Origin: a virus
DNA length: 25,947 nucleotides
UHGV virus genome: UHGV-0145877
Reading direction: 5' to 3' (one strand)
Part shown: piece by piece, positions 1 to 25,947 of the stretch
How the letters are laid out: every line of letters begins with the position of its first letter
Numbering within the stretch: position 1 is the stretch's first letter
Notes under the pieces: model-generated
The model's input: only the letters and a program-made list of their open reading frames with translations
Databases searched by the model: none
What the model was told of the DNA's origin: nothing
Position numbers and translations under genes: made by a program

Positions 1-16
1 TCACTTCAGCGGGTAG

Positions 17-52
17 TCATCAAACTCACCATAACGCACTTCGTTGATGATG
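17..52. repeat. 36-nt imperfect direct repeat, copy 1, with dyad-symmetric ends (tcatcaa...ttgatga)
   Basis: tcatcaaactcaccataacgcacttcgttgatgatg at 17-52 matches copy 2 at 259-294 at about 29 of 36 positions. The outer 10-nt arms are identical and mutually reverse-complementary. Confidence 0.6.
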
Positions 53-258
53 TACGTGATCACCAAAAATATCGCATCCGGACTAGTTCCATCTTCATGC
101 GCAGGCATATGTTCATGCCTACCTGTCTGCAAACCAGTAATAAGCCATTACAGGGTGATAGTGATGCATCAACTACGTTAAGCGCAGAGAAATGATGCAG
201 TGGTGGGCGGATTGGCTTGATGAAAAGGTGGCATAGCGCCACCTACATCCCTGGGCAA

Positions 259-294
259 TCATCAAACTAACCTGCACGCGCATCGTTGATGATG
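259..294. repeat. 36-nt imperfect direct repeat, copy 2
   Basis: tcatcaaactaacctgcacgcgcatcgttgatgatg. It is preceded by ggg-N3 as in copy 1 (gggtag versus gggcaa). Confidence 0.6.
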
Positions 295-460
295 CACCCA
301 TCCCATTTTTTTGATAGGATTAACACGAGAACAGAAAGAATTATATCTAATTGTTTTTAAAGCGGAAATTTTCATACCATCTTTTCCATTACCGTTTTTA
401 TATAAATGTAATGAAGTATAGCTTTAAATGATTTAACATCAGGATATTATATAATCCCTA

Positions 461-1660
461 ATGGTCGTGAGCGTTTTTATGTTTGACTTGACGTTTATTA
501 TCTTTATTTTATCTTCCATCCCTGTATTTTTTGTTTTTTGGATTGCCGGAAGGTTTAAGAATGAATTAGTTGCAGACTCTTCTTTTGGATTGCGAGGTGA
601 TGACAATTTATCTTGCCTCAGGGGGTTGGCGGCTGTCATGGTCGCCCTTCACCATTCAGTATATATGTTCAATTATCTTTATCATGATAAATGGAGTATA
701 TTTTTGAATGATGGATTTGCGGCGAAGTCAAGCAACAATAGTTTATTGGCCATTGCATATTTTGGCTCCATTCCAGTCATGATATTCTTTATGATTACAG
801 GGTTTCTCTTCTTTAGAAAAATAATAAACAAACCAATAAACAATGCTGCAATATTTTTGTCGGCGCGAGTTAAGAGACTAATTCCAATGTATGCATTCAT
901 GGTGCTTTGCGTTGTTTGTGTTTCTGAATTAATTCGACCCAACGATAGCATTGGGATTCACAACATTATTGTTGAAGTTGGCCGATATTTTACGTTTGGT
1001 ATAATTGACCCTAATGGCCTTACACCTTCTATTCATGGATCTTTAATCGTTGGCGGGGTTATCTGGACTCTTGCATATGAGTGGGGTTTTTATATAATTT
1101 TACCATATATCTCTATGTTCGTAAAATCAATAAGAGATGCATGTTTTTCGGTAATAATTATGCTTTTCTCGGTATTAATTGCTTACCGCCAAGAGCTTAT
1201 CAGTGAAATGTTTGCCACTCTTCTCTTTTGCTTTATTGGTGGCTTTGTTGCAGCGCTAGCTTCTGGTTACCTAAAGAACAACGCTATCAAACAAGCCAAT
1301 AGCGTAATGATGACAATTGTGTACCTTTTATCGCTTATTGCTGTCGCATACTGGCAGGACTTTAACATTTACAATGTTTACATAGTGATTCCGCTATTTT
1401 TGTTTTTTTTAAGTGCGTGTACTGGCTCCAAAGCTTTTCAAATTATAAACACCAAGTTCTTCAAGGTGGCGGGTTCTGTAAGTTACAGCATTTATTTGAT
1501 GCATGGCTTAAGCATGGTAATGACCTTTAATTTCATTTCAAGCTCATTAAACTATACTGAGTTTGCAGCAATATCTTTATCAATTTGTGCAATGATAAGT
1601 TGCTTAACTTACTTATACATTGAAAAACCCGCAATGAAAAAACAGTTTAAAAACAATTAG
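461..1660 (+). CDS. Acyltransferase family 3 integral membrane protein (O-antigen or other surface polysaccharide acetyltransferase-like)
   Basis: 399-aa, highly hydrophobic, multi-helix ORF with an N-terminal motif LRGLAAVMVALHH typical of acyltransferase-3 enzymes. Strongly AT-rich relative to the phage structural genes and on the opposite strand. True start may be the ATG at 479 (MFDLT...). Confidence 0.7.
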   Translation: MVVSVFMFDLTFIIFILSSIPVFFVFWIAGRFKNELVADSSFGLRGDDNLSCLRGLAAVMVALHHSVYMFNYLYHDKWSIFLNDGFAAKSSNNSLLAIAYFGSIPVMIFFMITGFLFFRKIINKPINNAAIFLSARVKRLIPMYAFMVLCVVCVSELIRPNDSIGIHNIIVEVGRYFTFGIIDPNGLTPSIHGSLIVGGVIWTLAYEWGFYIILPYISMFVKSIRDACFSVIIMLFSVLIAYRQELISEMFATLLFCFIGGFVAALASGYLKNNAIKQANSVMMTIVYLLSLIAVAYWQDFNIYNVYIVIPLFLFFLSACTGSKAFQIINTKFFKVAGSVSYSIYLMHGLSMVMTFNFISSSLNYTEFAAISLSICAMISCLTYLYIEKPAMKKQFKNN

Positions 1661-1670
1661 TTAAAATATT

Positions 1671-1696
1671 GGTCTCTCAGCAAATGCTGAGTGACC
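1671..1696. terminator. Hairpin between convergent genes (candidate bidirectional terminator)
   Basis: ggtc-t-ctcagc aaat gctgag-t-gacc: 6-bp core stem plus 4-bp outer stem. The minus-strand side is followed by a TTTT run (rc of ttaaaatatt); the plus-strand T-tract is weak. Confidence 0.35.
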
Positions 1697-1703
1697 AATG
1701 AAG

Positions 1704-2135
1704 TTAAGCTGGCTTAATAGGCCATTCTATGTCGGGAGCCTTGGTAACATTAATAGCTTCCAATTCATCAAGATAATCCAGCCATGCACCATACTGATAT
1801 TTTTCATCATTACGGAGCCGACCCATAGCCGCTTTTCCAGGCCATTGCTTGCTGTTCATGTTAGAGTTGGCCTGTTCAATAAGAATCTGCCTCTTGCGTT
1901 CTGCTGCTGCTACCTGCTCATCATGAGTTAGTGCTGGTAGTTCACCCCATTCCGGATAACCATCTTTTCCAGCGATGCGGACCTTCCCAGTTGGCGGTTC
2001 CTTTGTATATTCTGTAAATATATCTTCGTCACATTCAACACCATCAGTAGGCCAGCAATTTCCAGAAATATAATCTTCTTTCATTGATGTTGGATAGAAA
2101 GCGTTATTTATTGCACTGTACACATATTTTTCCAT
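1704..2135 (-). CDS. Tail fiber assembly protein (Tfa-like chaperone)
   Basis: 143-aa ORF immediately downstream of the tail fiber gene. The composition and C-terminal region (EKYQYGAWLDYLDELE...) are typical of lambda/P2-type tail fiber assembly proteins. Confidence 0.65.
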   Translation of the reverse strand: MEKYVYSAINNAFYPTSMKEDYISGNCWPTDGVECDEDIFTEYTKEPPTGKVRIAGKDGYPEWGELPALTHDEQVAAAERKRQILIEQANSNMNSKQWPGKAAMGRLRNDEKYQYGAWLDYLDELEAINVTKAPDIEWPIKPA

Positions 2136-2136
2136 T

Positions 2137-2832
2137 TTATTTACCTATAGCTATCCATCGACAATAAGTTGTATTGCTACCTGATGGCTGGGAACCCATT
2201 AAGCTAAAACCAAGACCGGTACTAACGGGTGTAGCAGCAAAAGAAGGAATTGAATTTACTGCAGATTCCGCATTATCATACGACACAACAATTTGCACGG
2301 TTGAGTAGTTGGTAAATGCAATGGGGAAATTTATAAAAGTGGGAGATCCAATCGCTCCTGCCACTGAAACACCACGTTGAAAGATAGTTCCATCAGGGTA
2401 ACGACACCAGCCATTTCCACTTGTAAAGCTAGACATGTCAGGAATTTGATTGGTGCCGGTCCCTACATTTCTTTTAGCCGCTTCTCCCAAACCAAGGTTT
2501 TCGAGAGCCGTTGGTACCGTGCCGTCCGATTTGATATCACCAAACGGATTATTGCGGCTCAGGTATTCAACAGCAAACCCCGATCCCAGCAATTCAACAA
2601 AACCGGGCAGATCACCATTATCAAGCACATCCCGTTGCGTTTTATCACTTACAAACTGGGCCAGAGCTGCAGCAATAAAGCTGGCCTGCCGAATAACCTT
2701 ATTGACTTGCGCACTGGATGCTTTCCCTGCTGTAAATCCGGATATAAGCGCAGGCAACGCTTCCCATTCCTCCTGCGACATAACATTGGCATTTCGATCA
2801 GTTGCAAACGCTTTAAAGTCATTTTTCGCCAT
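2137..2832 (-). CDS. Tail fiber protein (short, with receptor-binding C-terminal region)
   Basis: Conserved fiber-like N-terminus [12 protein letters not shown]...[16 protein letters not shown]... and a variable Gly/Ser-rich C-terminus. ATG at 2832 overlaps the upstream stop by 1 nt (TGATG) and has a GGGAG Shine-Dalgarno upstream; the ORF track's 2850 start is in-frame upstream. Confidence 0.65.
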
Positions 2833-3512
2833 CAGAGTAATACTCCCCATGCCCCTACATCAAAACCACTGATGAATTCGTTATCCATATCAAAACCAAA
2901 AAATTTAGAGCCTTCCGATGGAGTTTCCACCGAAGGTGTTTCAATGCCCCCCGCCCATACCCCGGCGGCTTTTACTGTTAGATACCCCTGTTTAATTGCC
3001 GCAATTAACTCACGCGATACATCTGAAATATCAGTATCAGGAAAGACCCAGACCGATATCGTCATGTCCTGGTTATCGACTATCTGCATTCGCAGCCCGG
3101 ATCCTGCTGTTGCAGCGTCAAGAATTGCTGGAAGCGAATCATTCCGTCCGTCCCAGTTATTAATCGCAATCTTCGCTTTAAGGATGACACGATAAGTTTC
3201 ATCGCTGAGGTACATGTATCCGGAATCAGGATCGTATGGCCCCTGCCATACACCCTGATCATATCCAAGCCCGTCGGTATCCCAGCTGAAATAGACACCT
3301 GAGATAGGCTGGCTGACAACACGGCTACGTCCGATCCACAATCCCAGAATGTCAAGTTGCACACCAACCGCAGAGTCAATATCAAATGCAGTAATCAGCC
3401 CTCTGGTGGCCGCCGCAACATCAATAAGCGGCCGGGTCATCAGATCAACATGTGCAAGAAATTTAGGTTTGGTGGCGTGGTAGTTCGTGATTAGTTCGGT
3501 ATATTTGCTCAT
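2832..3512 (-). CDS. Baseplate protein (P2 gpI-like / DUF2612-like)
   Basis: 226-aa ORF directly after the J-like gene and before the tail fiber, which is the gpI position in P2-type baseplate clusters. Confidence 0.55.
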
Positions 3513-4708
3513 GACTCCACCGTTATAACGATATTTTCCGGTGTACAGGACGCAGATTCGTTGTATCTGATATCAATGTTTGATGACGACAAAGCCCCCG
3601 GGGATTTCCCAATCGTCAGTTCCTGAATATCGTAATAGCGTGCATTCCCGCCACTCACCACGCCAAGATTCGCCGGTGAGTAAATGCGACTTAAAAGGAC
3701 CGAATCACCAATCATCAGACTATTGATATAGTCGGAAATAGCCTGCTGGATCTGCTGCCCTATCTGTGAGGTATAACCCGTAAAAACTTTTAATTTAATC
3801 CGGGCATAAACAGGCACATCACTAGAGCGCGAGAATTTGATTACATGGGGATTGCCGTATTTATCCGGAACCGTAACGGATGTTGTACCGTGAGTGGATG
3901 TCCCCTGGCCTTTATTCCCTCTGATAGCCTGAGCAATATCCGTCACATCACCGCCATCCACAATTACAGCAACAGAGTGTGGCGGTAACCCGTTACCGTC
4001 CTCCGAACCAGTATCGTTTTCATAGAGTTTGTGGCGGGTTACACCGGCAACATTAGAAACAGCACCATCCAGTGCTTCAAATGGGGTTATTGATGGCAAC
4101 GCAACACTTTGCGACTGACGGATACGTAACTCCGCATCAGTTTCTGCCGGAGTGCCCACAGTGGCTGCAGCAGGATTGGTTACCGAAACCCAGCCACGGG
4201 TTGGTGTATTAATTTCAGTGATAGTTCCAGCCAGCGCCGCCACTGCACCACTGACGGAACATATTGCGGTCACCATCACTGTACCATCCACGCCGACCAC
4301 CACTGAAGCAGGCAAACGCCATATCACATTATTACTGTCTTTCACGCTGCCATTAATGATGGTTGTTCCGGCAGTTCCTGTAAGAAGCAAATCAACCGTA
4401 GAGTTCGTCGCGCCTTTACGTGAAATACCATTTATTTTCACGTTACTGGTCAGTGCAACCCCATAGCCGGTTGCCGGTGAAAAACAGTTGTAGACAGTTA
4501 TCGCCATATTATTGGCATCATGAATCGCCAGCGCCATCAGAGCCACCATCTGGCCGTCTTTGCTGTCCGGTTCGAGGTAGGCATCACTGCCATAAATCTG
4601 CTGAAAATAGCTAATCAGGGTGCTGAGTATCGTCTGATAATCAGGCGCACCGATCCCCTCCGCGGTTACCTTTGCAGATAAACCGAGAGAATCAAGGTTC
4701 AGAGCCAT
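3509..4708 (-). CDS. Baseplate J-like protein
   Basis: 399-aa ORF in the J position, flanked by W-like and I-like ORFs. Size and gene order match P2-type baseplate J. Confidence 0.65.
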   Translation of the reverse strand: MALNLDSLGLSAKVTAEGIGAPDYQTILSTLISYFQQIYGSDAYLEPDSKDGQMVALMALAIHDANNMAITVYNCFSPATGYGVALTSNVKINGISRKGATNSTVDLLLTGTAGTTIINGSVKDSNNVIWRLPASVVVGVDGTVMVTAICSVSGAVAALAGTITEINTPTRGWVSVTNPAAATVGTPAETDAELRIRQSQSVALPSITPFEALDGAVSNVAGVTRHKLYENDTGSEDGNGLPPHSVAVIVDGGDVTDIAQAIRGNKGQGTSTHGTTSVTVPDKYGNPHVIKFSRSSDVPVYARIKLKVFTGYTSQIGQQIQQAISDYINSLMIGDSVLLSRIYSPANLGVVSGGNARYYDIQELTIGKSPGALSSSNIDIRYNESASCTPENIVITVES

Positions 4709-5061
4709 TACGCCTCCGATGTAACAGTCGTTATTCCATAGAGAGTGTCGATTTCAGCGGAAAACATGACACGTCGGGTCGTGGTATCCACCGTCGTATT
4801 GAAAGAGAGGATTGATTTAACGCCCCGCGTTTCGAGGATGCGCTTACGGACGGCCAGGTTGTAGGTTTCCGGCTTCTGCTTACCGAGTACGGACTGGATC
4901 CACGGAGTCCCCTCGGTGGTGTCGAGAAACCATTGCCCATACCACAATTCGAATCGCGTTTTTACCGCCTGTGCCACGGCATCCGGTGAGTTAATCAGCC
5001 AGGTGTCATCACCGCTGCCAAAGGTGTAATCGCCATCGGCGTCTTCACGTCTGTATCGCAT
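4708..5061 (-). CDS. Baseplate wedge protein (gpW / gp25-like)
   Basis: 117-aa ORF between the spike and J-like genes, overlapping both by 1 nt. Confidence 0.5.
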   Translation of the reverse strand: MRYRREDADGDYTFGSGDDTWLINSPDAVAQAVKTRFELWYGQWFLDTTEGTPWIQSVLGKQKPETYNLAVRKRILETRGVKSILSFNTTVDTTTRRVMFSAEIDTLYGITTVTSEA

Positions 5062-5813
5062 CAGTTTACCCCGTCGGTACTGCTTCCACCGCGCTGAACA
5101 CCACCATGAGTGTGCGTATTATCGATTGGCTTGCCGTTAGCCTTCACGCTACCCAAAAACTCAACAACACCAGTGATTTTTGAAGCCACACCAGAAACAA
5201 CAGACCCCACCATGCCCCCCATCCAGGTTAACAGGCCATGAATGGTTACTTTCTCAGAAAAATCAGCCAGAGGGGCAACCACATCAAGACCACCCGGAGC
5301 GACAATTTTAATTTTCCTGGTATCAGGATTAAGCTCAAAATAGGTGCTGCCATCGTCACTACGCAACTGTGTGGCACTGGTATTAATACCGCTAATCTTC
5401 CTCGCCTGCGACTGGGGGCCTACAATACAAAACGCATCCGATAAATCATGCATTCTGTCATCGACCGGTTCCTGTATTCCGCCGCTCTGCCACCAGAAAT
5501 CAATACAACGATCGGCAAAAACGACAAGACACTCATCCCCGGCTTTAATCGGAAACGTTAGCGTACATCCTCCGCCACGTGGGAATACCACTGGAACATC
5601 CACCAGCAATGGGTAATTTTTGGTAATGCGGTTGCCGTCATTATCCTTTTCAACCGAACGGATAGCAGGCTGCACAACCGCCGTCACCGCATCAGGATCG
5701 AATGACTGAATAATGCCAGGCAAGGCGACTCGGATCTGATTCTTTGTTGTTTCCCGTTCAGATTTGAATGTTTCGGCAAGGTCGCCGCTGCGGGTCTGGT
5801 CAGATACTGCCAT
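5061..5813 (-). CDS. Baseplate spike / assembly protein V-like
   Basis: Probable start is the ATG at 5813 (MAVSDQ...) with a GGAG Shine-Dalgarno 8 nt upstream; the ORF-track start at 5834 is a TTG inside the terminator A-tract. Gly-rich C-terminus typical of spike proteins. Confidence 0.6.
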   Translation of the reverse strand: MAVSDQTRSGDLAETFKSERETTKNQIRVALPGIIQSFDPDAVTAVVQPAIRSVEKDNDGNRITKNYPLLVDVPVVFPRGGGCTLTFPIKAGDECLVVFADRCIDFWWQSGGIQEPVDDRMHDLSDAFCIVGPQSQARKISGINTSATQLRSDDGSTYFELNPDTRKIKIVAPGGLDVVAPLADFSEKVTIHGLLTWMGGMVGSVVSGVASKITGVVEFLGSVKANGKPIDNTHTHGGVQRGGSSTDGVN

Positions 5814-5832
5814 TTGGTAGGCTCCAGAAAGC

Positions 5833-5861
5833 AAAAAACCCGCCGAATGGCGGGTTTTGTT
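5833..5861. terminator. Rho-independent terminator (bidirectional; strong on the minus strand)
   Basis: aaaaaa cccgcc gaat ggcggg ttttgtt: 6-bp GC stem (5839-5844 / 5849-5854), 4-nt loop, flanked by an A6 tract and a T-tract. On the minus strand the hairpin is followed by TTTTTT, 20 nt downstream of the stop of the 5878-6273 gene. Confidence 0.75.
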
Positions 5862-5877
5862 AATTCACTGAATGAGT

Positions 5878-6273
5878 TTAAACAGCTTCATCAGTCTTCA
5901 TTTTTTCCCACTGAGAAAAAATAGTCTTAACCTCTAAGAGAGATTGCTGTGCCATTGCTTTATCTATTGCACAGCTAGTGAGGTCATAATCTGCTTCATT
6001 TCGAGCCAGTCTCTGTTGCTCAAGTTTGTAAGCCATGGATTTTAGGCTTAATGGATCATATGGCTCCAGTTTGTTTTCACTCTTATTTTTAAGATAAGAG
6101 ATAAGACTGGAATGATGATCCTTCGTATAAGCAGGAAGACTGGTCAGATTCTCTTTTATTTCATGGTAAAGCGCATAATATGCCCGCGAAATAGTATTAC
6201 GATAACCAACTTCAGAATCCTCCGCAAAGCAACGCTCCGCTGAAGATAAAAACTCAGAGCTAGTTATAGGCAT
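5878..6273 (-). CDS. Hypothetical helical protein, possibly HEPN-like (second gene of the AT-rich cassette)
   Basis: 131-aa ORF overlapping the upstream gene by 14 nt and followed by a strong terminator. Helix-forming sequence with SRAYYALYHEIKENL, HHSSLISYL and RLARNEADYDL segments that resemble the helical layout of HEPN-type domains. Not confirmed. Confidence 0.6.
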   Translation of the reverse strand: MPITSSEFLSSAERCFAEDSEVGYRNTISRAYYALYHEIKENLTSLPAYTKDHHSSLISYLKNKSENKLEPYDPLSLKSMAYKLEQQRLARNEADYDLTSCAIDKAMAQQSLLEVKTIFSQWEKMKTDEAV

Positions 6274-7030
6274 ATTTACACCCTTTCAAGCTATTTCTTT
6301 CAACGGAAAAACGTGCAATAAGATTGCAATCATCAAGTAAATCGATTGAACAAATTTCATCTGCAAGTCGCATATTCATTGCAACCACCTGTTCAGGGGA
6401 TGCATTAACTACCTCAACCAGATAAGTCCCACCAGATGCACCGTTGATGTCAGCACGATATTCAGTTGGAGGGAATTCAGCCATGACTCTATGAACAGCA
6501 AGAGCAACTTGCATGTATTGTTCTGAAGAGCATCCTGACTTTTTGTATGCTTCATCCATATCGTGAATTACCTCCTGCAAGAAGGCTTCTGCGTCATCCC
6601 TATGTTCTTCTTGGGATAACATTTTGCAATGACGTCCAAAATATTCTACGCATTTTGATAGTTTCCCTACCAAATACGCAACGCCACCAGCCCTATAAGT
6701 AAACCACTTGGTTGGATACTTATCAGCTAAAGAATAGATGTAGTAGTCCGATTTTTCGAGTAGAGAAAAACGCTCAAGCAGCTTACAAAAAATCCGCGCA
6801 AAGTTAACATCAGCATGTGGGAGGATAGCTTCAAGCATTTCAATCCCGACACTCACATCACCTTTAGCAATATGAGCCAAAGCTACAAGCGTGTCAGCAG
6901 GCGGAGTACGCTTAGAGCCATACTCCGAGACCACCTCTCGAAAGGTCCAAATATCAAGAGGTTGACCACTATTGATTATCTTAACCAACTGGTCAAAACG
7001 CTCTTCCGCTTTCAGTTTTGGTCTTGCCAC
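6260..7030 (-). CDS. Hypothetical protein (first gene of the AT-rich cassette), function unknown
   Basis: 256-aa soluble ORF with a GTG start at 7030 and no in-frame ATG upstream. Preceded by a sigma70-like promoter. AT-rich versus the flanking baseplate genes. No motif I can assign. Confidence 0.6.
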   Translation of the reverse strand: MARPKLKAEERFDQLVKIINSGQPLDIWTFREVVSEYGSKRTPPADTLVALAHIAKGDVSVGIEMLEAILPHADVNFARIFCKLLERFSLLEKSDYYIYSLADKYPTKWFTYRAGGVAYLVGKLSKCVEYFGRHCKMLSQEEHRDDAEAFLQEVIHDMDEAYKKSGCSSEQYMQVALAVHRVMAEFPPTEYRADINGASGGTYLVEVVNASPEQVVAMNMRLADEICSIDLLDDCNLIARFSVERNSLKGCKYAYN

Positions 7031-7059
7031 AGTACGCTCGCTACTTATCTTTTGGTTGA

Positions 7060-7089
7060 ATTTTATGTTCGCGTATACAGTTTAGTCAA
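7060..7089 (-). promoter_or_regulatory. Candidate sigma70 promoter for the 6260-7030 / 5878-6273 cassette
   Basis: Minus strand reads TTGACT (7089-7084), an 18-nt spacer, then TAAAAT (7065-7060), about 30 nt upstream of the GTG start at 7030. Confidence 0.45.
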
Positions 7090-7126
7090 TCCGAAGCTCG
7101 TGCTGTTGAGCCGTTTCGCACAAAAT

Positions 7127-7145
7127 CATCCTTGCAAAAAGGATG
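7127..7145 (-). terminator. Candidate intrinsic terminator after the secreted-protein gene
   Basis: catcctt gcaaa aaggatg: 7-bp stem, 5-nt loop. On the minus strand it lies immediately after the stop at 7151 and is followed by ATTTTGTG. Confidence 0.4.
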
Positions 7146-7150
7146 GGACT

Positions 7151-7492
7151 TCAACCATCAACCTTTTTACACGGGAAAGATCCGATGATTTTCGGTGCAT
7201 CCATGCTGTTCTGCAGAAGCTGGACGTTCAGGAAACGCGTTTCGGTGCCAGGGCGACGAATGTATTCAAAGCCATAATTGTTGCCATCTTTAGCAGGCAT
7301 AAGCCCCATATCAATCTTAATGCCATCAGCACCAAGATTTGTAATTTTCTGCGATGTGACGCGTTCACCGTTAATCATGTCCATTTCACCCAACCTTGCA
7401 GTGATGGTGTAAGGCCCACAATAAGCGGTGTACCCGCTTGCTGATGCCCCAAATGACATAAAGGCAACAATTAAAATGGCTAAGGCTTTCAA
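7151..7492 (-). CDS. Small secreted (periplasmic) protein with an N-terminal signal peptide; accessory gene
   Basis: 113-aa ORF; MKALAILIVAFMSFGASA-SG is a classic Sec signal peptide with an A-S-A cleavage motif. Begins 2 nt after the baseplate hub gene ends. Somewhat AT-richer than its neighbours. Confidence 0.6.
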   Translation of the reverse strand: MKALAILIVAFMSFGASASGYTAYCGPYTITARLGEMDMINGERVTSQKITNLGADGIKIDMGLMPAKDGNNYGFEYIRRPGTETRFLNVQLLQNSMDAPKIIGSFPCKKVDG

Positions 7493-7494
7493 AT

Positions 7495-17233: not shown

Positions 17234-18454
17234 TTACCCTTTACGGTTTGCCCAGAATTCGGCGTTTTGTTTGTTCAGGGAAGCGATACTGGTCATGCCC
17301 ATGTTTGGGCGCTGTGCATCGCCGGTGGTGGCGCGGGTGTTTCGCCCTTTGGCAATCTCAGACACGGCATTAAACGCCATGTCGACCGATTGTTTCGGTA
17401 ATTTGCGGATATCCGCATCGCCGACTATCTGGCGAACCAGCGTTTTGTCAGCAGAAGCCAGAACCTCGCGTTTGAACGCGGTCGGTTTCATCTTACGGCT
17501 CAGATCGATACCCGGAACGATAACTTCGGCACGCCAGGCTGAGTCACCAGTAATCGTGGTTTCCTCTTCATCGTCCTCGCCGTCACCGGTCGGATTATCG
17601 TCAGGCTTATTGTCGTTATCGCCCGTCGCATTTCCTTCCAGCTTAGCCAGCAGGGCTTTCAGTAATGTTTTGAGGTCATCATCACTGTCGCCGGTTGGAC
17701 CTCCGCCCATCTCTGGTGCTTTGTCCGGTAGCGGTTGCTGCGGGGACAGGTTGATGTTGAGATTAACGCCCTGCGGCAAATCCCCCTCATCTCCTGTAAC
17801 CGATGCGGGAGCCGACTCCACCAGTTCGTTCATGGTGTCAGCGTCACCCGTTTTGATGGCCGTGCGCATGCGGGTCCACCAGCTTTTCTTTTGATTTGCC
17901 ATTGTGTCTCTGTCTCCAATTGCACAACGATTTCCGGCTCTGCCTTTAGGGACAAGAGCCACATGGTTTCCGGTAATATCGACCTGCTCGGCTTTACCTG
18001 GCTCGGTCTGCTCATACTCCGCGTCATAGCCGCACGACACTTCGCGCAGGCCATCTTCGATAAGCTGAATGGCGCTTTCGTCTTTGACGATAAGGTCAGC
18101 CAGCATCAAATCAGACAGCTCACCCGTCCCGCGCCGGACATTCTGGAGGTGCCCGACAGCAAGCTCTTTCCAGTTCTCGGGATTTACCAGCCGCACATTC
18201 CCGTTTTCATCTTCAGGATGCAGAATCGTGATGCTCATCCCTTCGAATGAGGCAAGCGTGGCCGGATGGAATACCTGCTCAGGAGAACGCGTGACGACTA
18301 TTTCACCGAACTTATCGGGTTTCAGTTTTGGCAGGTCATCAGCACCATAGAGCTGCTTACCTGTTCGTCCTATCGGCACGTCTTTGCACAGCAACGAGCC
18401 GTCAGCCAGCTGATAGCGGGTTTCCCCCAGCCGGGTATTGAAAAAATATTTCAT
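17234..18454 (-). CDS. Head scaffolding (or prohead protease/scaffold) protein
   Basis: 406-aa ORF with a central highly acidic low-complexity tract (GDNDNKPDDNPTGDGEDDEEETT), located between the head morphogenesis and capsid genes. Confidence 0.5.
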   Translation of the reverse strand: MKYFFNTRLGETRYQLADGSLLCKDVPIGRTGKQLYGADDLPKLKPDKFGEIVVTRSPEQVFHPATLASFEGMSITILHPEDENGNVRLVNPENWKELAVGHLQNVRRGTGELSDLMLADLIVKDESAIQLIEDGLREVSCGYDAEYEQTEPGKAEQVDITGNHVALVPKGRAGNRCAIGDRDTMANQKKSWWTRMRTAIKTGDADTMNELVESAPASVTGDEGDLPQGVNLNINLSPQQPLPDKAPEMGGGPTGDSDDDLKTLLKALLAKLEGNATGDNDNKPDDNPTGDGEDDEEETTITGDSAWRAEVIVPGIDLSRKMKPTAFKREVLASADKTLVRQIVGDADIRKLPKQSVDMAFNAVSEIAKGRNTRATTGDAQRPNMGMTSIASLNKQNAEFWANRKG

Positions 18455-18468
18455 GTGTTACCTGCGAT

Positions 18469-19242
18469 TCAGGCGGGATAAGAATGGGAGGTGGGAAAAA
18501 CGATTTCTTTATAACAGCGACAATTCGGGAGCTCGCCAGCGTGACCGGTCATGCCATCAAGCGTTGGAGGTTTGCCCCATTCGACAAATTTACCTTCCAT
18601 TTCCCGATGAGAATGCCTGACGTCACCATCTTCGGCTGTACGCCAGATATAACCATTCGAACCAATTGACAGCGCACGCGCCTGATCCAGCGCGCCGGTT
18701 GCACGTCCAAGTTCAGTACGGGCAATCAGGTCAACTCTGGACTTTGCTATATCACCCGATGCGGCTATTTCTTTAGCAAAATGTTCTGCTCTCCCGCCGG
18801 TCACAACAGCTTCTGTCGCCCGATTCTGGATGTCGTACACCCTGTCAGCCGCCTCGAGGGGGAGCGATTTGATGTACTTGACCTGTTCGGCGATGATGGA
18901 TTGCATCACCTGGCCCACAGGAGCGCTTTCCACAAGATTGCGGAGCTCGCGACTGATGTTCTTGCTGTGTTGCCGCCAAACTTTCTCGTTCTGCCGGGTT
19001 AGGTCCGCAGTAAAGTTTTCCGCGACCTTTGTCGCCCAGGGGGTGATGATTTTACTGTAGCGTTCCAGCGCCTCAATAATTTCCGTGATACTGTCATTTG
19101 AACCATCGTAGTGACCATTGACGATGTCTCCGACCGCCCGCGCTATCCTGCGTAGGCTGGTTCGATAGCGGATTTCCGCCTGACGGTTCCTGCGGTTCGT
19201 CATCAGGTTCGCCGATGCCGGGCGGCGCTTCATCTTCGGCAT
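18469..19242 (-). CDS. Head morphogenesis protein (Mu F / SPP1 gp7-like minor head protein)
   Basis: C-terminal NCRCY motif and position directly after the portal. The ORF-track start overlaps the portal gene by 149 nt, so the true start is probably an internal Met (for example M14). Confidence 0.65.
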   Translation of the reverse strand: MPKMKRRPASANLMTNRRNRQAEIRYRTSLRRIARAVGDIVNGHYDGSNDSITEIIEALERYSKIITPWATKVAENFTADLTRQNEKVWRQHSKNISRELRNLVESAPVGQVMQSIIAEQVKYIKSLPLEAADRVYDIQNRATEAVVTGGRAEHFAKEIAASGDIAKSRVDLIARTELGRATGALDQARALSIGSNGYIWRTAEDGDVRHSHREMEGKFVEWGKPPTLDGMTGHAGELPNCRCYKEIVFPTSHSYPA

Positions 19243-20560
19243 TCTCGATGTCCTCGTCGGTAATGGATGCCCCGATGCCGGTTACGTCAGAATTTTCGCG
19301 CAAATCAGTCATAGCGGCTTTCAGTGTCATCAGACCATCACCCAGCGCCGTACTGATTGCGTTGGTGGTGTTTAACGCCACCGTTGAGCGATCGACATCA
19401 GACATTTGCCAGAGCGGGTTAAACTCAAACGTGAAATCATCCGGGAGCGGCTTGCCAAGTTCCGAACGATGCATGATGTCCAGTATCCGACGCACCGGAA
19501 GACGTAAACGCCTCTCCTGCAACGAACTGATGCGGTCGTAATAGTTGGCAAGGTCTGCATCACCGGTAGAAAATCCTTTCGGGGACTGTCCGAACAACCG
19601 CACCAGTGGGATACCAACAGCGCCACTAATCTGTTCTGCAAACTGTGATAGGATGTCATCCAGACCACTGAAGCTGTACTGATGCGTTTCAAACTTATCC
19701 CGCGAGTCCATGAGCGTCATGCCTTCATTGCTCTGGAACTGTCGAATCAGGTCGATATTCTTCAGCAACGCTTCATACGCAGGACCACCAAGTGCGATAA
19801 GCTCGCGTAGCTTCTCCACGCTGTAGGTACGCAAATGCGCTTTGTAGACCAGCTGCGCCGCGCCGACAGTAGCGCTGTCGAACGCGGTAAGACGATCCCA
19901 GATACGCTCTACAACCGACATTCCCCATTCGTTCTCGGTCATCTTCTGCTGAAATGGCAGCGTGACGCCATCAAAGCGAATCAGTCGACTGTGATGAATG
20001 CGCCAGGCAGGAATTCCCGTTGCTGTGGTCACCACATCGTAAAACTCAGGTTTACCCAGGTCCGGCCCCATATCTTTAATGCGGCGGGTCAGTACCGGGT
20101 CAATCATCCAGCGGTCGAGCGGGAGAATCCCCTTAAACTTGCCCTTACCGATGGTTTCGGGTCGCAGCGGGGTCATTGGTGCCTGCCCCTCAATCATGAT
20201 GAAACCCACCGCGCCGCCGTAGAGGCGCGACCATTTCAGCACGTCATTCAGCGCATCCCAGATTTGCAACTCATCCAGTTGTGATTCGAGAATGCCACGA
20301 TCTTTTGCATCAATTTCCGAAGTGATGCGAATGCCTTTGCGGGTCATATCATCCGGGATAGCATCGACTGCTTCGCCGATGATCCAGGATGAACGATAGG
20401 ACCATTCCACCAGCATGCGGTTACGACTGGTGAAATTAGCCCGGTAGGTGGATGCTGAGTGCTGGTTAGGTGTCTGCATCCCTACGCGGGCAATAAAATT
20501 CTCATAACCATCAGCTGTGGCCTGCGCAGTTCGCCGCAGGGCTCGTTTGTTTCGTGCCAT
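19094..20560 (-). CDS. Portal protein
   Basis: 488-aa ORF immediately after the large terminase (ATGA overlap), with the acidic C-terminal tail common in portals. Confidence 0.7.
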   Translation of the reverse strand: MARNKRALRRTAQATADGYENFIARVGMQTPNQHSASTYRANFTSRNRMLVEWSYRSSWIIGEAVDAIPDDMTRKGIRITSEIDAKDRGILESQLDELQIWDALNDVLKWSRLYGGAVGFIMIEGQAPMTPLRPETIGKGKFKGILPLDRWMIDPVLTRRIKDMGPDLGKPEFYDVVTTATGIPAWRIHHSRLIRFDGVTLPFQQKMTENEWGMSVVERIWDRLTAFDSATVGAAQLVYKAHLRTYSVEKLRELIALGGPAYEALLKNIDLIRQFQSNEGMTLMDSRDKFETHQYSFSGLDDILSQFAEQISGAVGIPLVRLFGQSPKGFSTGDADLANYYDRISSLQERRLRLPVRRILDIMHRSELGKPLPDDFTFEFNPLWQMSDVDRSTVALNTTNAISTALGDGLMTLKAAMTDLRENSDVTGIGASITDEDIENAEDEAPPGIGEPDDEPQEPSGGNPLSNQPTQDSAGGRRHRQWSLRWFK

Positions 20561-22182
20561 CAGGCCTGTCTCCCTAGCAGCTCCCAGATGTTCAGGGCTG
20601 AATTCATTGGGGCATAGTTGATCATCACCGAGTCGGCAAGGTTTGGCGACCGGGTTCCATCAGGCTGTTTATCAATAACGATTTTTCCCACACTATTAAT
20701 GGAATAGGTCGGCTGCGAAAGCTCGATGATGAGTTTATCTTTGAGTGCCATGCTACTGCTGATTGAGATGATTTCGTCCGGGTTGTAAGCCATACCTTCA
20801 ACCACGGCGCGCCAGGTATTCTGAAAAAGTTTACGTAACCGCCACCAGCTCTGGGCTTTGGCGTTAGCGAAGAAGTCCTTGTTAAGACGTGCGGCTTGCC
20901 CGTTGTCCCCGCGAACAGCTTCATCATCCGGATCAAATACCGCGCCACTACCTCGAAACGGTGTGGCGAGTATTGACGGTCGGCGCGCAGCGTTACGCAG
21001 TTCGTTGATAGCGCGTGCATCGCCGCGAACGCCAGCGCCCAGCCCGTCCTCGTCAAAGCGAAACTCTTCGAGGTTGTCCTGTTCGCAAAAGCCGAAAACC
21101 TTCTCGACGGACTGATAAATGTCGCTGCCCACACCGGACCATTCCCGCACATTCTCCAGAAGGAAGCCATGACGGGTGGAAAAGGCATTTTTGTCCCTGC
21201 CTTCGTCGGCGACATCCATCGCGCCAAGTCGTTTGCCTGTTGGCTGGATCCCCAGTTTGATATGCGCATCAACGGCAGCCTGTACCCATTCGGATGGAAT
21301 CAGGACGCCTTCCGCTGATGCGCTGTAGTTCAGATCAAGTTCCTGTGCCACCACCACCGGATTATCGATTTTCTCGCATTCCCTGCGATACCACTCTTCA
21401 TCCTTGCGAGGATCATCCCGCCAGTGGAATGTGAATACCGGTATCTTCCCGCCATGACGCTTCTGAGCGAACGGGTTCGCCATGCCATTAACTGAACTCA
21501 GGTCAATACGGCAACGCGTCGTTTGTGACAACGCCGCATCAATCAGCAGAGGACGCTGAAGGAATGCAGCCTCATCAACCAGATAAAGCGTGGTACGGTC
21601 ACCACGACCAATATTATCGCCAGCCTCGCCTTTGATAACGGCACCAGTTTCAGGAAACTCAACACGCATATATGGCGCGTGCTTCTTCTCGCTCCACGAA
21701 CCGCGAAACTCTACAGGTAGTGTTTCCACGAACTTGCGCGCCTTCCAGAACAATGCTTTCGGGTCACCGGTGCTGTCGACGTATTCCTCTTTACGGGAGC
21801 CGAAACCGATAACCATTTCTTTGTTGAAGAGACAAAGCGAGCAGGCCAGTCCGATCGCGGTCCAACTGAGCCCCATTTCACGGGATTTTTCGGTAATACC
21901 ATTCTCCCGATTGCCCCAGCGTTCCATAATCCAGTGGATCCACTCCTCCTGCTTAGGGAAGAGTAAAAACGGAATGGTCACCGGCAGGCCATAATCAATA
22001 TTACGCGGGTCCGTTGTCATGCCCCAGTCGATGATGAACTGAGCCGGATTGGTTCGGTAAAACTGTTTTAGTGCAGGCAATATTTCAGGATTCTGGCGAA
22101 TGCGCTGTAAGCGTTCCATCCGCCATTCAAAAACCATCTGGTAATCAGGATGTTTAAAATCGAAGGGGAATGGTAACGGCAT
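20560..22182 (-). CDS. Terminase large subunit
   Basis: 540-aa ORF following the small terminase with a 2-nt gap. Size and position fit an ATPase-plus-nuclease terminase. Confidence 0.8.
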
Positions 22183-22184
22183 AC

Positions 22185-22736
22185 TTAGCCCATCATTTTT
22201 CTATACGCCTCTGCAGCCTGCTCCGGCGTTAAGTTGGTAATTTCTGTTCTGACTGGTCCTCCATCAGCGCCAGTCACTTCATTTTTGACGTTGTCTTTAA
22301 ACGCCTGAACAGAAACATGACGCCCAAGCAACTCAAGGTTTTTAACCTTATCAGGCCATTTGATTTTCTTCAGAAGTGCGGCGCTATCTGCGGATACCAT
22401 CTCCACGACATCCATTCCTGATAGCGTTGTGCGCCATACCTTAGGCCAGTCTTTAATGGGTTTTAGCTCACCGTTTTGCAGGAGAATGTCGAGCACATCC
22501 ATCTGGTCGATTTCAAGAAGGCGATTAAGTACGTATTCTGCATTTATTCCAACAGAGTCATTGCGTTGTGCTTTCAATTCGGAGATTCTGAATTGTATGT
22601 CAGGTTTTGACATGTTTTCGGACGCAGTACGGTTGGCTGTCTTTGCGCTGTACCCCGCCCGAATAGCCGCTTGCGTGGCGTTTAAATCGATGAGGTACTC
22701 GCGACAGAACATTTCTTGTTTGTCAGTGAGCGCCAT
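22185..22736 (-). CDS. Terminase small subunit
   Basis: N-terminus [30 protein letters not shown] is the characteristic small-terminase helix-turn-helix motif. AGGGGA Shine-Dalgarno upstream of the ATG at 22736. Confidence 0.75.
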
Positions 22737-22763
22737 ATTTTCCCCTGCTGATAAGGTAAATAA

Positions 22764-23288
22764 ATGAATCCTGAAATTTTTGAATCAAAGTTCATAATGA
22801 ACGAAGCAACTTGGCAACGAATTGAAAGGTTAGTAAATACTGAAGATGATATTGGTTTGGTTTTAAGAGTACATCTGATTACAGAAGCAATGATTGAGGC
22901 ATTTTGTTGCGCCGCTGTAGGTAACCAAAATCTATTTGATGGATTTGGTGAAAACTTAACCATGACCTATGCCGCAAAAATTCAGCTAGCTGCCAACCTC
23001 GGCCTAAATGAACACTCCGTCGCAGAACTTAAACGCCTAAATAGAATAAGAAATGTTCGCTCTCATCAAATAGACAACCCGGAAATAACTGACGCAGAAA
23101 TTGAATCATTACGAACATTTATTAGCCGAGGTGGTCAGGAAGATCTCATTAACTCAGCAAGATTCGGCATAAAAGTTGGAGACATTGAGCTGAATCTTAA
23201 CCGTCCAGATGCCAATAATCGTGAAAAATTCATAGCTATTCTTGGCAGCATCATCCTAAGGCTCACTAAACAAGTTGCAGGACAATAG
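22764..23288 (+). CDS. HEPN-motif protein (putative Abi-like RNase), lysogen-expressed accessory gene
   Basis: 174-aa plus-strand ORF, antisense to the late operon. R-x4-H motif (RNVRSH, R96 to H101, nt 23049-23066) within a predicted helical protein. Clearly AT-rich. ATG at 22764 with TAAGGT 8 nt upstream. Confidence 0.6.
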   Translation: MNPEIFESKFIMNEATWQRIERLVNTEDDIGLVLRVHLITEAMIEAFCCAAVGNQNLFDGFGENLTMTYAAKIQLAANLGLNEHSVAELKRLNRIRNVRSHQIDNPEITDAEIESLRTFISRGGQEDLINSARFGIKVGDIELNLNRPDANNREKFIAILGSIILRLTKQVAGQ

Positions 23289-23869
23289 AGATCATTGACT
23301 GAGCTAATTGATTGTTTTAGCGCATAAACCTATACCACAAAATAGCCACTTATCACGCTTCATCATTCAATTCTGGCGTGAACTGTATGCGCCTCACATT
23401 GTCGGGAGAGAAATACAGTCACTCTCCCGTCTCGATCACAAGCGGCACAAAGCCGTTAACCAACTCATGCTGAAATCGTGACGTCTTGCTCGTAACGGTT
23501 TCGCCTGTTTGGGTGGTTAACGTGATTTGGTAGATGTTGGACATTGAGAATCTCTTTATCCGCTTGTGGGGATATCAGTTAAGTTATCCCGTGTAGGGTA
23601 TAAGCCATTGTCGAGACCACTCATTGAATGGACTCTGCAATAACCGATGTCTTTCCATCAGTCCGCCACCACAAAGAATCTTTTTTGCCATAAGGCAGGA
23701 GGTTCATCTTTCAGTGGCTGCCAGTGTTATTTCCCCACTTACTGGCTTGGGTTGCTTCGCGGTACTGCCGTAACTGGTTACCCAGAATAAATTCCGGTTT
23801 CATTATCAAGCCCACCCGTAAATGGGCTTTGTAATGAAGAGTTGTTATGAAAATTGCTCTAAACAAGCA

Positions 23870-24358
23870 TTAATAGCCATCAGAAGTAATCGCTACAGAT
23901 TTCAATCCCTCAATGTCATCCTTGGACAGGGCGAACCATTCACCGTGCTTTCTCTTTGCGGCAAATTTGCGATGAAGCATGTTTTCAGTTTCTCTTCCAC
24001 CAGGGATCAGGCACTCAAGCTTCAAGCAGTCTGGTCCAGAGTTGCCAAGCGATTTGATGCGTTGTGGAATGTTGGATGAATACCCAATTTTGGTTAGCCC
24101 AGTTTTCTTCGATGACAAAACGTATACCTGAGGAGGTTCTTTTCTCTGGTCTTCCATTACACGTCTCATTGTTGCCATAAGTCCGCCGTGCATCAGCATT
24201 TCAACAAAGAACGCTGACCGAACACCTGACGACTTAAGCATGCCAGAAAATTCACTTGCCAATTCCATTAACTCTGCGATGTTTTCAGGAACTTTTTGGC
24301 AGTTATCTTCCTTGTATAAGGAAATCATTCTTTGAAGCTTTTCTTCTAATTGGTTCAT
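23870..24358 (-). CDS. T5orf172-like (GIY-YIG-like) domain protein
   Basis: C-terminal region VYVLSSKKTGLTKIGYSSNIPQRIKSL...HRKFAAKRKHGEWFALSKDDI resembles the T5orf172 domain. Probable start is the ATG at 24358 (AAGG Shine-Dalgarno); the ORF track extends to a GTG at 24514 with no Shine-Dalgarno. Confidence 0.5.
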   Translation of the reverse strand: MNQLEEKLQRMISLYKEDNCQKVPENIAELMELASEFSGMLKSSGVRSAFFVEMLMHGGLMATMRRVMEDQRKEPPQVYVLSSKKTGLTKIGYSSNIPQRIKSLGNSGPDCLKLECLIPGGRETENMLHRKFAAKRKHGEWFALSKDDIEGLKSVAITSDGY

Positions 24359-24699
24359 AGCGTCTTTACCTTTTAGAAAGTGAGCCTGTCTCACAGAAAA
24401 GCCGCCCGAGAGAGGTTGCCACCTATAACGGCATTTCTCAGGCTCACTTACTGAAAGGCTCTCGTTAATATGCGCGTGAGATGCGCGGTTTACTGCAGAT
24501 GTAAAAAGCCCCACAAATGCGAGGCTAAATCCTGGTATTTGTAATGACTGGCTCTTATCTCAACGCGGCCCCTTACCGCGCGCCAGATGCTCAATCTCAA
24601 GCATCAGCAATGAGATGTTTAATCTGGATTCACTCCAGAAGTGATCACCACCCTGTCTACAGAGCCAGATGTGAAGGATGATGAGTAAAATTATCGCTA

Positions 24700-25167
24700 T
24701 CATCGAAGGCATTGCGTCCTGATGTATTCCTGAAGCGTTCTCAGTGCTGTTTGGTCGCGGATAATTCCGTCCCGGACACCGAGAACGTTTCGTCCAGCAA
24801 CTGGAGAGAGTTCGACGGTGGCATCATTGCCCATGCCGGAGGCGCTGGAGGCTTCGGCTGAGGATGGCACAGGGCATTTTCCTTTGACGAACACCCGACC
24901 ACCATTATCAAGCTTGCGCCGAAGAGCATCATTTTCAGCTTTCGCATCAGCTAACTCCTTCGTGTATTTAGCATCGAGTGCATCAGCAGAACGCTGGCGC
25001 TGCTGCATGTCAGTAATGGTGGCGGTCGCCTGCTTCAGCTCACTGACTTTTTTATCGCGCTGCTCTTTGTAGGCGATGGCGTTATCACGGTAATGATTAA
25101 CAGCCCATGACAGGCAGACGATGATGCAGATAACCAGAGCGGAGATAATCGCGGTTACTCTGCTCAT
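24700..25167 (-). CDS. Rz: Rz-like inner-membrane spanin
   Basis: N-terminus [31 protein letters not shown] matches lambda Rz as I recall it. ATGA overlap with R. C-terminal half diverges from lambda. Confidence 0.85.
24741..24947 (-). CDS. Rz1: Rz1-like outer-membrane lipoprotein spanin, embedded in Rz in the +1 frame
   Basis: 68-aa ORF wholly inside Rz. Signal peptide with lipobox VVGC and a proline-rich stretch ([11 protein letters not shown]), as in lambda Rz1. Confidence 0.8.
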
Positions 25168-25640
25168 GCCTCAATCTCTCTGACCGTTCCGCCTACTTCT
25201 TTGAATTTTGCAATCAGGCTGTCAGCCTTATGCTCGAACTGACCATAACCAGCCCCCGGCAGTGAAGCCCAGATATTGCTGCAACGGTCGATTGCCTGAC
25301 GGATATCACCGCGATCAATCATCGGTAAAGCGCCACGCTCTTTAATCTGCTGCAGTGCAACAGCGTCCTGGCTTTTCGGAGAGAAGTCTTTCAGGCCAAG
25401 CTGCTTACGATAGGCATCCCACCAACGGGAAAGAAGCTGGTAACGTCCGGCTGCTGTTGATTTGAGTTTTGGGTTTAGCGTGACAAGTTTGCGAGGGTGA
25501 TCGGAGTAATCAGTGAATAGCTCTCCGCCAACAATGACGTCATAACCATGATTTCTGGTTTTCTGCCGTCCGTTATCAGTTCCCTCTGACCACGCCAGCA
25601 TATCGAGGAACGCCTTACGTTGATTATTGATTTCCACCAT
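25164..25640 (-). CDS. R: Endolysin (lambda R-type lytic transglycosylase)
   Basis: [39 protein letters not shown]... is near-identical to lambda R as I remember it. Confidence 0.9.
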
Positions 25641-25947
25641 CTTCTACTCCGGCTTTTTTAGCAGCGAAGCGTTTGATAAGCGAACCAATCGTGTCAGTAC
25701 CGATGTAGCCGATGAACACGCTCGTTATATAAGCGAGATTGCTACTTAGTCCGGCGAAGTCGAGAAGGTCACGAATGAACCAGGCGATAATGGCGCACAT
25801 CGTTGCGTCGATTACTGTTTTTGTAAACGCACCGCCATTATATCTGCCGCGAAGGTACGCCATTGCAAACGCAAGGATTGCCCCGATGCCTTGTTCCTTT
25901 GCCGCGAGAATGGCGGCTAACAGGTCATGTTTTTCTGGCATCTCCAT
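25624..25947 (-). CDS. S: Holin (lambda S-type, class I) with dual-start Met1/Met3
   Basis: [39 protein letters not shown]... is near-identical to lambda S107. The start codon occupies the last 3 nt of the window, so upstream context is not visible. Confidence 0.9.

Follow-up and report, generated by a model that had tools for sequence, protein, structure and literature searches.

What does a membrane acyltransferase gene do beside the tail fibre genes of a phage? Near one end of the stretch of virus DNA analysed here (UHGV-0145877; 25,947 nucleotides, hereafter the window), a sequence-only reading had placed an acyltransferase-3 (AT3) gene just past the genes for a tail fibre and its assembly protein (Tfa). 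It had proposed the gene as a candidate for serotype conversion, through acetylation of the O-antigen or another surface glycan and the consequent loss of receptor recognition by related phages. Two issues are therefore at stake, namely whether the gene encodes a functional enzyme of this family and which glycan, if any, such an enzyme would modify in the lysogen.

The gene, its product and its flanks

The descriptive part of the earlier proposal held up. The AT3 reading frame is intact and 399 aa long in a program-made ORF list (Table 1), and the product has the character of a polytopic membrane protein, with F, I, L, V, M, A and W making up 54% of its residues and an AF2 model that is all-helical. 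The family hallmark LRGLAAVMVALHH is present at residues 53-65, and the gene is AT-rich, with a GC content of 0.357 vs 0.511 in window positions 4709-25947. As had been noted, Tfa and a tail fibre adjoin the gene and are encoded on the opposite strand. Tfa is identified by its Caudo_TAP match, the fibre is gp53-like, and the AT3 gene is convergent with Tfa. The low-GC tract extends beyond the AT3 gene, from ~253 to ~2500, and takes in both Tfa and the C-terminal tip of the fibre (GC 0.424 each).

Table 1. Features of the window around the AT3 gene.
Feature	Position	Strand	Basis or remark
Sf101-like att-proximal DNA	1..175	.	window 1-231 collinear with Sf101 DNA 5' of oacB
IntS-type integrase 3' stub	176..237	+	last ~20 codons, ending in KRREMMQWWADWLDEKVA and the stop codon; aligned to the integrase of locus L006
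AT-rich 5' tract, presumed moron promoter region	253..460	+	GC 31.7%, weak sigma-70-like hexamers
AT3-only (OacB-like) membrane acyltransferase gene	461..1660	+	PF01757, PHROG 3333, AF2
Inverted repeat (hairpin)	1667..1700	.	between the AT3 and Tfa stop codons; fold energy
Tfa (tail fibre assembly protein), 143 aa	1704..2135	-	Caudo_TAP 7.5e-29; PHROG 188, 3.4e-50
gp53-like tail fibre, 237 aa	2137..2850	-	Gp53-like_C at 150-236; PHROG 11303 at 7-126

Given the local base composition, the chance of 399 stop-free codons is 1.4e-12, and the 401 stop-free codons observed compare with a longest ORF of 174 aa in 2,000 shuffles. Two antisense ORFs (439..639 and 682..951) were taken to be by-products of AT-rich DNA and were set aside, since the plus-strand ORF accounts for the region. 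The possibility that the gene is a decaying remnant could be ruled out, as the ORF is intact, is 100% identical between contexts and keeps all of its catalytic residues. Translation has two candidate starts, ATG461 (399 aa) and ATG479, which is Met7 (393 aa). The former is without a Shine-Dalgarno sequence and overlaps a TATAAT-like hexamer; the RefSeq copies begin at ATG479 (393/395-aa forms).

Upstream of the gene, a direct repeat of ~40 nt occupies positions 17-56 and 259-297, and the homology with prophages at dacD/sbcB begins at its second copy (253). The integrase stub matches the last part of the complete 385-aa integrase at locus L006 and marks the left edge of a common mobile block, homology with other loci beginning at 176-182. 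Sigma-70-like hexamers were found in the AT-rich tract (TTTAAA-16-TATTAT at 423-450 and TATAAT at 450-455; score 9 of 12). The 12 promoter-like sites of the tract are not above the shuffle expectation of 9.6 +/- 3.3, and we therefore call it a presumed promoter region only. Phase variation of the Dam/OxyR type, as in gtr operons, was considered and rejected, as no GATC site lies between 59 and 700. Downstream, the hairpin between the two stop codons folds with -23.1 kcal/mol (z -6.2; 0/200 shuffles folding as well) and is probably a bidirectional terminator; the sole Rfam match over positions 1-2400, far below the gathering cutoff, falls on this hairpin. A tRNA scan of the window found none, and there is thus no tRNA att site here.

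The assignment to the acyltransferase-3 family, which the earlier reading had made from the hallmark, proved correct. Pfam Acyl_transf_3 (PF01757) matches well above its cutoff (80.1 bits vs 31 bits, E 2e-22), protein residues 49-380 corresponding to model positions 3-319 of 326, and PHROG 3333, annotated 'O-acetyltransferase', matches at 1.8e-44. The protein is AT3-only: it has a single Pfam domain and no fused SGNH domain, and its last helix stops at residue 397. Neither the AT3 protein nor Tfa nor the fibre fell into an NCBIfam family, and the AT3 protein matched no defence system in PADLOC.

The catalytic residues described for the family are in place. The R/K-X10-H motif in TMH1 is described as absolutely conserved and as essential in OafA/OafB, OatA and OacB (PMC9833829); here it is R54-X10-H65, both residues being invariant among 64 homologs and lying in helix 47-75 of the AF2 model. 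The RXXR motif, positioned at the cytoplasmic face of TMH3 in AT3 proteins (PMC9833829), is represented by R136-V-K-R139 at the start of helix 129-158, again with both Arg invariant among the 64 homologs, as are F109, F110, W202, E207, Y342 and E388. A further AT3 motif, V-x-x-F-F-x-(I/V/L)-S-G-(F/W/Y), in which a change of Ser to Leu inactivates Lag1 (PMC9558356), is fitted throughout by V106-MI-FF-M-I-T113-G-F except that Thr replaces Ser, keeping the hydroxyl. Thr113 is near-invariant in the clade of this protein, and OacB, the function of which was proven by NMR, likewise has Thr in this position (FFMITG; PMC4159516). Judged by its sequence, the protein is a bona fide member of the acyltransferase-3 family with an intact catalytic set.

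Relation to OacB and predicted fold

Comparison with characterised O-antigen acetyltransferases, on which the serotype-conversion proposal could have foundered, instead favoured it, the nearest of them being OacB of Shigella phage Sf101. OacB, which is present in Sf101 and on the S. flexneri chromosome, carries out 3/4-O-acetylation of RhaIII and 6-O-acetylation of GlcNAc. The match extends over 87% of the length with 25.5% identity and scores 75.9 bits, vs 15.2 for Oac(Sf6), 6.1 for WecH, -2.3 for OpgC and -10.1 for OacD. OacB is a proven phage O-antigen O-acetyltransferase (PMC4159516); at an identity of only ~25%, however, its acceptor sugar and position are not transferable to the protein studied here.

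The resemblance is sharpest in short motifs. The OacB group is marked by DGxRGxLAxxVxxHH, FFxITG(Y/F)LFxxK, WxLxYEWxFY and YSxYLxHG (PMC4159516), and in a comparison that also included Oac(Sf6), WecH, OpgC and OacD, all four were found only in OacB and in our protein. Motifs 2-4 are exact (FFMITGFLFFRK, WTLAYEWGFY and YSIYLMHG), and in motif 1 the core RGLAAVMVALHH matches, with S-C for D-G and A for L. Seven residues are critical in OacB (R47, H58, W71, F98, R116, R119 and S146; PMC8952252), of which the first six align with identical residues (R54, H65, W78, F117, R136 and R139). The seventh, S146, stands opposite G165 in a poorly aligned variable loop, with S163 nearby. By these sequence comparisons the protein is far from WecH, OpgC, Oac and OacD and closest, among characterised enzymes, to OacB. 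The gene is an uncharacterised addition to a well-known type of membrane enzyme, with which temperate Shigella and Salmonella phages acetylate the O-antigen of their host.

The predicted fold is compatible with this placement. The AF2 model (pLDDT 91.3, pTM 0.91) contains 10 TM helices and one N-terminal helix, in agreement with the 11 segments reported for OacB (PMC8952252). A Foldseek search of the PDB returned nothing at E <= 0.001 and no solved AT3 structure for comparison; its top ranks are MFS transporters with TM < 0.25. The only plausible PDB neighbours, and the best by probability, are of the HGSNAT type (8jl4_A, prob 0.90, TM 0.38; 8vlv_A) and, though sub-significant, they fit the proposal of a TmAT superfamily (PMC12423673). 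BFVD gave one unnamed viral match, A0A345N001 (E 2e-5, 637 aa), and a sequence search of the PDB gave only a spurious proteasome match (E 0.84).

A substrate other than a glycan, either a lipid or a small molecule such as a macrolide or antibiotic intermediate, would have precedent in some actinomycete AT3 proteins, the family including the small-molecule acyltransferases CmmA, MdmB and Asm19 (PMC9833829). However, no biosynthetic cluster lies near the gene, and its Enterobacteriaceae prophage context, the OacB-group motifs and the full set of essential residues argue against such a substrate and equally against a catalytically dead protein. We regard both as very unlikely.

The att-proximal slot and a shared mobile block

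The position of the gene carries a second line of evidence. At several related loci (L006-8, L039, L040, L042, L044 and L046) the order is yfdC, an IntS-type int, AT3, and then Tfa and the fibre on the opposite strand. K-12 CPS-53 has intS, yfdG/H/I (gtrABS), tfa and the fibre at the same place, the AT3 gene of the argW-integrated relatives standing where CPS-53 has gtrABS. Comparable arrangements are int, oac and then the tailspike on the opposite strand in Sf6, and the fibre, Tfa and then oacD on the opposite strand in SfII. At sbcB, the AT3 gene occupies the place of oacB; in the complete genome, the Sf101/2851 att core delimits a prophage with AT3 as its attL-proximal gene, like oacB in Sf101. 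Going by gene order, the gene is an att-proximal moron in the classic serotype-conversion slot.

The argument that the earlier reading had drawn from placement is strengthened by the finding that Tfa, the fibre tip and the AT3 gene move together. A block spanning positions 176 to ~2500, which comprises these three elements, is 99-100% identical between loci (100% for the AT3 ORF) and occurs at three att sites (argW, ybhB/bioA and dacD/sbcB) and in at least three baseplate backgrounds. Tfa is 99-100% identical in all carrier loci. Only the C-terminal tip of the fibre (2137 to ~2496/2559) belongs to the co-transferred block, its N-terminal part being backbone-specific, and the breakpoints on the fibre side fall at 2496, 2559 and 2986. 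All full-length copies of the AT3 ORF are intact, and their variable sites number 6 synonymous vs 4 non-synonymous.

The gene is rare: of the complete E. coli genomes, 5,426 in number, two carry it, and among carrier assemblies more broadly P0121 alone is indexed in 117 blocks of the collection. The two complete carriers are O16 and belong to one lineage, so they provide no independent link to a serogroup; the serogroup comparison consists of these two complete carriers, the draft carriers having their O-antigen locus on other contigs. O16 strains already have an unrelated gene of O-acetyltransferase type, wbbJ (annotated as DapH/DapD/GlmU-related).

The same neighbourhood recurs at much greater distance. 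AT3 homologs with 28-35% identity adjoin receptor-binding genes in five of six sampled distant lineages. Homologs stand beside receptor-binding genes in a Franconibacter lambda-like prophage; in a P2-like prophage, flanked by the sheath gene and Tfa; in an E. coli prophage, flanked by lysis genes and an 826-aa gene; in a Klebsiella prophage, flanked by a depolymerase-like spike and int; and in a Neisseriaceae remnant, where the homolog follows Tfa.

These observations bear on whether the association with receptor-binding genes has any meaning. The same fibre tip and Tfa are widespread in Pin-invertible segments, in e14-like and P2-like prophages, where the AT3 gene is absent. The linkage of the three could therefore have arisen as a side effect of recombination between conserved flanking sequences. 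The gene would then be incidental cargo with no role at the receptor, occupying a permissive att-proximal spot and travelling via the 3' stub of int and the N-terminal region of the fibre; it might be silent, or might be of use in another way, for example in resistance to serum or bile or in immune evasion. The coincidence of the block edges with conserved sequences, a promoter prediction no better than chance and the low number of carriers among complete genomes all agree with such an origin, as do the many genomes with the tip and Tfa alone. Nevertheless, receptor-binding neighbours in five more unrelated phage types mean that flank homology alone hardly explains the placement, and the preservation of an intact, identical ORF across contexts, with every catalytic residue kept and the few variable sites leaning towards synonymous, speaks for a function. 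We therefore consider incidental carriage improbable.

Proposed role and comparison with known systems

Taken together, the sequence features and the context indicate that the gene almost certainly encodes an active AT3 acyltransferase and serves as a moron, and that the enzyme very probably acts on a surface or envelope glycan. The evidence best supports acylation of the O-antigen, with serotype conversion and exclusion as its outcome, and it is towards this reading that we lean.

Other acceptors have to be weighed against it. AT3-only proteins acylate many glycans, including ECA (WecH), OPG (OpgC) and EPS (IcaC) (PMC9558356), and in Klebsiella the acetyltransferases of prophages show an association with capsule loci (PMC13123978), which keeps another surface glycan in play. 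Moreover, the Klebsiella homolog from the clade of our protein adjoins a depolymerase-like spike, and the tip and Tfa linked to the AT3 gene are among the exchangeable tips of the Pin-invertible segments of e14-like and P2-like prophages. Exchangeable tips of this kind typically recognise LPS core variants. An active AT3 enzyme could thus modify the LPS outer core, a group 1/4 capsule or K antigen, colanic acid, ECA or periplasmic glucans and still mask the receptor of the tip. We hold this to be possible but less expected, because OacB is a far closer match to the protein than WecH or OpgC, both of which E. coli already encodes on its chromosome, and because the slot contains O-antigen modifiers (gtrABS, oac, oacB and oacD) in the closest phage relatives; in addition, no AT3-only acylase of core oligosaccharide was found in the literature consulted.

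For the favoured acceptor, the O-antigen, we propose a sequence of events modelled on what is established for the AT3 family. In a temperate E. coli myovirus, the gene would be an att-proximal moron for lysogenic conversion, with its product residing in the inner membrane. The 10-helix AT3 domain would allow cytoplasmic acyl-CoA, most likely acetyl-CoA, to extend through a pore in the membrane that R54, R136 and R139 line. Near H65, on the periplasmic side, a hydroxyl group on a sugar of a surface glycan would accept the acyl group. Transfer would take place during or after export of the glycan, for which the O-antigen repeat unit is the most probable candidate. Lysogens would consequently display an O-acylated O-antigen of altered serospecificity, and would adsorb less well both this phage and other phages that use the same epitope. 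In this scheme the donor, the O-antigen as acceptor, expression of the gene in lysogens and exclusion are inferred.

We tentatively suggest, with some doubt, that the AT3 gene, Tfa and the fibre tip may form one cassette that recognises an epitope and then masks it, and that is mobile between unrelated temperate phages and att sites. The acyltransferase would in that case modify the exact glycan epitope bound by the linked tip, in either the O-antigen or the LPS outer core, and a phage gaining the tip would automatically gain exclusion of all other phages with that tip. The OacB-like clade would then comprise general receptor-masking partners of receptor-binding proteins in myo-, sipho- and podovirus prophages.

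If the O-antigen is indeed acylated, a prophage module that is rare, and the spread of which is very recent, alters the surface chemistry of E. coli lineages, among them the O16 lineage, which was sampled from human urine and from a rectal swab. Such a change would be invisible to wzx/wzy O-genotyping, and would affect serotyping, recognition by O-antigen vaccines and antibodies, and susceptibility to phages, therapeutic ones included. O-acetylation by prophages is well documented in Shigella and Salmonella and sparsely in E. coli; in the case of phage Kapi1, the gene responsible for O-acetylation could not be found (PMC8787464). The physical coupling of an acyltransferase to an exchangeable tip and its chaperone is also a tidy example of how host-range and exclusion functions may be co-inherited.

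Outside the cluster of 99% identical copies, the closest relatives are in P2-like prophages of Enterobacteriaceae (P0149) and prophages of Franconibacter helveticus (P0136), at 28-35% identity and uncharacterised. Their morons have the same length and the same motifs as the gene described here and likewise lie beside Tfa or fibre genes. Both groups differ from it in backbone and in slot. Those of P0149 lie between the sheath gene and Tfa, which we take to be the Z/fun position of P2, and those of P0136 follow gpJ and an S74 fibre at the edge of the prophage. As none of them has been tested experimentally, they add pattern and not function; the literature yielded no description of this gene or of P2-slot acyltransferases.

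OacB is the best match among characterised proteins. Both proteins are AT3-only, ~390-400 aa long, with an extra N-terminal helix before a 10-TMH core, and they share RGxxAxxVxxHH, FFMITG(F/Y)LFxxK, WTLxYEWxFY and YSxYLxHG as well as Thr for the canonical Ser. Both genes are att-proximal and convergent with a receptor-binding gene; window positions 1-231 are homologous to the Sf101 DNA just 5' of oacB, and some AT3 carriers also integrate at sbcB, with the same 13-bp att core. In contrast, Sf101 is a P22-like podovirus with a tailspike, while the phage studied here is contractile-tailed with a gp53-like fibre and Tfa; the host of OacB is Shigella flexneri and that of our gene is E. coli (O16 in both complete genomes), and S146 of OacB is without a clear counterpart.

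Oac (OacA) of Sf6 carries out 2-O-acetylation of RhaI, which results in serotype conversion and exclusion of Sf6. It is AT3-only as well, and its gene layout, an IntS-type integrase, AT3 and a convergent receptor-binding gene, is identical to that of the argW-integrated carriers; the window retains the 3' stub of IntS (176-237). As a protein it is more remote (15 bits, 27% identity over 207 aa), being 333 aa long and without the extra N-terminal helix and the OacB-group motifs that are both present here.

The gtrABS genes of CPS-53/KplE1, finally, represent unrelated proteins and a different chemistry, in which three proteins perform bactoprenol-linked glucosylation, in contrast to the single acyltransferase gene here. 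Nevertheless, the order of argW, intS, cassette, tfa and fibre is the same, and these genes, like gtrABC of SfV, SfII and P22, share with the AT3 gene the presumed role of modifying the O-antigen from a prophage.

The acyltransferase gene and its surroundings

The ORF listing of the window contains, near its left end, a gene for a 399-aa acyltransferase-3 (AT3) protein in which residues 53-65 read LRGLAAVMVALHH, the hallmark string picked out by the sequence-only reading. Both ORF and string are real: given the composition of positions 253-1703 (A 27.8%, T 37.1%, G 18.2%, C 17.0%), 399 stop-free codons have a probability of 1.4e-12, and the 401 stop-free codons observed compare with a longest ORF of 174 aa in 2,000 shuffles. 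The GC content is 0.357 in the gene and 0.317 in the upstream tract (253-460), as against 0.511 in the rest of the phage (4709-25947). The AT-rich region described earlier was therefore correctly recognized, but its extent was understated, as the tail fibre assembly (Tfa) gene and the C-terminal half of the fibre gene are also GC-poor (0.424 in each).

As had been noted, the AT3 gene lies beside the fibre and Tfa genes on the opposite strand. Since Tfa, fibre and tail genes are all on the minus strand, it runs towards the receptor-binding genes in convergent orientation, at the tail-module end of a contractile-tail phage. A 34-nt inverted repeat between the convergent AT3 and Tfa stop codons (-23.1 kcal/mol, z -6.2, 0 of 200 shuffles as stable) is probably a bidirectional terminator. 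Which ATG starts translation is ambiguous: no Shine-Dalgarno sequence precedes ATG461, which also overlaps a TATAAT-like hexamer, and the RefSeq start is ATG479, yielding 393/395-aa forms.

Features of the window and their family assignments
Feature	Position	Strand	Family or match
AT3 gene	461..1660	+	Acyl_transf_3, PHROG 3333
Tfa	1704..2135	-	Caudo_TAP, 7.5e-29
gp53-like fibre	2137..2850	-	Pfam/PHROG
DUF2612/wedge gene, beyond fibre		-	Pfam/PHROG
Baseplate J gene, beyond DUF2612/wedge gene		-	Pfam/PHROG
Membrane-puncturing spike	5064-5834	-	PF18352
131-aa ORF	5878..6273	-	weak HEPN_IX match (PADLOC, E 0.009)
256-aa ORF	6260..7030	-	no family
174-aa ORF	22764..23288	+	no family
214-aa ORF	23870..24514	-	MUG113/T5orf172 (GIY-YIG-like) 1.4e-14; weak PADLOC PDC-S57

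Upstream of the gene, a direct repeat of ~40 nt occurs at 17-56 and 259-297, each copy ending with the dyad TCATCAA...TTGATGA. The homology of the window to prophages integrated between dacD and sbcB begins exactly at the second copy, which makes segment 56-252, with its Sf101-like DNA and integrase stub, appear to have been inserted or deleted between the two copies. Two further low-GC islands were seen. The first (5857-7152, GC 0.40-0.43), which separates the spike gene from the tail genes upstream, is an insertion of two genes. The prophage of NZ_CP063515.1, elsewhere collinear, lacks it (homology stops at 5856 and restarts at 7153), and the insertion could represent another moron, such as a toxin or defence pair of HEPN type. 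The second (22500-24500, GC 0.41-0.44) is flanked by the small terminase gene and the lysis region.

Family and closest characterised enzyme

The protein matches Pfam Acyl_transf_3 almost end to end (80.1 bits, gathering score 31) and PHROG 3333, 'O-acetyltransferase' (1.8e-44); searches of NCBIfam and PADLOC with it gave no match. AT3 proteins are described as having an absolutely conserved R/K-X10-H motif in TMH1, RXXR at TMH3 and V-x-x-F-F-x-(I/V/L)-S-G-(F/W/Y) (PMC9833829, PMC9558356), which appear here as R54...H65, R136-VK-R139 and V106-MIFFMI-T113-GF. Across 64 aligned homologs R54, H65, F109, F110, R136, R139, W202, E207, Y342 and E388 are invariant, and T113, Thr where the motif has Ser, is near-invariant, so that this change appears to be a clade trait and no lesion. 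The AlphaFold2 model built from this alignment (pLDDT 91.3, pTM 0.91) is all-helical and polytopic, with an extra N-terminal helix followed by ten long helices, in agreement with the polytopic membrane protein described earlier. Foldseek matched the model to no solved AT3 structure; the only plausible PDB neighbours were HGSNAT-type entries (8jl4_A, prob 0.90; 8vlv_A), matches that are not significant but would fit the proposed TmAT superfamily (PMC12423673). A dead enzyme, or one acting on a non-glycan substrate, is unlikely because of the conserved residues and the gene context.

The kinship with characterised O-antigen acetyltransferases was borne out. Among 50,697 phage records the sole match to span the protein at a useful score was OacB from Shigella phage Sf101 (identity 25.5%, 87% of the length covered), and phmmer ranked OacB (75.9 bits) above Oac of Sf6 (15.2), K-12 WecH (6.1), K-12 OpgC (-2.3) and OacD of SfII (-10.1). 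Of the four motifs that define the OacB group (PMC4159516), FFxITG(Y/F)LFxxK, WxLxYEWxFY and YSxYLxHG are exact in our protein and the core of the first, RGxxAxxVxxHH, is present; among the compared references only OacB shares them. Mutagenesis of OacB identified seven critical residues (PMC8952252), six of which are identical here (R54, H65, W78, F117, R136, R139), while the seventh, S146, aligns in a poorly aligned loop. The 11 membrane segments predicted for OacB (PMC8952252) would correspond to the 10 + 1 helices of our model. Score ranking, group motifs, critical residues and helix count together point to an OacB-like AT3-only enzyme, at an identity (25%) too low for the acceptor to be transferred from OacB, whose own activity was established by NMR (PMC4159516).

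Distribution and mobility

All 91 members of a single 99% cluster are from E. coli, the next homologs have at most 35% identity, and 2 of 5,426 complete genomes carry the gene, which is thus rare and specific to E. coli. Both complete carriers have O16-family wzx/wzy; as no protein of the region differs between the two, they represent one lineage and the serogroup comparison is uninformative. Their O16-family O-antigen cluster (27465-37931 in locus L026, NZ_CP063515.1; also in L027) lies only ~17 kb from the sbcB end of the prophage and has an intact wbbL as well as wbbJ. Since wbbJ is annotated as DapH/DapD/GlmU-related, an acetyltransferase-type family, the prophage enzyme would come on top of an O-acetyltransferase possibly encoded by the cluster itself.

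We compared the window with 21 carrier loci. Shared DNA begins at 176-182 (253 in prophages at dacD/sbcB) and ends within the fibre gene at 2496, 2559 or 2986; the mobile block thus consists of integrase stub, AT3 gene, Tfa and, of the fibre, no more than the receptor-binding C-terminal part. It is found at three attachment sites (argW, ybhB/bioA and dacD/sbcB) and, in mixed combinations, with at least three baseplate backgrounds: Mu/SfV-like (Gp45, Gp46, Gp48), 'Wedge1-212 aa / Pam3_gp18' type and the window's own. The AT3 ORF is 100% DNA-identical in 7 of the first 11 carrier loci examined (L001, L003-L012), with the argW and ybhB/bioA sites both represented besides the window, whereas the dacD allele has 7-8 differing sites and a small indel that alters the last few residues. 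Such near-identity across attachment sites indicates a very recent spread of an intact gene; the variable sites (6 synonymous, 4 non-synonymous) are too small in number to support a formal test of selection. The block is also retained through prophage decay, as it is intact in degraded or hybrid prophages. Immediately beside the fibre gene, these (L003, L004, L006, L039, L042) have unrelated genes: a portal gene, or a lambda-type phosphatase together with nin genes.

Many E. coli genomes carry the fibre tip and Tfa (1816-2559, 98-99% identity) without an accompanying AT3 gene. In their e14-like and P2-like prophages (L030, L031, L032) tip and Tfa make up one arm of a Pin-type invertible host-range segment, and the place taken here by the AT3 gene is filled by an invertase and an alternative tip/Tfa. 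Tip and Tfa therefore form a generally exchangeable unit that the gene accompanies only sometimes. It is possible, for the 99% block, that the gene is incidental cargo linked to the tip through recombination at conserved flanks, but this leaves its recurrence in unrelated phages unexplained. We checked the gene context of six further lineages of the clade (28-35% identity), and in five, which represent four kinds of phage, the gene neighbours receptor-binding genes of a phage: at a lambda-like prophage edge beyond gpJ and an S74 fibre in Franconibacter (P0136), between lysis genes and an 826-aa gene in E. coli (P0007), in P2-like prophages of Enterobacteriaceae (P0149, >100 contigs) with the sheath gene on one side and Tfa on the other, at yfdC in Klebsiella (P0113), flanked by a depolymerase-like spike and an IntS-type integrase, and following Tfa in a remnant prophage of Neisseriaceae (P0005); the Erwinia lineage (P0020) has no phage context.

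Proposed function and the serotype-conversion slot

Phages are well known to carry AT3 O-antigen acetyltransferases in an att-proximal slot, and this gene is a divergent, uncharacterised E. coli member of that kind; our literature search found no paper describing it. Its added interest is modest: the gene has been transferred very recently and in tight linkage with a fibre tip that is itself exchangeable and with the chaperone of that tip, and the clade as a whole is associated with receptor-binding genes.

In this family the AT3 domain is a pore giving cytoplasmic acyl-CoA access to the periplasmic face (PMC9833829, PMC7448272). By analogy, acyl-CoA would reach the periplasmic face through the domain, with three conserved arginines holding the CoA phosphate and the TMH1 histidine near the thioester; the domain would itself transfer the acyl group to the sugar, as is thought for AT3-only enzymes (PMC9558356). 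O-acylation of the lysogen's O-antigen would then change its serospecificity, and phages that use the epitope in its unmodified form would adsorb less well; for both effects Oac of Sf6 is the precedent (PMC9558356). We consider O-antigen the most likely target, favoured over other envelope glycans by the phmmer ranking and by a slot used by O-antigen modifiers. Another glycan is nonetheless possible, given that ECA, OPG and exopolysaccharides are also modified by AT3-only enzymes (PMC9558356) and that prophage acetyltransferases of Klebsiella track capsule loci (PMC13123978). Overall, the serotype-conversion proposal is sound. The analysis shows the family and catalytic set, OacB as closest characterised relative, the slot and the co-mobility; donor, acceptor, expression and phenotype we infer.

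In both complete carriers the prophage lies between dacD and sbcB, with the integrase at the far end, beside sbcB. Both prophage ends (L001:7892, L026:10221) carry CGTAATCGTGAAA, the 13-bp att core described in Sf101 and phage 2851 (PMC4159516), and the AT3 gene is therefore attL-proximal, just as oacB is att-proximal in Sf101. In other carriers, at the yfdC/argW locus, an intact IntS-type integrase gene immediately precedes the AT3 gene. The same slot in K-12 reads argW, intS, yfdG/H/I (gtrABS), tfa and fibre, so that a single AT3 gene replaces a three-gene glucosylation cassette. Window positions 176-237 preserve only the final ~20 codons of an integrase gene of IntS type that is whole in argW-integrated carriers (L006 3546-4703), and positions 1-231 are collinear with Sf101 DNA just upstream of oacB, where an integrase stub is also present (4623-4728 in the Sf101 locus, L002). 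Sf6 has the same layout, an IntS-type int followed by oac convergent with the tailspike, and in SfII oacD is convergent with Tfa. The shared integrase stub suggests that the AT3 and oacB cassettes both descended from an Sf6-like int-oac arrangement.

What the first reader, a model, noticed from the sequence alone, without database searches (positions are those of the whole stretch)
5833..7145. Self-contained AT-rich two-gene cassette (256 aa + 131 aa) with its own promoter and terminator, inserted inside the baseplate operon
Between the baseplate hub and spike genes sits a two-gene unit: a GTG-started 256-aa ORF (6260-7030) overlapping by 14 nt a 131-aa ORF (5878-6273). It is preceded by a sigma70-like promoter (TTGACT, 18-nt spacer, TAAAAT at 7060-7089) and followed 20 nt after the stop by a strong hairpin-plus-U6 terminator (5833-5861). 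It is visibly AT-richer than the flanking structural genes. Promoter, translationally coupled gene pair and terminator is the classic moron architecture for a horizontally acquired, lysogen-expressed unit. I recognise neither protein as a known family, so this is a candidate undescribed two-component defense or toxin-antitoxin system.
Basis: partly seen in the sequence, partly recalled or inferred. Interest (0 to 1): 0.85.

Follow-up and report, generated by a model that had tools for sequence, protein, structure and literature searches.

The report
Prophage HEPN nuclease with TPR-like partner
An AT-rich two-gene insert in a prophage tail-gene cluster encodes a predicted HEPN RNase and a repeat-protein partner; the pair looks like an uncharacterised toxin/anti-phage module sitting in a previously undescribed cargo slot, but no function was tested.

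Summary
One correction: the terminator belongs to the slot, not to this cargo. The same hairpin plus spike ribosome-binding site closes every cargo type.

The slot is a true hotspot. Related E. coli prophages carry different cargo between identical breakpoints (window 5858 and 7153): a YafO toxin pair, DUF4282, DUF2335 and others.

The 131-aa protein is not unknown. It is a HEPN domain of the AF0298-like class. R91, D95 and Y96 are invariant, and H54 is the alternative catalytic histidine. A profile of the family matches PDB entry 9xbd at E 2e-9.

The 256-aa protein has a TPR-like N-terminal half and an unassigned C-terminal α/β domain with no conserved catalytic residues.

The two genes always travel together, in the same order, in at least five different phage contexts. 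Three diverged versions occupy this slot in 70 of 5426 E. coli genomes. Both genes are under purifying selection (dN/dS 0.05-0.08).

Best reading: a toxin-antitoxin-like abortive-infection module, with a HEPN RNase as effector and the TPR-like protein as inhibitor and sensor. No phenotype was tested. It is a new variant of a known kind.

The parts
5859..7152 (-). Cargo-specific segment of the hotspot (1294 bp, GC 0.411)
   Evidence: Homology to loci with other cargo stops at window 5856-5858 on one side and at 7149-7160 (mostly 7153) on the other. GC.
6260..7030 (-). Gene A: 256 aa, GTG start. N-terminal TPR-like repeats (~1-140), two linker helices (144-184), C-terminal alpha-beta-beta-alpha-beta domain (~187-245) of unassigned fold
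5878..6273 (-). Gene B: 131-aa HEPN-domain protein of the AF0298-like HEPN-T class, the predicted RNase effector
   Evidence: PF05168 hits in 8 of 17 family members, best E 2e-6. Family profile against PDB: 9xbd E 2e-9, 2hsb E 8e-6. Invariant residues E21 R25 S29 R30 Y32 Y33 H37 H54 R91 D95 Y96. phrog_5176. dN/dS 0.054.
6260..6273 (-). 14-nt overlap of A's stop and B's start. GAAAGGG Shine-Dalgarno at 6281-6287. Suggests translational coupling
   Evidence: Sequence. The same 14-nt overlap occurs in the Yersinia, Rosenbergiella and F11 versions.
7060..7089 (-). Sigma-70-like promoter TTGACT-18-TAAAAT inside the cargo; predicted transcription start near 7053
   Evidence: conserved in homologous cassettes. 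Function not shown.
5829..5858 (-). Intrinsic terminator hairpin plus T-tract. A fixture of the slot and the left boundary of every cargo type
   Evidence: -17.7 kcal/mol, z -5.1; stem conserved and loop variable in 8 loci with 7 different cargos.
7151..7492 (-). 113-aa gene upstream of the slot. Its stop codon is the right boundary. The gene itself is mosaic, with only the C-terminal ~48 aa conserved
5061..5813 (-). Baseplate spike (gpV-type N-domain plus Apex motif), the conserved downstream flank
7495..8556 (-). Baseplate hub (E217 gp41-like), the conserved upstream flank
   Evidence: E 7.8e-5, below Pfam's cut-off. PF22759 on the Rosenbergiella orthologue.

Best explanation
The segment 5859-7152 is a mobile two-gene accessory cassette sitting in a cargo hotspot of a SEN34/Brunovirus-like myovirus prophage.

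Gene B encodes a small HEPN-domain protein of the AF0298-like class. It is most likely a dimeric RNase whose active site is built from R91, D95, Y96 and the alternative histidine H54.

Gene A encodes a non-enzymatic partner. Its conserved C-terminal domain is proposed to bind and silence B. Its faster-evolving TPR-like N-terminal half is proposed to bind a trigger, most likely a protein of an infecting phage.

A and B are co-transcribed from the cassette's own promoter in the lysogen and are translationally coupled. Transcription stops at the slot's terminator. On infection A is titrated or lost, B cleaves RNA, growth stops, and the incoming phage fails. This is toxin-antitoxin-like abortive infection.

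Shown: the gene structure, the domain identities, the strict A-B linkage, mobility between phage contexts, hotspot variability, and purifying selection.

Inferred: RNase activity, toxicity, the A-B interaction, the trigger, expression in lysogens, and any anti-phage effect.
For: HEPN identity and conserved catalytic-type residues:
-.
- The structurally related AbiV is an anti-phage RNase (bioRxiv 10.1101/2024.05.05.592566).

A is probably not an enzyme:
- No invariant column across 54 relatives. The only polar residue conserved at 75% or more is N219.
- It has TPR-like repeats.

Strict linkage:
- B follows A in 19 of 19 close loci.
- The same holds in five distant representatives and three further slot versions.
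- A and B co-diverge.

Mobility. The pair occurs in:
- the baseplate slot;
- a lambdoid early region between the replication genes and the Q antiterminator;
- a lambda-like slot between the tape measure and gpM, in one case next to HicAB;
- a position beside a P2/186-like integrase;
- a Yersinia prophage.

Hotspot: at least eight other cargo types share the same breakpoints, including a YafO toxin pair.

Domain divergence in A: the N-terminal half diverges faster than the C-terminal domain (mean pairwise identity 26% against 36%; dN/dS 0.107 against 0.051).

Precedent: prophage-encoded HEPN abortive-infection proteins activated by tail proteins, HepS (PMC13043305) and Tha (PMC11087260).
Against: - There are no experimental data of any kind for this family.
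- No significant PADLOC hit (HEPN_IX E 0.009 only).
- The canonical Rx4-6H histidine is absent, so activity depends on the proposed alternative site.
- The structural match of the B model to HEPN folds is weak (Foldseek E > 0.1, pLDDT 75).
- A has no DNA-binding domain, so it is not a classical autoregulating type II antitoxin.
- A promoter-like site was found upstream of only 5 of 8 homologous cassettes.
- The cassette lies in the same orientation as the late tail genes, so it could also be transcribed late.
- The difference in divergence between the two halves of A is modest.
- The other cargos in the slot are mostly unknown, so it cannot yet be called a 'defence' hotspot.
Confidence: 0.55

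Rival explanations
1. A plain toxin-antitoxin addiction module that stabilises the prophage, or is simply selfish, with no anti-phage role. B is the toxin and A is a labile protein antitoxin.
For: The two-gene architecture has the partner upstream and is translationally coupled. The same slot holds a YafO-family toxin pair. HicAB lies next to a homologue.
Against: A lacks the DNA-binding domain typical of type II antitoxins. A 256-aa repeat protein is large for a simple antitoxin. Many toxin-antitoxin systems in prophages have turned out to be defence systems, so the two readings overlap.
Confidence: 0.17
2. A non-toxic accessory pair. The HEPN domain would act as a ligand-binding or protein-binding module, as in sacsin or in the C-terminal domains of nucleotidyltransferases. 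The pair would serve another phage purpose, such as counter-defence, control of lysogeny, or superinfection exclusion without RNA cleavage.
For: The canonical motif histidine is missing. Many HEPN-T domains are thought to be substrate-binding modules (PMC3710099). The cassette has the same orientation as the late operon.
Against: Eleven mostly polar residues are invariant across relatives only 24-50% identical, including R91, D95, Y96 and H54, which align to the proposed alternative active site of AF0298. PDB entries 9xbc and 9xbd differ at exactly this tyrosine, so its depositors appear to have mutated it.
Confidence: 0.15
3. A cryptic HEPN-MNT (type VII) system. The C-terminal alpha/beta domain of A would be a degenerate nucleotidyltransferase that modifies Y96 of B.
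For: B belongs to the nucleotidyltransferase-associated HEPN clade and keeps an invariant tyrosine directly after the motif. That is the position modified in HepT/MntA systems (from my knowledge of that system and PMC3710099). The partner gene lies upstream, as MNT genes do.
Against: No G[SG]...DxD motif and no conserved acidic residues in 54 relatives of A. No Pfam or PDB sequence match of the C-terminal domain to any nucleotidyltransferase.
Confidence: 0.05
4. Conserved structural or assembly proteins of the baseplate.
For: The position between the hub and spike genes, and the same strand.
Against: Only 10 of 353 E. coli prophages with these flanks carry this cargo. SEN34 and other relatives have unrelated genes there. 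The pair also occurs in siphovirus and lambdoid contexts and beside an integrase. GC is 9-12 points lower than the flanks.
Confidence: 0.02

Closest known systems
HEPN-MNT (HepT/MntA, type VII) toxin-antitoxin systems
   Same: Two adjacent genes, with the partner upstream and a small HEPN protein downstream. B belongs to the nucleotidyltransferase-associated HEPN-T clade (PF05168; PDB 2hsb, 9xbd). It keeps an invariant tyrosine next to the motif.
   Different: The partner is not a minimal nucleotidyltransferase. It is a TPR-like repeat domain plus an unassigned alpha/beta domain without catalytic conservation.
AbiV (Lactococcus abortive-infection HEPN RNase)
   Same: AbiV shares the AF0298-like HEPN variant: PMC3710099 groups AbiV with AF0298 as lacking the motif H and having an alternative H. 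AF0298 is among AbiV's closest structural homologues. It has a proven anti-phage RNase role.
   Different: No detectable sequence match (the PADLOC AbiV models did not hit). AbiV is neutralised by an RNA (type III), not by a protein partner.
HepS (Gifsy-1) and Tha (S. aureus prophages)
   Same: Both are HEPN abortive-infection effectors carried as accessory genes by temperate phages, and both are activated by tail proteins of incoming phages.
   Different: Both are single proteins with a canonical Rx4-6H motif that sense the trigger themselves. Here a separate obligatory partner is present and the motif is non-canonical.
HEPN families found in operons with TPR or Sel1 repeat genes (LA2681, AbiU2; Table 1 of Anantharaman et al. 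2013)
   Same: The architectural theme is the same: a HEPN gene paired with a gene for a helical-repeat protein.
   Different: These are different HEPN families with canonical motifs. Neither has an experimentally defined mechanism. The Pfam scans of B's family (E up to 0.1-1) listed neither family and named PF05168 as the only recurrent hit.
P2/P4 defence hotspots (Rousset et al. 2022)
   Same: Fixed breakpoints between conserved phage genes hold interchangeable, AT-rich, often defensive cargo.
   Different: A different phage lineage and position (baseplate hub to spike). The boundary is a conserved terminator hairpin. The cargo here is mostly of unknown function.
DefensePredictor DS-28 (HEPN 163 aa plus a 252-aa protein)
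   Same: A validated two-gene E. coli system with a small HEPN protein and a partner of about 250 aa.
   Different: The gene order is reversed. Its HEPN has the canonical RNSVAH motif. By eye the partner sequence looks unrelated (no alignment was run).

Membership tests
HEPN superfamily, HEPN-T / PF05168 (AF0298-like) | Significant sequence-profile similarity to HEPN domains | tested here: met
   PF05168 hits in 8 of 17 family members, best E 2e-6. The window protein itself gets no PF05168 hit. The 17-sequence profile matches PDB 9xbd at E 2e-9 and 2hsb at E 8e-6.
HEPN superfamily, HEPN-T / PF05168 (AF0298-like) | Four-helix up-and-down bundle with an insert between helices 2 and 3 | tested here: inconclusive
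   The AF2 model is all-helical (H5-18, H21-44, H53-65, H74-94, H105-127) but reaches only pLDDT 75. The top Foldseek hits are HEPN proteins (2q00, 2hsb, 1wty), all with E > 0.1.
HEPN superfamily, HEPN-T / PF05168 (AF0298-like) | Rx4-6H motif, or the AF0298 variant (R kept, H replaced by D, alternative conserved H N-terminal to the motif) | tested here: met
   R91-N-E-A-D95-Y96 and H54 are invariant in 17 sequences. In the family profile the invariant His (H54 in the window protein) aligns with the His of 9xbd. In one search, H53 aligned to AF0298's His. The variant is described in PMC3710099.
HEPN superfamily | Metal-independent RNase activity | not testable with these tools
   Needs biochemistry.
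TPR repeat proteins (protein A, N-terminal half) | Tandem helix-turn-helix repeats forming a right-handed superhelix | tested here: met
Type VII HEPN/MNT toxin-antitoxin | Partner is a minimal nucleotidyltransferase with the G[SG]x9-13Dx[DE] motif | tested here: not met
   No such motif, no conserved acidic residues, and no Pfam or PDB match.
Classical type II toxin-antitoxin | Antitoxin with an HTH, RHH or AbrB DNA-binding domain that autoregulates the operon | tested here: not met
   No DNA-binding domain was detected in A. The only MazE-like hit has E 0.24.
Classical type II toxin-antitoxin | Toxin is growth-inhibitory and is neutralised by direct binding of the partner | not testable with these tools
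   Needs expression tests.
Known anti-phage defence systems (PADLOC-DB v2) | Significant match of the components to a system model | tested here: not met
   A has no hit. B hits only HEPN_IX at E 0.009.
Moron / hotspot cargo | Variable presence between conserved flanks, deviant composition, own promoter and terminator | tested here: met
   Breakpoints at 5858 and 7153 are shared by at least eight cargo types. GC is 0.41 against 0.50-0.53. A conserved promoter-like site lies inside the cargo. The terminator is supplied by the slot, not by the cargo.
Baseplate structural proteins | Conserved presence and position across the phage lineage | tested here: not met
   Present in 10 of 353 matching E. 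coli prophages and absent from phage SEN34.

The most novel reading that the evidence does not exclude
A and B form a new class of minimal two-protein phage sensor. In this reading a free-standing TPR-like protein, with no NTPase, acts as a pattern-recognition receptor for a phage structural protein. It directly gates a non-canonical HEPN RNase through a previously unseen alpha/beta docking domain. The three diverged versions in one baseplate slot would then be specificity variants kept by selection from phages. The slot, closed by a conserved terminator hairpin, would be a previously unrecognised defence hotspot of SEN34-like prophages.
Probability: 0.25. Interest if true: 0.72.

Novelty: new variant of a known kind. 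Interest (0 to 1): 0.55.

Why it matters
HEPN RNases are recurrent effectors of bacterial immunity (Cas13, Csm6, AbiV, HepS, Tha, RemAIN). What differs between these systems, and is usually the interesting part, is how the nuclease is held off and what switches it on.

This pair couples an AF0298-type HEPN domain to a partner of a kind not described for it. The catalytic competence of that HEPN class is still largely inferred. The family is small, compact (1.2 kb) and found in well-studied strains (EPEC E2348/69, UPEC F11), so it is easy to test.

The work also defines a cargo slot inside a baseplate operon with exact breakpoints. At least eight cargo types sit there and most have unknown function. 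The slot could be mined in the way the P2 and P4 hotspots were.

If the pair turns out to be only an addiction module or is inert, the finding is ordinary prophage mosaicism.

Tried and rejected
Family searches on the two window proteins:
- Pfam and NCBIfam gave nothing significant.
- PADLOC gave only a marginal hit.
- PHROGs placed both proteins in families of unknown function.

Structure comparisons:
- Foldseek of the HEPN model against the PDB gave only weak hits.
- A profile of the C-terminal domain alone hit only designed helical repeats in the PDB, which I treat as spurious, and nothing consistent in Pfam.
- The afdb50 library was not available.

Searches for related loci:
- The species-representative genome scan found only one locus.

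RNA: Rfam found only sub-threshold leader and sRNA matches on the terminator hairpin, and no antitoxin-type RNA family. The second hairpin at 7127-7145 is not better than shuffled sequence.

Literature: accession numbers, HEPN plus TPR plus prophage, Brunovirus/SEN34 and PDB 9xbd returned nothing on this pair or slot. DefensePredictor DS-28 looked similar in layout but is a different system.

Rejected: a structural role, a cryptic nucleotidyltransferase partner, and the cassette owning the terminator.
Full report
WHAT IS THERE

The two ORFs exist exactly as described. 6260-7030(-) is 256 aa with a GTG start, and 5878-6273(-) is 131 aa with an ATG start. They overlap by 14 nt, and a GAAAGGG Shine-Dalgarno sequence lies 7 nt before the second start. 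RefSeq calls the same two CDS in E. coli O127:H6 E2348/69, both as 'hypothetical protein'.

The window is a SEN34/Brunovirus-like myovirus prophage. The flanking genes are:
- a Dit-like protein and a Pam3-gp18-like plug;
- an E217-gp41-like hub at 7495-8556;
- a 113-aa gene at 7151-7492;
- then the cassette;
- then a gpV-type spike at 5061-5813, a sheath initiator, baseplate J and DUF2612.

Cassette GC is 0.411, against 0.499 and 0.534 on either side.

Both genes are real and under constraint. Against the 85%-identical APEC version, dN/dS is 0.080 for A and 0.054 for B, with dS of 0.8-1.0. Both belong to PHROG families of unknown function.

SIGNALS

The promoter-like site TTGACT-18-TAAAAT (7089-7060) is the best in 4 kb. 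The number of such sites in the region is at the shuffle expectation, so the site is not significant alone. Its support is comparative. The 33-nt block containing it is identical in the APEC cassette while the surrounding sequence differs. The Rosenbergiella and IMG/VR L019 cassettes (43-44% protein identity) carry TTGATA-18-TAAATT at the same ~30-nt distance from the start codon. No such site was found for the Lelliottia, Yersinia or WAT versions.

The terminator (stem 5858-5835 plus T-run) is strong: -17.7 kcal/mol, z -5.1. However, it is not part of this cargo. In eight loci carrying seven different cargos, the sequence AACCCGCC-loop-GGCGGGTTTTTTGCTTTCTGGAGCCTAC-ATG(spike) is conserved and only the loop varies.

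THE SLOT IS A HOTSPOT

BLAST of the flanks finds 353 E. coli genomes with this prophage type. Only 10 of them carry this cargo.

Homology to loci with other cargo ends at window 5856-5858 on one side. On the other it ends at 7149-7160, mostly 7153, which is the stop codon of the 113-aa gene.

Other cargos seen between the same breakpoints:
- a 190-aa protein plus a YafO-family toxin;
- a DUF4282 protein;
- a DUF2335 membrane protein;
- a 241-aa protein that replaces the 113-aa gene;
- a 111-aa plus 170-aa pair;
- a 184-aa plus 56-aa pair;
- the two small genes of phage SEN34.

The 113-aa gene is itself mosaic.

PROTEIN B IS A HEPN DOMAIN

The window protein alone gives no significant Pfam hit. 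Across its family the assignment is clear:
- Five of 10 close relatives and 8 of 17 broader relatives match PF05168 HEPN, best E 2e-6.
- A 17-sequence profile matches PDB 9xbd ('HEPN domain-containing protein') at E 2e-9 and AF0298 (2hsb) at E 8e-6.

Across sequences only 24-50% identical, these residues are invariant: E21, R25, S29, R30, Y32, Y33, H37, P47, H54, L84, R91, D95 and Y96.

This is the variant that Anantharaman et al. describe for AF0298-like HEPN-T domains and for AbiV. The motif arginine is kept, D replaces the motif histidine, and a second conserved histidine in the insert between helices 2 and 3 is proposed to complete an alternative active site (PMC3710099). The conserved histidine pair H53/H54 aligns with that histidine in 2hsb (H53) and in 9xbd (the invariant His).

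PDB 9xbc is the same protein as 9xbd with F in place of the tyrosine equivalent to Y96. Its depositors therefore appear to have mutated it. I could not find the paper.

The AF2 model is all-helical but of moderate confidence (pLDDT 75). Its fold matches to HEPN structures are weak. The assignment therefore rests on sequence.

PROTEIN A

The AF2 model is confident (pLDDT 88, pTM 0.84).
- Residues 144-184 are two long helices.
- Residues ~187-245 form an alpha-beta-beta-alpha-beta unit. It has no sequence match in Pfam or the PDB.

An exhaustive profile search of 1.8 billion representative proteins finds only 83 relatives. Nearly all are 245-270 aa, so the architecture is fixed. Across 54 of them no column is invariant. 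The only polar position conserved at 75% or more is N219; the other conserved positions are L, A, G, Y, F or M. That is the profile of a scaffold, not of an enzyme.

The N-terminal half diverges faster than the C-terminal domain. Mean pairwise identity is 26% against 36%, and dN/dS is 0.107 against 0.051.

A AND B ARE AN OBLIGATE, MOBILE PAIR

B-type ORFs follow A-type ORFs immediately, in the same order, in 19 of 19 loci recovered by similarity. The same is true for five distant representatives. The two proteins co-diverge.

The pair sits in unrelated places:
- the baseplate slot in E. coli, and by protein matches in Salmonella and Klebsiella and in Rosenbergiella;
- a lambdoid early region between the replication genes and the Q antiterminator in Lelliottia;
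- between the tape measure and gpM of lambda-like siphoviruses, in one case next to HicAB;
- between the attachment site and the integrase of a P2/186-like prophage;
- a Yersinia pekkanenii prophage near portal and anti-repressor genes;
- Klebsiella phage ST405-OXA48phi1.3.

Within the E. coli baseplate slot there are three diverged versions:
- the window type, in 10 genomes;
- the F11 type, in 27 genomes;
- the WAT type, in 33 genomes.

Together they occur in 70 of 5426 complete genomes.

HOW IT MOST LIKELY WORKS

Shown: the architecture, the domains, the linkage, the mobility and the constraint.

Inferred: B is a dimeric RNase toxin. A binds it through its conserved C-terminal part and keeps it inactive. 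The variable TPR surface binds a trigger. Release of B arrests the cell and aborts infection.

The inference rests on three things. First, the general role of HEPN domains. Second, the gene order, which in MNT-HEPN pairs puts the neutralising partner upstream (PMC3710099). Third, precedents in prophages: HepS of Gifsy-1 is a constitutively expressed HEPN tRNA anticodon nuclease switched on by tail-tip proteins (PMC13043305), Tha is activated by tail proteins, and AbiV is an AF0298-like anti-phage RNase.

I put about 0.55 on the defence reading and about 0.75 on the broader claim that this is a HEPN toxin held in check by a protein partner.

COMPARISON WITH WHAT IS KNOWN

- It is not a HEPN-MNT system, because the partner has no nucleotidyltransferase features.
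- It is not a classical type II toxin-antitoxin system, because A has no DNA-binding domain.
- It is not in PADLOC.
- It is not DefensePredictor DS-28.
- HEPN genes paired with TPR or Sel1 genes were noted in 2013 for other HEPN families, LA2681 and AbiU2. [quoted passage not shown]
- The hotspot resembles the P2/P4 hotspots in logic. I found no description of this one.

VERDICT

This is a genuine candidate for an uncharacterised two-gene HEPN system in a genuine cargo hotspot. It is a new variant of a known kind. Interest is moderate (0.55). It is cheap to test and sits in model strains, but new HEPN-based systems are reported regularly and nothing here has been shown functionally.

Noticed in passing
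L033:1016-1411(-) (E. coli F11, NZ_CP076123) and 26 other genomes; L031:4749-5144(+) (Klebsiella phage ST405-OXA48phi1.3, MK416008): The HEPN partner gene is intact but not annotated. RefSeq lists only the upstream 257-aa gene in the F11-type cassette. In the Klebsiella phage record the region is annotated as two small ORFs in other frames.
   Followed up: yes
L032:1014-1526(-) (E. coli strain 48, same slot): Another cargo in the same slot is a 111-aa plus 170-aa pair. The 170-aa protein contains RNNLFHG, which looks like a canonical HEPN Rx4H motif.
   Followed up: partly
window 5829-5858 and the equivalent position in L002, L003, L004, L021-L024: The terminator hairpin that closes the slot keeps its stem and T-tract in all cargo types. 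Its 4-nt loop differs (ATTC, ACCC, ACTT, TTCG, GGAT). A strong terminator directly in front of the spike gene implies either that late transcription reads through it or that it restarts downstream.
   Followed up: partly
window 7151-7492(-): The 113-aa gene between the hub and the cargo is itself mosaic. Only its C-terminal ~48 aa are shared with the SEN34 77-aa protein. It is replaced by a 153-aa gene in APEC-O117H42 and by a 241-aa gene in OkiPb01676. It has no Pfam or PADLOC hit.
   Followed up: partly
window 461-1657(+): An AT-rich (GC ~0.35) Acyl_transf_3 gene lies on the opposite strand next to the tail-fibre assembly gene. This is the usual look of an O-antigen-modifying moron. E2348/69 differs here: it has intS and a tRNA-Arg at the corresponding end.
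   Followed up: no
window ~22600-23400: A second low-GC patch (0.39-0.42) lies between the ORFs at 22185-22736(-) and 23870-24514(-). It was not examined.
   Followed up: no
L006:7880-7920 and L019:2810-2850: Upstream of the promoter-like site of the Rosenbergiella-type cassette there are repeated GTCAAC/GTCCAC motifs (AGTCAACTGAAGTCAACCGGAGTCCACTGACGTCCAC). This could be an operator. No equivalent was seen in the window.
   Followed up: no
L029:6213-6864(-): In a lambda-like prophage the A-B pair lies in a cargo island between the tape measure and gpM. The island also holds HicAB, KilA-N, Bro-N and Arc-like genes, so that siphovirus position is a cargo slot too.
   Followed up: no

Follow-up and report, generated by a model that had tools for sequence, protein, structure and literature searches.

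A HEPN-fold protein and its predicted TPR-like partner in a mobile two-gene cassette of an E. coli prophage

Bacterial immunity repeatedly employs HEPN RNases as effectors, as in Cas13, Csm6, RnlA, PrrC, HepS and Tha. In the window analysed here (the whole 25,947-nt stretch of UHGV virus genome UHGV-0145877), which is the late (virion) region of an E. coli prophage, two overlapping genes lie between those for the baseplate hub and the spike, and a preliminary description had likened the 131-aa product of one of them to a HEPN-type helical domain. This raises the questions of whether the protein belongs to the HEPN superfamily, whether it could be catalytically active, and what it might do together with the 256-aa product of the overlapping gene. 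The element that carries the pair is a Mu/SfV/SEN34-type E. coli prophage. The stretch from 5700 to 7600 shares 99.2% identity with E. coli O127:H6 E2348/69 (NC_011601, 2592518-2594418), where the counterparts of all the genes concerned are annotated "hypothetical protein".

Layout of the cassette and its surroundings

The two genes have the orientation of the late operon and a GC content of 39-42%, compared with 50-55% in the flanking baseplate genes (Table 1). The AAAGGGTG ahead of the HEPN ATG is Shine-Dalgarno-like and, together with the gene overlap, suggests that translation of the HEPN protein may be coupled to that of its partner. An overlapping or abutting arrangement is also found in loci L002, L003, L004, L008, L012, L018 and L019. 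The promoter-like sequence ahead of the partner gene is a bare consensus match, and such sites are no more numerous here than in shuffled sequence. The strong hairpin that follows the HEPN gene lies within what is expected to be a continuous late tail operon, directly 5´ of the spike gene, and its position within this operon implies that late transcription must read through it or that the spike gene needs its own promoter. As the cassette is co-oriented with the late operon, its expression might be restricted to late lytic growth. We also considered a type III (RNA antitoxin) AbiV-like arrangement and rejected it, as no tandem repeats, inverted repeats or Rfam family were found in or around the cassette.

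Table 1. Features of the cassette, its surroundings and other genes of the window (positions are those of the window)
Feature	Position	Strand	Description
Baseplate hub gene	7495-8556	-	First in transcription order
113-aa ORF with signal peptide	7151-7492	-	Second, after hub gene; phrog_3443, function unknown
Terminator-like hairpin	7145-7127		3´ of 113-aa ORF
Sigma-70 promoter-like site, TTGACT-18-TAAAAT	7060-7089	-	~30 nt 5´ of partner GTG start; 10/12 consensus positions
256-aa partner ORF	6260-7030	-	Third; phrog_17809
Gene overlap, partner stop/HEPN start	6260-6273	-	14 nt, AAAGGGTG before HEPN ATG
131-aa HEPN-fold ORF	5878-6273	-	Fourth; ATG start, TAA stop; phrog_5176; AF0298-like HEPN-T/UPF0332/PF05168 clade
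R30-A-Y-Y-A-L-Y-H37 codons	6163-6186	-	Helix-2 family motif R[AS]YYxx[YF]H
H53-H54 codons	6112-6117	-	Start of helix inserted between core helices 2 and 3
R91-N-E-A-D95-Y96 codons	5986-6003	-	Rx4-6H-equivalent position, C-terminal end of core helix 3, D/Y for His
Intrinsic-terminator-like hairpin	5835-5858	-	10-bp stem, 6 G-C pairs, T-run; 20 nt past HEPN stop, before spike gene
Spike gene	5061-5834	-	Fifth; then gpW-like gene, then baseplate J
Acyl_transf_3 family gene	461-1660	+	399 aa
Tail-fibre assembly gene	1704-2135
Short tail-fibre gene	2137-2850
T5orf172/MUG113 gene	23870-24514	-	214 aa

The 113-aa ORF between the hub gene and the pair encodes a clear N-terminal signal peptide (MKALAILIVAFMSFGASASG) and is found in related prophages whether or not these carry the HEPN pair. 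Its position is filled in Trabulsiella and APEC-O117H42 by an unrelated protein of 153-154 aa, which in Trabulsiella again has a signal peptide. The 113-aa ORF was rejected as a member of the module, since the same or unrelated secreted proteins occupy this position irrespective of the HEPN pair, and it resembles an independent moron of the secreted or lipoprotein type. Elsewhere in the window, on the opposite strand and just past the tail-fibre assembly and short tail-fibre genes, lies a gene for an Acyl_transf_3 family protein (E 2e-22); its position and family seem to us to recall the O-antigen acetyltransferase morons of serotype-converting phages. Upstream of the terminase/portal region, the T5orf172/MUG113 (GIY-YIG-like) gene, whose product matches these domains at E 1e-14 and 5e-10, is possibly another accessory nuclease gene.

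The HEPN fold and a candidate active site

The 131-aa protein has a HEPN fold, as firmly as computation can establish one. With this protein as the query, PF05168 was absent from the Pfam matches at E <= 1, NCBIfam returned nothing, the sole PADLOC match was HEPN_IX (E 0.009), and the best match of a single-sequence search of the PDB was AF0298 (E 0.31, not significant); PHROGs places the protein in phrog_5176, whose function is listed as unknown. Its 10 close relatives are 71-99% identical to it, and a relative of 73% identity has a precomputed PF05168 match. The profile of the close family (11 sequences) gave a marginal match to 2hsb in the PDB (E 0.022). For the wider family, 1.84 billion representative proteins were scanned by HMMER with the close-relative profile, which detected 788 relatives at E <= 1e-3, the best 150 of them nearly all ~95-165 aa in length. 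The sources name such relatives "UPF0332 family" or "HEPN domain-containing protein". Conservation was assessed in an alignment of 110 relatives of 24-77% identity, 57 of which match PF05168 at E <= 0.01, and the 110-sequence profile matched the solved structures 9xbd (E 3.4e-13), 9xbc (E 4.8e-12) and AF0298/2hsb (E 1.4e-8). Membership in PF05168 is therefore transitive, running through the family profile, because the window protein itself has no direct Pfam match.

The family profile leads to HEPN structures, and the reading of a HEPN-type helical domain in the preliminary description is supported. The 131-aa protein has an up-down four-helix core with an insert between core helices 2 and 3. 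The evidence for the fold also lists TT1696, SsR10, ST0689 and Dfer_2879, Roquin and LsoA, TTHA0636 and HepT, as well as sacsin HEPN, Csx1/Csm6 and AbiA. A weak match of the family profile to "Retron-Kva2 HEPN" (36ht_I, E 0.048) was also seen in the PDB and covers only the helix 1-2 region. Within the superfamily, the conserved residues assign the protein to the histidine-poor AF0298-like HEPN-T/UPF0332 branch.

HEPN proteins carry their Rx4-6H motif where core helix 3 ends (PMC3710099). In the model of the 131-aa protein, core helix 3 comprises residues 74-96 and terminates at R91-N-E-A-D95-Y96, which aligns with R..SDY of AF0298 and RNRSDY of 9xbd. The Arg of the canonical motif is kept as R91, and D95/Y96 stand at the position of the His. 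AF0298-like HEPN-T proteins have D in place of the His and retain the Arg; the proposal is that another strongly conserved His, contributed by the insert that separates helices 2 and 3, completes an alternative active site (PMC3710099, Anantharaman et al. 2013). The window protein shows the same combination of a retained Arg (R91), a replaced His and a second conserved His (H54) from the insert. In the model, the insert helix comprises residues 53-65, with H54 at its start and H53 just before, and H54 aligns with the His of AF0298 (SKTHRG) and of 9xbd (FSSHSA), making it a candidate alternative catalytic histidine. Since the same deviation is documented for the AF0298-like and AbiV families (PMC3710099), the missing His does not exclude membership in the superfamily.

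In the 110 relatives, R25, Y32, Y33, R91 and Y96 are invariant, and E21, R30, H37, H54, L84 and D95 are at least 90% conserved. The three segments quoted in the preliminary description, ISRAYYALYHEIKENL (residues 28-43), HHSSLISYL (53-61) and RLARNEADYDL (88-98), are all present and correspond to the conserved blocks of the family in this alignment, not to chance similarity. The R-x6-H spacing that it singled out is real (R30...H37) and is part of a family motif, but this motif sits in helix 2 (residues 21-43 of the model), away from the position of the canonical catalytic motif. The recognition was right and the motif assignment wrong. The residues named for mutagenesis also have to be renumbered: positions 29 and 36 (given as R29/H36) are S and Y, the intended pair being R30/H37, and positions 99 and 105 (given as R99/Y105) are T and K, the correct choice being R91 (or R88) and Y96.

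RNase activity of the 131-aa protein would follow by analogy with the structural prediction made for AF0298-like proteins in 2013. We know of no more than a prediction for the catalytic competence of the His-less AF0298/UPF0332 branch. The literature that we searched contained no demonstration of the alternative R/H/Y active site in the AF0298-like clade since its prediction in 2013, and no experiments on any member of this HEPN clade or of the partner family. It could instead be that the HEPN protein is catalytically inactive and binds RNA or a nucleotide; in concert with the TPR-like partner, it would play a regulatory role, act as a sponge or counter defences to the advantage of the phage. 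In favour of this, the protein lacks the canonical His, HEPN folds were described initially as binding nucleotides, and some HEPN domains are inactive or are non-catalytic binders (PMC3710099); a cassette co-oriented with the late operon could also be read through in lytic growth. However, the invariant R25, R91, Y32, Y33 and Y96 with the near-invariant E21, R30, H37, H54 and D95 point to a conserved polar site and not to mere maintenance of the fold, such families are predicted to stay active through alternative residues (PMC3710099), and a role that the phage requires fits poorly with the presence of the cassette in only 10/336 related prophages. We regard this inactive binder as distinctly unlikely.

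The partner protein, its pairing and its distribution

The partner has no Pfam, NCBIfam or PADLOC match. Its predicted model is confident (pLDDT 86) and contains paired helices at residues ~8-136, two long helices that form a linker, and a beta-beta-alpha-beta unit at ~190-243; as modelled, the protein combines a TPR-like array of helices and a small alpha/beta domain at the C-terminus. Pfam searches with the C-terminal domain alone and with divergent partners matched no family. A weak MazE-like match (E 0.24) and a match to kinesin light chain were set aside as reflecting only helical or TPR composition, and the two full-length matches in BFVD, one unnamed and one with a generic "type 4 fimbrial biogenesis" label, were uninformative. 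When 14 divergent partners were aligned, no residue was invariant and only M218, in the C-terminal "MN..LA[DE]" helix, was nearly so. Together with the lack of an enzyme family match, this points to a binding protein and not a catalyst, and argues for the partner being a non-enzymatic binding protein.

These features bear on whether the pair could be a standard type VII HEPN/MNT (HepT/MntA-like) module, with nucleotidylation of the conserved tyrosine by the partner. The nearest clade (PF05168, AF0298-like) is usually linked to minimal nucleotidyltransferases (PMC3710099), and Y96 is invariant, its equivalent being changed from Tyr to Phe in the solved homologue 9xbc. Yet the adjacent gene does not encode a minimal nucleotidyltransferase with the motif hG[GS]x9-13[DE]h[DE]h: G[GS]-x9-13-[DE]-x-[DE] is absent from the sequence of the 256-aa partner, and the protein is TPR-like. 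The preliminary description had likewise recognised no minimal nucleotidyltransferase in the partner and suspected that the pairing would be no standard HEPN/MNT module, and this holds. The reading is essentially refuted, and we give it next to no weight.

A locus search with the close alignment yielded three loci. In ten loci, the HEPN homologue is accompanied by a homologous upstream gene for a protein of 243-310 aa. The surroundings of the pair vary. It lies at the same hub-spike site in Trabulsiella guamensis and, as a divergent 243-aa + 142-aa allele, in E. coli CS6L; between lysis genes and the portal gene in Aeromonas caviae; at a prophage edge in Burkholderia plantarii; upstream of the tape-measure gene in Klebsiella phage ST405-OXA48phi1.3; between the tape measure and a DNA-circularisation protein in Pseudomonas phage PG1; between an ogr-like gene and gene A in a Vibrio P2-like phage; and ahead of minor tail genes in Thorsellia. 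In Yersinia pekkanenii, one locus adjoins virion (portal-like) genes; a second adjoins a Fic-like gene, and the 5 kb examined there contain no phage genes. The module is thus found next to tail, head, lysis or replication genes in different phages. A partner HMM detects the partners of all ten loci, including that of Thorsellia, which was outside the training set (E 2.9e-14). For the Klebsiella phage, we rejected the idea of a HEPN pseudogene, as the DNA translates as an intact 131-aa ORF with 46% identity to the window protein. The two ORFs of 43 and 71 aa that GenBank gives there (L016 3001-3396; MK416008.1 19076-19471) are an annotation error.

Between loci, the partner has diverged more rapidly than the HEPN protein, with identities relative to the window pair of 39 vs 49%, 24 vs 43%, 23 vs 37% and 22 vs 32% for partner and HEPN protein, respectively, as expected for an antitoxin or sensor. 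Distant HEPN relatives on metagenomic and archaeal-like contigs (L009, L020 and L021) have upstream genes for 148-225 aa, which escape the partner HMM. Judged by eye only, the C-termini of these upstream gene products show a hairpin-helix-strand pattern like that of the partner C-terminal domain, and they may share with it a HEPN-binding domain that carries variable N-terminal additions. In a PF05168-positive HEPN relative from Dehalococcoidia (L022), an overlapping 160-aa gene lies downstream instead.

Of 5426 complete E. coli genomes, 336 have the hub-spike junction. This cassette occurs in 10 genomes, and in 33 the site holds a divergent allele of the two-gene module; unrelated small genes occupy it in others. 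We noted that the cargo at the junction (~5835-7495; L004, L012, L013, L014 and L015) varies, with at least five kinds of content, among them this cassette, the 243+142-aa allele, a gene for DUF4282 and the SEN34 set of small hypothetical genes. The genes of the pair overlap, and their distribution over phage accessory sites is patchy and mobile. The pair is a strictly paired, self-contained mobile two-gene accessory cassette ("moron").

This distribution also bears on the suggestion that both proteins are accessories of tail or baseplate assembly, such as chaperones, as would be natural for genes on the same strand between those for the baseplate hub and the spike. The pair is absent from most related prophages, however, and has a low GC content and its own terminator; elsewhere it lies among lysis/terminase, head or replication genes, or apart from phage genes in the stretch examined. 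A role in assembly is therefore very unlikely.

Proposed function and relation to known systems

Because HEPN toxins are known (PMC3710099) and HepS and Tha/Ith provide prophage-borne HEPN precedents, we infer that the 131-aa protein could be a toxic RNase that its partner neutralises, with sensing by the TPR-like array and a role in defence. The most likely function, to which we give about even odds, is TA-like abortive infection or superinfection exclusion by a HEPN RNase effector that the prophage supplies together with a partner for neutralisation or sensing. [quoted passage not shown] The C-terminal alpha/beta domain of the partner would bind the HEPN protein and keep it inactive in the manner of an antitoxin, and the fast-evolving TPR-like array would recognise a protein of the invading phage. 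Upon infection, the partner would be titrated, displaced or degraded, freeing the RNase and stopping translation. The outcome would be abortive infection or superinfection exclusion, to the benefit of the lysogen.

A simpler alternative is a plain addiction-type TA system, in which a HEPN toxin and a labile protein antitoxin would serve prophage stabilisation or selfish persistence, with no phage sensing by the TPR-like array. Overlapping reading frames with the partner upstream and the HEPN gene downstream, strict co-occurrence and a patchy mobile distribution would all be in keeping with this, as would the locus beside a Fic-like gene, whose examined stretch is free of phage genes, and the HEPN proteins known as type II and type VII TA toxins (PMC3710099). 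However, a partner of 256 aa with a TPR-like array of ~130 residues is far larger than neutralisation needs and has no DNA-binding domain for autoregulation, and nearly all loci lie in temperate-phage accessory sites, with alleles that interchange at one site, as is typical of defence cargo. We consider pure addiction unlikely, while granting it some real weight.

A further-reaching form of the defence proposal is that the pair represents an undescribed two-component anti-phage family of temperate phages of Gamma- and Betaproteobacteria, in which a fast-evolving TPR-like protein both cages a minimal HEPN RNase with an alternative R/H/Y site and senses a protein of the invader. We advance it tentatively, as possible rather than probable. 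If this were true, the alleles swapped at the hub-spike site would correspond to different trigger specificities. The pair would also be a HEPN module with a repeat-type, probably sensing partner in place of a nucleotidyltransferase, linking minimal TA-like pairs to the logic of pattern recognition. Being present in the reference EPEC strain E2348/69, it would make the His-less AF0298/UPF0332 branch accessible to experiment in E. coli, and would mark the hub-spike site of Mu/SfV/SEN34-type prophages as a further accessory-gene hotspot at which alleles of a module are exchanged. A HEPN pair in a prophage hotspot will not surprise specialists; the His-less site and the repeat-type partner are what make the candidate worthwhile. 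Should the protein be inactive, or the cassette have no phenotype, the result would be the correct annotation of two "hypothetical proteins".

The superfamily and the clade are already known, and the motif deviation of the 131-aa protein is the one documented for AF0298-like HEPN-T. Within the papers and the parts of the supplements that were searched, we found no description of the obligate pairing with this TPR-like partner family or of its spread as a phage accessory cassette. No system catalogued in PADLOC-DB v2 (2023 models) was matched by both proteins, either for the window pair or for its relatives. The literature searched made no mention of WP_001123212, WP_000113597 or the locus tags and held no paper on HEPN with UPF0332, and the pair is not listed in the portions of the DefensePredictor supplements that were searched. 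The DefensePredictor system DS-28, a 163-aa HEPN protein with a hypothetical protein, differs in size and gene order.

By sequence, the closest solved structures are PDB 9xbd and 9xbc, each a "HEPN domain-containing protein" (125-131 aa), for which the literature search found no paper. The 9xbd protein shares with the window family SRAYYAMF, the loop His and RNRSDYDL, and has Tyr as the equivalent of H37. In 9xbc, Phe stands where the Tyr equivalent to Y96 would be, so that the depositors evidently thought this residue important. The HEPN-T proteins of the AF0298 (PDB 2hsb)/UPF0332/PF05168 type are typically archaeal or from thermophiles and linked to minimal nucleotidyltransferases (PMC3710099), whereas the subfamily in the window is proteobacterial and phage-borne and has a TPR-like partner. 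HepT/MntA (Shewanella SO_3166/SO_3165, PDB 5yep) has the canonical Rx4-6H, and HepT is neutralised through AMPylation by the nucleotidyltransferase; in the window pair the His is missing and the partner would be a non-enzymatic TPR-like protein. RnlA/RnlB and LsoA/LsoB consist of large multidomain toxins with small antitoxins encoded downstream, in contrast to the minimal HEPN protein and the larger upstream partner seen here.

The nearest functional parallels are HepS of Gifsy-1 (PMC13043305) and Tha/Ith of S. aureus phage 80alpha (PMC11087260), prophage HEPN RNases that act by abortive infection and are triggered by phage tail proteins. Both are expressed in lysogens and respond to structural proteins of the incoming phage (PMC13043305, PMC11087260), and Tha has a separate protein inhibitor (PMC11087260). 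Unlike the window pair, HepS and Tha have canonical R...H motifs and sense within the HEPN protein itself, with no TPR partner, HepS being a solo tetramer and Tha having its own N-terminal domain. The window pair has no sequence relationship to either, and any likeness would be one of functional analogy: in all three, a HEPN protein is encoded by an accessory gene of a temperate phage.

Follow-up and report, generated by a model that had tools for sequence, protein, structure and literature searches.

Small exported accessory proteins encoded beside phage tail genes are an already known theme. Lambdoid late operons carry morons, among them lom and bor of lambda and the gene of the HK97 gp15 exclusion protein, and a classical moron comes with its own promoter and terminator. 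MliC/PliC and PhiA are beta-barrel proteins of the periplasm that inhibit lysozymes and peptidoglycan hydrolases. In T4, the periplasmic superinfection-exclusion protein Spackle (Sp, gene 61.3) inhibits the gp5 tail lysozyme and is described as an early gene product (PMC7677548). T5 Llp and the Cor lipoproteins of T1 and phi80 are small periplasm-facing proteins that jam the FhuA receptor; Llp, whose termini are tied by a Cys11-Cys58 disulfide, is encoded beside a tail-tip gene and has been called a 'lytic conversion' protein (PMC9586334). Here, we describe a small gene that lies between two tail-tip genes (hub and spike) of an E. coli prophage, and we ask how it compares with these systems. 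The window, i.e. the whole stretch of viral DNA that we analysed (UHGV-0145877, 25,947 nucleotides), shares 97.5% identity with a prophage of E. coli O127:H6 E2348/69.

The small gene occupies 7151..7492 on the minus strand and encodes 113 residues, from a TTG start (7492-7490) to a stop at 7153-7151. The hub gene ends with TAA at 7497-7495, leaving a gap of 2 nt, and a Shine-Dalgarno-like GGGGG (7498..7502, minus strand) stands 5 nt 5' of the TTG, within the last hub codons. RefSeq has this 342-nt CDS annotated in the E2348/69 prophage as well. The dN/dS of the gene is 0.04-0.15 within allele types; the gene is under purifying selection, hence a genuine coding gene in the stated frame. The ORF list, the sequence, the RefSeq CDS and dN/dS thus all confirm the 113-aa ORF that the sequence-only reading had placed 2 nt after the baseplate hub gene. 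No family matched the overlapping ORFs at 6815-7444 (plus strand) and 7386-7541 (minus strand), and Rfam found nothing at the small gene, every weak match being the terminator at 5835-5858. The G+C content of the gene is 45.6%, against 55.5% in the hub gene and 50-55% in the flanking structural genes. Several database annotations begin the gene at an internal Met, by which the signal peptide is lost; they were corrected here.

The surrounding tail genes are all on the minus strand. Ahead of the small gene are those of the tape measure (9448-11457), a Dit-like tube initiator (8861-9448), the plug (8559-8861) and the baseplate hub (7495..8556), the latter matching phrog_196 at E 2.3e-88 and Pfam E217_GP41. 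Behind it, past two cargo genes, are the genes of the baseplate spike (5061..5834), recognised by the Pfam spike N-terminal domain (E 1.4e-44), a gpV Apex motif and its RefSeq product name, and of the sheath initiator (4708-5061), followed by wedge proteins and fibres. Apart from the small gene and the cargo, this order corresponds one-to-one to that of cyanophage Pam3, in which the tube initiator gp17, plug gp18, hub gp19, spike gp20 and sheath initiator gp21 precede wedge proteins gp22-23 and fibre gp24 (PMC9942802). The cryo-EM structure of the Pam3 baseplate comprises gp17-gp24; hub gp19 adjoins spike gp20 without any further protein (PMC9942802), and the small protein has no counterpart in it. 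Since the Pam3 baseplate is built from the same proteins, the small gene and the cargo are the sole extras of the module in the window. The last 250 residues of the tape measure match an endolysin chain (E 1e-13) and a phage Gp29 (E 2.5e-20); this C-terminal lysin-like domain is encoded at 9448-10200.

The small gene was found directly 3' of the hub gene in every locus examined, i.e. in about 50 related loci, and in all relatives its start lies 2 nt past the hub stop or, as is often the case, overlaps it (ATGA). The order hub, small gene, slot, spike is that of SEN34, 689R2/606R2, Mulock, YP3, several Klebsiella phages and ST16-OXA48phi5.2, of 36 genome loci from Pantoea, Citrobacter, Enterobacter, Yersinia, Photorhabdus, Serratia, Rahnella and others, and of further E. 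coli contigs. About 7% of the complete E. coli genomes (353-408 of 5,426) contain this prophage group, which also occurs in Salmonella, Klebsiella, Yersinia, Serratia and Photorhabdus. The gene is kept even in three loci in which the slot is empty (L016, L033 and L036). No family member was found in Hafnia phage yong1 (hub 77% identical), in phage EKP1 (46%) or in Providencia phage PSTCR3 (37%), where the spike gene directly follows the hub gene. On this comparative evidence the small gene appears to be accessory and not needed to build the virion. The sequence-only reading had regarded a conserved position across the phage family, combined with detection as a stoichiometric virion component, as evidence against its separate accessory gene; the position is indeed conserved, the small gene always following the hub gene.

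The N-terminus of the small protein consists of K2, a 12-residue hydrophobic core (ALAILIVAFMSF) and A-S-A ahead of S19. The predicted signal peptide, MKALAILIVAFMSFGASA, spans aa 1-18 (7439..7492, minus strand), with signal peptidase I cleavage expected after A-S-A, and leaves a mature domain of aa 19-113 (7154..7438, minus strand) that contains Cys25 and Cys108 and is predicted to form an 8-stranded beta-barrel. Among 184 full-length relatives, the hydrophobic N-terminal core is found in 183 and a small-x-small site preceding the mature part in 179, and every one of the 184 has two cysteines in its mature part; in the family alignments Cys25 and Cys108 are invariant down to 24-35% identity. 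By column entropy the signal region is the most variable (2.4 bits per column) and the mature domain is conserved. The pattern of the signal region is thus kept while its residues vary, as in real signal peptides. Within the mature domain the beta1-beta2 hairpin (aa 27-39) is hypervariable (2.0 bits) and adjoins a conserved INGxxxxSQK motif (aa 40-50, 0.7 bits). A 292-aa variant (P0145), encoded directly after a hub gene, combines a lipobox (LSGC) and an additional N-terminal domain with a C-terminal family domain. This is the only lipobox case; the window protein has A-S-A followed by S and no L-x-x-C. The conserved signal features, the invariant cysteine pair and the lipobox variant leave export well supported by sequence, and the signal peptide proposed earlier holds as a set of features kept in 179-183 of the 184 relatives.

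The family is already catalogued without a function. The small protein matches phrog_3443 (function unknown) over residues 2-112 at E 2.5e-46, and RefSeq names the allele at the same position in E. coli RIVM_C036204 a 'STY1065/STY2022 family phage-derived protein'; NCBIfam release 20 contains no HMM for that family. Homologues number 393 at 90% clustering and form only 40 clusters at 50% identity in a search of 1.8 billion representatives, so that the family is small and confined to Enterobacterales. Five giant proteins (1,200-5,300 aa) were matched by our first profile; they were absent with the broader one and were rejected as spurious. Scans of Pfam (cut-off E <= 0.1), NCBIfam and PADLOC with the small protein and seven other alleles returned no family, and a literature search (STY1065, STY2022, WP_012578957, SEN34 virion proteomics) found no paper on it.

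Is the small gene a moron? It had been read as a separate accessory gene with its own terminator at 7127-7145. A hairpin followed by ATTTTGTG does exist there (7127..7145, minus strand), but it is weak, with a 7-bp stem that includes 3 G-C pairs (7145-7127), a folding energy of -8.7 kcal/mol and a z of -1.7, 11 of 200 shuffles folding as well. Homology with SEN34 runs from the tape measure gene to 7160 and starts again from 5856, and that with vB_EcoM-689R2 ends at 7526 and is back at 5858. These breaks place the hairpin in the variable block 7150-5859, as the left edge of a variable cargo cassette, and outside the conserved block. In relatives the next gene begins 0-25 nt past the stop of the small gene, or overlaps it, and the hairpin is absent; in loci with an empty slot, 19-71 nt without a terminator separate the small gene from the spike gene. 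The hairpin is thus real, but it is not a conserved terminator of the small gene. Nor did we find a promoter-like site upstream of the gene (minus strand, 5' of 7492) or a promoter consistently placed before it or before the copies in arrays.

The actual variable moron slot is 7150-5859, downstream of the small gene. In the window it holds a promoter-like site, TTGACT-18-TAAAAT (7060..7089, minus strand), which is a consensus match only (10/12 positions), and two minus-strand genes of low G+C, one of 256 aa (6260-7030) and one of 131 aa that overlaps it (5878-6273). The pair matches phrog_17809 and phrog_5176, has a G+C of 42% and 39% and shows weak HEPN-like similarity (PADLOC HEPN_IX, E 0.009; PDB 2hsb, E 0.31). 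It is missing in SEN34, 606R2 and YP3, and diverged homologous pairs occupy the same slot in two other loci (L050 and L052). A strong intrinsic terminator just 5' of the spike gene (5835..5858, minus strand; -16.6 kcal/mol, z = -4.8), kept in 10 or more related loci, forms the conserved right edge. Across relatives the slot measures 19-2,108 nt and is a hotspot for toxin genes, defence-like genes and many other exported proteins. A Q antiterminator lies upstream of the lysis genes and the late operon in the E2348/69 prophage, SEN34, 606R2 and YP3. In lambdoid phages, transcription during lytic growth passes through internal terminators, which insulate cargo only in lysogens.

The pair of cargo genes therefore fits the moron pattern far better than the small gene does. 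The latter resembles lambdoid morons in being an extra gene within a Q-antiterminated structural operon, with a product predicted to be located in the envelope, a G+C lower than that of its neighbours and a presence that varies among relatives. It differs from them in having no convincing promoter or terminator of its own; from its spacing and context it appears instead to be tightly, or translationally, coupled to the hub gene inside the late operon. What survives of the earlier proposal is an accessory gene for an exported protein that is not a tail part; what finds no support is the self-contained unit with its own terminator.

The alleles of the small protein form discrete types, more than 90% identical within and 60-75% identical between types. 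Type A comprises the window and SEN34, whose small proteins are 97% identical and whose hubs are 85% identical. Type B was found in 689R2, in Pseudocitrobacter, Citrobacter, Pantoea and Raoultella loci (L012, L013, L017 and L018) and in a record labelled Chryseobacterium (L015), and type C in two Enterobacter loci. Between the window and 689R2/606R2 the small proteins are 58-59% identical, whereas for Dit, plug, hub, spike and sheath initiator the figure is 95-99%; against 606R2 the only diverged tail genes are those of the tape measure and of the small protein. Alleles thus appear to be exchanged independently of the structural genes. The last 9-10 hub codons (7498-7524/7527) are swapped together with the allele, the breakpoint against 689R2 being at 7526, and the hub tail of ~10 residues that follows the conserved YMDMMCEARGAxDL co-segregates with allele type; this is because the two are physically linked. 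In pairwise matrices over 17 loci, the identity of the small protein shows a correlation only with that of the neighbouring hub C-terminus (rho about 0.55) and none with the N- or C-terminal part of the tape measure, the spike, Dit or the plug. For lack of correlation over these 17 loci the tape measure was rejected as a co-evolving partner.

Copies of the gene can also accumulate. Serratia aquatilis has an array of seven diverged copies, one of them frameshifted, between hub and spike; a 402-aa ORF on the opposite strand in this array is presumably an IS transposase. In Pseudescherichia vulneris there are four copies, of which three are preceded by a hub C-terminal fragment of ~65 residues. 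Finally, the chromosome of Mixta gaviniae carries a stand-alone member (E 4e-26 against the family profile, for the 1.8-billion database size), flanked by yciY and yciI in the opp-cls-tonB-ompW region; none of the genes within 5 kb of it is a phage gene. A second Mixta lineage retains it at 74% identity. The Mixta copy indicates that the small protein is probably useful to a cell without the phage.

An AlphaFold2 model (m179b4d889fcc), built on a 54-sequence alignment covering both subgroups, reached a pLDDT of 83.5, with 85-92 in the mature part; this deeper alignment superseded a first model from close homologues only (pLDDT 66). The signal peptide is modelled as an N-terminal helix, which is followed by an antiparallel beta-barrel. 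The first model has eight strands; in the second, DSSP merges two short ones. Because Cys25 and Cys108 are on the first and last strands of the modelled barrel, a disulfide between them would close it. Searches for relatives of this fold were unrewarding. A PDB sequence-profile search with the small protein returned noise only (E >= 0.03), and Foldseek of the model against PDB and BFVD gave nothing at E < 1e-3. The predicted barrel is thus without a specific structural relative, and the homology and structure searches that the sequence-only reading had recommended led to phrog_3443 but not to a known structure.

How does the small protein compare with the systems described above? Spackle and the small protein are both small phage-encoded proteins exported to the periplasm by a signal peptide, which we recognise here by sequence features only. 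Both are dispensable for virion structure, here on comparative grounds, and both come from phages with a tail-borne cell-wall hydrolase, which in the window would be the C-terminal domain of the tape measure. Spackle differs in being described as an early product, whereas the small gene is in a late tail operon. In addition, the predicted fold of the small protein is an all-beta barrel, no Spackle chain was returned by the PDB profile and fold searches, and allele identity does not track the lysin domain of the tape measure.

With Llp and Cor the small protein shares its size class, its predicted export and an encoding position beside tail-tip genes. Its invariant Cys25 and Cys108, one close to either end of the mature chain, recall the terminus-tying Cys11-Cys58 of Llp, its expression would likewise fall in the lytic cycle, and one variant of the family is a predicted lipoprotein. 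By contrast, the window protein carries a site for signal peptidase I and no lipobox, its gene adjoins the hub and spike genes and not that of a receptor-binding protein, and its mature part is longer (about 95 aa against 61 in Llp). No match to Llp (8A60) or Cor was found in Pfam, among annotated PHROGs or in PDB. Fold matches to the lysozyme inhibitors MliC/PliC and PhiA come behind those to avidins and numerous unrelated barrels, Pfam gives no MliC match (E <= 0.1), and the conserved motifs of the small protein (INGxxxxSQK and LNVQLLQ) differ.

Export, dispensability for the virion, polymorphism in a single loop, stacking in arrays and fixation in a chromosome together make it most likely that the small protein is an envelope binder engaged in an arms race. 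Among the candidate functions, superinfection exclusion seems to us the best fit, and we tentatively put forward, as the leading but by no means assured explanation, that the small protein acts in the periplasm as an exclusion or 'lytic conversion' factor, in the manner of T4 Spackle or T5 Llp but unrelated to them. It would be an accessory of SEN34-like temperate myophages (Brunovirus and relatives), translated along with the hub from the late, Q-antiterminated transcript, exported by Sec to the periplasm and folded there into a disulfide-stapled 8-stranded beta-barrel. It might then bind an envelope component and block a post-adsorption step in the entry of related phages, for which tail-tip penetration, cell-wall digestion and DNA transit are candidates. 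Such a block would shield lysogens and infected cells and keep progeny from injecting in vain. The beta1-beta2 hypervariable hairpin would set specificity, different alleles corresponding to different exclusion specificities. One candidate target is the endolysin-like C-terminal domain of the tape measure, which would act in the periplasm. What the analysis shows is the export signals, the class of fold, dispensability, the shuffling of alleles, the tandem arrays and the chromosomal copy; we infer what the protein targets, that it excludes phages and when it is expressed. Three observations sit uneasily with superinfection exclusion. The lack of a promoter and the late coupling to the hub make expression doubtful in lysogens, where exclusion is usually most useful. 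The small protein has no homology to any known exclusion protein, and PADLOC gives no match. Besides the linked hub C-terminus, its alleles have no co-varying partner among the tail proteins compared over the 17 loci.

One might speculate further, on slimmer grounds, that the small protein and the last ~10 hub residues constitute an interchangeable cassette that determines specificity and sorts SEN34-like myophages into 'exclusion groups'; we consider this improbable as it stands. The hairpin of each allele would recognise a matching variable feature of the incoming tail tip in the periplasm. Prophages would widen their protection by stacking diverged copies, sometimes with a hub C-terminal fragment, in a way that resembles orphan immunity genes in polymorphic toxin loci. 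The domesticated copy of Mixta would serve as a stand-alone envelope defence.

Export and the stand-alone copy, which can serve a Mixta cell without phage, would also be expected if the small protein were a lysogenic-conversion or envelope-fitness factor, for instance a periplasmic binding protein or inhibitor protecting against host lysozyme, bacteriocins, tailocins or other envelope stress, or a factor associated with virulence, rather than one excluding phages. Its presence in pathogens (EPEC E2348/69 and, going by the RefSeq family name, S. Typhi) points the same way. We think this unlikely, albeit worth keeping in mind. Fold matches to lysozyme inhibitors are weaker than those to unrelated barrels and the Pfam MliC match is missing, it is unusual for conversion genes, which are expressed from the prophage, to be without their own promoter and coupled to a late lytic gene, and arrays with shuffled alleles are better explained by an opponent that is polymorphic than by a host factor that is constant.

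About equally unlikely is that the small protein helps the phage's own lytic cycle in the periplasm, by tuning lysis or release or by neutralising receptors or debris to which progeny would be lost, and leaves lysogens unprotected. This would agree with its place in a Q-dependent late operon, with its translational coupling to the hub and with its retention beside empty cargo slots, and T5 Llp offers a precedent in preventing non-productive adsorption (PMC9586334). Yet the lysis cassette is far away, at 24.7-25.9 kb, yong1, EKP1 and PSTCR3 are related phages that do without the gene, arrays of diverged copies would be unexpected, and a lytic role alone hardly explains a phage-free chromosomal copy.

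The conserved place between hub and spike in about 50 loci, the coupled expression and the exchange of the last hub residues along with the gene might suggest a virion or tail-assembly component, its N-terminus being a membrane-inserting or tail-lumen segment instead of a signal peptide. This is very improbable given the signal-peptidase-type sites, a cysteine pair suited to an oxidising compartment, the lipoprotein variant, the three phages lacking the gene, the homologous Pam3 baseplate that is complete without a counterpart (PMC9942802), an allele only 59% identical beside structural proteins 95-99% identical, and the tandem arrays and phage-free copy. We give as little credit to a periplasmic counter-defence protein that neutralises an envelope barrier such as another phage's exclusion protein, since, for all its export, hypervariable hairpin, lytic expression and arms-race-like shuffling, a late periplasmic protein that is probably not packaged would come too late for the entry of its own phage, and the Mixta copy points to a role in protecting the cell.

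The hub-spike junction of these phages is thus a cargo hotspot, of which the small gene is the constant first member. If the small protein is an exclusion factor, it would represent a new and structurally unrelated family of periplasmic entry blockers. Its alleles, arrays and domesticated copy would then provide a compact system in which to follow the evolution of exclusion specificity, and might be of practical use for predicting which temperate or therapeutic phages infect which lysogens.

The interval between the small exported-protein gene and the spike gene is a cargo hotspot. Its length ranges from 19 to 2,108 nt among 43 related loci (L002-L064), and the RefSeq names found within it include a YafO toxin, DUF2335, DUF4282 and a thioredoxin-domain protein, among others. 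One of its cargo genes has a weak EACC1 match. Around 30 of the 111 cargo ORFs start with a hydrophobic N-terminal segment and several carry clear signal peptides, for instance in loci L014, L017, L018 and L031. This suggests that other exported proteins also gather in this slot.

In the window, the real moron is the cargo cassette at 5859-7150 on the minus strand. It includes a promoter-like site (7089-7060, minus strand) and two overlapping minus-strand genes, encoding proteins of 256 aa (6260-7030) and 131 aa (5878-6273), and the pair is followed by a strong terminator on the same strand (5858-5835). The cassette has a G+C content of 39-42%, lower than the roughly 50-55% of its flanks. The 131-aa protein shows weak HEPN-like similarity (PADLOC HEPN_IX, E 0.009; PDB 2hsb, E 0.31), and phrog_17809 is the sole known relative of the 256-aa protein. 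A diverged homologous pair occupies the slot of locus L050, with 30% and 43% identity to the window pair. The slot of the metagenome contig SRR26921863_82 (L052) also holds a gene pair; the match is confined to its 127-aa member, which is 29-33% identical to the 131-aa protein.

The same contig encodes at 6001-6879, starting 1 nt past the hub gene, what its LSGC lipobox indicates to be a lipoprotein form of the small-gene family. This 292-aa protein carries the family domain at its C-terminus, after an additional N-terminal domain of ~190 aa that has no assigned function. Providencia phage PSTCR3 lacks the small gene. An unrelated 157-aa ORF lies there between the plug and hub genes (2963-3436), and its signal-peptide-like N-terminus suggests that another exported protein is embedded in the tail-tip module. 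In loci L001 (4109-4342, SEN34_20 of phage SEN34), L004 (4109-4342) and L043 (4588-4866) the small gene is annotated from an internal Met or from after the signal peptide. Hence, the proteins deposited for the phages concerned, SEN34, ST340-VIM1phi10.1 and ST16-OXA48phi5.2, are without the export signal. The full ORF of SEN34 begins at 4001, 3 nt past the hub stop.

The small gene is multiplied in two genomes and split in another. Serratia aquatilis (NZ_CP173186, 5458-10346) has seven diverged tandem copies between hub and spike, differing mainly in the N-terminal hairpin; one is frameshifted (at about 7013-7329). A 402-aa ORF on the strand opposite to the array (8325-9533) is presumably an IS transposase. 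Pseudescherichia vulneris (NZ_BBMZ01000043, 15-2849) has four copies. Ahead of each of the last three lies an ORF of 68-97 aa in which the hub C-terminus recurs, but with different final ~10 residues. The arrangement is reminiscent of displaced "orphan" cassettes that one recombination event after another within the conserved 3' end of the hub gene has left behind. In Apirhabdus apintestini (CP138906, 6001-8310) an insertion of ~2 kb splits the small gene at residue ~86; on visual inspection, HTH and GKT motifs in its ORFs point to the IS21-like IstA/IstB type. Since hub and spike are fragmented too, this is a decaying prophage.

Lone family members also occur between yciY and yciI, in a MAG (L055) and in the core chromosome of Mixta gaviniae (CP026377.1, 5001-5357). 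The Mixta copy has opp, yciU and cls upstream and a tonB-like gene, yciA, yciB, yciC and ompW downstream, with no phage genes within 5 kb.

Elsewhere in the window, the tape measure protein (9448-11457, minus strand) is mosaic. It is 75% identical to that of the related phage 606R2, against 92-100% for every other structural gene. Its C-terminal domain is endolysin-like (PDB 7q47, E 1e-13; 9vvp Gp29, E 2.5e-20), and RefSeq labels fragments of the protein "lytic transglycosylase catalytic".

Directly upstream of the spike gene lies a near-identical G+C-rich hairpin, AACCCGCC-N4-GGCGGGTT, followed by a T-run. It spans 5835-5858 in the window, has equivalents in L001, L008, L010, L012-L014, L023 and L024, and is kept across the E. 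coli, Salmonella, Citrobacter and Enterobacter group. Loci with an empty slot lack it. This pre-spike terminator may mark where cargo insertions become fixed.

Follow-up and report, generated by a model that had tools for sequence, protein, structure and literature searches.

A stand-alone HEPN-type gene antisense to the late operon of a lambdoid phage genome encodes a distant relative of the abortive-infection protein HepS

Introduction

The HepS protein (STM14_3211) from the Salmonella Typhimurium prophage Gifsy-1, the structure of which is available under PDB 9oij and 9oik, represents a single HEPN protein that acts as sensor as well as effector of abortive infection (Abi) (Sargen et al., Nature 2026; PMC13043305). 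It is constitutively expressed, is not toxic even when overexpressed, and needs no antidote (PMC13043305). At rest, HepS forms a tetramer in which the R100/H105 sites are occluded. [quoted passage not shown] RNA cleavage requires R100 and H105, and the exchange H105A abolishes defence; furthermore, I107 acts as gating residue, since I107A abolishes activity, while K71 has been proposed as anticodon reader contacting the tRNA (PMC13043305). The Gifsy-1 prophage escapes its own HepS via a Phe-to-Ile variant of its J protein, and 393 curated homologues are listed in the same study (PMC13043305). A second HEPN RNase defence activated by phage tail proteins is formed by Tha-1/Tha-2 and Ith in prophages of Staphylococcus aureus, where Tha expression is coupled to the lysogeny-lysis switch via antisense transcription in a so-called noncontiguous operon (PMC11087260).

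Here, we analyzed a stretch of 25,947 nucleotides from the viral genome UHGV-0145877 (the window). A preliminary description, made from the sequence alone, had pointed to a gene with a HEPN motif between its lysis and packaging genes as a candidate single-gene Abi factor. Since HepS has already been characterized as a solo HEPN Abi protein in 2026, such a function became much likelier and, at the same time, much less novel.

Results and Discussion

Conservation of the gene and its HEPN motif

The HEPN-type open reading frame (ORF) is located in the slot beside terS at 22764..23288 on the plus strand and codes for 174 amino acids plus stop, with the ATG start at 22764 and the end at 23288, exactly as initially proposed. 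The reported 27-bp flank is correct as well, because the divergent start codon of terS is found at 22736, and the gap in between (22737..22763) contains a Shine-Dalgarno-like AAGG at 22753-22756, 7 nt 5' of the ATG. The AT-richness claimed for the ORF is reflected in a GC content of 0.387 and a GC3 of 0.297 at a window GC of 0.497, compared to 0.526 (GC) and 0.571 (GC3) for terL. Compared with a relative of 89% identity, a dN/dS ratio of ~0.19 was obtained; towards more distant relatives dS is saturated, and dN ranges from 0.17 to 0.24. The product matches phrog_5483 (E = 1.7e-50), a family of unknown function. Its relatives in a collection of 5.8 billion proteins fall into 16 clusters, all from Enterobacterales, and an exhaustive profile search of 1.84 billion representatives retrieved 366 relatives at E <= 1e-3, nearly all of which are single-domain proteins of 160-210 aa. 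Full-length homologues with invariant motif blocks reach down to 38% identity among 15 relatives. The gene is present in two out of 5,426 complete E. coli genomes, where RefSeq labels it as hypothetical protein. Judged by its sequence conservation, the ORF is a real and conserved gene.

The codons for R96-N97-V98-R99-S100-H101 at 23049..23066 (+) specify the R-x4-H motif of HEPN catalytic sites (RNVRSH); the position verified here is precisely the one given in the preliminary description. An R-x4-H arises in 21% of shuffles of the 174-aa protein and RN-x3-H in 2%. The R-x4-H alone is weak evidence, hence the HEPN case rests on conservation and structure. Its significance in this protein comes from the invariance of R96, N97 and H101, which holds for 15 close as well as for 139 diverse relatives. 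Among the close relatives, down to 38% identity, the entire block R96-N97-x-R99-S100-H101-Q-I-D-N is invariant, as are E27-D28-D29, R35, H37, E41 and E45. The diverse alignment comprises 139 of the 366 relatives from the profile search, which are 18-74% identical to the query, and has a mean column identity of 13%; its sole invariant columns are E41, R96, N97 and H101, while H37 is conserved to at least 90%. The invariance of R96, N97 and H101 at such a low mean identity is the signature of a retained active site, and residues 96-101 conform to the R-x4-6-H pattern by which the HEPN superfamily is defined.

Predicted fold and comparison with HepS

Structure prediction with AlphaFold2 and the family alignment resulted in a confident model (pLDDT 88.3, pTM 0.85) that is all-alpha apart from a small hairpin and corresponds to the all-alpha core fold of the HEPN superfamily. 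The preliminary description had made its assignment dependent on such a fold, and the structural comparison of the confident model placed HepS on top, ahead of MtlR; HEPN-MNT structures were also among the structural matches. The Foldseek search with the model against the viral structures of BFVD gave no significant match. Regarding family models, the 174-aa protein found no match in PADLOC 2023 and NCBIfam, nothing but DUF6548 in Pfam at E = 0.029, which is below the cut-off of this family, and none of the curated Abi_2, AbiU2 or other HEPN families of Pfam at threshold. The Pfam matches of the family members are weak and come exclusively from the HEPN clan, namely RiboL-PSP-HEPN, Cthe2314, DUF4145, Abi_2, Apea, MtlR, HepT and Csm6. 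Collectively, the invariant residues, the confident AlphaFold model and the profiles reaching HepS support the HEPN-type identity of the protein.

The homology to HepS is detectable by sequence and structure. A family profile built from 15 sequences reached HepS across the motif helix with E = 2e-4, and the profile of 139 sequences covered HepS residues 26-194 with E = 1.8e-17; the identity between both proteins is 18-22%. In the alignments with HepS, which were taken from PDB profile alignments and are at about 20% identity, the HepS residues R100, N101, H105 and I107 align with R96, N97, H101 and I103, all of which are invariant in the 15 close relatives. The 174-aa protein also resembles HepS as a stand-alone protein of <250 aa that lacks a partner and is often encoded on prophages.

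However, several differences are obvious. The residue aligned with HepS K71 is not conserved in the family of the 174-aa protein, whereas H37, which is nearly invariant in this family, is an Asn in HepS, hence the surroundings of the active site may differ. With its 174 aa compared to >200 aa in HepS, the protein ends ~30 residues before the HepS C-terminus without the S202/T203 segment, and the profile alignment stops near HepS 194. In the AlphaFold model the N-terminus is predicted to be helical and the C-terminal end lies in the helix 152-173, i.e. the N- and C-terminal segments that form the trigger sheet of HepS (S13, D15, S202, T203) are absent. Moreover, HepS of Gifsy-1 is encoded between replication and antirepressor genes (PMC13043305), while the gene analyzed here is placed antisense between lysis and packaging genes, and its carriers include myovirus- and podovirus-type prophages without J tail tip. 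Searches with a 55-aa HepS fragment found nothing by tblastn against the phage collection and gave no candidates in the protein database. No region of the phi80 J protein could be confidently matched to the lambda J 902-933 peptide, and the tail fibre of Salmonella phage FSL SP-016 gave only a weak match (E = 0.13), in which the Phe is retained. Judged by the aligned residues and the protein termini, the catalytic core appears to be common with HepS while the sensing surface is probably not; the missing trigger-binding terminal segments imply that the trigger is probably another one than that of HepS. As far as can be judged from the alignments, the protein is the member of a distant clade with about 20% identity to HepS, i.e. 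a divergent variant and not a new type of system.

An antisense slot between lysis and packaging genes

The late operon of the window belongs to a myovirus-tailed lambdoid phage (Baseplate_J, DUF3383), which is a correction to the preliminary description. On one side, the HEPN gene is neighboured by the divergent terS gene for the small terminase subunit (22185..22736, minus strand; Pfam Terminase_2, E = 9.9e-40). On the other, promoter-proximal side of the late operon the slot is bounded by the lysis cassette (24700..25947, minus strand), in which the ORF list contains Rz (24700-25167), endolysin (25164-25640) and holin (25624-25947). These neighbours, all on the minus strand, agree with the preliminary description; in E. 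coli SW4848, the genes equivalent to the lysis cassette carry the annotations holin, glycoside hydrolase 104 and lysis protein. Late transcription arrives at terS only past the HEPN gene, which is crossed in antisense direction. A similar position is known from lambda bor, an accessory gene expressed in lysogens, which is located between lysis genes and cos and is encoded opposite to the late operon. The analogy is positional only: bor codes for a lipoprotein of serum resistance and is unrelated to the HEPN gene in sequence and function.

The comparison with the closest sequenced phage bears out the claim that a bor-like slot is occupied here by an accessory gene. Over ~19 kb, the structural genes of the window share 97% identity with those of the myovirus-tailed lambdoid phage vB_EcoM-611R5, in which Rz is followed by terS after 61 bp and nothing lies in between; consequently, the Rz-terS interval of ~1.9 kb in the window represents cargo. 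Also the window left of ~2481 is not common to this phage. Together with the occurrence in two of the 5,426 E. coli genomes, the GC content of 0.387 and the mosaic module described below, the empty slot identifies the HEPN gene as accessory cargo (moron).

The HEPN gene belongs to a mosaic module that moves between prophages and extends from the 5' two-thirds of terS across the HEPN gene to ~320 bp downstream of it (22294..23609). The window is 98.3% identical to E. coli SW4848, the prophage of which carries head genes of the P22 type, only over 22294-23609, and 73% identical to an Enterobacter prophage over 22294-23288, with the same left edge and the stop codon as right end. The left edge at 22294 that is common to both comparisons indicates that the HEPN gene travels with the 5' two-thirds of terS. 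This recombination junction inside terS was thus seen in two independent comparisons: the N-terminal two-thirds of terS go with the HEPN gene, whereas its C-terminus goes with the type of terL. In addition, at least three different terL contexts were observed beside 100%-identical copies of the HEPN protein (loci L012-L014).

The placement of the gene is strictly kept. The antisense position between lysis and packaging genes was found in 55 of 55 viral loci and in seven other contexts, including phi80 gp52. A closer clade of 41 IMG/VR loci has recognizable lysis markers in 35 and terS/terL markers in 27 of them; the lysis markers are always downstream (35/35) and terS/terL always upstream (27/27), all on the opposite strand without any exception. 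For the clade of phi80 gp52, the same slot and orientation were found in 14/14 viral loci by a single-protein scan with this protein. The slot is kept in prophages of E. coli, Enterobacter, Citrobacter and Pantoea, in phage FSL SP-016, which encodes a homologue 59% identical to the 174-aa protein, and in phi80, with the HEPN gene on the opposite strand. The flanking terminases (Terminase_2, GpA, DUF1441), the lysis genes and the tail types vary among the loci, and every context of this HEPN lineage is a phage or prophage. The comparison of slot occupants across related prophages suggested in the preliminary description thus revealed a lineage that keeps its slot, next to a closest phage in which the slot is empty.

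The homologue in phi80, gp52 (YP_007947985.1, hypothetical protein), shows 30% identity over 87% of the query (E = 5e-15) and is retrieved by the family profile at E = 4.6e-21. It carries the motif RNDLAH and occupies the same slot in the same orientation between rha/lysis and cos. It differs by its length of 204 aa with a longer C-terminus, its affiliation to another sub-clade and its siphovirus carrier. Being uncharacterized, gp52 adds no functional information, but it provides easy experimental entry in a classic, tractable phage.

A conserved partner gene was not found in the compared loci, where the neighbours vary and the adjoining small ORFs are mutually unrelated, in line with the single-gene system that had been proposed. 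Two kinds of neighbouring ORFs were considered and rejected as partners, because the downstream convergent ORFs are unrelated among the loci and a divergent ORF of 111 aa occurs in a single sub-clade only. The latter conserved ORF (L021-L044, L003 4589-4924, L006 5595-5927) is always divergent and situated ~76 bp upstream of the HEPN gene; it occurs in a sub-clade of 54-59% identity, with 68% identity between two examples, and is absent from the clade of the window. In phi80-like loci, its position is usually taken by gp51, annotated as 'Fur-regulated protein'.

Possible function and alternative explanations

Building on the observed HEPN fold, invariant catalytic residues, HepS homology, solo architecture, accessory status and prophage location, and by analogy to HepS, we consider it fairly likely that the gene encodes a stand-alone HepS-type HEPN RNase, carried as a moron by lambdoid prophages, which would protect the lysogen against other phages by abortive infection. 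The protein would then be produced during lysogeny, driven by a promoter of its own, and would form an auto-inhibited oligomer, in which case no antitoxin would be needed. A protein of the infecting phage might bind to it and realign R96 and H101 such that paired protomers jointly form a composite HEPN active site, and the activated enzyme would cut RNA, most likely tRNA anticodon loops, thereby halting phage protein synthesis and giving rise to the assumed anti-phage phenotype. If confirmed, the HepS paradigm of one protein that senses the phage and executes Abi would come to include a second and divergent clade, which senses with another surface and hence probably responds to another phage trigger, as well as E. 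coli and its relatives and the classic laboratory phage phi80.

It is also conceivable, but unlikely, that the HEPN RNase serves the life cycle of the phage itself instead of defence, for example by adjusting transcripts of the host or the prophage in the lysogenic state, as a toxin for addiction or retention, or by assisting some step of lytic growth, such that its fixed place in the late operon would reflect a role tied to late gene expression. The position and orientation, strict in all 55 viral loci and the seven other contexts, go beyond what is expected from freely shuffled defence cargo, and the co-inheritance with the N-terminal part of terS points in the same direction. However, the gene is absent from the closest phage with its intact Rz-terS junction and from nearly all related phages, hence it is dispensable for the life cycle; moreover, a low GC content and a mosaic distribution are what morons typically show, and the closest characterized relative, HepS, is a defence protein (PMC13043305). 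An even smaller chance is given to a toxin of a toxin-antitoxin pair, the antidote of which would come from the opposite strand, either as the product of a short overlapping gene comparable to that of Tha/Ith or as the late transcript itself, acting as RNA antitoxin. In favour of this reading, antidotes are common for HEPN toxins, the structural matches include HEPN-MNT structures, Tha is inhibited by the antisense-encoded Ith (PMC11087260), and at our locus antisense late transcription covers the whole gene while a 93-aa ORF on the late strand (22682-22963) overlaps its 5' end. This ORF was rejected as an ith-like gene, because it exists only in the window and in the relative of 89% identity, and relatives of 72-76% identity have lost it; neither this nor any other antisense ORF over the HEPN gene is conserved among the relatives, whereas Tha needs its small antisense-encoded inhibitor. 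No sequence or structural match of the 174-aa protein to Tha was obtained, and Tha belongs to the cI operon of the lysogeny module, while the gene analyzed here is situated in the late operon. Furthermore, no neighbouring protein is conserved across the loci, the 174-aa protein has no HepT-like match, no nucleotidyltransferase (MNT) gene was found in any of the examined neighbourhoods, and HepS works without antidote and is not toxic when overexpressed (PMC13043305).

Slightly less probable still is a regulator of the MtlR/YggD type, with the HEPN fold but without catalytic activity, which would control transcription by binding to a protein or nucleic acid. The MtlR proteins themselves are regulators encoded on the chromosome and not phage cargo. 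The structural likeness of the 174-aa protein to MtlR/YggD (PDB 3c8g, 3brj, 6kcr) is second to that to HepS, which outscores MtlR by structure and sequence; the MtlR model of Pfam gave no match to the protein at E <= 1 and matched only one of the 139 relatives. The R-N-x3-H kept in the family is a further difference from MtlR/YggD, and the invariance of R96, N97 and H101 over 139 sequences with 13% mean column identity argues against an inactive protein. Finally, a spurious or decaying ORF with a coincidental R-x4-H could be suspected from the frequency of this motif in shuffled sequences (21%) and from the RefSeq label hypothetical protein. Such an explanation has a negligible chance, since it is effectively refuted by the conservation, i.e. 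the 366 relatives at E <= 1e-3 and full-length homologues with invariant motif blocks down to 38% identity; the confident predicted fold and the dN/dS of ~0.19 speak against it, too.

Promoter and antisense regulation

How the HEPN gene might be expressed was approached by promoter searches. No credible sigma-70 promoter was found upstream of its ATG in the window by a tool scan and a relaxed scan, including the 27-bp gap; the best -10 candidate, CATATT at 22734-22739, overlaps the terS start codon and is not accompanied by a -35 element. Given that the gap has only 27 bp, it is reasonable to assume, as in the preliminary description, that the promoter reaches into terS, with the 5' two-thirds of which the gene is co-inherited. 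The gap of 27-30 bp has a different sequence in different sub-clades, in contrast to the conserved coding sequence of terS next to it, which fits a promoter within terS without proving it. In the sister clade (L021-L044, L003, L006), the region ~40-70 bp upstream of the HEPN start codon contains a conserved -10-like element (TATACT/TATAAT) at ~55-60 bp, even where the flanks diverge. It is followed by an inverted repeat (e.g. AGTGCTC...GAGCACT), the arms of which co-vary between loci, suggesting a structured 5' leader or an operator. Both the -10 element and the inverted repeat are absent from the clade of the window. Clear hairpins directly follow the stop codon of the HEPN gene in relatives, and a search of Rfam with the region 22000-25947 gave only a sub-threshold chance match to mir-627.

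Tha/Ith (PMC11087260) provides a precedent for reading the antisense placement of the HEPN gene as regulatory. Accordingly, we tentatively raise the possibility, to which we would attach only low confidence, that the invariant antisense nesting in a Q-dependent late operon is functional and shuts off the HEPN gene at induction. If so, antiterminated late transcription would silence the gene by polymerase collision or double-stranded RNA, and the prophage would turn off its own Abi nuclease exactly when it makes those late structural proteins that could trigger it. This would represent self-immunity by genome architecture, unlike the escape of the trigger in HepS/Gifsy or the inhibitor protein in Tha/Ith, and it would explain why one defence lineage has a fixed slot in phages whose terminases, lysis cassettes and tails are unrelated. 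The strict antisense placement in the late operon could become a concrete case for how prophages avoid death by their own Abi genes.

Further observations in the window

Besides the HEPN gene, the slot harbours a second cargo gene on the late strand, a T5orf172/MUG113 (GIY-YIG-like) ORF at 23870..24514 (-) with matches to MUG113 (E = 1.4e-14), T5orf172 (E = 4.9e-10) and phrog_4284 (E = 4.8e-91). The latter covers only residues 41-214 of the product, hence the true start is probably an internal Met and not the listed GTG. The ORF also has a weak PADLOC match to PDC-S57 (E = 1.2e-5), and the annotation of its homologues in the phages HK106 and epsilon34 reads GIY-YIG nuclease family protein.

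Between both cargo genes, a small late-strand ORF of 41 aa is found at 23419..23544 (-), which matches phrog_6581 (E = 3e-13) and is not a conserved partner of the HEPN gene. It shares 56% identity with residues 1-41 of an Enterobacter prophage protein of 68 aa (L004 6572-6778) and has an in-frame stop where this homologue has a Trp; the similarity continues past the stop, so a nonsense mutation or a decaying gene could be assumed from the sequence. A strong hairpin, CGGGAGAG-N11-CTCTCCCG, is situated at 23395-23432 at the 3' end of this truncated ORF, with no U-tract on either strand, and the region of the truncated ORF is followed by ~325 bp (23545-23869) that are apparently non-coding and have no Rfam match.

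At the other end of the window, an ORF for a 399-aa acyltransferase (461-1660, plus strand; Pfam Acyl_transf_3, E = 2e-22) is encoded opposite to the tail genes, just beyond a tail-fibre assembly gene at 1704-2135 (-), and probably represents an O-antigen-modifying lysogenic-conversion gene.

Follow-up and report, generated by a model that had tools for sequence, protein, structure and literature searches.

A T5orf172-domain gene of a lambdoid prophage as one of several alternative cargos behind a conserved structured leader

Genes for T5orf172 proteins constitute a major class of putative homing endonucleases in phages and are located most often beside terminase genes; in the survey of Barth et al. 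87% of the T5orf172 homing genes are equipped with zinc-finger DNA-binding domains, and HNH-AP2 is a further recognised homing-endonuclease architecture (PMC10448857). For Odn (Gp88) of phage ICP1, a T5orf172 nuclease, it has been demonstrated that the protein cuts DNA, that the equivalent Glu is needed (E180A control) and that it destroys the PLE satellite of ICP1 (PMC8263062). According to the account in PMC8096241, the domain was first placed in one group with Bro-N and KilA-N, and a DNA-binding role was predicted for it. Here, we analyzed a gene of this type in a 25,947-nucleotide stretch of viral DNA (UHGV-0145877), called the window in the following; all features lie on its minus strand unless indicated otherwise. 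The encoded protein shares with the ICP1-type T5orf172 homing proteins, including Odn, the Pfam domain, the C-terminal position of the nuclease domain and the putatively catalytic Arg and Glu, its gene is likewise free-standing and adjoins terminase genes or other late genes that are essential, and as in Odn there is no His or Tyr in the first helix. In contrast, the ICP1-type proteins are larger, carry DNA-binding domains (CapR-like zinc fingers, DUF723, DUF4397, RepA_N) and are encoded in many copies per genome, whereas the protein described here has a 72-aa acidic helical bundle and is encoded once per genome. It also departs from canonical GIY-YIG enzymes (I-TevI, the UvrC N-domain, SLX1, R.Eco29kI) in having K-I-G instead of Y-I-G, GEWF where I-TevI has Asn90 and different partner domains, and the generic Pfam GIY-YIG model matches it only below threshold (E=0.19).

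The closest relative is gp64 of phage HK106 (YP_007151734; 99.8% DNA identity, RefSeq name "GIY-YIG nuclease family protein"). HK106 gp64, E. coli WP_016245257 and PHROG 4284 represent the same gene with 99.8-100% nucleotide identity, the same start and the same position behind Rz and a terminator, and records of this type carry an automatic name only; the gene is therefore already annotated, uncharacterised and ordinary as a kind. Compared with these records, the window differs in its downstream part, which holds the HEPN-like ORF and a Terminase_2-type packaging module. Salmonella phages epsilon34 (gp68) and g341c (gp64) have the same architecture of a helical N-domain plus T5orf172 in the same slot behind the same leader (85% identity), and with 33% protein identity over residues 28-153 they represent a second, deeply diverged allele. 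The Rha, KilA-N, Ant and HNH-AP2 genes of P22- and lambda-like phages, such as HK620 hkbK and the Rha gene of phiv205-1, share slot, terminator, leader and start-codon junction with our gene, but their products have unrelated folds; most of them bind DNA or repressors and only the HNH-AP2 proteins are nucleases.

The coding sequence (23870..24358) runs from the ATG at 24358-24356 to the TAA at 23872-23870, an assignment based on the ORF list, Pfam, PHROG, HK106 gp64 and dN/dS. The ORF list itself gives 23870-24514 with a GTG start; read from the ATG, the product comprises 162 amino acids plus stop. A previous annotation made from the letters of the window, here called the sequence-only reading, had preferred this ATG and doubted the GTG. 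Both judgements proved right, as HK106 gp64 is annotated with the same start and the GTG at 24514 is located in the stem of an intrinsic terminator (24507-24526), on its 3' arm, for which reason we rejected it; only the proposed length of 163 amino acids has to be corrected, since it includes the stop codon. The 52 codons between GTG and ATG contain frame-breaking indels of 1 and 4 nt as well as paired compensatory changes of RNA type in relatives, and by this comparison the stretch is evidently non-coding. In addition, the covariance model built for the upstream region closes, in almost every one of about 95 instances, with the start codon of the ORF that follows. A Shine-Dalgarno-like AAAAGG (24369..24374) lies 10 nt 5' of the ATG and, according to sequence, folding and columns 132-138 of the covariation alignment, is base-paired inside the leader hairpin. 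The dN/dS ratio is 0.14 against an allele with 86% and 0.08 against an allele with 77% identity at the DNA level, and it is alike in both domains, indicating purifying selection on both. These substitution ratios show that the ORF is an intact coding sequence under selection.

A Pfam search, which the sequence-only reading had suggested as a check of its assignment to T5orf172 and the GIY-YIG superfamily, matched residues 77/78-151 to MUG113 (PF13455, E=6e-15, 56 bits, cut-off 22.3) and T5orf172 (PF10544, E=2.8e-10, 41 bits, cut-off 20). The epsilon34 allele and nearly all full-length homologues exceed the gathering score as well. In line with these matches, which are well above the cut-offs, GIY-YIG nucleases (SLX1, I-TevI) are the best structural matches of the modelled C-domain, so that the assignment holds. 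The AlphaFold model of the 162-aa protein (mean pLDDT 87.9, N-terminal block means 81-94) has helices at residues 3-16, 24-43 and 49-71 followed by the order strand-strand-helix-strand-helix-strand-helix; it bears out the two-part layout with a helical N-terminal region that had been proposed, and the modelled C-domain displays the three-stranded sheet flanked by helices of the GIY-YIG fold. Searches of other collections were less informative: the whole protein matches phrog_4284 (function unknown, E=8.9e-88) in PHROGs, NCBIfam returned no match for either this gene or the HEPN-like gene, and PDB gave no match to a sequence search with the single protein and a weak match to UvrC (E=0.39) in a profile search.

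The two domains differ in charge and in distribution. The N-terminal domain (residues 1-72, 24143..24358) is an acidic three-helix bundle with a pI of 5.3 (4.6-5.7 in six relatives), whereas the C-terminal T5orf172/MUG113 nuclease domain of the GIY-YIG superfamily (residues 77-151, 23906..24130) is basic with a pI of 9.4. An exhaustive profile search revealed 38,349 cluster representatives that share the C-domain, and among the best 150 of these roughly a dozen show homology reaching into the N-domain; judged on the matches listed, the bundle appears to occur only in this small protein family. Pfam, PDB and fold searches with the N-domain found no DNA-binding module, structural matches were confined to generic helical bundles, a Cys/His pattern of a zinc finger is absent, and the searches run detected no resemblance to satellite or phage proteins.

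The C-domain contains a set of invariant residues. In 64 homologues with identities down to about 21%, Y79, K90-I91-G92, R100 and E125 are invariant and H129 and G139-E140-W141-F142 near-invariant, which means that the motif pointed out in the sequence-only reading (VYVLSS..TKIGYS..R...GEWF) is present with key residues that do not vary. Weak profile alignments place Y79, K90 and R100 opposite Y19, Y29 and R39 of UvrC and opposite Y6, Y17 and R27 of I-TevI; hhalign against I-TevI covered the first motif only, with low probability, and used an I-TevI sequence that was checked by its known residue numbers only. E125 lies in the helix that follows strand 3 and is the likely metal-binding Glu as judged by spacing and place instead of superposition, and the 15 residues between E125 and E140 equal the distance from E75 to N90 in I-TevI. 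The second Tyr of the canonical YIG is replaced by the invariant Lys90, there is no His or Tyr four residues past the Arg, and the canonical Asn position coincides with the conserved GEWF motif, whose residue 140 is a Gly in one 98%-identical cluster representative. Based on these residues and on the analogy to Odn, we predict that the protein is probably an active nuclease.

In E. coli the gene is present as a single copy in 82 of 5426 complete genomes (1.5%), always with at least 99% identity, and the assembly index lists the exact 162-aa sequence in 4624 blocks. It is positioned about 200 nt 3' of the Rz gene in every locus inspected, between Rz and the terminase genes, and both the surrounding modules and the cargo at this place differ between phages, in agreement with the variable accessory hotspot that the sequence-only reading had recognised. 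In about 50 loci the gene itself is 98.4-100% identical, compared with 83-96% for the adjoining leader and 79-99% for Rz. The accompanying lysis cassettes vary (lambda S/R type, EssD/RrrD type), and it is combined with at least four unrelated packaging modules, namely lambda Nu1/A, P22/Sf6, HK97 together with an HNH gene, and the Terminase_2 module of this window. Diverged alleles occupy comparable positions: epsilon34 gp68 (33% protein identity) follows Rz and the same leader, an allele with 49% protein identity (P0014) follows a different holin/endolysin set, and a Klebsiella allele (76%) follows lysis genes and overlaps a downstream Endonuclease_NS gene; a 38% relative has a different location among apparent tail genes. 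Some copies are truncated (P0010-P0012, P0015, and H90, which covers 52% of the gene), and the gene is retained in two IS-disrupted prophage remnants (L019, L020). The near-identity across the 82 E. coli genomes, the greater divergence of the adjoining leader and of Rz, the varied lysis and packaging modules and the position retained by diverged alleles can be taken as signs of recent horizontal spread.

The borders of the exchanged segment are sharp. From the homology limits against phiv205-1 (Rha) and HK620 (KilA-N), the cassette extends over 23837..24355, that is from codon 2 to 33 nt past the stop codon: homology with phages carrying other cargos ends four bases inside the ORF, at 24354, and restarts at 23836/23837. 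The 168 nt from terminator to ATG are about 95% common (94.6% for the leader itself) with the phiv205-1 Rha and HK620 hkbK loci. On the other side, a conserved downstream flank (23569..23836) is 93-98% identical whatever the cargo, as judged by BLAST against more than 60 loci. Just 3' of the cassette this block, common to all slot variants, includes a 7-bp stem-loop (AAGCCCA / TGGGCTT, 23808..23829; read from the sequence) without a T-run. It further holds a 30-aa remnant ORF (23711-23803); for this flank, the epsilon34 record remarks similarity to the N-terminus of ST64T orf118. A census of 83 complete ORFs starting at the ATG of the leader, which fall into 21 clusters, revealed about 39 Phage_pRha genes (some with ORF11CD3), about 27 KilA-N genes (some with ORF11CD3 or P63C), 7 genes with T5orf172/MUG113, 7 with HNH_3 (several with AP2) and one each with ANT, with AntA and without a Pfam match; in a pattern-derived sample T5orf172 accounted for about 3 of 87 leaders. 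Some genomes contain two units, either with HNH-AP2 behind a diverged leader (432-542) between Q and holin (L046) or with HNH units following a first KilA-N unit (L110, L112), and in two further loci (L097, L105) the unit is shrunk to an 11-codon remnant. The nuclease gene is found together with no fewer than three leader haplotypes, the breakpoints being placed at most about 30 nt from the ATG, and a long co-conversion tract around it was not visible in the loci compared. By these comparisons it is one of several alternative cargos behind a conserved structured leader after the lysis genes.

The upstream part of this arrangement begins 3' of the lysis genes with an intrinsic terminator (24502..24526, stem 24507-24526 plus T-run), which was detected by a scan and is annotated as rho-independent terminator at the corresponding place in HK106 and epsilon34. 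It is followed by a short hairpin (GCGC-AUCUCAC-GCGC, 24472..24486), found by folding and recognisable with altered sequence in divergent leaders, and by a long hairpin of about 92 nt with 34 modelled base pairs (24368..24459), whose 3' arm contains the ribosome-binding site with its AAAGG paired. Folding of the 201-nt region 24340-24540 yielded a minimum free energy of -63.3 kcal/mol (z = -2.65). The identical fold was predicted independently for 10 leader variants, and divergent leaders (those of the 49% allele, the 76% allele and another KilA-N gene) adopt the same fold with different sequence. A covariance model detected 85 leader copies in the loci examined. In an alignment of 70 distinct leader sequences 93.3% of the cells were paired compared with 31-53% in slid-partner controls, both sides had changed in 30 of the 34 leader pairs, and none of 500 shuffles reached the observed values; as the alignment had been fitted to the covariance model and therefore favours it, slid and shuffled controls were used, and the margin over the slid ones is large. 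A plain MAFFT alignment of the divergent leaders, given to RNAalifold, led to wrong pairs at the stem base, because the helix register shifts between variants, and was therefore replaced by the covariance-model alignment.

We also considered whether the conserved leader might act as a site at the DNA level and rejected this, since sense-strand pairs are often G-U and the score of the reverse strand is about 27 bits compared with about 129 for the sense strand, roughly 100 bits lower; the structure thus resides in the sense RNA. A terminator-like hairpin with T-run is found within 160 nt (mostly about 40-60 nt) upstream of 75 of the 85 leader copies, and these hairpins show compensatory stem variants as well. 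A search of the region 23250-24750 against Rfam in E-value mode returned only a spurious match to mir-627 (24 bits, threshold 86 bits), and in the literature we found no description of the slot, the leader, epsilon34 gene 68 or MUG113 in phages.

Downstream, the gene converges with a HEPN-like ORF on the plus strand (22764-23288). This neighbour has no match in Pfam, PADLOC or NCBIfam, but belongs to a small enterobacterial family with an invariant R96-x4-H101, which makes a HEPN-like fold plausible. The sequence-only reading had regarded both genes as a convergent accessory pair; the orientation is correct, whereas the pairing did not stand up, as the two belong to separate mosaic modules and do not co-occur in the genomes and loci examined. 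A stretch covering both genes was found in none of the 5426 complete E. coli genomes, the HEPN-like ORF is absent from every fetched locus with a full-length nuclease gene, and prophage EC931, the sole relative with this ORF, has a KilA-N gene in the slot. Moreover, positions 23200-23609 of the window are 99.3% identical to prophage EC931, and from 23569 on the match shifts to T5orf172-bearing phages, so that the window is, by these matches, evidently a recombinant with a mosaic junction at about 23569-23609 between the HEPN-like and the nuclease gene. The proposal of a classic moron failed, too. The terminator lies upstream of the gene instead of downstream, and a sigma-70 consensus scan of the coding (minus) strand from 22600 to 25200, which does not reach weak or non-sigma-70 promoters, found no promoter-like site; inspection of the leader by eye revealed poor matches only. 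Finally, PADLOC reported a single candidate, PDC-S57 (23.8 bits, E=7e-6), at model positions 3-83 of 212, which correspond to the nuclease domain alone; what is left of the suggested defence association is thus a weak match at the level of the domain, as no defence model was matched over its full length.

The most likely explanation for these data is that the gene, an accessory gene in the late operon of a lambdoid prophage, encodes a DNA endonuclease with a role in homing or conflict, which is expressed late and throttled at translation. The late transcript of lambda starts at pR' and runs on to the terminase genes, and Q-modified polymerase ignores terminators. In the order found here (intrinsic terminator, short hairpin, long hairpin pairing the ribosome-binding site, start codon, all after the lysis genes) the gene would be transcribed by Q-modified polymerase, because the pR' transcript must cross the region to reach the terminase genes; it would accordingly be reached only by antiterminated transcription during lytic growth and stay silent in the lysogen. 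The hairpin would hold translation low, which would suit a potentially harmful nuclease. The basic C-domain is expected to bind and cut DNA via Tyr79, Arg100 and Glu125, and for the acidic three-helix N-domain self-association or binding of a partner seems more probable than the reading of a DNA sequence. In the reading to which we tentatively commit ourselves, the protein would be a homing-type or conflict nuclease directed against rival lambdoid DNA: it would cut lambdoid genomes residing in or infecting the same cell whose slot is occupied by a rival allele, and repair via the conserved flanks would then copy the cassette across.

Homing-type spread, taken for itself, appears possible but doubtful. 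As would be expected for it, there is a fixed site with conserved flanks and a gene with at least 99% identity in 82 genomes with differing modules. On the other hand, the alternative state of the slot is another gene and not an empty site, the N-domain offers no sequence-specific DNA-binding domain, and the nuclease gene is a minority allele with a single copy per genome, in contrast to expanded homing gene families. In particular, a nuclease is unnecessary for cassette exchange, because identical junctions are used in the exchange of Rha and KilA-N cargos, whose products lack a nuclease domain. The Lys at the second Tyr position and the lack of a His or Tyr four residues past the Arg also count against the endonuclease reading. 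Our confidence in the committed reading is modest: a DNA-reading domain was not found, non-nuclease cargos swap cleanly, and a flanking co-conversion haplotype did not show.

Several other readings compete with this one. Somewhat unlikely is a conflict nuclease without homing, which would be produced late and cut competing non-self DNA (PICI- or P4-like satellites, prophages, superinfecting phage or the host) and which, by analogy with ICP1 Odn, would receive its specificity from a protein partner of the N-domain. It draws on the same fold and residue evidence as an active nuclease in general and on the precedent of Odn (PMC8263062), and SNIPE, a defence GIY-YIG nuclease aimed by a domain that does not bind DNA, demonstrates that such aiming exists in defence (PMC13190303). 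The acidic, family-specific N-domain would suit recognition of protein over DNA, and the overlap with the Endonuclease_NS gene in Klebsiella suggests a DNA-degrading pair. Nevertheless, this N-domain has no detectable likeness to satellite or phage proteins, throttling by the leader would be odd for an enzyme that clears competitor DNA, and the occupants of the slot are mostly regulators without nuclease activity. The latter point, about 66 of 83 cargos being Rha, KilA-N, ANT or AntA, speaks for a non-catalytic DNA-binding or regulatory protein, equivalent in function to these cargos of the antirepressor type, with T5orf172 as a mere DNA- or protein-binding module. The original grouping of the domain with Bro-N and KilA-N (PMC8096241), the Lys in place of the second canonical Tyr and the Gly at position 140 in one close relative point in the same direction. 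We consider this improbable, as Tyr, Arg and Glu at the catalytic positions would not be expected to be invariant in 64 homologues had catalysis been lost, nuclease activity is proven for a related T5orf172 domain (PMC8263062), and no domain of the other cargos, such as the ORF11CD3 tail, recurs in the protein.

A moron expressed from the prophage for defence or superinfection exclusion, either by itself or jointly with the convergent HEPN-like gene, would fit the lysis-to-packaging interval as a known accessory hotspot, the invariant R-x4-H of the neighbour, which is typical of HEPN RNases, the candidate match in PADLOC and the retention of the gene in the IS-disrupted remnants. It is very unlikely in view of the missing co-occurrence of both genes in the 5426 genomes and all fetched loci, the mosaic junction that separates them, the restriction of the PADLOC match to the shared nuclease domain, and a gene start that combines the lack of a coding-strand promoter-like site with a terminator directly upstream and a sequestered ribosome-binding site. 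The truncated copies might finally suggest a decaying or non-functional ORF, but with dN/dS values of 0.08-0.14, the exact protein in thousands of assembly-index blocks, an invariant motif and a confident structure model this idea is hardly tenable and effectively refuted.

Returning to the preferred reading of a late, translationally throttled endonuclease, the terminator-leader-cargo architecture is the more interesting result than the nuclease gene itself. The tempting two-gene system of HEPN plus nuclease is removed, and the gene takes its place among the alleles of a cassette slot with sharp limits, which it shares with the long-enigmatic Rha, KilA-N and Ant genes and with HNH-AP2 endonuclease genes. 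The covarying leader, which conceals the ribosome-binding site and has no family in Rfam, provides a handle on when and how these accessory genes are expressed, and the slot offers a test for a bias of inheritance by nuclease cargos at a classic lambdoid mosaic boundary. One may go further and speculate, although we rate this as rather unlikely, that the terminator-leader-ATG unit is an undescribed structured RNA which defines a portable expression slot and that nuclease cargos, our gene among them, drive the replacement of alleles in it by cutting rival ones. If true, the locus would be a battleground of gene drives and not a passive mosaic joint, and the leader would serve as a shared gate to translation, which RNase III or another late-infection cue may perhaps open, for products with toxic effects when made early or in excess.

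The start of the nuclease gene, which encodes the T5orf172/MUG113 protein, is preceded by a conserved composite 5' element (24368-24526, minus strand) in which an intrinsic terminator, a short hairpin and a hairpin of about 92 nucleotides are followed by the ATG of the cargo, as we call the exchangeable gene of this slot. The large hairpin base-pairs with the ribosome-binding site and terminates at the cargo ATG, and strong covariation was detected in 30 of the 34 pairs of the leader hairpin (70 distinct sequences). Further copies of the composite element were found at L004 (5826-5940), L021 (3893-4003), L026 (3886-4003), L068 (2890-3003) and about 80 other comparison loci. The element has no counterpart in Rfam and no description of it was found in the literature searched.

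Several database entries place upstream start codons within the leader hairpin or the terminator and are therefore probably too long. The start is in question for the nuclease homologues P0001 (224 aa), P0003 and P0004 (174 aa) as well as for the Rha gene of L007 with its annotated start at 2336. Among the nuclease relatives, P0002, the 98%-identical representative of a cluster of 114 sequences, has Glu140 replaced by Gly and Asp110 by Tyr. In the Klebsiella prophage L026 (4001-5187), a 76%-identical allele overlaps the downstream Endonuclease_NS gene (PF01223, 232 aa) by 4 nt, and both nuclease genes appear to be co-transcribed.

A 50-aa hydrophobic ORF (24560-24712, minus strand) overlaps the end of the lysis gene Rz and directly precedes the terminator; its counterpart in Salmonella phage epsilon34 is annotated as gp67, which resembles Sf6 gene 65, and several prophages also have this ORF annotated. 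A 68-aa ORF with a lipoprotein-type signal (…LIMVVGCSS…) lies within Rz in a different reading frame (24741-24947, minus strand) and looks like the usual Rz1 o-spanin. The 30-aa ORF (MKPEFILGNQLRQYREATQ...) within the conserved downstream flank (23711-23803, minus strand) is probably a gene remnant, as the epsilon34 record notes similarity of this stretch to the N-terminus of ST64T orf118. The convergent HEPN-like neighbour (22764-23288, plus strand) had no match in Pfam, PADLOC or NCBIfam; its motif RN(A/V)RSHQIDN (R96-x4-H101) is invariant in 11 homologues with identities down to 38%, and the gene accompanies the Terminase_2 small-terminase module, as in prophage EC931, rather than the nuclease gene.

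At L097 (2360-2473) and L105 (2386-2499), a leader copy adjoining a KilA-N unit is followed only by an 11-codon ORF (MNASAASSLNV) resembling the beginning of the L087 cargo, which is of the AntA type; this unit appears to be "empty" as a result of deletion. Furthermore, second, more diverged leader copies precede HNH_3 or HNH-AP2 endonuclease genes at six loci: L046 (432-542, cargo 540-1052), L155 (88-198), L110 (1100-1210), L112 (2766-2876), L082 (12975-13085) and L130 (8106-8216). These copies either occupy the interval from the Q gene to the holin or follow a first cassette, so leader-cargo units can occur in tandem or elsewhere.

Follow-up and report, generated by a model that had tools for sequence, protein, structure and literature searches.

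A lambda S holin allele with an acidic residue between its two start codons in a damaged Escherichia coli prophage

The holin gene S of phage lambda yields two products, of which the longer, S107, equals the shorter, S105, preceded by Met-Lys and carries two extra positive charges, those of Lys2 and of the deformylated Met1 (PMC6116005; PMC9636201). This extra N-terminal charge bars TMD1 from the membrane and, together with heterodimerization with S105, makes S107 an inhibitor until depolarization (PMC6116005; PMC9636201). With S105 alone, lambda lyses at 54.3 min rather than at the 65.1 min of the wild type, progeny build up at about 7.7 per minute, and the fitness of this phage is known to depend on when it lyses (PMC3166277). 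The P22 gene 13-type and other lambda-family holins fall into the same Pfam family and share the dual-start layout, the codons between the starts encoding one or two basic residues (MKKM, MRM, and MRKM). Mutagenesis in the 1990s worked out what N-terminal charge does at this position of S, and Steiner and Blasi in 1993 and Graschopf and Blasi in 1999 reportedly found that the charge of the N-terminal residues decides whether the protein behaves as an inhibitor or as an effector. Here, we describe a natural allele of lambda S in which the residue between the two starts is acidic, unlike that of the lambda and P22 types.

The allele lies at the very end of the window, by which we mean the whole 25,947-nucleotide stretch of DNA that was analyzed (UHGV virus genome UHGV-0145877). 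An initial annotation of this DNA had pointed to a Met-Glu-Met motif in its last nine bases, and the minus strand there indeed reads ATG GAG ATG (plus strand, CATCTCCAT), the end of the window coinciding with the first start codon of the holin gene. The lysis genes are arranged as follows.

25939-25947, minus strand: dual-start motif ATG GAG ATG (Met1-Glu2-Met3), read from the sequence
25624-25947, minus strand: S holin gene of the lambda family (PF05106), 107 codons, from ORF translation and profile match
25164-25640, minus strand: R endolysin, 158 amino acids, sharing 17 nt with the 3' end of S, as in lambda
24700-25167, minus strand: Rz spanin subunit, 155 amino acids (PF03245)
24741-24947, minus strand: Rz1-type ORF inside Rz in another frame, with a lipobox-like VVGC, by sequence inspection only

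The holin heads an S-R-Rz/Rz1 cassette laid out as in lambda and belongs to the lambda-family class I holins, matching the PF05106 (Phage_holin_3_1) profile with 105.3 bits against a cut-off of 23.8 (E = 2.4e-30). Its near identity to lambda S, which the initial annotation had pointed out, was borne out by alignment with NC_001416 (45186-45509), in which 104 of the 107 residues are identical (97%), the only differences being K2E, S86T, and R105G; residues 3 to 85, a span that should include the three TMD regions, are all the same. The lambda N terminus is also as the initial annotation gave it, codons 1 to 3 being ATG AAG ATG in lambda, HK629, and E. coli OkiPb01711. A single A-to-G transition, the one that makes K2E, leads from the OkiPb01711 allele to that of the window, and the same change separates the window from the commonest E. 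coli allele. The other two differences occur beside Lys2 elsewhere, S86T in OkiPb01711 and R105G in both HK629 and OkiPb01711.

The likeness to lambda S thus takes in two starts one codon apart, the S/R overlap, the gene order, and, in the contigs described below, the sdi stem-loop within 87 nt of shared upstream sequence, whereas Glu2 replaces Lys2 and thereby removes the charge held responsible for antiholin function. That this charge makes S107 an antiholin, another point of the initial annotation, is what reviews of the system state (PMC6116005; PMC9636201). Since the gene has two in-frame starts one codon apart but has Glu in place of Lys or Arg between them, its long product is better not called an antiholin, and the gene is best named a lambda S allele whose dual-start motif is charge-reversed.

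How unusual this residue is can be seen from the wider family. Among 120 cluster representatives reaching down to about 73% identity, from genera including Salmonella, Citrobacter, Klebsiella, Kosakonia, Dickeya, and Erwinia, the residues between the Met codons are K, R, KK, or RK with few exceptions, as the initial annotation had expected; Q and P are rare, and none of the 120 has an acidic residue there. MQM is found in P0120 (34 E. coli contigs) and P0102, MPM in P0107 from a Klebsiella plasmid, and MNM in two IMG/VR contigs, L129 (676, minus strand) and L130 (2874, plus strand). These variants resemble the window allele in having no basic residue between the starts but are neutral where it is acidic, and the P0120 and P0107 branches are only about 73 to 74% identical to the window holin. 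Invariance of Lys2 among close relatives is by itself weak evidence, the whole S protein being extremely conserved there; conservation of K or R in the more distant branches is the stronger argument. The near-universal presence of a basic residue at this position suggests that the charge of the side chain matters.

A single base at the very edge of a window invites the suspicion of a sequencing or assembly error. However, an exact-sequence look-up placed the exact Met-Glu-Met protein in 49 blocks of a large assembly collection (24 contigs read), drawn from NCBI E. coli assemblies and from ENA and Logan metagenome assemblies, gut metagenomes included. Its accessions include EMR8291032.1 and HAH7070319.1, titled "phage holin, lambda family [Escherichia coli]," and the carrier assemblies are GCA_964042585.1, GCA_900707035.1, GCA_012859315.1, GCA_037465535.1, and GCA_048609855.1. 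Because the same protein and DNA recur in independent assemblies and metagenomes, the allele is genuine, and an error in the window is refuted, with a practically negligible chance of being the explanation. Many of the ENA contigs of about 3.5 kb among the protein matches resemble lambda contaminants.

The allele is, at the same time, rare. Alleles were counted with a 55-nt query carrying the variant base at its center, such that a 28-base megablast seed must span the variant. The GAG query had no match in 5,426 complete E. coli genomes, in which the AAG control query matched at 1,214 places and the whole gene at 1,239, and none among 50,697 phage records, in 148 of which the gene is present. 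In IMG/VR, at least 120 contigs have AAG at codon 2 and two have AAT (K2N); no codon 2 there begins with C, G, or T, or with A followed by a base other than A, so that Glu2 does not occur. No holin copy in the JGI metagenomes has a first base other than A at this codon. The initial annotation had named a common Glu2 among lambdoid holins as the observation that would speak against it, and these collections, with about 1,214 E. coli copies and 148 phage records besides IMG/VR and the JGI metagenomes, contain none. As one SNP, the change is statistically no different from an ordinary mutation.

A scan of species-representative genomes gave 35 matches, all AAG. These (L131-L165) place lambda S in assemblies labeled Pseudomonas, Veillonella, Cohnella, Flavobacterium, Segatella, and others, many of them on contigs of about 3.5 kb. 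In 26 copies, W56 is an amber codon, as in lambda cI857 Sam7. Most are almost certainly lambda control or spike-in DNA contaminating unrelated assemblies, and for this reason the scan says little about natural diversity.

The initial annotation had considered the RNA structure upstream of the gene to be beyond examination, which is true of the window, as it stops at the start codon, but not of the carriers, which supply an intact sdi. We took the upstream DNA, which lies outside the window itself, from five carrier contigs that over the shared 5.3 kb are identical to the window in three cases and one base off in two. The 87 nt before Met1 are the same as in lambda, including the sdi stem-loop (AUCCCC-UUAUU-GGGGGU) with its 6-bp stem; identity to lambda reaches 171 nt upstream, the Q-end/pR' segment is 95% identical, and a strong terminator-like hairpin follows the promoter region. 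With either A or G at the variant position, the same sdi hairpin is predicted and the variant base is unpaired. The machinery that splits initiation between Met1 and Met3 thus appears intact, so that the long Met-Glu-Met product is probably still made. An explanation of the K2E effect through RNA structure was ruled out by the unchanged predicted fold.

The A-to-G transition also creates a GGAG Shine-Dalgarno-like site at 25942-25945 (minus strand), formed by the last base of codon 1 and the whole of codon 2, and this site could change start-site use. One might therefore suppose that translation outweighs charge, the GGAG beside Met3 shifting the partition of ribosomes between Met1 and Met3 or lowering total S synthesis. 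The new site pairs with the 3' end of 16S rRNA at -6.4 kcal/mol, where lambda has no anti-Shine-Dalgarno pairing at or below the -3 kcal/mol cut-off at the same AUG1/codon 2 spot. Nevertheless, it is weaker than the native GGGGGU (-9.7 kcal/mol) and leaves the predicted mRNA fold, including the sdi stem-loop, unchanged; since it adjoins Met3 without a spacer and comes after Met1, neither start can use it. A translation effect of this kind, which we rate as decidedly unlikely to be the main one, would in any case be compatible with a charge effect, and both could act together.

We instead favor an explanation in terms of charge. The computed side-chain charge of the N-terminal tail falls from 0 in lambda S107 to -2 in the long form of the window; that of S105 is -1. 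In this scenario, the transition turns codon 2 of a lambda S-type class I holin gene from Lys into Glu, and translation from both Met1 and Met3 would persist, given that both starts and the carriers' sdi stem-loop are present in a lambda-like, Q/pR'-type late region. As the tail of the long form is at least as negative as that of S105, it should translocate at least as readily, and TMD1 of the Glu2 product would then insert like TMD1 of S105. The long form would be a second holin and no longer an inhibitor, the built-in delay would be lost, and lysis would come at least as early as with an S105-only allele, with a smaller burst; at lambda rates, roughly a quarter to a third fewer progeny would be expected. 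The nearest comparison is the laboratory antiholin-less S, the S105-only allele M1L of lambda, for which the expected outcome is alike in that there is no functional antiholin and lysis is earlier. M1L makes no long product, however, whereas the window allele presumably makes one. Because that product would add to the pool of active holin, lysis could come earlier still than with S105 only.

A search for literature on K2E/S107, and for papers citing Steiner and Blasi 1993, returned nothing usable; the behavior expected of an acidic residue 2 would follow from review statements and general background on the system. The initial annotation had foreseen inhibition abolished or reversed. That K2E abolishes it may reasonably be inferred, whereas reversal is without support. 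Speaking against the explanation, the long product would, if deformylated, keep the +1 of its free amine, and some inhibition could thus remain. Taken further, this would make the phenotype nearly silent, the long form still acting as an antiholin, with TMD1 restrained by the amine charge or other features, or being too minor a product to matter. Lys2 is, after all, only one of the two extra positive charges of S107 (PMC6116005), and with the free amine counted, the K2E tail stands at -1 compared to 0 for S105. The net charge of the K2E tail is nonetheless no higher than that of S105 under either assumption about the amine, and a basic residue is nearly universal at this position across the family, which together leave a near-silent phenotype unlikely.

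The setting of the allele bears on why it exists. Both a prophage of E. coli E2348/69 and phage vB_EcoM-611R5 are about 96.5% identical to the window, which covers the late half of a lambdoid prophage whose tail module is of the contractile kind. The window holds head genes (terminase, portal, MuF, scaffold, decoration protein, and major capsid) and tail genes (a DUF3383 sheath-type protein, tape measure, baseplate J, and a tail fiber with its assembly protein), followed by an acyltransferase. The last of these, of the Acyl_transf_3 family (461-1660, plus strand), adjoins the tail-fiber and fiber-assembly genes on the opposite strand and is likely a lysogenic-conversion gene for acetylation of surface polysaccharide. 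Two accessory genes (23870-24514, minus strand, and 22764-23288, plus strand) occupy the stretch from Rz to the small terminase, the place of bor in lambda. One encodes a protein of the T5orf172/MUG113 (GIY-YIG-type) kind, for which PADLOC gave a weak PDC-S57 match; the other, on the opposite strand, encodes a 174-amino-acid orphan in which an R-x4-H (HEPN-like) motif can be recognized. When scanned with PADLOC and with relaxed Pfam settings, the two genes gave this single weak match and no significant family for the orphan; both may be defense or moron cargo.

One of the head genes is broken, and insertions interrupt the nin region of some Met-Glu-Met carriers.

15771-16712, minus strand: major capsid gene, cut short by an amber codon (relatives have 313 codons)
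contig L003, 1-839 and 1737-2965: IS3-family insertions
contig L004, 1028-2175: IS3-family insertion
contig L182, 4692-5839 and 6737-7965: IS3-family insertions

In the capsid gene of the window, an in-frame TAG at 16100-16098 (minus strand) stands where vB_EcoM-611R5 and other carriers have CAG (Q205am). Because the same truncated 204-amino-acid product is found in 17 other contigs, this is no assembly error. A sister sub-lineage (L183, from GCA_048609855.1, and six similar places) has a different amber, W74am (TGG to TAG, the equivalent of window positions 16493-16491), and in two further carriers, L182 and L184, the gene is intact, as it is in the ERZ27277626-type haplotype. The carriers differ from the window by 1 to 3 bases over 10.3 kb, and only three SNPs separate the haplotypes over this distance, two of which are the capsid nonsense mutations; the chance that, of three random substitutions, two would fall in a single gene as nonsense changes is about 3e-4, a rough, post hoc figure. 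The IS3-family insertions carry a transposase (HTH_Tnp_1 and rve), and carriers L005 and L183 are free of them.

On these comparisons, the Met-Glu-Met allele is confined to one nearly clonal prophage lineage with a single origin, and the two capsid ambers and the IS insertions indicate that this lineage is losing phage function. As every member has K2E, including those with an intact capsid gene, K2E preceded the ambers. The inferred ancestor is capsid-intact (as are L182 and L184), so the prophage that acquired or tolerated K2E was not obviously dead when it did so. The complete E. coli genomes contain no near-identical Lys2 prophage that could serve as a sister lineage for dating K2E, the best matches being 96.5% identical in the late region and about 97.5% in the lysis region.

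The intact capsid gene and complete-looking late genes of this inferred ancestor would also fit an adaptive retiming, in which selection favored losing the antiholin because lysing earlier benefits the phage, for example at high host density, or the host. Lysis time is known to affect the fitness of lambda (PMC3166277), and variants with an uncharged residue 2 do persist (MQM in 34 E. coli contigs, MPM in Klebsiella, and MNM in two IMG/VR contigs). Yet the allele has a single origin with no spread past one near-clonal lineage, it is in neither the isolated phage genomes searched nor IMG/VR, and the nonsense mutations and IS insertions that came later point to vertical inheritance, not to active phage life. 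In the window copy, lysis timing can hardly affect phage fitness, since no capsid is made in a nonsuppressing host, and because of the capsid amber K2E fits decay better than a retuned clock. We therefore give adaptive retiming a small chance of being right. Loss of the antiholin during decay is the reading we prefer: K2E would have arisen once, in an otherwise damaged E. coli prophage lineage, most likely as a nonadaptive loss of regulation under relaxed selection. We consider this whole explanation, from K2E through antiholin loss and earlier lysis to decay of the lineage, moderately probable.

Very improbable, in our estimation, is a third course, in which the lineage is moving toward a domesticated lysis-and-tail module. 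An antiholin-less fast holin would have come first and the two capsid knock-outs afterward, with the tail, baseplate, and fiber genes still open, under selection for a headless, tailocin-like release. An early lysis clock would be costless in such a scenario because there is no DNA packaging to await.

Much of this is already known: the protein is public under a generic name, and the principle that charge decides antiholin function is long established. No new question is opened, the role of charge having been known since the 1990s and the allele residing in a defective prophage. We add little beyond an acidic residue 2 in a natural allele, the rarity of that allele, and its occurrence in a decaying prophage, and the double knock-out of the capsid gene is a more curious observation than K2E itself. 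Should Glu2 act as we infer, both products of this natural lambda S allele would be holins. The charge model of antiholin function would then have a natural control at hand, and the allele would illustrate how the lysis timing of a prophage degrades once phage life stops.
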